NCBI GenBank assembly: GCA_048885925.1
Contig: JBHLLG010000053.1
Coordinates: forward strand, 1 to 20,041
From: Candidatus Hermodarchaeota archaeon
GTDB taxonomy: Archaea > Asgardarchaeota > Lokiarchaeia > Sigyniarchaeales > SOKP01
Direction of reading: 5' to 3'
Length of the DNA stretch: 20,041 bases
Shown one piece after another: positions 1-20,041 of the stretch. Within the stretch, counting starts at the first letter, position 1. Each line of letters starts with the position of its first letter. The position numbers and the translations under genes are program-made. The notes beneath the pieces were generated by a model. That model worked only from the letters and a program-made list of their open reading frames with translations, searched no databases and was not told where the DNA came from.

Positions 1-7
1 ATTATCG

Positions 8-601
8 CTAAGCAATTTTTATTGAACTTGTAGATTTGTATATATCTAAAAAGTTTGATACATGAATTTGAGGTTTTATTCCATTTATTGTCTTAATTTT
101 TATATTTATAAAGTTCCAAAGCGATTTTTCATCTTTAGCAATGATTTGGGCGATAATATCATGATCTCCAGATGAAACCGCCACAAGTTGAGTCTCTTCA
201 AAAGTGGCAATCTTGCTTGCAATATCCTTCATTTTTAATGGATCAACAGATAAACCTATCAGAGCTATTGTGTTATAACCAATTTTCACAGGATCTACAA
301 TAGCTGCAAATTCTTTAATTATTTCTTCTTCAATCAGCTTTTTTACTCTATTATGAATAGTACTAGCTGCTAATTGTAGCTTATTTGCTAATTCTTGATA
401 TGAAACTTTATCATTTTTTTGTAATATATTCAAAATCCTTTTGTCTGTTTCATCTAAAGAATCACAATTCCAAGGACGATTTTGTCGATCATCATTAAAA
501 ATAACACCATGCTCGATTGAGAATCCCTCACATTCGTGATATATTTTTCTACCTAATGAGTATTCTTCACCACATTTAGGACAGGTAACTATTTTAATCA
601 A
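8..601 (-). CDS. Lrp/AsnC family transcriptional regulator with N-terminal Cys/His (CPKC...HEC) extension
   Basis: HTH region LDETDKRILNILQKNDKVSYQELANKLQLAASTIHNRVKKL followed by a RAM domain (VDPVKIG...SSGDHDII). About 48 extra N-terminal aa; TTG start. Confidence 0.9.
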   Translation of the reverse strand: MIKIVTCPKCGEEYSLGRKIYHECEGFSIEHGVIFNDDRQNRPWNCDSLDETDKRILNILQKNDKVSYQELANKLQLAASTIHNRVKKLIEEEIIKEFAAIVDPVKIGYNTIALIGLSVDPLKMKDIASKIATFEETQLVAVSSGDHDIIAQIIAKDEKSLWNFINIKIKTINGIKPQIHVSNFLDIYKSTSSIKIA

Positions 602-704
602 CTCGTTTCTATTAAGTGCGTTTTTTAATTTAAAAATTTATATTATTTCAATCTGAATAAATTTCATTTTAATTTTTTTTTCAATTTAGCATTAATTTAG
701 TTTC

Positions 705-723
705 TCTAATATGATATATGTGA
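705..723 (+). repeat. 19-bp direct repeat copy 1 (TCTAATATGATATATGTGA)
   Basis: Identical to 3607-3625. Confidence 0.85.
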
Positions 724-730
724 TCAATAT

Positions 731-738
731 TATTTAAA
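731..738 (-). promoter_or_regulatory. Putative TATA box (TTTAAATA on minus strand) for the Lrp/AsnC gene
   Basis: Matches the archaeal TATA consensus, lies 130 nt upstream of the start and 4 nt from a 15-bp palindromic box. The AT-rich background limits certainty. Confidence 0.5.
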
Positions 739-742
739 TCTA

Positions 743-818
743 TCGAAGATAGTTCGGTAATGGCAATTATTACCGTATGATATATACTTATTTTTGTTTA
801 TCCCCGAATCATGTTCGG
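743..818. promoter_or_regulatory. Two 15-bp semi-palindromic boxes YCGAA-N5-TTCGG (743-757, 804-818); candidate Lrp autoregulatory sites
   Basis: TCGAAgatagTTCGG and CCGAAtcatgTTCGG, 61 bp apart, GC-rich in an AT-rich spacer upstream of the Lrp gene. Confidence 0.6.
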
Positions 819-924
819 CTGAATTATAAATATAAATAAGAGAAAATTAAAATTCTCTTATAAGAAATTATTTATTTAATTAGTTTTGATATAAAAACAA
901 AATAAAGTTTTAAAAGATAGAAAT

Positions 925-3054
925 TTAGACATTTGTAATTAGAATAAAACCCCAATTAATTATTCCGCCTATTAATAAAGCAATAACTATTTCTAAGAGA
1001 GAAATTTTTAAAGCAAACTCCCAATTTGTTTCCCTTGCTATAATGACTATCGTTGCAAAGCATGGAATATAAAGCATTGTTACTAAACAAAATACAATCA
1101 TTTGAAAAGGAGAAAATAAACCTAAAAGTGTGGTTCCCATGGAATTGGCTAATAATGCTAAAAGAACTAACGTTAATTCTTTCCTTAATATTCCATAAAT
1201 TAAAAAAATGCCAGTTATCGCTGGTAATCCCAACCAATAAACCGTGATTGGTATAAATAGAAAATTAATAGAATCCAATAATCGAAACATAAACAATAAC
1301 TCTAATAAGGCTCCTGATATTATTATTATAGGCATTGCTTTATAGATAAATTCTTTAGTTCTCATCCACGTTTGTTTAAAAATTACAGAATAATTCGGAA
1401 CACGATATTCATGCATCTCCATAATTAATTCAGTACATTCACCGGGTAAAATCTTATTCAATATTTTACCAATTAAAATGATTACTATAAAATTTATAAC
1501 AAATAATAGTAGAACCCATGTTATTCCGAGATATCGCCCCACTAAACCTAAAACAACAGTCATTACTGCTGCGCATGGAATCAATGAAGTTAATGCAATT
1601 GAAATTTTCTTTTCTCGTTCTGTTTCCATAATTCTGCATCCTGTGCAAGCAGGGACATTACATCCAAAGCCTAATATCATAGGGATTATAGTTTTTCCAT
1701 GAACACCAATAATATGCATAAATCGATCCATTAGATATGCCGCACGAGGTAGATAACCTGAATCCTGTAAAATTTCTATGATTAAAAAGAAAGGAACTAC
1801 ATAAACCAAAACACCACCTATTGCCCCAAAGATACCCCCCATAACTCCTTCCCAAAATACTTTAACTCCCCAATCATCCTTGGAGTAGAAATTATAAATA
1901 ACATTACTTAAATTTTCAAACACTTTTTCATTAATGCCTCCAAGGAAATCTCCAATAAAGAAAGTAAAAAAGTAAATGCCGATGAGAATTAAAACTAATA
2001 TTACATAACCCCAAAAAGAATGAGTTGTTAGATGATCTAATTTTTCAGCCCATTCTAATTTTATTTTGCCATAAGATTTAACGTTAAGAACTTGCTCAAT
2101 TATTTTATGAATATTTGTATAAATTTCTGAGGAAATAATTGTACTAATATCTTCTCCTTGCAATTCTTCTAGCTGATTTCGATATTTATAGGCTAAATCA
2201 AGTATATATGTTGTATTTTGGTTAATCTTGAATATTTTTTCAATTTCTTCATCATTTTCTAAAATCTTAATGGCTAAAAAACGTGAAGGATAATGGAATT
2301 TAGGAAAATAATGCGGATGTTTGTCAATATTTTTGATTAAGCTATTTAATTTACTTTCAACTTCTTTACCATATGTTAATATTGAAGATAAATCTGGAAA
2401 TAGAAAAGAATTTTTGAGAGTTGATTCTTCTCTTGGAGTTATATTGCAATGAGATAACTTTTCGTGAATTATTTTACCATTCTGATTATAATGTGAAGTT
2501 GATTTGTGATAAACTACTAATTCTATTGCTTCTTCAAGTAATTGATGAACACCTGTACCGTGCACAGCTATAACTGGAATAACTGGTAATTTAAAAAATT
2601 CTTCTAACTTTTCAAAATCTAACTTTAAATTTCTTTTTCTTAAAATATCCATCTGATTAATAGCTAATATCATTGGAATTTTAAGTTCTAATAATTGAAA
2701 AGTAAAGAATAAATTACGTTCAAGATTTATAGCATCAATTACATTTATAATAACATCAACATCTTCAGAAACTAAATGCTCTCTGCTAATTATTTCTTCT
2801 AGAGAATAAGTTGATAAGGAATAAATTCCAGGTAAATCGATAATATTGAATCGATACCCTAAAAAGTTTAGATGTCCTTCCATCTTTTCTACGGTTTTTC
2901 CAGGCCAATTCCCTATAGTTTGAGAAAGACCAGTAAGTTGATTGAAAATCACTGATTTACCAACATTTGCATTACCAGCTAAAGCTATATTGATAATTCC
3001 TATACTTTTTTTGTCTCTCCCATCTAGCTTACTCTTAAATTTTTTACTCTTCAT
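925..3054 (-). CDS. feoB: Ferrous iron transport protein B
   Basis: G1 [20 protein letters not shown] and NQMD motifs; membrane domain with [17 protein letters not shown] and LYIPCFAT. Confidence 0.97.
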
Positions 3055-3115
3055 ATATATTTTCCAAAAATCAAATTTTATTTAACAAAAAAAATATTAA
3101 ACAATTTTAGAATAA

Positions 3116-3397
3116 TTATTCAGATTTTTCAATTAATACAATTATCCTTGCTGCTAAACCTCTACCAATAACTAATAAAGATCCTTTCACTATAATTTCA
3201 ACCGGACCTCGAAAAGGAGCTGCTTGTTTTTTTATTATATTAACCCCAGGAATAATCCCTAAATTTGCAAGTCTTCTCTTAGCATGATAACCGGCACGCA
3301 CTCTCAATACCTTAAGCTCTTCTCCTATTGGGCAGTCAACCAAATTTGTTATTAACGGTGAGACTTTTTTTCTCTTTTGGATTAAATTTTCAGACAT
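3116..3397 (-). CDS. feoA: Ferrous iron transport protein A
   Basis: RRLANLGIIPG...APFRGPV...IGRGLA FeoA (SH3-like) signature, directly upstream of feoB. Confidence 0.95.
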   Translation of the reverse strand: MSENLIQKRKKVSPLITNLVDCPIGEELKVLRVRAGYHAKRRLANLGIIPGVNIIKKQAAPFRGPVEIIVKGSLLVIGRGLAARIIVLIEKSE

Positions 3398-3418
3398 GGG
3401 TACCTTGAAAAAATTTTA

Positions 3419-3439
3419 TGAGAAAAAACTTTTTTCTCA
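3419..3439. promoter_or_regulatory. 21-bp palindrome TGAGAAAAAA-C-TTTTTTCTCA in the feoA leader
   Basis: Perfect 10-bp arms with a 1-nt centre, lying between the putative TATA box (3461-3468) and the feoA start. Confidence 0.45.
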
Positions 3440-3460
3440 ATTAAAATATATATTTAATTC

Positions 3461-3486
3461 TATTTAAACTTATTAGTTATACCTAA
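3461..3486 (-). promoter_or_regulatory. feoAB promoter: DtxR/SirR-type box TTAGGTATAACTAA (3473-3486) plus TATA TTTAAATA (3461-3468)
   Basis: Near-perfect TTAGG-N4-CCTAA palindrome (1 mismatch), 4 nt upstream of a TATA box. A DtxR-family gene lies 0.7 kb away. Confidence 0.7.
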
Positions 3487-3606
3487 AATAAAAAGCTTTT
3501 TCTTGCACATTTTTATCATCGTTATTGAATTAATGATATTTAACATCACTATAAAATAATATTATTATTTTAATTATCAATAATCCAACTTTGGTTTTCA
3601 AATTCT

Positions 3607-3625
3607 TCTAATATGATATATGTGA
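3607..3625 (+). repeat. 19-bp direct repeat copy 2 (TCTAATATGATATATGTGA)
   Basis: Identical to 705-723. Confidence 0.85.
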
Positions 3626-3677
3626 GTTATTGAATTCTTATTAGATATATAATTTTTTAAAAAAATTTTGGTTTTTA

Positions 3678-3691
3678 TGAATATATATTCA
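3678..3691. promoter_or_regulatory. Palindromic operator TGAATATATATTCA (site 1)
   Basis: Perfect 14-bp palindrome, 5 nt before CTTAAATA (3697-3704), upstream of DUF5320. Confidence 0.75.
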
Positions 3692-3738
3692 CAATACTTA
3701 AATAGTTAGTTTGATATTAATATAATAGAAAGTAATAA

Positions 3739-3752
3739 TGAATAATTATTCA
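3739..3752. promoter_or_regulatory. Palindromic operator TGAATAATTATTCA (site 2)
   Basis: Perfect palindrome, 61 bp after site 1 and 27 nt before the DUF5320 ATG. Confidence 0.75.
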
Positions 3753-3779
3753 GAAAAAAAATATTGAAGGTAATAAAAT

Positions 3780-4148
3780 ATGCCAAGTGGAGACAGAACT
3801 GGACCAGGAGGATTAGGACCAATGACAGGTAGAGCTTTAGGATATTGCGCAGGTTATGATACGCCAGGATTTACAAAAGGTCCTGGATGGGAATTTGGAT
3901 GTGGTTGGGGACGCGGTAGAGGTTGGTGGCGCGGTAGAGGGATAGGATATGGTAAAGGTTGGGGTTGGGGCTATTCAATTCCCGTTTATACCCCCTATAC
4001 TCTTGGAATTGCACCACAAATTACATCAGAAAGCCAATTATCAATGCTAAAGGAAGAGAAAAGTTATTTGGAATCAGAAATGAATGGCATCAAGAACGCA
4101 TTAGAAGATATATCTAAAAGAATTGGTGAATTAGAAAAAGAAGAATAA
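3780..4148 (+). CDS. DUF5320 family protein (Gly/Arg/Trp-rich, C-terminal coiled coil)
   Basis: N-terminal MPSGDRTGPGGLGPMTGRALGYCAG signature, GRGRG repeats and a heptad-repeat C-terminus. Confidence 0.88.
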   Translation: MPSGDRTGPGGLGPMTGRALGYCAGYDTPGFTKGPGWEFGCGWGRGRGWWRGRGIGYGKGWGWGYSIPVYTPYTLGIAPQITSESQLSMLKEEKSYLESEMNGIKNALEDISKRIGELEKEE

Positions 4149-4173
4149 TTTTTTTTATTTTTTTTTAATTTTT
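4149..4173 (+). terminator. Oligo-T tract after DUF5320 (archaeal intrinsic terminator-like)
   Basis: Consecutive long T runs immediately after the stop codon. Confidence 0.4.
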
Positions 4174-4190
4174 GAAAGGTAGATATCTAA

Positions 4191-4571
4191 ATGTGGAAAG
4201 TTCATGAAAGTTATGAAAATTATTTAAAAGCAATATATTTAATTTCAAAAACAAACAAAGGTGGATGGGTATCCAATTCTGGGATTTCAGATTTCTTACA
4301 AGTTAAACCACCTTCAGTAACCAATATGTTATATAAATTAAAAGCAGAAGAATTAATAGACTGGAAACCAAGAAAATCTTTACGTTTAACTAAAAAAGGA
4401 AAAAAAATAGCTCAAGATATATTTAGGAGCTATAAGAATCTATGTGATTTTTTTAGGAATGTTTTAAAATTAGAAAATAATAATTTGGTAAAAAAACTAT
4501 CTTGTGAAATAGAGCATCATTTAACTCCAGAAGTATCTCATGCTTTAAAAGAGCTCCTTCTTGAATATTAA
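4191..4571 (+). CDS. DtxR/MntR family metal-dependent transcriptional repressor (short form, no C-terminal FeoA/SH3 domain)
   Basis: ENYLKAIY, VKPPSVTNML, LRLTKKG and SCEIEHHL motifs. Confidence 0.93.
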   Translation: MWKVHESYENYLKAIYLISKTNKGGWVSNSGISDFLQVKPPSVTNMLYKLKAEELIDWKPRKSLRLTKKGKKIAQDIFRSYKNLCDFFRNVLKLENNNLVKKLSCEIEHHLTPEVSHALKELLLEY

Positions 4572-4597
4572 AAGAATTAACATTTTTATTTATAACT

Positions 4598-5041
4598 TTA
4601 AAAAGTATTTTTCATCTTGTATTCTTCAATTACACGTTTTATTGTTCTTACTGCTAATTCAGCACAATGTCTATGATCTTCAGGTAAACCTCCTAAAGCA
4701 TTCTCAATGTCAATTGGTTGTAAATTTTCAGCATATTCTAATGTTTGCCCTTCAATCAACATTGTAGTTTGACTTCCTGCTGCTACTGTAGCACCACATC
4801 CATCAGTAATAAAATTTGCTTTTTCAATTATACCCTCTCTGATCTTTAGAAAGAATTGCATGGTATCACCACAAGGTCCTTCATAAGCGTGCCATGCACT
4901 TATTTCTTCATCTTTTAATTTGCCCCAATTTTTTGGATTTTGAAGTAGTTCTACAATATATTTATTATATCTCTTAATTTCCTCTTCAATAATTTCTTTC
5001 TGAATTTCCTCTACCCATTTTTCTAAATTATCGTCAGGCAT
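4598..5041 (-). CDS. iscU: NifU/IscU-type Fe-S cluster scaffold protein
   Basis: NPKNWG, GPCGD, DGCGA and HCAELA: the three conserved U-type scaffold cysteines. Confidence 0.9.
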   Translation of the reverse strand: MPDDNLEKWVEEIQKEIIEEEIKRYNKYIVELLQNPKNWGKLKDEEISAWHAYEGPCGDTMQFFLKIREGIIEKANFITDGCGATVAAGSQTTMLIEGQTLEYAENLQPIDIENALGGLPEDHRHCAELAVRTIKRVIEEYKMKNTF

Positions 5042-5092
5042 CTTTTATAAATTTGATAAGATTTTTGATAAGGTAATTCAAAAAATTTAGAT

Positions 5093-5962
5093 TTATTTTT
5101 CCAAAAACCCTCGAATCTTCTTAACTGTTTCTCTAAAAGCTTTAGTTGACTTACTATCAGGATACTTTAATACAAAGGGTAATCCTTTATCTCCTTGTTG
5201 ACCTACTTCTATCTCAAAAGGTATTTTACCTAATAATTGAACAACGAAATCCTGAGCTGCTTTTTCTGCTCCGCCTGGAGGATAAAGATCAATATATACT
5301 CCACAATTGGGACAATTAAAACCTGATTGATTTTCTATAATTCCTAAAATTTTTCTTTCCATTATTTGAGCCATTTTTATAGTTTTCCGAGCATCCATTA
5401 AAGCCACTTCCTGAGGGGTTGTAACTATAACTACATTTTCATCTGGTATAAGCTGCAAAATATCTAAAGTCTCATCACTCGTGCCCGGAGGTAAATCGCA
5501 TATTAAATAATCTAATTCACCCCAAATGGCCTCACCTAAAAATTGTCTTACTGCACTCATTTTCATCGGACCCCTCCAAATAACGGGTGAGTCTGAACTC
5601 TCAATAAGAAATGCCATACTCATTACTTTGAGATTTAAAGGTCCATTAACGGGATAAAATTTTTTAGCCCCAGGATCAACTCGCGGTTTTAATTCTGGAT
5701 TTACTCCTAGCATTTTAAGAACGTTTGGTCCTGTTATATCAACATCTAGAATTCCTACTCTTAAGCCAAAACTAACTAAACTCATTGCAAGATTAACTGC
5801 AACTGTTGTTTTTCCTACGCCTCCCTTACCCGATATAACAACGATTTTGTATTTGATATGTTTCATATTCTCTTTAATGTCGATCATTAATTTATCCATC
5901 TGCTTTTCCTTTTCTTGCTGAATTGTCTCCTTTAAATCTATATCTGGAATCTCTTCGCTAAT
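5093..5962 (-). CDS. mrp: Mrp/ApbC/NBP35 Fe-S cluster carrier ATPase (first ATG at 5899; probable ATT start at 5962)
   Basis: SGKGGVGKT, DVDITGP, IWRGP, DLPPGT, TTPQ and CPNC motifs. The frame stays open upstream to 5968, with GAGGT 8 nt before an ATT. Confidence 0.93.
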   Translation of the reverse strand: MSEEIPDIDLKETIQQEKEKQMDKLMIDIKENMKHIKYKIVVISGKGGVGKTTVAVNLAMSLVSFGLRVGILDVDITGPNVLKMLGVNPELKPRVDPGAKKFYPVNGPLNLKVMSMAFLIESSDSPVIWRGPMKMSAVRQFLGEAIWGELDYLICDLPPGTSDETLDILQLIPDENVVIVTTPQEVALMDARKTIKMAQIMERKILGIIENQSGFNCPNCGVYIDLYPPGGAEKAAQDFVVQLLGKIPFEIEVGQQGDKGLPFVLKYPDSKSTKAFRETVKKIRGFLEK

Positions 5963-6026
5963 ATTTTTCTACCTCTTAATTTTTATTGGTTAAATTTATA
6001 AAGTTACTAAATGTTTACTAATTATG

Positions 6027-6048
6027 ATAATGAATAATTATTCATTAT
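6027..6048. promoter_or_regulatory. Palindromic operator (site 3), core TGAATAATTATTCA 6031-6044, extended 22-bp perfect palindrome
   Basis: ATAATGAATAATTATTCATTAT, between the divergent mrp and NifX/ATPase genes. Confidence 0.78.
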
Positions 6049-6080
6049 AAAAACTTACGAATTGATAATTAAAAAAAGTA

Positions 6081-6512
6081 ATGTTAAAAAATATGGTTAT
6101 TGTAGCAATTCCTTCAATGGGAAAAGGTGGTTTAAATGATTTCTTAAGTCCACGATTTGGAAGATGTCCTAGTTTTACATTTGTCGAAATAGATAATAAG
6201 GAGATAACTGCAGTAAAAACAGTCCCAAACCATGCAACTAGTGCTATGGGTGGAGCTGGTGTGCAAGCAACTCAAATAATTGGTAATAATAATGCAGAAG
6301 TTGCAATTTTAGGGTTTCTAGGACCTAATGCGGCTAATGGACTTAAAGCTTTGAATATAAAACTTTTTCACGCACCAGATAAACAAATAACAGTAAAAGA
6401 AGTATTAGATCTTTTTATTGAAGGTAAATTAGAAGAGATGTCTAACTCAAGTGTGGCTTCACATTATGGAATGGGTGGTGGTCGGGGGAGAGGAGGATTT
6501 AATCATCCTTAA
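6081..6512 (+). CDS. NifB/NifX (dinitrogenase FeMo-cofactor biosynthesis) family protein, Orp-like
   Basis: VAIPS...SPRFGRCPSF...GGAG...GFLGPNA motifs and a Gly-rich tail. The start may be ATG 6093. Confidence 0.88.
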   Translation: MLKNMVIVAIPSMGKGGLNDFLSPRFGRCPSFTFVEIDNKEITAVKTVPNHATSAMGGAGVQATQIIGNNNAEVAILGFLGPNAANGLKALNIKLFHAPDKQITVKEVLDLFIEGKLEEMSNSSVASHYGMGGGRGRGGFNHP

Positions 6513-6542
6513 AAAAATAGATAGTAAATTAATTTAAATCTC

Positions 6543-7466
6543 ATGAGTAAGAGAAAACCTCACATAATTTGCATTACCGGTGGAAAAGGTGGAACAGGAA
6601 AAACTCTCTGTGCTGTCAATATTGCAGTTATGTTTAAAAATGACGGGTATAAAGTGCTACTTATTGATGGAGATGTAGAAAATCCTAATACTTATTTACT
6701 TTTAAATGGAAAATTAGAAAATAAACAAGAAGTCTCATTTTTCAAACCAAAAATCTTTGAAAATAAATGTACTAAGTGTGGTATTTGTGCTCAAAATTGT
6801 TTATCTAATGCGATTTTACATGTAAAAGAAGCATTTCCTATTCCTATATTAACAGTTTGCTCGGGTTGTCGACTATGCTATAAGATTTGTCCCGAAAAAG
6901 CAATTGAAGCGGATACAAAAATGATTGGTTGGACATTCACTACAGAAATTAATGGATTATCACTAATACTTGGAGAATTAAAGCCTTCAGAAGCTAGATC
7001 AGCTACAATTGTTGATGCTCTTCTTGATAATCTCAAAAAGATTCAAGAAAATAATCTGGAAAACTTTGAAATTATTATCTTAGATACTGCTCCAGGTGCA
7101 CATTGTGATGTGGAACTTTTAATTGATGCAGCAGATGTAGCAATTCCCATTACTGAACCAACTAAATTCGGTAAATTGGATTTAATTAGAATAATGGATT
7201 TGATTAAGTTGTTAGGGAAAGATTCTCAAGTGATAGTAAATAGATCTTCATTATTAGGTTTTAGACAACAATTTTTAAAGGAACTAGAGGAAGAAAATAT
7301 AAAAATTTTAGGTGATATCCCGTTAGATTCTGATATTGTAGATTCTTACTGCTTAGGGACTCCAATCATGGATAAGAACAGTGTATATAATAAAGAGGGT
7401 GCGGGTTATAGAGCGTTCACAACAATTTATGAAAATTTAAAAAAATGGATAAAAATAACTCAATGA
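6543..7466 (+). CDS. MinD-superfamily P-loop ATPase with inserted 2x[4Fe-4S] ferredoxin domain
   Basis: GGKGGTGKT, DGDVENPN, CTKCGICAQNC, CSGCRLCYKIC, DTAPGAHC and TEPT motifs. Confidence 0.92.
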   Translation: MSKRKPHIICITGGKGGTGKTLCAVNIAVMFKNDGYKVLLIDGDVENPNTYLLLNGKLENKQEVSFFKPKIFENKCTKCGICAQNCLSNAILHVKEAFPIPILTVCSGCRLCYKICPEKAIEADTKMIGWTFTTEINGLSLILGELKPSEARSATIVDALLDNLKKIQENNLENFEIIILDTAPGAHCDVELLIDAADVAIPITEPTKFGKLDLIRIMDLIKLLGKDSQVIVNRSSLLGFRQQFLKELEEENIKILGDIPLDSDIVDSYCLGTPIMDKNSVYNKEGAGYRAFTTIYENLKKWIKITQ

Positions 7467-7488
7467 CATATAAAAAGAGTATAAATAT

Positions 7489-8421
7489 ATGAAAAGAAAA
7501 ATAGTAGGTGTTGTTTCGGGCAAAGGGGGAGTGGGTAAAACCACATTAACGGCATCATTGGCGAGTCTTGCTTATAAAGATTTAACGACACAAGTTATCG
7601 TAATGGATTGCGATGTTGATGCTCCAAATTTAGCAATTATTCTTCCTCCTAAAGATGATTCTACAATAAAAAAAGAAGATACATTTACAACAAGAAAAGC
7701 GGAGTTTATAGAAGATCAATGTATTAATTGTAAGCAATGTGTTGATGATCATTTCTGTGAATTTAATGCATTAAAATGGAATAGCCAAAATTCAATTCCC
7801 ACAATTGATTTCTTAAAATGTGAAGGTTGTGGAGCTTGTAAGGTTTTATGCCCAGAACACGCATTTGAAATACATCCCGTAAAGAGTGGAGAAATTATTT
7901 CATACAATAATATTATGGGATTTCCTTTAATTTATGGAAAAACGCAATTAGGAAGCACAACATCTGGAAAGTTAGTATCAGATGTTAAAGATTATTTAAC
8001 CAATATTATGGAATTTGACAAAAGTAATTTAATATTGATTGATGGACCTCCAGGAATTGGATGTCCTGTAATTGCAACTATCTCGAATTTAGATTATGTA
8101 ATTACTATTAGTGAACCTACTCCATCTGGTTTACATGATTTAATACGTATAATAGAAGTAATTCAACAATTTAATATCCTATTTGGATTGATAATAAATA
8201 AATCAGATTTAAAAAGTCCTTTTCAGAAAGATTTTAAGCAATATATTAATGAAACAGGATATAATATATTAGGGAGAATTCCTTTCAATCTAGCTATCCC
8301 AGAAGCTATGTCTTTTGCTAAACCTGTTGTAGATTTTGATCCAAATTCAAAAGCAAGTTTAGCTATTAATAAAATTTACGAAAATTTAAAACTTAATTTA
8401 TGGAATAATTCTTTAATTTGA
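7489..8421 (+). CDS. MinD-superfamily P-loop ATPase with inserted 2x[4Fe-4S] ferredoxin domain (second paralog)
   Basis: SGKGGVGKT, DCDVDAPN, CINCKQCVDDHFC, CEGCGACKVLC, DGPPGIGC and EPTPSGLHDL motifs. Confidence 0.92.
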   Translation: MKRKIVGVVSGKGGVGKTTLTASLASLAYKDLTTQVIVMDCDVDAPNLAIILPPKDDSTIKKEDTFTTRKAEFIEDQCINCKQCVDDHFCEFNALKWNSQNSIPTIDFLKCEGCGACKVLCPEHAFEIHPVKSGEIISYNNIMGFPLIYGKTQLGSTTSGKLVSDVKDYLTNIMEFDKSNLILIDGPPGIGCPVIATISNLDYVITISEPTPSGLHDLIRIIEVIQQFNILFGLIINKSDLKSPFQKDFKQYINETGYNILGRIPFNLAIPEAMSFAKPVVDFDPNSKASLAINKIYENLKLNLWNNSLI

Positions 8422-8443
8422 TCTTTAAATTTAAAAAAAGGAC

Positions 8444-8863
8444 TTAAATAAATTCTTTAATAAGATGATAAACGTTATTAGAATTGCATTTAATACAATT
8501 CACCTTTTTTTCTTTTGATGCAGTAGGATCTTCCCATTCATGATTACAATCTTGACATCCATATCCCACAAAACTTCTTCTATAATCTACATCACCTCCA
8601 TATACTCTAATTGGCTTACCCTCAATTAAAGCTACTGTATTTTTTCGATGTGCCTCTTCAAGGATTCTAGAGAATGTTGGTTGACTAATTCCCATTTTTT
8701 CAGCTGCATCTTTTTGATTTAAACCAATATAATGCTTAAGTCGCATAGCCTCAAATTCTGCTATTGTTAAAATAACGGTGTCTTCAGCCGTGGGAGGTTG
8801 ATGTGCAAAATAGAGATTTTTTGGTGTATGGTATACCCATCTTCGACCTCTTCTTCTTCCTAT
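8444..8863 (-). CDS. DUF134 (UPF0251) HTH DNA-binding protein with C-terminal Zn ribbon; probable ATA start at 8863
   Basis: Extending the track ORF upstream gives (M)GRRRGRRWV...LTIAEFEAMRLKHYIGLNQKDAAEKMGISQPTFSRIL, then CQDC...CIKC. GGTGA lies 6 nt before the ATA. Confidence 0.9.
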   Translation of the reverse strand: MGRRRGRRWVYHTPKNLYFAHQPPTAEDTVILTIAEFEAMRLKHYIGLNQKDAAEKMGISQPTFSRILEEAHRKNTVALIEGKPIRVYGGDVDYRRSFVGYGCQDCNHEWEDPTASKEKKVNCIKCNSNNVYHLIKEFI

Positions 8864-8974
8864 ATTGAATCACCAAAAAATCATTTCTTTTTTAAATTTT
8901 AATTATTAAATATTCAAATTCATTATAAAAGGTTTTTTAGATAAATAAATTAATAATTCATAAAAAATGTATTT

Positions 8975-8988
8975 TGAATAATTATTCA
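8975..8988. promoter_or_regulatory. Palindromic operator TGAATAATTATTCA (site 4)
   Basis: Perfect palindrome (16 bp with flanks), between the divergent DUF134 and NifX genes, 5 nt before TTTAAAT (8994-9000). Confidence 0.78.
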
Positions 8989-9035
8989 ATACATTTAAAT
9001 TTTATAGAATCTTATGATGTCTAGGTGAATAAAAA

Positions 9036-9446
9036 TTGAAAGTTGCAATTAGTTCAGATTCAGGAAAAGTCTATCCTCACTTTGGTCGATCTCCAGAGTT
9101 TACATTTATTACAATTGAAAATAATAAAGTATTGGAAAAAAAAATACTTAAAAATCCTGGACATGAAGTAGGGAGTATACCTAAATTTATAAATGAACAA
9201 GGAGCAAAATGGATGATTGCAGGAGGTATGGGGCGAAGAGCAATAGAATTTTTCACACAATATGGAATTGAAGTAATTATGGGAATTACTGGTAAAATTG
9301 ATGATGTCATCAAAAAGATATTAGATGGAACTCTTGAGGGAGGAGAAAGCCTCTGTACACCTGGTGGAGGTAAAGGGTATGGAGTTGAGAAGATTCATAC
9401 AGATGCAGATGACGCTCATAAACATCATCATTTTCATGATCAATAA
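9036..9446 (+). CDS. NifB/NifX family protein with His-rich C-terminal tail
   Basis: KVAISS...PHFGRSPEF...NPGH...IAGGMGRRA motifs; tail HKHHHFHD; TTG start preceded by GGTGA. Confidence 0.9.
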   Translation: MKVAISSDSGKVYPHFGRSPEFTFITIENNKVLEKKILKNPGHEVGSIPKFINEQGAKWMIAGGMGRRAIEFFTQYGIEVIMGITGKIDDVIKKILDGTLEGGESLCTPGGGKGYGVEKIHTDADDAHKHHHFHDQ

Positions 9447-9514
9447 ATCTTATTGAACTTCAAGTTCACTCGAAAGTGATAATTAAGATACAAAAAAAAA
9501 GATTTAATAAGTTT

Positions 9515-10024
9515 TTACTTTCGAATTTGTACTTTTGGGGTAATTTTAGAAGCTCCACCGAAGTTAGTAATAACAGGACAATGGGTAAACACTTTATCCA
9601 TTAATTGGTTTATTTTTTCTTCTGGAGCATCGGCTTTTATTCTTATAACAGGTTCAAGATTATCGTAACCAGCTAACTTGTTATCATTAATACCAAAAAT
9701 TGCTCCTAAATTTATGTGTCCACGTGAGAAAACTTTCAATTCTTTAATTTTTATCTCCATTATTTTGGCCCAAAATTTAGTAACAGCAATAATACAAGCT
9801 CCGATTGAGGATAGTATCACTAGTAAAGGAGAGGGTCCTTTATTTGTTCCATCCAATCCCCCAGGGGCATCAATAAGGAGTTCAAAAGGGTCTCCTCCTG
9901 GATTACCCATAATACATTTAACTTGCATCCCTTCGGAAAGCATTTCACATTCTATATTGAAATTTTTTTCACCAGCTTTCCAGTCTTTCTTGATGGCTTC
10001 ATACGTTTCTTTAAAACTAGGCAT
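9515..10024 (-). CDS. OsmC/Ohr family protein
   Basis: GGLDGTNKGPSP...SIGAC and HCPV: the two conserved Cys of the OsmC fold. Confidence 0.88.
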   Translation of the reverse strand: MPSFKETYEAIKKDWKAGEKNFNIECEMLSEGMQVKCIMGNPGGDPFELLIDAPGGLDGTNKGPSPLLVILSSIGACIIAVTKFWAKIMEIKIKELKVFSRGHINLGAIFGINDNKLAGYDNLEPVIRIKADAPEEKINQLMDKVFTHCPVITNFGGASKITPKVQIRK

Positions 10025-10068
10025 TTAATCTCATCTAACCTAAATTTATTTTTTTATATTATTTTATT

Positions 10069-10449
10069 TTAAAGAGTGTGAGCATGATTAGAGTGATTTT
10101 CACAGCTCGGATCAACCAATGATCTTAACTTTTTCTCAATAAATAATATTATATTTTCTTTAATGCTTGTATTTACACCTTGATGTAAGTTTATATTAAC
10201 CTGTTGAAAACCCATAAATGGACGCATTCCTATGCCTGTTAGAATCATATCCGTTACATTTCTTTCTTTCATATTCATAACAGGTTCCATGCACCCTATA
10301 TGATCTTCATTCGGTAATGTAAATATCTTTTTAAATTGATTGCCATTATAAAGTTCAACTCCAATGAAGTATCTACAATGACCAAAATGAGGTGATATAT
10401 TATCTGATAATTCTGTACCATCAGAAGGAATTCCAATTATTCTATTCAT
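10069..10449 (-). CDS. NifB/NifX family protein (third paralog; ATG 10449 preferred over TTG 10473)
   Basis: IIGIPS...SPHFGHCRYF...HIGC...GIGMRP motifs; Cys/His tail SCENHSNHAH. Confidence 0.87.
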   Translation of the reverse strand: MNRIIGIPSDGTELSDNISPHFGHCRYFIGVELYNGNQFKKIFTLPNEDHIGCMEPVMNMKERNVTDMILTGIGMRPFMGFQQVNINLHQGVNTSIKENIILFIEKKLRSLVDPSCENHSNHAHTL

Positions 10450-10521
10450 TGTTCTCACTCTTATTATTTTCAAAATTTTTATATTATTTTATAAAAAATT
10501 ATTCATGATATATATATATTT

Positions 10522-10535
10522 TGAATGATCATTCA
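10522..10535. promoter_or_regulatory. Palindromic operator TGAATGATCATTCA (site 5)
   Basis: Perfect palindrome, 5 nt before CTTAAAT (10541-10547). Confidence 0.75.
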
Positions 10536-10581
10536 TAATACTTAAATTCAATATCAATATCTATAACATAATAAATAGTAA

Positions 10582-10595
10582 TGGATAATTATTCA
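10582..10595. promoter_or_regulatory. Operator TGGATAATTATTCA (site 6, one mismatch)
   Basis: 60 bp after site 5, followed by GAA as site 2 is. Confidence 0.65.
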
Positions 10596-10626
10596 GAATT
10601 ATTAATCAAATGAGAACATAGAGAAA

Positions 10627-10818
10627 ATGAAGAGTTATAAACAAATAATAAAAGATGATAATTTCAATATAAAGGATGAATATCTTGTTGATACCAAGTT
10701 ATTTAAGATGTGTTGGGGATGTGAAATTAAATATAAGAAAGGTCATATGGTTTGGAATACTTCCAAAATGCGAAGAATTTTTTTTTGCGATGATTGCTTT
10801 GCAAAATTAAAGAAATAA
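10627..10818 (+). CDS. Small hypothetical Cys4 metal-binding protein (CWGC...CDDC)
   Basis: 63-aa ORF with two CxxC pairs, its own promoter-like region and a T-rich tract downstream. Confidence 0.65.
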   Translation: MKSYKQIIKDDNFNIKDEYLVDTKLFKMCWGCEIKYKKGHMVWNTSKMRRIFFCDDCFAKLKK

Positions 10819-10921
10819 CTTTCTAATTTTTTTCCTTTATTTTTTTAAAATTAAATTGAAGTTAGAATTACCATAACATTAAAAAAGATATAATCGAAAA
10901 AGTAAGTTTAAAATCTATTTT

Positions 10922-11854
10922 CTAATGATTTTGCTTTATTAATAGTTTTAAATTTCTTTTAATAACAGGAATTATTCTATTTGCATTAGCTGGAACGAAT
11001 ATTTTGAGCTTTTTAGATAAAGAATTTATTAATTCTTCATTGGTAATTCCATCTAATATCATTTTAGTTTCCTCTTCGGAAATATCCTCTAATCTCGTTG
11101 TTATTGTAATTACATCGCGATTACCCGGACATTGTTTTTGACATCTCATACATCCAATTAATGCATTATGAGCATTTTGATTTATCCAATTTGGGATAAT
11201 ACCTGGAATTTCGTTATACACAGAAATGCATCTTCCGGCATTAATTACGAAATTCTCATCTGAGGGTGATGGGATGGCATTAGTAGGACAATTTGTTATG
11301 CAAAACGTACAATTTTTACATTTATCCATCATTTGTATATCCATCCAATGATCTTCTTCAAATTGATAATCTGTAAAAAAGGCAAATAAATTTATCATAC
11401 TACCCCATTCATCAACATAACAAATGTTATTCCTGCCATATTTTCCAAGACCGCTTCTAACTGCTAATAATTTCACGTGAAGTTTAGTTGTAAATTCAGC
11501 TTGAAATCCTGGTTCCTTTATAATATCATTCAATATTAAATTCTTAAAGTCTTCTAGTGTAGTTCCATCATCATAATAATTTGGTGGTATTATAACTTCA
11601 TGATTTTTGCCATCTAAATGAAAATTCACTAATCCTAATTTACTGTATATTGCAATAATTATTATCGATTTAGCAGTAGGAAACGTATCAGGGATTTCAA
11701 ATTTTTTTGTATCAATATAACCCCTATAGACTTCATTATCACTCAGTTTTCCTTCTCTTCGCAATTTATCAATATCTTCTTGTAGTTCCTTGAGATGATC
11801 AACAGAAATGGCACGATATTTATATTCAAAATCTATATTACTACCTCTATACAT
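10922..11854 (-). CDS. Epoxyqueuosine reductase (QueG)/reductive dehalogenase-like 2x[4Fe-4S] protein
   Basis: AVRSGLGKYGRNN, CKNCTFCITNCP, RCIS and GCMRCQKQCP motifs. Confidence 0.8.
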   Translation of the reverse strand: MYRGSNIDFEYKYRAISVDHLKELQEDIDKLRREGKLSDNEVYRGYIDTKKFEIPDTFPTAKSIIIIAIYSKLGLVNFHLDGKNHEVIIPPNYYDDGTTLEDFKNLILNDIIKEPGFQAEFTTKLHVKLLAVRSGLGKYGRNNICYVDEWGSMINLFAFFTDYQFEEDHWMDIQMMDKCKNCTFCITNCPTNAIPSPSDENFVINAGRCISVYNEIPGIIPNWINQNAHNALIGCMRCQKQCPGNRDVITITTRLEDISEEETKMILDGITNEELINSLSKKLKIFVPANANRIIPVIKRNLKLLIKQNH

Positions 11855-12083
11855 AAAAATAATCCTTTTAATTCTAAATTTCTAATTTTAAAATTTATGT
11901 ATAGTTATGATTTAAACTATTTTTAAAATTCACAAGTCTTTCTTCTTCTGTTTTAATATCTTGATTACATCGTTTGAGTTCATTACAATTTTGAAAACGT
12001 AATCTTTTTATTTAACAAGCCCAAAATATGAATAAATAAATTTTTAATTATTTTAGTAAAATTAAATAAATTCAGATGAAAAA

Positions 12084-13169
12084 ATGCCAACATTCGGACA
12101 TGTTTTTTATGGATTTTGCTTGTTAATACCTTTAATGTATTATACAAAAGACAAATTCAATTATAAAGTTGCATTTATTTTCCTTTTAAACAATCTCTAC
12201 GGTCCAGATATGTTCAATCTTTTTTTTGGTTATTTACCTTTCCATGGAATTATATCATATATTATAATTGCACTCCCCTATGCATTAGTAATGTCATATG
12301 CCTCTAGGTTTTCAATTGTGAAAGCCGATAAAGGCTTTCCTTTAAAGCTTGAAGATGGTGGAATGAGTGAGGTTAGTTGGAAAAATGCTTTTTGCTTAAT
12401 CATTGCAGGATGTTTATCTCACTTTTTTATCGATCAATTCTTTCATCCAGATTATTACATGGAATTATGGTCCAGCGCATATTTCGACATACACATTGAC
12501 CCAGATGTATTTTTTGATTTAAGTGGAGATCTTTTACATACTGTTAGCCCTTTAATGTTTATTGGAGATGTTATTGTTATTAGTACATTTATTCTTTCAA
12601 TTTACTTTCTTAGAAAGGGATATAAAGATACACTCAAACTTTTTTTAATTGCTACCGTGTTAGCAATCCTCTCAATGCTGCTTTCGCCATTGACTTATTT
12701 TGGCGAAAAAGAATATGCTGTAATGATTCAGATGGGATTATATATCTTTGCCCCTTTGTTCTTGCTCATGTATGTTGCTCGAGATATCGAGGACCATCCA
12801 GTAGAAACCCCAGATGTATCAAAGATAACTAGAAAGAAACTTTATACGATCGTTGCGGGACTATCAACATTTTTTGCGCTATTTATTACATTATATGCAT
12901 CACTTGCTGTTTTTATGCCTGATTTTGTTGCGGAATTATATGGAGATACTAGTTCTGAAGCAATAGATTCAATTCGTCTTTTTGGAACAATCTATTTCAT
13001 AATTGCTTTAATAATGCTAGTAGGTTCTATCGGTCTTTTCTTTAAAGTTGAGATATTTAGATATATTACAATTACTACATCTTTATATTTCATAATTTTT
13101 GGCTTTCCATTAGCAATTGCTTTATTCTTATGCGAAAAAGATGTAAAAGTAATGTTTAAAAGAGAATAA
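12084..13169 (+). CDS. Polytopic membrane protein, YdjM/DUF457-like putative metal-dependent hydrolase
   Basis: Many hydrophobic segments; N-terminal GH, GPD, FHG and SHFFID pattern. Confidence 0.6.
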   Translation: MPTFGHVFYGFCLLIPLMYYTKDKFNYKVAFIFLLNNLYGPDMFNLFFGYLPFHGIISYIIIALPYALVMSYASRFSIVKADKGFPLKLEDGGMSEVSWKNAFCLIIAGCLSHFFIDQFFHPDYYMELWSSAYFDIHIDPDVFFDLSGDLLHTVSPLMFIGDVIVISTFILSIYFLRKGYKDTLKLFLIATVLAILSMLLSPLTYFGEKEYAVMIQMGLYIFAPLFLLMYVARDIEDHPVETPDVSKITRKKLYTIVAGLSTFFALFITLYASLAVFMPDFVAELYGDTSSEAIDSIRLFGTIYFIIALIMLVGSIGLFFKVEIFRYITITTSLYFIIFGFPLAIALFLCEKDVKVMFKRE

Positions 13170-13230
13170 ATAATAATTATTTTTTTTCTTTTTTCTTTAA
13201 CAATATAAAAATAAGAATTTTTAGCATATT

Positions 13231-14085
13231 TTAAGTTGGAAATTTGATTTTATCCAAGACAATTTCAAAATCTTTTTCCTTTTTAATTAAAACACCTAAA
13301 AATGGAATTTCTTTTTTCAATTCTTCCATTGAAATACCGCTTTTCAATAGAACTCCTATCCAATCAAGCAATTCAGAAGTTGAAGGCATTTTTCTTAATT
13401 TCGTAATAGCTCTTAATGCATAAAAGTGCTGCAAACATTGATCTAATAGGTTTTGTTTTAAATCAGGATAATGCAATTTACATATTTGAGCCATAAATTC
13501 TTTAGATGGAAATTCGATCCAATGAAATACACACCTTCTTAAAAATGCATCAGGAAGTTCTTTTTCATTATTTGAAGTAATTATTACAATTGGTCTAGTC
13601 TTCGCTTTCACAAATTCTTTTGTTTCCTTAATATAAAATTCCATAACATCTAATTCTTGTAATAAATCATTTGGAAACTCGATATCAGCCTTGTCAATCT
13701 CATCAAGTAAGATAACTACTTGTTCATCAGAAGCAAACGCTTCTCCCAATGGTCCGAGGGTTAAATAGTCATGTATATTATTAACATCTCGATCTTCAGA
13801 ACCAAATCTGCTATCATTTAATCTTTGAACAGTATCATACATATAACAACCATCAATAGCTTCGGTTGTACTTTTAATATTCCAAATAATCAAATTTTTT
13901 CCTAAACTCTCTGCTATTGCATGAGCAAGCATTGTTTTTCCTGTTCCTGGTTCTCCTTTAACTAGTAGGGGTCTACCAAGCGCTATTGCCACATTCACAA
14001 TATTTCTAAGTTGTGGATCTGCTAGGTATTTAACTTTTTCAGTTTTTACGTCTCCTTGGAATTTATTGAAAGAAGTATTACTCAT
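13231..14085 (-). CDS. MoxR-family AAA+ ATPase (CoxD-like)
   Basis: GEPGTGKT, LLDEIDKAD and TSNNEKELPDAFLRRC motifs. Confidence 0.92.
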   Translation of the reverse strand: MSNTSFNKFQGDVKTEKVKYLADPQLRNIVNVAIALGRPLLVKGEPGTGKTMLAHAIAESLGKNLIIWNIKSTTEAIDGCYMYDTVQRLNDSRFGSEDRDVNNIHDYLTLGPLGEAFASDEQVVILLDEIDKADIEFPNDLLQELDVMEFYIKETKEFVKAKTRPIVIITSNNEKELPDAFLRRCVFHWIEFPSKEFMAQICKLHYPDLKQNLLDQCLQHFYALRAITKLRKMPSTSELLDWIGVLLKSGISMEELKKEIPFLGVLIKKEKDFEIVLDKIKFPT

Positions 14086-14255
14086 AATTATATGAAATTA
14101 ATTTAAAATTAAATAATTTTTTAATAATTTTTATTTAATATAATTGAAAAAAATCTGAAAATGAAATCACAGTTATATTTTGATTAAACTGTTGATTCTT
14201 CTTTTCTATTTACTAAAATTTAAAAATTCTCAATTAATTATCGTTTTGAGGAGCC

Positions 14256-14891
14256 ATGAATAGCACCGAAGATGCAAAATTAATAAATATGATCTGTCCC
14301 TATTGTAAAGAAAGTTTTAGAAAACAAGTAGAAATTCAAAAAAAGAGTGGTCTTTTCACAGTTTTAATAAAAAATCATTCTGATAATGGTATTTGCCCGC
14401 CTTTCATCGCTTTTATAGACAACAATGGGAAGCATAGAGGTTCACAAAAGATAGATAATGTTGAGGATGAGGAGGAACTCTCACTTAATGAGCAATTACT
14501 TGAAAATGCGCGAAATAGAATTAATGAACTTAAGGATGATATAAGATTTTATCATCTAAAAGTACCTCGAAAAGCAGGAAGAGGATTTGAACACAAAGTC
14601 GCCAGTGTTTCCGATAGAGGATTCATGAGTTCAAAATTTTACAATTTATTGATCGATTTTTTAACTGAATATGAGGAAGATAATACATTTGGAACAATTG
14701 GAGTTGATAGAAATTCTAGTTTTGAGGGAGGGATTCTAGTATATGGAAAGTATATGGGACTTATTTATATCTTATTCTGGAAAGAACAAAAGCCTCTTTT
14801 AAGTAAAACATTAGATGATTTAAAAGCAGAAGCAAACCTTACTGTAGAAAAATTAATAGAATTATACGACATCATGGATTTGTTCTTTTAA
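14256..14891 (+). CDS. Hypothetical protein with N-terminal CPYC...H...C Zn-binding-like module
   Basis: 211-aa ORF preceded by GAGGAG. I recognise no family. Confidence 0.7.
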   Translation: MNSTEDAKLINMICPYCKESFRKQVEIQKKSGLFTVLIKNHSDNGICPPFIAFIDNNGKHRGSQKIDNVEDEEELSLNEQLLENARNRINELKDDIRFYHLKVPRKAGRGFEHKVASVSDRGFMSSKFYNLLIDFLTEYEEDNTFGTIGVDRNSSFEGGILVYGKYMGLIYILFWKEQKPLLSKTLDDLKAEANLTVEKLIELYDIMDLFF

Positions 14892-15017
14892 AAGAATCTA
14901 TTTAAATCTATTTTTTAAAATCTAGAGATAAGTCTTAAATAATATTGAAAAAGTCATAACTTACTTTATACTTTAAAAAAACTTTTCTTAATAATTAAAA
15001 ATAAGGTGTAAAATATT

Positions 15018-15410
15018 ATGTCAAAAGAAAATGAGATGTTAGAAGAATTAAAAAAAATTCGAGAAGTTCTCAGTCCTCCACCACCACCTCCGCCTCCAAA
15101 AAATTTACTTCAGGAATTCAAAGAATTTATCAAGAAATATAAAGTAATGGGACTTGCCGTTGCATTCATCATGGCTCTTTACCTTGGCCGACTCGTCTCT
15201 GCCATAGTACAAGCATTTATCTCACCAATTCTCAATAATCTTTTCTTACTAATTGGTTTTTTAAAAGAATCAACAGTTAATGCAGATCCCGCATCATATC
15301 CATTATTTTTTAACGCTACTTTATTTATTAGTGAATTAATCACCTTCATAATTGTAGCGTTTGTTATCTTCCTCTTAGTAAAGGTAACCAAACGAATTGG
15401 GATTGAGTAA
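15018..15410 (+). CDS. mscL: Large-conductance mechanosensitive channel MscL family protein (atypical termini)
   Basis: LLQEFKEFI-(KKYK)VMGLAVAFIM S1/TM1 and FISELITFIIVAFVIFLLVK TM2. Confidence 0.88.
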   Translation: MSKENEMLEELKKIREVLSPPPPPPPPKNLLQEFKEFIKKYKVMGLAVAFIMALYLGRLVSAIVQAFISPILNNLFLLIGFLKESTVNADPASYPLFFNATLFISELITFIIVAFVIFLLVKVTKRIGIE

Positions 15411-15450
15411 ATAATTCTTAAAAAAATAATAAAAAAAAGTTTTTTTTATT

Positions 15451-16638
15451 TTAATCTCTTTGACTTAAAACTGTTGTAGAACAAACGCTAAACGCCCCAC
15501 CAAGATTATGACATAAACCTATCTTGGCATTAGGAACTTGTCTCCCTTCCGCGCGACTTTGTAGTTGTTTTGTTATTTCAGTTAACATTCGACAACCGGT
15601 TGATCCTATTGGATGGCCAAATGATTTTAATCCACCTGATGGATTTACTGCAGTCTCACCATCCCAATTGAAGGTTCCATTCTTTAATTCTTCAGCAGCT
15701 TTCCCACGATCACAAAATTTTAAATCCTGACAGTTAATTAACTCAGTTATCGTAAAACAATCATGTACTTCAGCAGCATCAATCTCTTTTCGAGGATCAG
15801 TAATACCAGCTTCCTTATATGCATATTCTGCTGCTTTCACGGTCGCTGGGAAACTAGTGAAATCTGCTCCAGGACCATTTGGAGGAATGTACCATGGAAA
15901 ATTGGTTCTGCATGAGATTGCATTTGCCTTAACTAGAATATAATCATTTGCATGAGCATAGCTTTCAGCTAATTCTGGTCTTGTTAATATAAGAGCCGCA
16001 GCGCCGTCACTCATAGCACAACAATCAAAGCGTCCAAGTGGATCTGCAATCATAGGTGCTTTCATAGCCTGTTCAATACTAATCCTACTTCTGAAGTGTG
16101 CTTTTGGGTGTTCTGCTCCATTATCATGATTCTTTACAGCTACTCGTGCAAGATCTTCTTTTGTCCATCCATATTCATGAAAACATCTTGTAGCAGCCAT
16201 AGAAAACATTGCTGGTGCAGATGGAGTCGGATATAAAGGATGCCCAAAAATTGTGAAACCTGGAAGTCCACTACCTCCCTCATCCATTAATTTTTCTACT
16301 CCACATGCAAGTACAATATCATAAGCTCCAGAAGCAACTGCAAATGAGGCATTTCTGAACGCATCCATTCCACTAGCACAAAAATTTTCAACTCGAGTAG
16401 CCGGTTTTCCATCTAATCGTAAAATATCTTCTGTTACTGCTCCAGAAAGTCCAGTGAAATAATAAAACATACCAACCCATGTAGCATCAATATCATCTTT
16501 TACGATACCAGCATCCTTAATTGCGCCTCTGACTGCTTCAAATAAAAGATCATATTGATTTTTATCCCATAACTCCCCATATTTCGTCATATCACAACCA
16601 ATTATAGCTACCTTATCTTTTATTCCCTTTCTTCCCAT
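15451..16638 (-). CDS. Acetyl-CoA acetyltransferase / SCP2-type thiolase
   Basis: ENFCASG (nucleophile Cys), KNH, SDGAAA, EVHDCF, NPSGGLKSFGHP and HNLGG motifs. Confidence 0.93.
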   Translation of the reverse strand: MGRKGIKDKVAIIGCDMTKYGELWDKNQYDLLFEAVRGAIKDAGIVKDDIDATWVGMFYYFTGLSGAVTEDILRLDGKPATRVENFCASGMDAFRNASFAVASGAYDIVLACGVEKLMDEGGSGLPGFTIFGHPLYPTPSAPAMFSMAATRCFHEYGWTKEDLARVAVKNHDNGAEHPKAHFRSRISIEQAMKAPMIADPLGRFDCCAMSDGAAALILTRPELAESYAHANDYILVKANAISCRTNFPWYIPPNGPGADFTSFPATVKAAEYAYKEAGITDPRKEIDAAEVHDCFTITELINCQDLKFCDRGKAAEELKNGTFNWDGETAVNPSGGLKSFGHPIGSTGCRMLTEITKQLQSRAEGRQVPNAKIGLCHNLGGAFSVCSTTVLSQRD

Positions 16639-16654
16639 TTTTTATCAACCTCCT

Positions 16655-18094
16655 TTATGGTCTCCCCCTTTCAGGACGACATTTCCAATAATAATTTTTA
16701 AATTCAGCACCTTCATGCTCTTTTCTGAAGGTTAGTTCTACTCTCATACCTATTTTGACATTTTCTTCTGGCTTTTCAATCTCTGTCATGTTTAGTAGAA
16801 CCCTTCCACCGCCATCGAGATCAATTACACATCGAGGTACTGGTATATCTAAATATGTGCCACCTACTAAATGATCTAAAGTGAATGTAAAAATTGTGCC
16901 TTTTAATGAAAGTTTCACTCGTTCCAGTTGATCGTCTGCTCTACAAACATAACATGACCTTAACATATCTGGATATTGAATCGTTCCGCAATTCTTACAT
17001 TTAACACCGTACCACTTGTAAATAGAAGCAGCATCACGCCAGATTGTCACAGGTGAGCTCTTTCTCTTATATCTATCCTTTTCAAGATACTCTTTAAATT
17101 CAAGAAATTTATTGTAATTTTTTAGCGATATCATAGATTTTTGATTTGTAACAAGACCCATTCGAGATTTTCCTAATTTTCTCAGAGCGTCTCTATCATG
17201 AACCTTTATTAAGATAGCATCCGCCCCATCTCCAAATCCTGCCATAATTATCCGTGCATCTGGTTTTGGCCTTCTTAAAGCTCCAATTAAAAGGATAAAC
17301 GGCATTGGTGTTCCTAAATCACCAAGTTGAAAAAATACACTATTTTGGGCAACTCCTCCAGCGAACTTCATTATTTTTGAGACTTTACCATGTAATCTAG
17401 GATTATTGTAATAATATGCAGCAGCATCGATATCTTCGGGTTTTAAATTATTTTTTTTTAATAATTCAGCCATTGCTTTAGTAATACACTCAAAATAGAA
17501 TTTTGTATCCATTTTCACTTCAAAAGTTCGTATAAAATTATCCTTGCCTGTCCTTTTCCAAGGTCCAGTAACATTGGCAGATACGGAATAATAATCGTCT
17601 ATAGATAAAGGTAGATTATCCTCTTCTGCTATAAGTAAAGCAGCAGCACCATCAGCAAATCCATATTCCCACATTGTTGAAGGTTCTGGAGCTCTCGTAT
17701 CTGCTACAACTACAAGAATGCTTTTAATATCTTTATTGGCTTTTATTGTATCAACTGCTCTTGCTACTGCTGTCGTGCCAGCTTTTAAAGAATCAGTAAA
17801 ATCTGCAGTAATAATATCTTCTCTCATATCTAATACCGTAGCAATTAAGGAAGCAGAATCCTTTTCTGTATATACTTGAGTTGTCGTCGCAAAAAACAAT
17901 CCATCAATGGTCTTAGGATCAAAGCCACTCAAGGCGTCCAAACCCGCTTCTACTCCCATTGTAAGGCTATCTTCATCTGCCATAGCAATTGATTTAGTGC
18001 CAGGTACTATTGGGAATTCCCAAGCCTTACCTATTAATTCCCGTGGTAATAAATATCGAGGCAAATAGACTCCATATGATTTTATTCCAATCAA
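16655..18094 (-). CDS. HMG-CoA synthase/KAS III-like domain fused to DUF35 (Zn ribbon + OB fold) thiolase partner
   Basis: GIKSYGVYLPRY, DEDSLTM and DGAAA motifs; SLKAGT at the usual ACKAGT position; C-terminal CKNC...CYVC and GMRVELTFR. Confidence 0.88.
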   Translation of the reverse strand: MIGIKSYGVYLPRYLLPRELIGKAWEFPIVPGTKSIAMADEDSLTMGVEAGLDALSGFDPKTIDGLFFATTTQVYTEKDSASLIATVLDMREDIITADFTDSLKAGTTAVARAVDTIKANKDIKSILVVVADTRAPEPSTMWEYGFADGAAALLIAEEDNLPLSIDDYYSVSANVTGPWKRTGKDNFIRTFEVKMDTKFYFECITKAMAELLKKNNLKPEDIDAAAYYYNNPRLHGKVSKIMKFAGGVAQNSVFFQLGDLGTPMPFILLIGALRRPKPDARIIMAGFGDGADAILIKVHDRDALRKLGKSRMGLVTNQKSMISLKNYNKFLEFKEYLEKDRYKRKSSPVTIWRDAASIYKWYGVKCKNCGTIQYPDMLRSCYVCRADDQLERVKLSLKGTIFTFTLDHLVGGTYLDIPVPRCVIDLDGGGRVLLNMTEIEKPEENVKIGMRVELTFRKEHEGAEFKNYYWKCRPERGRP

Positions 18095-18423
18095 TTTTTT
18101 TTCCCCTTTTTTAGTTTTAATCCTTATTCTAAAATTATTATTAATATAATTTTGAATGTATCACAATAAATATATTTCCTCAAATTTGAATGATAAAATA
18201 ATTTCAAAATTATGATATATCATTAAGACTTTTACTTTATTATACCTTTTATTTAAGGTAAAGTGCTATATCTTATAATAAAACAATAATATCATGCAAT
18301 TCTAAGATTTTAAAAGAGCATCCTTATTAAGGGGATAACTATGGGTAAGAATCTTCGAAAAGTTTTTCAAATTACCAATCATTATTCATTTATATTTAAT
18401 CAAATAATCACGTGAATTCAAAA

Positions 18424-19800
18424 ATGAATGGTCCTCCCGAACCTTTTAAGATTAAAATGATTGAGCATGTTAATATGCCCGATCAAAAAAGAAGAACTGA
18501 AGCTATAAGAGAAGCAGGTTATAATACATTTCTTTTAAAGTCTGAAGATGTTTATATTGATCTTCTCACTGATTCTGGAACATCTGCCATGTCAGATGCT
18601 CAGTGGTCAGCAATGATGTTAGGAGATGAGGCTTATGCTGGCGCTCGGAGTTTTTATAACCTTGAAAAAGCAGTACAAAATGTACTAGGGTATGAATATA
18701 TGGTTCCTACTCATCAAGGTCGTGGAGCAGAACATTTAATGTATGGTCATCTTACAAAACCGGGACAAGTAGTTGTAAGAAATATGTATTTCACAACCTC
18801 AAAAGCACATGTAGAATTAGCTGGAGGGACTATGCTTGATGCAATAATCGATGAGGCACATGATCCGCAGAATTTGCACCCTTTTAAAGGAAACATGGAT
18901 TTAAAAAAACTACAAGCAATTATAGATGAATATGGCCTTGAAAAAATTGCTTTTGTAAATGTAGAACTTAATGTCAATATGAGTGGAGGCCAACCTGTCT
19001 CAATGAAGAACCTAAGAGAGCTAAGAGAATTCTGTAATGAACACAAGTTAAAAATTATATTTGACGCAACAAGATCGAGTGAAAATGCATTTTTTATAAG
19101 AGAACGTGAAAAAGGATATGAAAATACTCCAATTGTTGATATCCTCAGAGAAATGATGAGTTATTCTGATGGATGTATATATAGTGCTAAGAAAGATTGC
19201 TTAGTCAATATGGGTGGTTTTTTAGCTACACATAGTAAAGATATCTTCGATTACACACGTGGAATGGTTGTCTTATTCGAAGGACTTCACACTTATGGCG
19301 GAATGGCCGGTCGAGATATGGAAGCTGTTGCTCAAGGTTTACGGGAAGGTGCTCAATATGAATATTTAAAATATCGAATTAATCAAGTACGTTATTTAGG
19401 ACAATTATTGGATAAAGCAGGAATTTCTATAGTAAAACCAATCGGTAGTCATGGTGTCTTCATTGATGCTTTAAAGTTCCTACCACACCTTCCGCGCGAC
19501 CAATGGCCAGCACAAACTCTCTCGGCTGCAATATATGAAGATTCTGCTGTTAGGACAATGGAGAGAGGTGCGGTTTCTAAAGGCAGAGATAAAATAACTG
19601 GTGAAAATGTTTTTCCTAAATTAGAACTTGTAAGACTTACAATTCCAAGACGAGTATATACTAATACTCATATGGAATATACCGCAGAATCAATAATAAG
19701 GCTTTACGAGAAGAGAGATACTATCCCAGGTCTAAAAATGGTTTTTGAACCAACACATTTACGATTTTTCCAAGCTCGATTTGAACAAGTTTCTCAATAA
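18424..19800 (+). CDS. tpl: Tyrosine phenol-lyase (beta-eliminating PLP lyase); GTG 18412 is an alternative start
   Basis: IDLLTDSGT, GDEAYAG and SAKKD (PLP Lys). TPL-type specificity motifs NMYFTT, MERG and LRFF, where tryptophanases have FDTT, EIG and LRHF. Confidence 0.87.
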   Translation: MNGPPEPFKIKMIEHVNMPDQKRRTEAIREAGYNTFLLKSEDVYIDLLTDSGTSAMSDAQWSAMMLGDEAYAGARSFYNLEKAVQNVLGYEYMVPTHQGRGAEHLMYGHLTKPGQVVVRNMYFTTSKAHVELAGGTMLDAIIDEAHDPQNLHPFKGNMDLKKLQAIIDEYGLEKIAFVNVELNVNMSGGQPVSMKNLRELREFCNEHKLKIIFDATRSSENAFFIREREKGYENTPIVDILREMMSYSDGCIYSAKKDCLVNMGGFLATHSKDIFDYTRGMVVLFEGLHTYGGMAGRDMEAVAQGLREGAQYEYLKYRINQVRYLGQLLDKAGISIVKPIGSHGVFIDALKFLPHLPRDQWPAQTLSAAIYEDSAVRTMERGAVSKGRDKITGENVFPKLELVRLTIPRRVYTNTHMEYTAESIIRLYEKRDTIPGLKMVFEPTHLRFFQARFEQVSQ

Positions 19801-19804
19801 TATA

Positions 19805-20041
19805 TTAAAATCTTTTTTCAAGCACAGTAATAATTGGTTGAAATCCTGCTTTAGCAAAAAGATCAAGTAATTTTTTATCTGTGGTGTAGGCGAGGTTAAT
19901 TCGAATAGAATCTGTTCCCCATGATTCAAGAATTTGAATCGCTTTATCAGCTAAGAGTTTCCCAACTCCCTTACCAATGAATTCTTTTTTTGTAGCCCAA
20001 TTATCTAAATAACCAATATATTGTCCAAGAGTATTTTTTAC
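19805..20041 (-). CDS. GNAT family N-acetyltransferase, 5'-truncated by the window edge
   Basis: Not in the ORF track. Translated by hand: VKNTLGQYIGYLDNWATKKEFIGKGVGKLLADKAIQILESWG...LFAKAGFQPIITVLEKRF*, which contains the acetyl-CoA-binding motif A. Confidence 0.75.
   Translation of the reverse strand, partial: VKNTLGQYIGYLDNWATKKEFIGKGVGKLLADKAIQILESWGTDSIRINLAYTTDKKLLDLFAKAGFQPIITVLEKRF

What the first reader, a model, noticed from the sequence alone, without database searches (positions are those of the whole stretch)
3678..10595. Six-copy palindromic operator TGAAT-N4-ATTCA defines a candidate new regulon, probably of the DUF134 Zn-ribbon regulator
Seen: 14-bp palindromes at 3678, 3739, 6031, 8975 and 10522 (perfect) and 10582 (1 mismatch). 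All are intergenic, and they cover each divergent promoter region of the Fe-S/NifX cluster. I saw none in the 10.9-20 kb half. The central 4 nt vary while staying palindromic (ATAT, AATT, GATC), which fits a dimeric protein site better than AT-rich noise. Three sites end exactly 5 nt before a YTTAAAT TATA box. Inference: DUF134 is the best candidate, because it has an HTH plus a Cys4 ribbon, sits in the cluster and has a site in its own upstream region. The Lrp and DtxR genes have distinct candidate boxes of their own. I know of no established DUF134 operator or signal in archaea.
Basis: partly seen in the sequence, partly recalled or inferred. Interest (0 to 1): 0.85.

Follow-up and report, generated by a model that had tools for sequence, protein, structure and literature searches.

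The report
Conserved DNA operator of DUF134 regulators
A short palindromic DNA word placed at the promoters of an iron-sulfur protein gene cluster in an Asgard archaeon is very probably the binding site of an uncharacterised regulator family (DUF134), and the same word sits next to DUF134 genes across archaea and some bacteria.

Summary
TGAAT-N4-ATTCA is perfect at 3678, 3739, 6031, 8975 and 10522, and has one mismatch at 10582. That is 5 exact copies against 0.18 expected. The whole 3.9-Mb genome holds only 20 exact copies, and the 5 with a palindromic centre all lie in this window.

- The sites keep their positions in 10 syntenic Asgard loci.
- In two other Asgard families, the single genome-wide copy of TGAATATATATTCA lies 7-18 nt from the DUF134 match in 20 of 20 genomes.
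- 80 diverse DUF134 loci hold 58 exact sites against 1.1 expected.
- A blind scan of 185,579 species for a tandem site gave 80 listed loci. 67 of them have DUF5320 and/or DUF134 within 1.5 kb.
- The closest solved helix-turn-helix, B. subtilis DeoR, binds TGAA-N6-TTCA, the same geometry.
- The DtxR-like gene has its own box upstream of feoA.

The most likely mechanism is a dimeric, autoregulating DUF134 repressor of an ORP-like Fe-S cluster. The signal it senses is unknown.

The parts
3678..3691 (.). Operator O1a, TGAATATATATTCA. It ends 5 nt before the CTTAAAT TATA-like box (3697-3703) of the DUF5320-DtxR operon.
   Evidence: A perfect pair is conserved upstream of DUF5320 in 5 of 5 orthologous loci.
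3739..3752 (.). Operator O1b, TGAATAATTATTCA. It starts 61 nt after O1a and ends 27 nt before the DUF5320 ATG. By inference it lies downstream of the transcription start.
   Evidence: Spacing is 60-62 nt in the orthologues.
6031..6044 (.). Operator O2 between the divergent Mrp-NifU and NifX-MinD-MinD operons. It abuts the TTATAAAA box on the NifX side.
   Evidence: It is perfect in 7 of 7 orthologous loci that hold both genes, and also in L009.
8975..8988 (.). Operator O3. It ends 5 nt before the TTTAAAT box of the NifX gene at 9036 and lies 111 nt upstream of the divergent DUF134 start.
   Evidence: It is perfect in 8 of 9 orthologous loci and has one mismatch in the ninth.
10522..10535 (.). 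Operator O4a, TGAATGATCATTCA. It ends 5 nt before the CTTAAAT box of the 63-aa zinc-ribbon gene and lies 48 nt upstream of the divergent NifX gene (start 10473).
   Evidence: All 5 of 5 orthologous loci that hold the 63-aa gene have at least one perfect site there.
10582..10595 (.). Operator O4b, TGGATAATTATTCA (1 mismatch). It starts 60 nt after O4a and ends 31 nt before the ATG of the 63-aa gene.
   Evidence: A partner site 62 nt away is present in L001, L006, L007 and L010.
8444..8863 (-). DUF134 gene (139 aa). It has a sigma-70-region-4-like helix-turn-helix (recognition helix SQPTFSRIL) and a C-terminal Cys4 ribbon. It is the proposed operator-binding protein. It starts at ATA behind a GGTGAT ribosome-binding site.
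   Evidence: PF02001 at 75.4 bits against a cut-off of 27. It is the only DUF134 in the genome. Start codon. Model.
3780..4148 (+). DUF5320 gene (122 aa). It has the invariant N-terminal motif MPxxDxTGPxGxGxxTGRGxGxC, an Arg/Gly-rich stretch and a C-terminal predicted coiled coil. It is the first gene behind the double operator.
   Evidence: PF17253 at 85.2 bits. Alignment A3. It is the gene most often found directly behind the operator elsewhere.
4191..4571 (+). DtxR/MntR-like regulator (126 aa), second gene of the DUF5320 operon. It is a rival binder, judged unlikely.
   Evidence: PF01325 and PF02742. MntR-like below the cut-off.
3473..3486 (.). Separate conserved box TTAGTTATACCTAA, 75 nt upstream of feoA. 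It is the candidate DtxR-family operator.
   Evidence: It is conserved in L001, L005 and L010, and in L003 with one change. The genome holds only 2 exact copies. The other is 60 nt upstream of an FTR1-like (REGLE-motif, by eye) membrane protein on C21.
4598..5899 (-). Mrp/NBP35 (MrpORP-like, 5093-5899) and NifU_N scaffold (4598-5041) operon, divergent from O2.
   Evidence: NF041136 MrpORP at 317 bits, below the 450 cut-off.
6081..8421 (+). NifX-like gene (6081-6512) followed by two P-loop ATPases that carry 4Fe-4S ferredoxin inserts (6543-7466, 7489-8421). They resemble Orp8 and Orp3/Orp4.
   Evidence: ORP composition: passages of PMC6345978.
9036..9446 (+). Second NifX-like gene (TTG start), target of O3.
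   Evidence: PF02579.
9515..10473 (-). Third NifX-like gene (10069-10473) and an OsmC-like gene (9515-10024), divergent from O4a.
   Evidence: Orthologues have a site followed by a TATA-like box upstream of this NifX gene.
10627..10818 (+). 63-aa protein with two CxxC pairs and no family match. It is a target of O4a/O4b.
   Evidence: It is conserved in L001, L002, L006, L007 and L010.

Best explanation
The palindromes are operators for the DUF134 protein encoded at 8444-8863. The 14-bp core is TGAAT-N4-ATTCA and the extended consensus is about TTA-TGAAT-AWWT-ATTCA-TAA.

What the sequence shows: the sites stand directly upstream of the TATA-like boxes of four promoters. Those promoters serve DUF5320-DtxR, NifX-MinD-MinD, NifX and the 63-aa gene. 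At two of them a second site lies 60-61 nt downstream, six helical turns away, between the promoter and the start codon.

What I infer:
- A DUF134 dimer puts one recognition helix (SQPTFSR) on each TGAA/TTCA half-site.
- Binding at the BRE/TATA edge, and at the downstream site, hinders TFB/TBP and RNA polymerase. DUF134 would therefore repress the ORP-like Fe-S/metallocluster genes and its own gene.
- Repression is lifted or set by a signal that I could not identify. It may be a metal, Fe-S or redox state, sensed through the Cys4 ribbon or through the co-conserved DUF5320 protein.

The same module of operator, DUF5320 and DUF134 recurs across Asgard, DPANN and methanogenic archaea and in some CPR and Babeliales bacteria.
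For: 1. Local excess: 5 exact sites against 0.18 expected. The genome has 20 exact sites, 5 of them here.

2. Footprint: in 10 syntenic Asgard loci whose proteins are 54-92% identical, the site is kept at each promoter. Counts: DUF5320 pair in 5 of 5 loci, NifX|Mrp in 7 of 7, NifX|DUF134 in 8 of 9 plus one with a mismatch, and the 63-aa gene in 5 of 5. The flanks differ between loci.

3. DUF134 outside the cluster: L011, L016 and L021 have a perfect site 31-45 nt before the DUF134 start, with no DtxR in the locus.

4. From motif to gene, within the phylum: exact TGAATATATATTCA occurs once per genome in 16 of 19 genomes of family f12 and 4 of 6 of f19. All 20 copies lie 7-18 nt from the DUF134 match. 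Of 20 regions fetched around exact TGAATAATTATTCA hits in families f5, f2 and f22, 14 lie at DUF134/NifX/MinD operons that have no DtxR or Lrp beside them.

5. 80 diverse DUF134 loci (446 kb) hold 58 exact sites in 44 loci. Block shuffles give 1.13 (largest 5), the reversed pattern gives 1 and the everted pattern gives 0.

6. Blind global scan for a tandem site: 82 stretches matched and 80 were listed and examined. DUF5320 and/or DUF134 lie within 1.5 kb in 67 of them (DUF5320 in 66, DUF134 in 53). No other recurrent regulator family was seen.

7. Structure: no DUF134 structure is solved. The best PDB relative is the DNA-binding domain of B. subtilis DeoR (E 7e-6; rmsd 0.7 A over 41 columns at 39% identity). 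Its operator half, ATTGAACAAAATTTCAAT, is TGAA-N6-TTCA, the same geometry as here (PMC11229326, passages).

8. Helix and half-site: of 188 DUF134 ORFs with an S-Q helix, 107 have TGAAT-N4-ATTCA within 600 nt upstream and none has TGAAC-N4-GTTCA. The one ORF with an S-R-P helix (L149) has TGAAC-N4-GTTCA, as does DeoR, which also has S-R-P.

9. DtxR has a separate box.
Against: - No binding or expression data exist. No RNA run was listed.
- Loci L052-L131 were fetched by DUF134 homology, so DUF134 is present there by construction. Only points 4 and 6 escape that bias.
- 36 of those 80 DUF134 loci hold no exact site. None of the 9 Saccharibacteria loci do, and 5 of the 7 Archaeoglobaceae/Archaeoglobales loci do not.
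- 9 Asgard DUF134 loci (L012-L015, L017-L020, L022) have no exact site, and 4 of them were shown to have the same recognition helix.
- In Asgard family f7, DUF134 is present in 38 of 43 genomes, yet both exact 14-mers are found in 0 of 43. Only some f7 loci show variant palindromes.
- In the blind scan DUF5320 is nearer to the operator, and more often present, than DUF134 (66 against 53 of 80).
- Repression rather than activation is inferred from position only. A site just upstream of BRE/TATA could also serve an activator.
- TATA boxes and transcription starts are read by eye and are not mapped.
- The helix/half-site covariation rests on one S-R-P example.
Confidence: 0.82

Rival explanations
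1. DUF5320 is the sequence-specific binder, or an obligatory co-binder, and DUF134 has another role. DUF5320 is Arg/Gly-rich with a predicted coiled coil.
For: DUF5320 is the gene directly behind the operator in most loci of the blind scan (66 of 80, against 53 for DUF134). Its N-terminal motif is invariant. One protein (L090) joins that motif to DUF134 (Pfam sees only DUF134 there).
Against: - DUF5320 has no recognisable DNA-reading fold (Pfam finds only DUF5320; NCBIfam finds nothing).
- Arg/Gly-rich tails usually bind nucleic acid without sequence specificity (general knowledge).
- Many operator-bearing loci have DUF134 directly behind the site and no DUF5320 called nearby: families f12 and f19, most of the f5 operons, Methanobrevibacter, and L011/L016/L021.
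- The DeoR analogy fits DUF134.
Confidence: 0.07
2. The DtxR/MntR-like protein (4191-4571) binds the palindrome and autoregulates. Its gene lies in the operon behind the double site.
For: The gene is the second in an operon preceded by two perfect sites, and this holds in 5 of 5 orthologous loci. The cluster lies beside feoAB.
Against: - A different conserved box, TTAGTTATACCTAA, lies upstream of feoA. Its only other exact copy in the genome lies upstream of an FTR1-like gene (by eye), which fits an iron-responsive DtxR box.
- The palindrome occurs at DUF134 loci with no DtxR homologue beside them: f5 operons, diverse loci, and 79 of 80 loci of the blind scan (only L172 shows a DtxR hit).
- As I recall them, known DtxR operators are about 19-bp TWAGG-type palindromes. 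I did not test this here.
Confidence: 0.04
3. The Lrp/AsnC protein with an N-terminal zinc ribbon (8-601) binds the palindrome.
For: The gene is kept near the cluster in L010 and L002. As I recall, archaeal Lrp-family proteins bind AT-centred palindromes of the form TGAAA...TTTCA. My literature search for this returned only unrelated papers.
Against: - There is no site with up to 1 mismatch upstream of the Lrp gene in the window, L002 or L010.
- No Lrp homologue is found beside the operator in the f5 operons or in any of the 80 blind-scan loci.
- The recalled Lrp sites have a 5-3-5 layout, not 5-4-5.
Confidence: 0.03
4. An unlinked factor binds the sites (for example an ArsR/SmtB-type metal sensor, whose 12-2-12 operators I recall as TGAA...TTCA-like). 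Alternatively the palindrome is a promoter element, a repeat or AT-rich noise.
For: The genome is 29% G+C, so AT-rich words are common. Operator resemblances recalled from memory exist.
Against: - Shuffles and reversed or everted controls rule out noise.
- The word is found in loci of 44-55% G+C.
- It is tied to one gene family across phyla.
- There is no Rfam match in the window.
- No other regulator family recurs near the sites.
Confidence: 0.03

Closest known systems
B. subtilis DeoR (SorC family) DNA-binding domain on its operator (PDB 7bhy, 8r7y)
   Same: It is the closest solved relative of the DUF134 helix-turn-helix (profile E 7e-6; Foldseek rmsd 0.7 A over 41 columns at 39% identity). 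The recognition helices are alike: ISRPTVSRLL in DeoR and ISQPTFSRIL in DUF134. A DeoR dimer binds the palindrome ATTGAACAAAATTTCAAT, which is TGAA-N6-TTCA, the same half-site and spacing as TGAAT-N4-ATTCA (PMC11229326, passages).
   Different: DeoR carries a large SorC effector domain, works as a tetramer on a 39-bp operator and senses deoxyribose-5-phosphate. DUF134 has 92-218 residues, has no such domain and has a Cys4 ribbon in this lineage.
OrpR and the orp operons of Desulfovibrio vulgaris
   Same: The gene content is alike: two P-loop proteins with 4Fe-4S motifs (Orp3/4), Di-Nase/NifX-like proteins (Orp8) and an Mrp/NBP35 carrier (Orp9/MrpORP). The genes lie in divergent operons under one dedicated local regulator (PMC6345978 and PMC8359166, passages; Pfam and NCBIfam).
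   Different: OrpR is a sigma-54 enhancer-binding activator that senses redox through a PAS-bound [4Fe-4S] cluster. The authors say it is restricted to delta-proteobacteria. Here the regulator is a small helix-turn-helix protein, the sites sit at archaeal TATA boxes, and the likely action is repression.
Sigma-70 region 4 / ECF sigma factors
   Same: The helix-turn-helix has the same fold (Foldseek rmsd 0.5-0.8 A over 43-50 columns with SigD, SigC, SigF and SigR region 4). There are weak Pfam and NCBIfam hits.
   Different: DUF134 has no region 2. The sites are palindromes, not -35 hexamers. DUF134 is present in archaea, which have no sigma factors (general knowledge).
Archaeal repressors that act at BRE/TATA and downstream of the start (NrpR, MDR1 and similar; recalled)
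   Same: They also use palindromic operators, sometimes two per promoter, overlapping or flanking the core promoter. They also autoregulate.
   Different: The protein families and motifs are different. This comparison is from memory and was not tested here.

Membership tests
DUF134 / UPF0251 (PF02001) | Match to the family profile above the curated cut-off | tested here: met
   75.4 bits against a cut-off of 27, residues 2-93. Whole-genome search: one match, 76.3 bits.
DUF134 / UPF0251 (PF02001) | Known function or known operator for the family | tested here: not met
   Whole-word searches for DUF134, UPF0251, COG1342 and PF02001 found 4 papers. I read passages of 2, and both only list the name. 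The other 2 I saw as search listings only, and their titles are off-topic. The two 14-mers as text found only an unrelated paper. The PDB has no DUF134 chain.
SorC/DeoR repressors | N-terminal sigma-70-r4-like helix-turn-helix that reads TGAA half-sites | tested here: met
   NF053881 hit on residues 38-78 only, 22.9 bits against a cut-off of 420.
SorC/DeoR repressors | C-terminal SorC sugar-phosphate effector domain | tested here: not met
   The protein has 139 aa. Pfam shows only DUF134 plus weak helix-turn-helix and zinc-ribbon hits. It is not a member.
DtxR-family operator | The site lies at metal-uptake genes and differs from other local motifs | tested here: not met
   feoA carries TTAGTTATACCTAA instead. 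The TGAAT palindrome is absent from the feoA promoter region (sequences).
ORP (orange protein) gene cluster | Orp3/Orp4-like P-loop proteins with two 4Fe-4S motifs | tested here: met
   6543-7466 and 7489-8421: CbiA/ParA plus Fer4 families.
ORP (orange protein) gene cluster | Orp8-like Di-Nase (PF02579) protein | tested here: met
   Three copies: 6081-6512, 9036-9446 and 10069-10473.
ORP (orange protein) gene cluster | MrpORP: Mrp/NBP35 domain fused to a Di-Nase domain | tested here: inconclusive
   NF041136 at 317 bits, below the 450 cut-off. [quoted passage not shown]
ORP (orange protein) gene cluster | Sigma-54 promoter and an OrpR activator | not tested
   No OrpR-like gene was noted among the window's ORFs scanned with Pfam. 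Archaea lack sigma-54 (general knowledge). I made no dedicated search.

The most novel reading that the evidence does not exclude
DUF134 and DUF5320 form an ancient two-gene regulatory module. Its operator, TGAAT-AWWT-ATTCA, has stayed almost unchanged across Asgard, DPANN, methanogenic and other archaea and in CPR and Babeliales bacteria.

In this reading the module is the missing regulator of ORP-like Fe-S/metallocluster genes and of linked metal transporters (ZIP, CDF, ArsP-like) in organisms that lack OrpR. DUF5320 would act as the sensor or co-regulator that sets DUF134's DNA binding.
Probability: 0.4. Interest if true: 0.85.

Novelty: new member of a known kind. Interest (0 to 1): 0.74.

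Why it matters
DUF134 is a widespread protein family. It was found in 153 of 201 sampled genomes of this phylum, and in methanogens, DPANN archaea and CPR bacteria. My searches found no assigned function, operator or structure for it.

A defined 14-20 bp operator makes the family directly testable by gel shift, DAP-seq or deletion. It also lets regulons be read from sequence in uncultured lineages, Asgard archaea among them.

The finding also proposes how ORP-like Fe-S gene clusters are controlled outside the delta-proteobacteria. The OrpR authors describe OrpR as restricted to delta-proteobacteria and suggest an archaeal origin for the ORP system (PMC8359166, passages).

The mechanism itself, a helix-turn-helix dimer on a palindrome at the promoter, is classical.

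Tried and rejected
- **Complex prediction** of DUF134 (alignment A2) with DUF5320 (A3): no verdict, score 0.00, controls not run. This is neither for nor against binding.
- **The look-up of sequencing runs**, kind rna, for 3300-10900: no RNA holder was listed. Read laying was therefore not used and transcription starts remain unmapped.
- **Literature for the Lrp (FL11) consensus** returned only unrelated FL118 papers, so that motif stays a recollection.
- **The first orp paper** (PMC3133258) is not held.
The supplementary tables of the DeoR and MrpORP papers might bear on base contacts and on gene-cluster distribution.
- **Foldseek** on the whole DUF134 model gave no match at E <= 0.001. Only the helix-turn-helix part aligns well.
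- **Other genomic near-matches** with one mismatch and a palindromic centre (for example C19:7670 and C24:8995) showed no shared function. I dropped them as probable chance.
- **Sites at 3109 and 9026**: no counterpart with up to 1 mismatch was seen in the orthologues. I rejected them as operators.
- **Genomes of the same family without a DUF134 match** (G049, G077, G153, G195) do not discriminate between the candidates:
  - G049 lacks close orthologues of the MinD-type ATPase and the DtxR-like gene as well, so the cluster appears absent.
  - G153 has no close orthologue of that ATPase.
  - G195 does hold a 60%-identical orthologue of that ATPase, on a small contig.
  - G077 holds the DtxR orthologue, with an exact site beside it, on a small contig.
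- **Rfam**: 0 matches in the window.

Full report
**1. Observation**

The pattern TGAAT-N4-ATTCA is exact at 3678, 3739, 6031, 8975 and 10522, and has one mismatch at 10582. Five exact copies compare with a mean of 0.18 in 100 dinucleotide-preserving shuffles (largest 2). With up to one mismatch there are 10 copies against 3.98.

The four extra one-mismatch matches are:
- 2229, inside feoB.
- 3109, at the feoA/feoB junction.
- 9026, over the ribosome-binding site and TTG start of the NifX gene at 9036.
- 11615, inside an ORF.

Neither 3109 nor 9026 has a counterpart with up to one mismatch in the orthologous loci, so I do not count them as operators.

Sites 3678, 8975 and 10522 each end 5 nt before CTTAAAT or TTTAAAT (read). 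Site 6031 abuts TTATAAAA. Sites 3739 and 10582 start 61 and 60 nt downstream of their partners, and end 27 and 31 nt before the start codons of the DUF5320 gene and the 63-aa gene.

**2. The genome**

The window is contig C53 of a 3.9-Mb, 29% G+C assembly of 181 contigs, 95% complete. Relatives are named Promethearchaeota, that is Asgard archaea.

The whole genome holds 20 exact matches, 5 of them in this 7-kb stretch. A crude ORF mask puts 11 of the 20 in coding sequence. The five whose centre is itself a palindrome are all the window's. Near-matches elsewhere share no theme. In this genome the 'regulon' is therefore this cluster.

**3. Genes**

| Coordinates | Strand | Gene |
|---|---|---|
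| 8-601 | - | Lrp/AsnC with an N-terminal zinc ribbon |
| 925-3054 | - | FeoB |
| 3116-3397 | - | FeoA |
| 3780-4148 | + | DUF5320 |
| 4191-4571 | + | short DtxR/MntR-like regulator |
| 4598-5041 | - | NifU_N |
| 5093-5899 | - | Mrp/NBP35 (MrpORP model, 317 bits, below the 450 cut-off) |
| 6081-6512 | + | NifX-like |
| 6543-7466, 7489-8421 | + | two P-loop ATPases with 4Fe-4S inserts |
| 8444-8863 | - | DUF134 |
| 9036-9446 | + | NifX-like |
| 9515-10024 | - | OsmC-like |
| 10069-10473 | - | NifX-like |
| 10627-10818 | + | 63-aa protein with two CxxC pairs |

This content matches the ORP (orange protein) cluster of Desulfovibrio. There, Orp3/4 are P-loop proteins with two 4Fe-4S motifs, Orp8 is a Di-Nase protein and Orp9 is MrpORP (PMC6345978, passages). 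That cluster is driven by the sigma-54 activator OrpR, an Fe-S redox sensor. Its authors describe OrpR as restricted to delta-proteobacteria, and they suggest the ORP system may have come from Archaea (PMC8359166, passages).

**4. Conservation in close relatives**

A search with DUF134 gave 27 loci. Ten of them (L001-L010) are syntenic, with proteins 54-92% identical to the window's. The palindrome is kept at every promoter:
- Two perfect sites 60-61 nt apart upstream of DUF5320-DtxR in 5 of 5 loci.
- One perfect site between NifX and Mrp in 7 of 7 loci that hold both genes, and also in L009.
- One perfect site between NifX and DUF134 in 8 of 9 loci, with one mismatch in the ninth.
- At least one perfect site upstream of the 63-aa gene in 5 of 5 loci, with a second site 62 nt away in 4 of them.

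The sequence around the sites differs between loci. With flanks, the consensus is about TTA-TGAAT-AWWT-ATTCA-TAA.

**5. Which protein binds?**

There are three local candidates: DUF134, the DtxR-like protein and Lrp. The evidence favours DUF134.

(a) In L011, L016 and L021, DUF134 lies outside the cluster. It still has a perfect site 31-45 nt before its start, and the locus holds no DtxR.

(b) In another family of the phylum (f5), the operon is DUF134-NifX-NifX-MinD-MinD. An exact TGAATAATTATTCA lies shortly upstream of DUF134 (42 nt in L032, 37 nt in L040, for example), and no DtxR or Lrp is adjacent. Of 20 regions fetched around exact hits, 14 are at such clusters. One closed 3.1-Mb genome (G026) has only two exact copies, and one of them is 52 nt from DUF134.

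(c) In families f12 and f19, exact TGAATATATATTCA occurs once per genome in 16 of 19 and 4 of 6 genomes. All 20 copies lie 7-18 nt from the DUF134 match. The reversed control word occurs in 8 of 201 genomes. For the AATT form the control occurs in 4 of 201.

(d) 80 diverse DUF134 loci come from Archaeoglobus, Methanobrevibacter, ANME-1, Methanoregulaceae, DPANN archaea, CPR bacteria and Babeliales. They hold 58 exact sites in 44 loci, against 1.13 expected, and 42 of the 58 have the centre ATAT. Loci of 44-55% G+C are among them. The usual layout is one site, or a tandem pair 22-24 nt apart, followed by DUF5320 and then DUF134. Alternatives are site then DUF134, or site, NifX, DUF134.

(e) These loci were chosen by DUF134 homology, so I also ran the reverse test. 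I scanned 185,579 species for TGAATATATATTCA-N8-11-TGAAT-N4-ATTCA. This gave 82 stretches, of which 80 were listed and examined.
- 67 have DUF5320 and/or DUF134 within 1.5 kb: DUF5320 in 66, DUF134 in 53, both in 52.
- Of the 13 without either, 9 lie within 600 nt of the edge of the stored piece. The other 4 come from one MAG that carries at least eight such tandems.
- No other regulator family recurs near the sites. The recurrent neighbours are an ArsP-type permease, NifX, a DsbD-like protein and ZIP transporters.

(f) The DtxR-like protein has its own candidate box. TTAGTTATACCTAA at 3473-3486, 75 nt upstream of feoA, is kept in L001, L005 and L010, and in L003 with one change. Its only other exact copy in the genome is 60 nt upstream of a membrane protein that I read by eye as FTR1-like from its REGLE motif.

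**6. Structural analogy**

No DUF134 structure is solved. A profile of DUF134 finds the DNA-binding domain of B. subtilis DeoR best (7bhy_A, E 7e-6). The AlphaFold model has mean pLDDT 76, above 88 over the helix-turn-helix. Its helix-turn-helix superposes on DeoR's domain at 0.7 A over 41 columns with 39% identity, and on sigma-70 region 4 domains.

DeoR's helix ISRPTVSRLL resembles DUF134's ISQPTFSRIL. A DeoR dimer binds ATTGAACAAAATTTCAAT (PMC11229326, passages). That is TGAA-N6-TTCA, exactly the frame of TGAAT-N4-ATTCA.

Among 209 DUF134 ORFs in all loci fetched up:
- 188 have S-Q at the start of the helix. 107 of these have TGAAT-N4-ATTCA within 600 nt upstream, and none has TGAAC-N4-GTTCA.
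- The single S-R-P protein (L149) has TGAAC-N4-GTTCA, like DeoR.
- Seven with a different helix (SRGTIWR) have neither.
- Family f22 (helix SQS) shows mixed TGAAT/TGCAT half-sites.

This is what direct read-out by DUF134 would predict, but the S-R-P case is a single example.

**7. Mechanism**

Shown: the positions of the sites relative to TATA-like boxes and start codons, their conservation, and their link to DUF134 and DUF5320.

Inferred:
- DUF134 binds as a dimer.
- It represses. The grounds are that sites overlap the BRE/TATA edge. A second site lies between promoter and start codon at two promoters. In other lineages the site lies 4-12 nt before the DUF134 start codon or over the likely TATA of leaderless genes.
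- It autoregulates.

A site just upstream of BRE/TATA could also serve an activator, and I cannot exclude that.

The signal is unknown. The Cys4 ribbon is present in this lineage but absent in the 92-114 aa forms. Neighbouring genes elsewhere point to metal or Fe-S homeostasis: ZIP, CDF (once fused to a NifX domain), FeoAB, NifU and Mrp.

**8. Results against, or unexplained**

- 36 of the 80 diverse DUF134 loci have no exact site. None of the 9 Saccharibacteria loci do, and 5 of the 7 Archaeoglobaceae/Archaeoglobales loci do not.
- Nine Asgard DUF134 loci have none, and 4 of these were shown to have the same helix.
- Family f7 has DUF134 in 38 of 43 genomes but neither exact 14-mer in any of the 43. 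Of 14 f7 loci fetched, 2 have an exact variant palindrome, 3 have a one-mismatch variant and 9 have none with up to one mismatch.
- DUF5320 is linked to the operator at least as tightly as DUF134.
- The complex prediction gave no verdict.
- No RNA data could be found.

**9. Novelty**

- Whole-word searches for DUF134, UPF0251, COG1342 and PF02001 found 4 papers. I read passages of 2, and both only list the name. The other 2 I saw as search listings only.
- A search for DUF5320 found 2 papers. I read a passage of one, which only lists the name. The other I saw as a search listing only.
- The two 14-mers as text found one unrelated paper.
- These searches cover only the held open-access library. 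Subscription papers and regulon databases were not searched, and supplements were closed.

Within those limits, the operator and the function of DUF134 appear to be undescribed. The kind of system, a helix-turn-helix regulator on a palindromic operator, is classical.

Noticed in passing
window 8861-8863 (- strand); L001, L002, L004-L007, L009, L010: The DUF134 reading frame has no ATG, GTG or TTG after the upstream stop. It begins at ATA, 4-6 nt behind a conserved GGTGAT. ATA is kept in 9 of 11 orthologues (window included), and L003 and L008 have ATG. This looks like a conserved non-canonical start codon on the regulator gene, not an error.
   Followed up: partly
window 3473-3486; G000 C21:18912: TTAGTTATACCTAA is a second conserved box. 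It lies 75 nt upstream of feoA. Its only other exact copy in the genome lies 60 nt upstream of a membrane protein that I read by eye as FTR1-like (REGLE motif). It is a candidate iron-responsive DtxR-family operator.
   Followed up: partly
L090:2947-3288: A Woesearchaeota protein joins the invariant N-terminal DUF5320 motif (MPxGDGTGPxGxGPxTG) directly to a DUF134 domain. This natural fusion links the two families (Pfam finds DUF134 only).
   Followed up: partly
L189, L191, L204, L207, L210, L222, L224 (one MAG): One archaeal MAG carries at least eight tandem operators on several contigs, upstream of varied genes including a ZIP transporter. The regulon may be much larger there.
   Followed up: partly
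L066:3486-4679: In an Archaeoglobus MAG, the gene after DUF134 is a cation-efflux (CDF) transporter fused to a NifX-type (PF02579) domain. This ties NifX-like domains to metal transport.
   Followed up: no
L149; L234-L237; L144, L145: Operator variants seem to follow helix variants:
- S-R-P helix with TGAAC-N4-GTTCA (L149).
- S-Q-S helix with TGCAT/TGAAT half-sites in tandem (L235-L237).
- SRGTIWR helix with TGTGC-N4-GCACA upstream (L144, L145).

   Followed up: partly
window 10627-10818; L001, L002, L006, L007, L010: A 63-aa protein with two CxxC pairs and no family match is conserved and sits behind a double operator.
   Followed up: no
L004:4408-4483 and 4512-7923: In one relative, a double operator precedes a 782-aa prismane/CO-dehydrogenase-family protein and a radical SAM protein, in place of DUF5320-DtxR. 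A similar radical SAM gene lies 178 nt from an exact site in L051.
   Followed up: no
L208:115-152: A Sulfurimonas contig has a tandem operator just upstream of genes that look like the small and large subunits of a [NiFe] hydrogenase (by eye, from their N-terminal sequences). No DUF134 or DUF5320 is in the stored piece, and the site is near the edge of that piece.
   Followed up: no
window 8-601: The Lrp/AsnC regulator carries an extra N-terminal CxxC...C-rich segment of about 45 residues before its helix-turn-helix. The gene follows feoB here and in L010.
   Followed up: no
L068:2917-3552 and related Methanobrevibacter loci: Methanobrevibacter DUF134 proteins are about 210 aa long and have a HypA-like zinc-ribbon region (below the Pfam cut-off). 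They have a perfect site plus a one-mismatch site 17 nt apart, 80-100 nt upstream, and are followed by a 536-aa double ABC ATPase.
   Followed up: no
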